In this document: piece after piece, positions 1-64,000 of the stretch
Position numbering within the stretch: position 1 is the stretch's first letter
Layout of the letters: each line of letters starts with the position of its first letter
DNA from: Saccostrea echinata
Taxonomy: Eukaryota
Assembly (NCBI RefSeq): GCF_033153115.1
Contig: NW_026889778.1
Coordinates: forward strand, 16,926,001-16,990,000
Length of the DNA stretch: 64,000 nucleotides
Direction of reading: 5' to 3'
Program-made: the position numbers and the translations under genes
The notes under the pieces: generated by a model
The model's input: the letters and a program-made list of their open reading frames with translations, nothing else
Database searches by the model: none
Told to the model about the DNA's origin: nothing

Positions 1-24406: not shown

Positions 24407-25924
24407 TTATCTAGCTTCCACACATATTTTATATCCTTTTGGAGAGTAACTTGCACCCTGCTCCCCTTCGAAATCGTATTTCTCATGTTCAGGTTTGTAT
24501 AACTTACAATTTTGAAGCAAAGTGGTCACCAGGTAAAACACCTCAGCTTGTGCTATCAATTTGCCAATACAGACGCGTCGTCCTGCGCTAAATGCAAGTA
24601 CATTGTCAACTTTTTCTTTTATCAGACTCCCATTATCATCCAGAAATCGTTCAGGTTGGAACTCATCAGGATTACCCCAGAACTCATCATACATAACCGA
24701 GAAAATGTTAAAGTAAACAACTGTCCCTTTTGCTATCTTGGTATTTTTTACGATTACGTCGGTAGTCGTTATATGTGGTAATCCCAGTGGAACAACTGGC
24801 GCTATTCTCATGATCTCCAAAATGACTGCCTCAGTATATGATAGAACGCGACGATCCTTCAGAGATATGATTTTGTTTCGTCCAATTTTTTCGTCTATTT
24901 CTTTCTGTATTTTTATCTGAATATCTTGATATTCAGCAAGGTACAGGAATACCCATCTTAAAGTAGAAGCAGTTGTCTCAAATCCAGCAGCAAAAAAATC
25001 CTGAAGTGTGTCTACCAGTTGACTCTTAGTCAATCCCACTTCGTTTGGAGTTTCTGTTATGTTGTACTTCAAGCAAGCGTTTAAGAAACCATCCATGGCA
25101 TGGCGAGAATGACCCGGATGAAACGTTTTTATCATCTCAGCTCCATTTTCGTTTCGAGCTTTCCTAAAATTGTCAATAAAATCCAAAAATCTTTTGAAAC
25201 GTCCTGGAAAGATATATCTTAACCATGGAAGATTATCAAAATAACTTCCAGCAGAAAAAAATTCTACGATTGATCCTTGGTCTTTCATTATTTTTAAAAA
25301 GGCCGGATCATCTCGTATATTTTCACCTTTACCGTAACAAAACTGGTAGGTGATACTACCCGTAGCCGTGTATATTAAGTCGCTAGGGTTGAATGGTTTG
25401 CCTTTATAGTGCATAAAACTAGACACTAGTAAGTTGGCCTCGTCTTGTATTATTTCTTCCAAACCAGAGTTATTTGTACTTCCTATTTCTCTTATAACGC
25501 TACTTGAAATTTTACGATGCAATAAGTATCTTTCATCAAAATTGCTAAATGTGAGACCTTTCATATCGTTCAGGCTTTTGATTGAAAAAAACGGCGGTCG
25601 TGCGGCAAAACTATCCGAGTCATGAGTAAGCGTCGATTTTACTGTGTCCAAACCATTAATTATAACGGTTGGCCATGACCCAAATCGTAAAAGGAAAACA
25701 TCTCCATACTTTTCCTGATACTCTTTGAACTTATTCAAAGGTCTTGAACCAAGAAAAGGCATGTGTCCGAACAACGGAATTCCCCAGGGACCAGGTGGAC
25801 TGCGCCTCCACTCAAGAATTATTTTTATGGAAAAGAAAACGGTAAGTAGTATTGTTATCGATAAAAGAAAGTCCGAGGACTTTAGATCAAAATGATGATT
25901 AGTAATTGAAGATACTGTCGCCAT
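24407..25924 (-). CDS. Cytochrome P450, clan 2, CYP1-like; complete, single coding exon
   Basis: TM anchor, PPGPWG, FAARP, AGFETT I-helix, EIMR, PERF, heme motif FSAGRRVCIG. ATG at 25924 follows acceptor tttttgcAG at 25931..25930. Confidence 0.93.
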   Translation of the reverse strand: MATVSSITNHHFDLKSSDFLLSITILLTVFFSIKIILEWRRSPPGPWGIPLFGHMPFLGSRPLNKFKEYQEKYGDVFLLRFGSWPTVIINGLDTVKSTLTHDSDSFAARPPFFSIKSLNDMKGLTFSNFDERYLLHRKISSSVIREIGSTNNSGLEEIIQDEANLLVSSFMHYKGKPFNPSDLIYTATGSITYQFCYGKGENIRDDPAFLKIMKDQGSIVEFFSAGSYFDNLPWLRYIFPGRFKRFLDFIDNFRKARNENGAEMIKTFHPGHSRHAMDGFLNACLKYNITETPNEVGLTKSQLVDTLQDFFAAGFETTASTLRWVFLYLAEYQDIQIKIQKEIDEKIGRNKIISLKDRRVLSYTEAVILEIMRIAPVVPLGLPHITTTDVIVKNTKIAKGTVVYFNIFSVMYDEFWGNPDEFQPERFLDDNGSLIKEKVDNVLAFSAGRRVCIGKLIAQAEVFYLVTTLLQNCKLYKPEHEKYDFEGEQGASYSPKGYKICVEAR

Positions 25925-27494
25925 TGTTCCTGCAAAAAAATAAAATTTAGTCAATCTTTTGAAGCATAGAAAAATCGTAAAAAGTTATTTTCTTTGGACA
26001 TTATTGCATAACAATACCATGCGCCAATTTCATATCCTTTTTTTTAGAAATTGAAATAAAGCAATGATATCATTAAAATTGAAGTTTATCTCTAAAAACG
26101 AATTCCCGAGCAATTAAAGTGAATTTTTGAAATACAATCTTGCATTGATGTTGCATTGTTCAGTTTGGATGCATATGTTAGGTTTCAGTGACTCTGCACT
26201 ATGTTTACCCCTATCTTATCACATTTATAGGATTCCAACCAGACTTGCATTGGTAGTTCAATATGGATTTGATGTGATTTTACTATGCCTACATTTTCTG
26301 ACCTTTTTTTTTTTTTTTTTTTTTTGTAAATTATATTATTGAGATATTAATTATTCATTCAAACATGGAATAAGATTAAAACTACAAATGTTGTTAAGCA
26401 TAAAAAGCTATGCCTTTCTATATTTGGAAACATATAATTTACACTTATGTAAACTCTCAAAGGTTATGGGTTGCATGTATAACCTGGTATTTTTTTTCAC
26501 ATAGTGTGTAATGTAGCCTATAACTTATTGAATTACCCGTGGGTACATTTCTTCACAGATAAGAATAATTTATTCAAAGAAGTCGTATATCTGTTGTAAA
26601 ACAAAATTATTTTACACAAGTGGTGTTAATTATTATGTATTTCATATTTATATTTAGCATATTTATTTTATATTATTAAACCCTAATTGTTAAGAAATAT
26701 ATAAATCAGAATTTTTTTTGCGATATTTTGATATTTCTTCATACGTATCGATATGAATATCATCCTCACACAGAATTGATATGACGATATCTCGATATAT
26801 CGTCCCAGCCCTAAAGCATACCCTGTCGACCGATCACACCTGTCGTGAGCTCTTTGTCATGATCATTTAAACGGAAGAATCTGAAGACAATTCAGTGAAC
26901 ATTATGACCTACCAATGGGACGCATCTTAACTGTGAAGATGGCTTGTCTTTATACACATATTATTTTCACTACTTAATAGATAACTAATAAAAGACATGA
27001 GATTTCTAATTTCTATCCAAAATTTTTAAAATCAATCAAAATTATGAGAAACTGACACTGCAATTTTAATTCTTCTTTATAAAGTTTGAGAAAAATTCAT
27101 TCTTTTACATTCATTAACTTATTATAATCGTGGCGGAGATCAAGTTGGAAGTGAAAATATATATTGTTTACATTTAGATACATCTGATAATGTTATAATA
27201 CTTGAGTCAAATGACATCAAATATTATGTGTTCTACAAAAATAAGAAATTCAGATTGCTCTTATCAAAAAATATTTTAAGAAAGGATTTCTTAATTCTTT
27301 TAATTCATATTTGACATTTTAGACCAGTTGATAAATGAAAAAAAACCGTATTTTCCTGTGATTTCAAAGGCCGAACGAACTAAAAGCAGACATTACTTGT
27401 GGATTGCCTGATGCAAAAGTAATATTTAAAAAATGCTGGTATTAATAGTAAGACTTAAAATATATAATAAAAAAGATGTAAAAAGAATGGTTAC

Positions 27495-27565
27495 CTGTTT
27501 GTGGTGGGTTTATATTTTCTGCAAAGAATTCCGAACCTTTGCACAAGTACCGAATTATATAAACT
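27495..27565 (-). promoter_or_regulatory. Putative TATA box and short non-coding first exon of the P450
   Basis: Minus strand TATATAA near 27562..27556 and donor CAG|GTAACC at 27495/27494 that could pair with the acceptor at 25930. Confidence 0.45.
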
Positions 27566-28534
27566 GTTTTGATATGTCTGGTTGATTTCGTTCTAGATTT
27601 TCACCTAGGCTAATTAAACGAGTTTCCCAGAGCGTACAAAGCTTCACCATTAATATCTATATTCAGCGAATTTAGGGGATAAACAATTTTAGTGGAGAAT
27701 TCAGTAAAATACGTATGAACATTATATAAATATACAAACAAGTTTGATTGTATAATATGGAAAAAATGAAAAAAAAAAAAAAAAAAAACATGCTAACTTT
27801 TGTACATATATATATTATTAAATTGTTTCTAGATACAGTGCATTTTCTCGTGGACGCTCGATCTTGGATATCATTTTCTAATAATGATAATTCATAATTA
27901 CAAATTCCTTTCTATGAATTCGACACCAAAACTGGTCAATCATAAAAACAAACTTCCATTAACTTCTTTCCAGGTTATTAAAATACGAAACGTCCAGAAG
28001 CAAGATAAAATTAAATAGGTGCATTAAAACAATTCATATTACGAGTATCAATTTTTAAAGAAAGATCTACATATTGTAATTCAAATATTTTTTCAACAGT
28101 GTTTAATTTTTTTTGATTGCATTACTACATTAAAATTACAATATATATTGATTGAAATTCGAAGTTGGATTTTAATCTAAATAATTGTTACATTTTAGAT
28201 CGTCTACGTGTCAAATACTGTTTCATATATAAATATTTCATATTTCATGATATATGTTTGTAAGTACTCAATCTTAAGCAAATACTGGCGATTAATATCC
28301 TTTAAAGATGTGCATAATGTGTTTATTTAGTAACTATAGTTAATTTTCAACAATTCATAGATACATGTACTTGCCATTTAGACAAATGATCAAATACAAC
28401 GAGGTAATAGCGAACAGAAATATCTTGTATTTACTTACATTTGAAAATTAATACAAATATTGTATTTAATTACTTTATCATGTTTATCGTAGTAATATAA
28501 AGAGTACTTTATTTTGTACAAATTATGTCTTTCG

Positions 28535-28571
<37 letters not shown>

Positions 28572-28886
28572 CTAAACTGCGTGAAATTTACGTGTAAATG
28601 GAGTCCTTAACTCAGTTAATATCGATGAAATGATATATGCTTAATATGTAATTTAAAATGTACAATTTTTAAATTGACACCCTGCTGTAGTATAGGATTT
28701 ATTTTTTAAAAATATCCTGACATTTAAAAATACAAAATGTAGTTCTTTCTTTGAAGATCATTCATAGAGCAAGTATGAGAAACAACATTCTTTCAATCTA
28801 TTTTACTTTACACGTAACTGATTAAATCTTATACTTTTAGTTCAGAGTTGACAAAAAAAAAAAAAACCAGGAAATACTAATATTTC

Positions 28887-29239
28887 CTAGGACGGTGGGC
28901 AATACTGGTCAAAATGATCAAATGTCAGTCCCCTCATGTTCGTCAGTTTTTTGAAGGAGTTAACTTCTGGTCTTCCTGCAAAACTATCAGACTGATATTG
29001 TAAGACTTTTCTTACAGTATCAAAGCCGCTAATGAATTCTGTAGGCCAAACACCTAGACGTATTTTATAACCATTACCGGATTTCCTAGGAATGGTAAGT
29101 GACCTATCACTAGGAAACCCCATGGTCCCGGAATGGAACTTGAGTTGTCAAGGAGGATCTTAATTATGACCAAAGCAATCAAAGAAATTGTAAGACACTT
29201 CAGGATGTCCAGGTTTTGAATCACTGAGAACAGTTCCAT
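28887..29239 (-). pseudogene. P450 (CYP1-like) N-terminal pseudogene fragment
   Basis: MELFS...IPGPWGFLVIGHLPFLGN, then a deletion with frameshift, then RLGVWPT...DSFAGRPEVNSFKKLTNMRGLTF, then homology stops. Confidence 0.88.
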
Positions 29240-31670
29240 ATTGTACCTTAAGAAAAAATAGCCGGAGATATTTATTTGAACAATGATGGGAAACGTGAAA
29301 AAAAACCTCCCCTTTTTTTTATCAATTTGCATAAATTCACACTATATTGATCCTGTTAAAATTTTGAGAATTCTTACTTACCTACGTTTTACTCTGGCAT
29401 AAAATACATAAAGAAAGTGGGTTCTATATTACATCATGTTTAAAATTGCTGTATTTAGAACATAAAATCTATCATGCGTTCAGCCGACATATAAAACATC
29501 ATACACATACAAGGGGTAGTGTTAATCTTGAAACATGCACTCATTTTCCTAAAGTAGCACATTCTTTGTGTGTGTGCAATTATTACATAGATCTGCTGTG
29601 TTTAAAATTTTGTATCTCATAAGTCAAATATTTGGCGCCAATCTATTCAGAGGAAAATGGAATTTGATATTGAAGCCTACCATCATCATCAAGCCTAAAT
29701 AACGTCCTGTCAATACTCATATGAATTATACAATGTAATTATTTTCTCAAATGGAAGGCATTTGAATTATGTCACAGAAGACAGATTTTTTATTTTAAAA
29801 ATAAAAACCAGAATATAAACCAGAAATATAATGCTAAAACAAAGTATAAAAATCGTAGATAATTTCAGCGAACATGGAAACAATAATTCAGACTTTTAAA
29901 AGTATGGTAATGATATCTAGTTCAGTTCTATGTAAAGCAAAAAGAATTTCCATAAAATTCCCCAGGCCTAAGGACCTAAAAAGATAATTTTTAAGAGCCC
30001 TGCGAGAAACATTATACATGTTTGTGAAATATTTATGTTGGCACACGAATAGAGACCTGGTTAAACGAAGAATATATAATAGACATCCAATATCTGTAAA
30101 TGGAAATATGGGTAAGAAATAAATTGTGTGAAATGGCAGGTAATGCTCCCCTCGACAAGACAACAACCAGGTGATTAAGCGAGTTCTCAATAATTGGATT
30201 ATAATAAATAATAATTCAAACTCTAAATTATGATGCAGTTACAATGAAACATTTCCTCCCAATTAAAACTGTTATTGTTTGCAGATGTAATGTATTTTTT
30301 GTGTTTATTCCATTATTTTCCAAAATGTGAATTATTTCTCTTTCACTTCTTAATCATATGATATAAATAATTTTAACTGTACATAATGAATGAAAGGGGA
30401 TCTGTTTTAATAAACAAGCAGAAAAGTTGAAAGCATAATTGCCTTGTCATTAATGATGCATATAAAAATATATATGAAAGTTTCAGAAAGCATTCCAAAC
30501 ATAAAATTATTTAGGCGATATGAAAAAGAATTATACCTCTTTCAGGTTTTTTGCTGTATCCATTAGCTCACTGATAAACCGAGAGGCTATCATTGAAAAT
30601 TGGAGCGTATATTTTTGTGTGCACTTAATAACCTAGCATTGCCTATTTTGATTCTTCTGGTGGTAAGCTATCACCGTTACTGATCTGAAGGGTTTTTTGA
30701 ATAGCCACCGTGTTGATCAGACGTTTTGCCTGAGGTCAGGTCCTAAAACTAGAGGGCAAACATTTTAATGTTTTTTTCTTTTACTTTAAATTCATGAAAT
30801 CAGTGGTGGATTCTAGATTTCATCCCCCCCCCCCCCCGAAAAAAAAATTATAAGATCTTGGTGTAATATATTTACATTTTCCGTTATTCTGTGTTTAAGT
30901 TCATTAAATTGATTCCAGGAGAAACTTTAAATTTTCAGCCCAAGCAAGCTAAGAAGGAACAAACATTAACATTCTTATAGCTATAATACACATGTAATTA
31001 ACGTGTGCACGATTTTTTTTTACATATTTCTTTATGACTGGTCTACATTATACTCTATTTTTAACAGATACAGTAGGGGACCCAATGTGTGTTTTACATT
31101 GTACACTGCAAGAAATACAGCCAACATACTAATTTTTTCCAGACATTTATTAAAAAATCACATACACATTATTTTGTAAATCAGCAAAGTTATTGATATA
31201 TAATTAAAAAAATAAATAATTAGAATATTCTTCAATAAAAGAAATGCTACCGGAACTACATATGCTTCTGTTTGAAAGAGATATTAATTTCCGTAATCAT
31301 AGTCTTGTCCTGGTGCCTTGGTAACCTCACACAATTAAACCTTGGATAACAAATGATAAATATTTGCAGGTTCCTGTACAAATGAAAACAAAAATGATCA
31401 AAGTTGCTACATATCACTACACTGCCATTCCCATAATCTAAAATAATATTTTTATGAAAAAGCGTAGAAGATTGCTAGTAAAAACAGCCAAAGAATTTAA
31501 AGCAAAATATTTTTTTTGACATACAAAGAGGCATTATACCAGGTATGTCACAGGATCTACATAATTTTAACTTTCGCCCATCAGTCTTACGCACAGAAGA
31601 TGAACTACACTAAAACCTAAATATTACCAAAAAGTTTACATCATAAGCATCATAAAATATCTATTATAAT

Positions 31671-32400
31671 ATACTGAGTTTCTCGATAACAATATCTATG
31701 TAAATCTTTGGAGACCAGGTCTTACAACAATCTGTAGGAATTCCCATGGGTACCATGAGCCCCATCACTAGCAGATCTGTTTTTGTATACGTGAGTATTT
31801 AAAAACTTCTACATAAAAATCGTCTCTTGCTGTGTCCTTCCATTCGTCATTTATGTATATTGACGACGTTTTCACAATAACAATATTCATTTTCAGACCT
31901 ACGTCGATTCGATACATCCCATCGAACTCAAAATAAAAGACACCACAGAGCCTGACACGTCTGTTTCATATTTGGATGTTTTACTAAAAAAAGACATGAT
32001 GGCAAAGTATCAACTATGATAAATGCAATGACTCCAACCTTTCTATCGTCATCTTCCCTTGACAAATATTGACGAATAAGCTGATGATACTAAGATATCA
32101 AGAATCTCGTTTAAAGTCAACATTTCACAATTTCTATGGTCGATACAATGACCTTGATTCCCACTATAATCCATCGTTACGTCGAATTGACTGACGTCTA
32201 ATGTTAGGCCATTTTTTCATACTTTTCCGTTTAACCGATCATTACAAAAAGAACAAGGCGGGTGTGACTAGTCGACCGGGGATTCTCACTCCACCATATG
32301 GCACCTGATCCCACCTCTGCTTTCAAAGGTCCGTGTTTCCTCTGCTCACAATTTGTATTGTGGAATGGACTTTGAGTGTGATTACTATCATTATCTTCAC
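31671..32400 (+). pseudogene. Decayed Penelope-like (Naiad-like) reverse transcriptase with 3' tail
   Basis: Frameshifted segments DNIYV, GDQVLQQSVGIPMGT, LADLFLY, YIDDV, ELKIKDTTE..SYLDVLL, YDK.ND, LTNKL..SRLKSTFHNFYGRYNDL; no endonuclease seen after the thumb. Confidence 0.85.
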
Positions 32401-32461
32401 ATTTCATTAATATCCTTTGTCATTAAAGGCTTGGGTAGTTGGTGGAGATTGATTGATATAT

Positions 32462-32790
32462 TGACTGTTTGTTGTTTTACTTCCCTTGCTAGATTTTTCC
32501 TGTCATACGAGACGCCACCATATACCGATGAAGGGCTTCAAATTTAATGAATACACTCGGCACTTAGGCCATTGAGCAGTGGGGGTTCTTCATCGTGCCA
32601 ATGCCTACCGTGACACGGGACCTACGTTTTTGAGGTTATATCCGAAAGACCCTTGACTTTCACTTTAAATGCCAGGCGCTTGGCGAAGGAACAGTATCCG
32701 TCATTACCTATTTGAACGTCTTAGGTTTGATGCAGCGCCAGGAACGAGAATCCGGAATCTCCCCATCACGAACGCCCTACAACTAGGTTG
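32462..32790 (-). mobile_element. Diverged SINE (subfamily of 17851)
   Basis: Reverse complement of the same core (cattgagcagtg, cgtgccaa, tccgaaag) and tail. Confidence 0.78.
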
Positions 32791-32853
32791 CGGAGATTGA
32801 TAAATTGTAGATAAGTACTTCGACAAGCTCAGGGCTTGGGTTCTTTTCCTTGG

Positions 32854-33015
32854 NNNNNNNNNNNNNNNNNNNNNNNNNNNNNNNNNNNNNNNNNNNNNNN
32901 NNNNNNNNNNNNNNNNNNNNNNNNNNNNNNNNNNNNNNNNNNNNNNNNNNNNNNNNNNNNNNNNNNNNNNNNNNNNNNNNNNNNNNNNNNNNNNNNNNNN
33001 NNNNNNNNNNNNNNN
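32854..33015. other. Assembly gap (162 N)
   Basis: Run of N. Confidence 1.
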
Positions 33016-33538
33016 TATTGGTTCTTTGAATTTTCAATCCATTAATTTGAGATACATTCACTTGATTTAAATTATAAAAGTAAAGAAGTTCTTAACAGCC
33101 CACTACTTATAATAAGCAGAATGAATAAACTAGAAACTCTTTGAAAAACAATGAAGTTTTGCATATCAACACAAAAAACAGATACACCAGCGTTAATAGA
33201 TACACACTAGTAAATAATCAAGTACCAGTGTCAGAATATAAGTATGTATAACCCATCATGTACTGGCTTACTACTAATTTATTTTTTTTTAAAGTCTAAA
33301 TTTTGCGTATAGACTGACACCGGTATCCTAAACATAAAAGAAATAACTTTCTCCCCTAAATTAAAGAGAATTTGTACACCTTTTAATAAAATACATTAAT
33401 AGAAATATCAGTAGCAAACCATTCATTAATGATGTAGCAATATCAGTATTCTTGTTCTGATTATTGAAAAGTATATTATAAATACACAAATGAAAATGTG
33501 AGATTCGGTATGTTTTTATAATGCAAATTTAGATCAAC

Positions 33539-34750
33539 TTAAAATTCTCTTGAGACGACACGGATTTTATAGGGCTTTGGGGAGTATGTAAGACTGAATA
33601 TTCCTTCAAAATCGTATTCTTCATTCTCTGGCTTTTTAATTTCACACTTCAGCAGGACTGTGGCAAAGAGCAGAAATAATTCATTGCGTGCTAGAACCTC
33701 ACCAAGACATCGTCTTCTCCCAGCACTGAAAGCTAAAACGTTTTCTGTTTTGTCTTTAATAAGTTTTCCCTCTGAGTCAAGGAATCTATCAGGATTGAAT
33801 TCGGAAGCATTGTCCCATTGCTCATCGTGGCCTACAGAATAATGATTGAAAAAGACGAGGGTTCCTTTCCTAATAATATGACCCTTAACACAGACGTCTT
33901 CAGTTGTATAGTGTGGAAGACCCATTGGTACCACTCCCGATAAACGCATCGTCTCGTAGATTGTAGCTTCTGTAAACGGCATATCCTCTCTGTGCTTCGT
34001 AGTTATAATACCGCTACCCCCAATATTGTCTTCGATTTCTTTCTGGACCTTTAATTGAATCTCTGGGTATTCTGCCATGTAAAGAAATAGCCAAAGAAGG
34101 GTTGTTGCTACCGTATCAAACCCTGCTCCAAAAAAGTCTCCAGTAATACCCAATACGTCCCGTTTTATCACTCCAGCCTCATTTGGTTCATCGCCTAATC
34201 CATACTTTATGGTATTTGATATCAATCCATCTACAGCGTGGCGCAAATGTTTTGTATCAAATGTTTTCGATATTTCGTTGATCTTCTTTTCACGAGCTTC
34301 TTTACCCTCTTTGGTTAATTTGTAAAAGTTTTGGAGTCTTTCGCGAAAAAAGAATCTTGTCCAAGGAAGAACGTCTGTGGGACTTCCCGCCTTTGTGATT
34401 TCTTTGAAAGCCTTGTGATTCTGAATAAATTGAACATAATCTTTATCTTCCCTTATATTTTCTCCTTTGCCATAACAAAACTGATATATAACGCTTCCAG
34501 TCGCTTCCATGATGGCTTTGTACGGGTTAAAAGGCTTTTCTTTTTCTCTAACAAACTCAGACACTAATCTATTGGCCTCTTCCTGGAGAATTTCTTCCAT
34601 TTGGTTGTTTTGTTTCCCCGAGAATTCTCTAACAACAGAACTACCTATTTTCCGGAGTAGAAGATACCTTTGATTAAAATATCCAAATGTAAGCCCTCTC
34701 ATCTTTGTCAAATGCTTAAAAGAATTGAATTCTGGTTTAGCAGCAAAACT
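33539..34750 (-). pseudogene. Second CYP1-like P450, open reading frame but 5'-truncated (about 100 N-terminal residues missing)
   Basis: SFAAKP...GAGFDTV, ETMR, PDRF, FSAGRRRCLG with no stops. Homology ends exactly where the 1.43-kb repeat begins (34751); no matching N-terminal part found in the window. Confidence 0.8.
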
Positions 34751-34909
34751 GAATAATAACAATTCTTATCACCAATGAACGATTTATCATAATAAGATTA
34801 ATCAAATATATATAAATATACAAAATACAAAATGCAAATAACTCCCAAGGTGATTCACTGAATGTTACAGTAACTCAGACCTATGACTTACTCTTAGACG
34901 TCCTTTTTA

Positions 34910-34953
<44 letters not shown>

Positions 34954-35336
34954 CAAACCTATATATTAAAATAATTCATGGTTATTCTCAATTCCCTGTA
35001 ATTTGTTTTATTTAAAACAATTTGCCTTATACTATATCTGTTAATTATGGCTCCAATAACCTTATACTATATCTGTTAATTATGGCTCCAATAACTGTAA
35101 ATCCTTGGAGTACTGTTACGTCATACTGTGAAAAATGACGTCATATCAACAGATAAGAACCCTGTCAAGTCGCCATGATGTAATTCAATATAGAAGAATA
35201 TAGAAGACTTAAGGTAAGTACCTTATCAAGATATAAATGTAGTGTTAGATATATTACAAAACTTATATATTACACGTGCACTTTTTTGTTTATACACTAG
35301 AAAATAGAAATACACATCTACCGGAAATGGCGAGGA

Positions 35337-35425
35337 CAGGTTTGTCGTGCTAGAATGAATGGCCAATTCATTACCGAAACAAACCTGCATGGAGTTTGGG
35401 ACTAGCACCTGATGAGAGTTCCCTC
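35337..35425 (+). ncRNA. Putative hammerhead ribozyme with permuted (pseudoknotted) strand order, unit 1; predicted cut after 35346
   Basis: CAGGTTTGT-C-GTGCTAG ... C-GAA-ACAAACCTG ... CTAGCAC-CTGATGA-G: full core, 9-bp stem III, 7-bp stem I, G10.1-C11.1 pair. Confidence 0.7.
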
Positions 35426-36332
35426 ACAAAATTACTGGCATACTAGCCTATATCTTTTGGTATTTTTGGCATATTTTAGAATAATAAATACGCTATAGCA
35501 CAAACTCAAAATTTCTAAATTTTATTTGGCATAACTCCTTCCTGGTCGTTTTCATTATTACAATTTTCTTTTTTGTTCACAAATACGCACATATACAAAT
35601 TCCTATAAACTATCATAATCAAACAATGTATAATACTGTATGTTGGTTTTTTAGAATTATTTGTTACCTACTTACCAGAATAATAGCATGCTTTTAGAAA
35701 TATGTATAGTATTATTTGCTAATTAAAAAACAACTTATAAAATCTACATTATTGTTTAACGTTGAGTGACCAGAATCGCAGTATACATTGAAAAATTTAG
35801 AAAGTTTGTTAACACCCCCCTATTTTCAGTTTTGTCTATAACTTGTGTTAAATATTTATTGAACCCCCCTCCCCTTTTTTCGTTACTATTTAAATTGTAT
35901 CAACTCTCATCTTTATTTTCCCTGTTTATTGAGTTGACATTATACTACATGTATGACCGGCCACCAAAAAATTGATTGCTTCAGTCTCCTCGGCTGGGTG
36001 ACGTGGTGGTGTGTTTATTTATTTATAATTTATTTATTTTTTAAAAGATAAAAATAGATATACTAAGTATATCTATACGGTCATGCAGAGGCCTGCCCAT
36101 CTCTACTTCACTAAGGAAGTGTTGAGGAGATGGAACAGTGATTTGAGGCTGGAAGCATAAGGTGAACAAATAAGAATAATAACAATTCTTATCACCAATG
36201 AACGATTTATCATAATAAGATTAATCAAATATATATAAATATACAAAATACAAAATGCAAATAACTCCCAAGGTGATTCACTGAATGTTACAGTAACTCA
36301 GACCTATGACTTACTCTTAGACGTCCTTTTTA

Positions 36333-36384
<52 letters not shown>

Positions 36385-63462: not shown

Positions 63463-64000
63463 TTATCTAGCTTCCACACATATTTTATATCCTTTTGGAG
63501 AGTAACTTGCACCCTGCTCCCCTTCGAAATCGTATTTCTCATGTTCAGGTTTGTATAACTTACAATTTTGAAGCAAAGTGGTCACCAGGTAAAACACCTC
63601 AGCTTGTGCTATCAATTTGCCAATACAGACGCGTCGTCCTGCGCTAAATGCAAGTACATTGTCAACTTTTTCTTTTATCAGACTCCCATTATCATCCAGA
63701 AATCGTTCAGGTTGGAACTCATCAGGATTACCCCAGAACTCATCATACATAACCGAGAAAATGTTAAAGTAAACAACTGTCCCTTTTGCTATCTTGGTAT
63801 TTTTTACGATTACGTCGGTAGTCGTTATATGTGGTAATCCCAGTGGAACAACTGGCGCTATTCTCATGATCTCCAAAATGACTGCCTCAGTATATGATAG
63901 AACGCGACGATCCTTCAGAGATATGATTTTGTTTCGTCCAATTTTTTCGTCTATTTCTTTCTGTATTTTTATCTGAATATCTTGATATTCAGCAAGGTAC
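63463..64000 (-). CDS. CYP1-like P450, copy 2, C-terminal part (continues beyond window)
   Basis: Identical to 24407..24944. Confidence 0.92.
   Translation of the reverse strand, partial: YLAEYQDIQIKIQKEIDEKIGRNKIISLKDRRVLSYTEAVILEIMRIAPVVPLGLPHITTTDVIVKNTKIAKGTVVYFNIFSVMYDEFWGNPDEFQPERFLDDNGSLIKEKVDNVLAFSAGRRVCIGKLIAQAEVFYLVTTLLQNCKLYKPEHEKYDFEGEQGASYSPKGYKICVEAR

Follow-up and report, generated by a model that had tools for sequence, protein, structure and literature searches.

A candidate hammerhead module of non-circularly permuted strand order in a non-autonomous repeat family of Saccostrea echinata

The window, i.e. the whole stretch of 64,000 nucleotides of Saccostrea echinata DNA that was analysed (NCBI RefSeq assembly GCF_033153115.1, contig NW_026889778.1, forward strand from 16,926,001 to 16,990,000), holds a non-coding tandem repeat array placed between a cytochrome P450 gene and a retroelement. 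Two intronless P450 ORFs are encoded on the reverse strand, at 33539-34762 and 24407-25954, the former matching only residues 115-515 of its paralogue with 51% identity. This homology ends at position 34750, which fixes the left edge of the array at 34751 and indicates that the array, or a larger insertion, removed the N-terminal part of the 33539-34762 P450. On the other side, an 83-bp tandem repeat (38077-38524; 5.3 copies, 95% identity) separates the array from a DIRS-like retroelement on the forward strand (38951-42496, repeated at 5-3436), in which an ORF without Pfam match is followed by an RT/RNase H ORF and a tyrosine-recombinase ORF. Since arrays of the same family stand alone elsewhere in the genome, the one described here is probably not part of the DIRS-like element. 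In addition, the long ORFs of 1-25000 recur in 39060-64000 with an offset of about 39,056-39,060 bp, thus revealing a large direct duplication inside the window, which includes a Harbinger-type transposase and a Myb-like ORF (12527-15403 and 51583-54459).

Across the family, units of the repeat measure 1390-1455 bp (about 1.43 kb) and each carries one copy of the motif that is the subject of this work. No ORF of 70 or more amino acids exists in the unit and neither a reverse transcriptase nor any other long ORF was found in or beside the fetched copies; therefore, the element is regarded as non-autonomous. The module that contains the motif is present in at least 100 copies in the genome (923 Mb, 425 contigs), as solo copies and as arrays that reach about 25 units on contig C1, 17 on C13, 9 on C17 and at least 8 on C42, and most family copies are 99-100% identical, as befits a young family. 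The 3' ends at about a dozen loci fall within an A-rich zone of some 12 nt, the 5' starts are scattered over the unit (positions 111, 223, 265, 312, 697, 726, 842, 872, 1223 and 1260) and two loci, L031 and L046, contain head-to-head inverted copies. A constant 3' end combined with 5' truncation of variable extent, with partial tandems and with inverted pairs is the insertion signature of Penelope-like elements, and it identifies the forward strand, which is also that of the motif, as the RNA strand. None of the 5' starts examined coincides with the cut site predicted below. One mosaic copy, L036, has a tandem junction that passes directly from the family 3' end into the module start, so that in this lineage the module opens the unit. 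The segment of about 480 nt that precedes the module in the unit, missing from L036, has a T run of 33-41 nt (34919-34951 and 36342-36382; poly-A on the other strand) and, in the spans 35025-35095 and 35117-35143, a 35-bp direct duplication and two CRE-like sites, TTACGTCA and TGACGTCA, which are separated by 12 nt and precede TATA-like runs; this segment may have arisen by promoter capture or by retro-insertion in antisense orientation.

Between 35337 and 35423 the GUC triplet, CGAAA and CUGAUGAG stand all in register with two helices that correspond to stems I and III of a hammerhead ribozyme (Table 1). Every coordinate and pairing proposed in a previous sequence-only reading of this DNA proved correct on recheck, including the perfect stems in register with the core: stem III is formed by 9 bp between the exactly complementary 35337-35345 and 35379-35387, and stem I by 7 bp between 35347-35353 and 35402-35408, again exact complements. 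The conserved core nucleotides are complete (C3 U4 G5 A6 N7 G8 A9, G12 A13 A14, A15.1-U16.1 and an H17 other than G), and so are the preferred pairs C15.2-G16.2, G1.1-C2.1 and G10.1-C11.1 that accompany the GUC triplet. A further helix of 4 bp, GGGA/UCCC, ties the 5' side of 2.x to the 3' side of 10.x, and the GAA in block G is the only one of the unit whose 3' side pairs with 16.x. With the hammerhead split into blocks S, C and G, as was done by Eckert, Friedrich, Weinberg and Weinberg (NAR 2023, PMC10085705), the motif reads S (16.x-H17-1.x), G (11.x-GAAA-15.x) and C (2.x-CUGAnGA-10.x), an order that renders the fold pseudoknotted. The S1-S3-S2 order of a pseudoknotted hammerhead core, as originally put forward, therefore holds; the accompanying remark that no described natural example was known does not, because S-G-C is the block order of the type-SGC hammerhead reported in that same study.

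Table 1. Features of the repeat array and of the permuted hammerhead motif in the window.
Feature	Position	Strand	Remarks
Non-coding repeat array	34751..37687	+	Starts with about 83 nt of a 5'-truncated unit; full units of 1423 and 1431 bp follow; ends at the fixed 3' end of the family
Conserved 126-nt module, copy 1	35316..35441	+	None of the 73 subfamily-diagnostic differences lies inside; copy 2 at 36747-36872
Block S	35337..35353	+	16.x of stem III 35337-35345; C17 = 35346 (predicted cut 3' of C17); 1.x of stem I 35347-35353
7-bp hairpin with GGCCA loop	35354..35372	+	Arms 35354-35360 and 35366-35372; followed by AC 35373-35374
Block G	35375..35387	+	C11.1, G12 A13 A14 (C11.1-GAA 35375-35378); 15.x of stem III 35379-35387
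10-nt link, distal stem III to tie helix	35388..35397	+	
Tie helix, strand a (GGGA)	35398..35401	+	Contiguous with 2.7
Block C	35402..35416	+	2.x of stem I 35402-35408; C3-A9 CUGAUGA 35409-35415; G10.1 35416
AGU and tie helix, strand b (UCCC)	35417..35423	+	UCCC 35420-35423; AGU unpaired or in non-canonical pairing against AC
Second motif copy, next unit	36768..36856	+	Identical
A-rich end zone of arrays and solo copies	37670..37687	+	Reverse transcription putatively starts in this zone; equivalents inside the array end at 34833 and 36256

Whether the gathering score was applied or E was relaxed to 10, Rfam models retrieved nothing relevant at the motif (35337-35423), which bears out the expectation that searches for nested structures would miss it. 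A descriptor of the S-G-C order that accepted G-U and asked for stems of 4+4 bp or longer picked out just two sites in the window, the motif at 35337 and its twin in the next unit, whereas 32 Mb of composition-matched first-order Markov sequence yielded 37 matches, the best of them with 5+7 or 6+5 bp as compared with 7+9 here. By extrapolation, the resulting chance expectation is about 1e-5 per window and below one per genome, before demanding Watson-Crick pairs throughout, the 10.1-11.1 pair and the tie helix. Given that no random-sequence match comes near 7+9 bp, chance is not a serious explanation. Together with it we weighed another ribozyme class, e.g. one of HDV type, which is found at the 5' ends of some retrotransposons, and we consider it scarcely credible that the motif belongs under either heading. 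The helix order a-b-c-c'-a'-b' does match P1-P2-P3-P3'-P1'-P2', and in L036 the unit begins, at its 5' side, with the module; however, the helix order is all that fits an HDV-like fold, which was rejected. By inspection, C35337-G35387 occupies the start of P1 in place of the G1.U wobble, the would-be P3 has 7 bp, the 2-bp P1.1 and the catalytic C of J4/2 are absent, with no C in the strand before P2' except for its first base, and none of the HDV-type models of Rfam gave a match.

The genome also contains ordinary repeats that bear hammerheads, which speaks in favour of the ribozyme reading. Cores in the canonical order were matched 82 times as compared with 47 in the control; around 40 of these canonical-order sites (e.g. 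C3:3613454, C6:10354794 and C32:7835133) have a 3-bp stem II, GGC...GCC, round a 9-nt loop, and smaller families of the same order show CUCU/AGAG or CCCU/AGGG stems. A whole-genome search with the Rfam model RF00163 was uninformative: it scored no more than 73 of its 83,300 candidates, and its controls remained silent. No further complete S-G-C family was found in the genome (11 matches vs 14 in the control).

The weakness of the motif is its stem II, as had been cautioned from the beginning. Pairing in register consists of a single Watson-Crick pair, G10.1-C11.1, the next positions being A.C, G.A and U.U, and no other stem II partner was found in the unit. The link between 1.x and 11.x is not a short linker of about 3 nt, being formed instead by the 7-bp hairpin with its 5-nt loop plus AC. 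A 4-bp stem II with a 2-nt bulge, made at the expense of this hairpin, was ruled out as energetically poor (about +2 kcal/mol vs -4.5 for the intact hairpin). Nested alternatives were likewise discarded: a canonical hammerhead of type I, II or III (cyclic S-C-G) does not fit a sequence whose sole G block lies between S and C, a canonical type III has no downstream G block to draw on, and a type II reading through GGAAAU (35323-35328), with a stem III of 4 weak pairs, was rejected because its 10.1-11.1 would be G.G. Folded without pseudoknots, the module reaches its minimum free energy (-33.9 kcal/mol, z = -1.4) with UUUGUC, which spans the cut site, paired to GAUGAG of the core, and this nested structure competes with the active fold. 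On the other hand, distal stem I, the hairpin, the tie helix and the stack of G10.1-C11.1 on G.A would come together in a four-way junction with links of 0, 2, 3 and 0 nt, and this putative junction may substitute for the missing stem II.

By geometric reasoning, stem I, at 7 bp, is roughly as tall as the G-C pair and the G.A stack plus the links, so a monomer fold is feasible and a dimer topologically unnecessary; our analysis provided evidence neither for nor against the latter. A hammerhead acting solely between molecules or units, nucleated for instance by the self-complementary GGCC of the hairpin loop, is in our opinion very improbable. Such a mode would be in line with the palindrome inside GGCCA and with the minimal hammerheads of amphibian repeats, reported to self-cleave efficiently as dimers only, but the hairpin loop varies freely in old copies, all link lengths permit the monomer fold on the same geometric grounds and type-SGC ribozymes cut in cis as monomers (PMC10085705).

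Comparison of two subfamilies provided an indication of constraint. The second subfamily is made up of six copies (L031, L032, L033, L036, L039 and L052), which were compared over 35246-35760; the two differ at 73 shared positions, all of them located in the 389 flanking nucleotides (18.8%), and at none of the 126 nucleotides of the module, where about 24 differences would be expected at the density of the flanks (P about 4e-12). Conservation extends over the whole of 35316-35441, loops and linkers as well as 39 nt that do not belong to the hammerhead part. Private changes of single old copies are about as frequent inside as outside the module, and they include the core-killing C3A, U4A, A9G and A14U together with uncompensated changes in the stems. 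A module free of fixed differences and evenly hit by private changes suggests that selection acts on the source elements and that copies decay neutrally once inserted. Homologous repeats had been pointed to by the sequence-only reading as the place to look for both conserved core boxes and compensatory changes. The boxes are kept, with GUC, CGAAA and CUGAUGAG at the correct spacing in 84 of about 100 copies, but across 18 distinct copies no compensatory change was found in stems I and III. The only double change among these 18 sequences affects the tie helix, from G-C to A-U in L031, and this helix is broken in three other copies. In a very old copy (C51:8157412), where the cut site and stem I are gone, the hairpin survives by way of an A-U to U.G double change, and more diverged copies were located by their flanks at C56:2599139 and C22:17402458. 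The patterns of the module retrieved no copy from another species in two metagenome scans and one viral scan; their one match (L055) is without a cleavage-site block and was dismissed as a chance match.

These data also bear on the possibility that the motif is an inactive rearranged relic devoid of present function, apparently conserved just because of recent spread or because template switching or gene conversion exchanged this segment between subfamilies. For a 126-nt block to have zero differences between subfamilies that are about 19% apart on both sides, the exchange would have to be recent and to have precise bounds, and retention of all core positions in 84 of about 100 copies would not be expected of a relic; we therefore deem this explanation improbable, even if the youth of the family, the absence of covariation, the existence of mosaic copies such as L036 and the persistence of core-mutated arrays are all compatible with it. 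Concerning the latter, some arrays are built of units with A14U or G16.2A/C, and arrays can thus grow without an intact core. In the arrays at C42:1-12000 (L042) and C17:7917800-7920500 (L054) most units have G16.2, beside the cut site, changed to A, and two units of the C42 array keep the G, a mixture that points to unequal exchange or conversion at the DNA level instead of a single rolling-circle event.

A further alternative emerges from a second repeat family, here family X, with at least 28 copies (e.g. C1:29792113-29792293 and C29:16753575-16753692, both on the reverse strand). Family X shares with the module, and in the same order, a 5' box ATCTNCC(C)GGAAATG, CGAAACAAA and CUGAUGAGA; it has CGAAAC and CUGAUGAG 45 nt apart in the G-to-C order, with an internal hairpin, and its module-like 5' box reads CCCGGAAATG. 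No cleavage-site block, i.e. a U-H site with stems in register, could be found within about 60 nt on either side. In this it resembles the 'HHR_half_core' motifs of the hammerhead-less Naiad elements (Craig et al. 2021, PMC8557442), and the occurrence of the boxes without a cleavage-site block implies that they might serve another, non-catalytic role, e.g. recognition by a reverse transcriptase. Thus, the module as a whole could be a non-catalytic device needed for spread, either a structure for loading or recognition by the reverse transcriptase of a putative partner or a 5' leader/promoter, with its boxes as relics of a ribozyme that lost stem II. This would account for conservation at every position of 35316-35441, regardless of its place in the hammerhead, and would agree with the order of boxes in family X, with the Naiad half-cores, with the dispensability of hammerhead catalysis for Penelope-like insertion in vitro and with the missing stem II. 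Yet a non-catalytic role requires neither GUC, C15.2-G16.2 and G10.1-C11.1 nor two perfect stems in hammerhead register, and we regard it as rather unlikely, though not negligible.

On balance, the module is probably hammerhead-derived and under selection. Whether it is a working self-cleaving hammerhead module of type-SGC architecture, carried by the RNA-sense strand of a non-autonomous retroelement, is a proposal to which we would give an even chance; its fuller version, an active S-G-C hammerhead whose near-absent stem II is replaced by the four-way junction and which processes 1.4-kb retrozyme-like RNAs in an animal, is advanced more tentatively. According to this model, stems III and I would form an H-type pseudoknot around C17, the CUGAUGA strand being held as the loop of the GGGA/UCCC tie helix and G10.1-C11.1 serving as the sole canonical pair of stem II. 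Multimeric transcripts of the arrays would be cut after C35346 in each unit, releasing unit-length RNAs with 5'-OH and 2',3'-cyclic phosphate ends that could be ligated to circles, as in retrozymes; a Penelope-like reverse transcriptase would then start at the A-rich internal site and copy one or more rounds. Our confidence in catalysis is limited by the missing stem II, the competing fold, the core-mutant arrays and the lack of insertions at the cut site, and the activity may be slow or protein-assisted.

Non-circular permutations of an RNA are known, in the literature searched, from a single 2023 study of environmental RNA. If the motif cleaves, this architecture would move into animal mobile DNA, retrozyme-like elements would extend to 1.4 kb and the hammerhead would be able to function with a junction in place of stem II; for the first time, a eukaryotic genome would be seen to encode a non-circularly permuted ribozyme. 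By implication, retroelements that have half-core boxes but pass for 'hammerhead-less' may hide permuted ribozymes unseen by nested descriptors, and surveys that scored Penelope-like and other retroelements as devoid of hammerheads would need a pseudoknot-aware rerun. If it does not cleave, the module would still be a sharply bounded RNA or DNA element of 126 nt under strong selection and a possible recognition signal for a reverse transcriptase.

The reduction of stem II has a precedent in the engineered minizymes of the 1990s, in which stem-loop II was deleted and the core kept, stem II amounting to the 10.1-11.1 pair or less. Minizymes close this pair by a short loop and are usually much slower; in contrast to that engineered closure, the one proposed here would be a junction with three helices.

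With regard to the host repeat, the metazoan non-LTR retrozymes described by Cervera and de la Pena (NAR 2020, PMC7229834) are likewise AT-rich tandem repeats that do not code for protein, with a single hammerhead in every unit and with dispersed arrays ranging from dimers to tens of units. Their life cycle has been proposed to proceed via self-cleaved, circularised RNA (PMC7229834), and abundant circular RNA is counted among their traits. Retrozyme units are, however, of about 170-400 nt and bear canonical or minimal type I hammerheads (PMC7229834), whereas the units reported here measure 1.39-1.46 kb and contain a permuted motif. The fixed 3' end derived from internal initiation, the 5' truncation, the partial tandems (pseudo-LTRs) and the inverted head-to-head copies are shared with Penelope-like elements (Cervera and de la Pena 2014; Craig et al. 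2021, PMC8557442; Frangieh et al. 2024, PMC11167929). This class typically bears hammerheads, of the minimal type I, and its members encode an RT/GIY-YIG ORF that our non-autonomous repeat lacks. The ribozyme of Penelope-like elements may want protein help and may be dispensable for insertion itself, its catalysis being dispensable for insertion in vitro, and elements of the Naiad type, without canonical hammerheads, carry the half-core motifs in either order (Craig et al. 2021, PMC8557442).

The closest relative in architecture is the type-SGC hammerhead (Eckert et al. 2023, PMC10085705). Its natural representatives, the HRIMA-1 motif and variants, comprise 583 metatranscriptome sequences in which stems I, II and III all covary; they cleave in cis at the analogous site, an activity lost in a core mutant, and their hosts are presumed circular RNA agents with hairpin ribozymes (PMC10085705). 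[quoted passage not shown] As deduced from its oligonucleotides, SGC-1 consists of 16.x, C17, 1.x (5 nt), a 3-nt link, 11.x (5 nt), GAAA, 15.x and tie strand a, followed by 2.x (5 nt), CUGAUGA plus one U, 10.x (5 nt), one nucleotide and tie strand b (PMC10085705). The literature searched holds no report of such permutations in any animal genome or retroelement. Differences are found in stem I (7 bp here vs 5 bp in SGC-1 and SGC-3), stem II (1 vs 5 bp), the link from 1.x to 11.x (a 19-nt hairpin plus 2 nt vs 3 nt) and the tie helix (4 vs 6-7 bp), as well as in the host, an animal-genome DNA repeat as opposed to metatranscriptomes. Common to both are the block order, the complete core, stems I and III, a pseudoknot invisible to nested models and the connectivity of the tie helix, with GGGA directly 5' of 2.7 and UCCC 3 nt after G10.1, while the 10-nt link from stem III to the tie helix lies inside the type-SGC range of 0-44 nt. 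Since the defining stem II is lacking, we do not file the motif as a member of type-SGC and regard it as a variant on the same plan; judged from its sequence, it may be the first ribozyme of type-SGC order seen in an animal genome.
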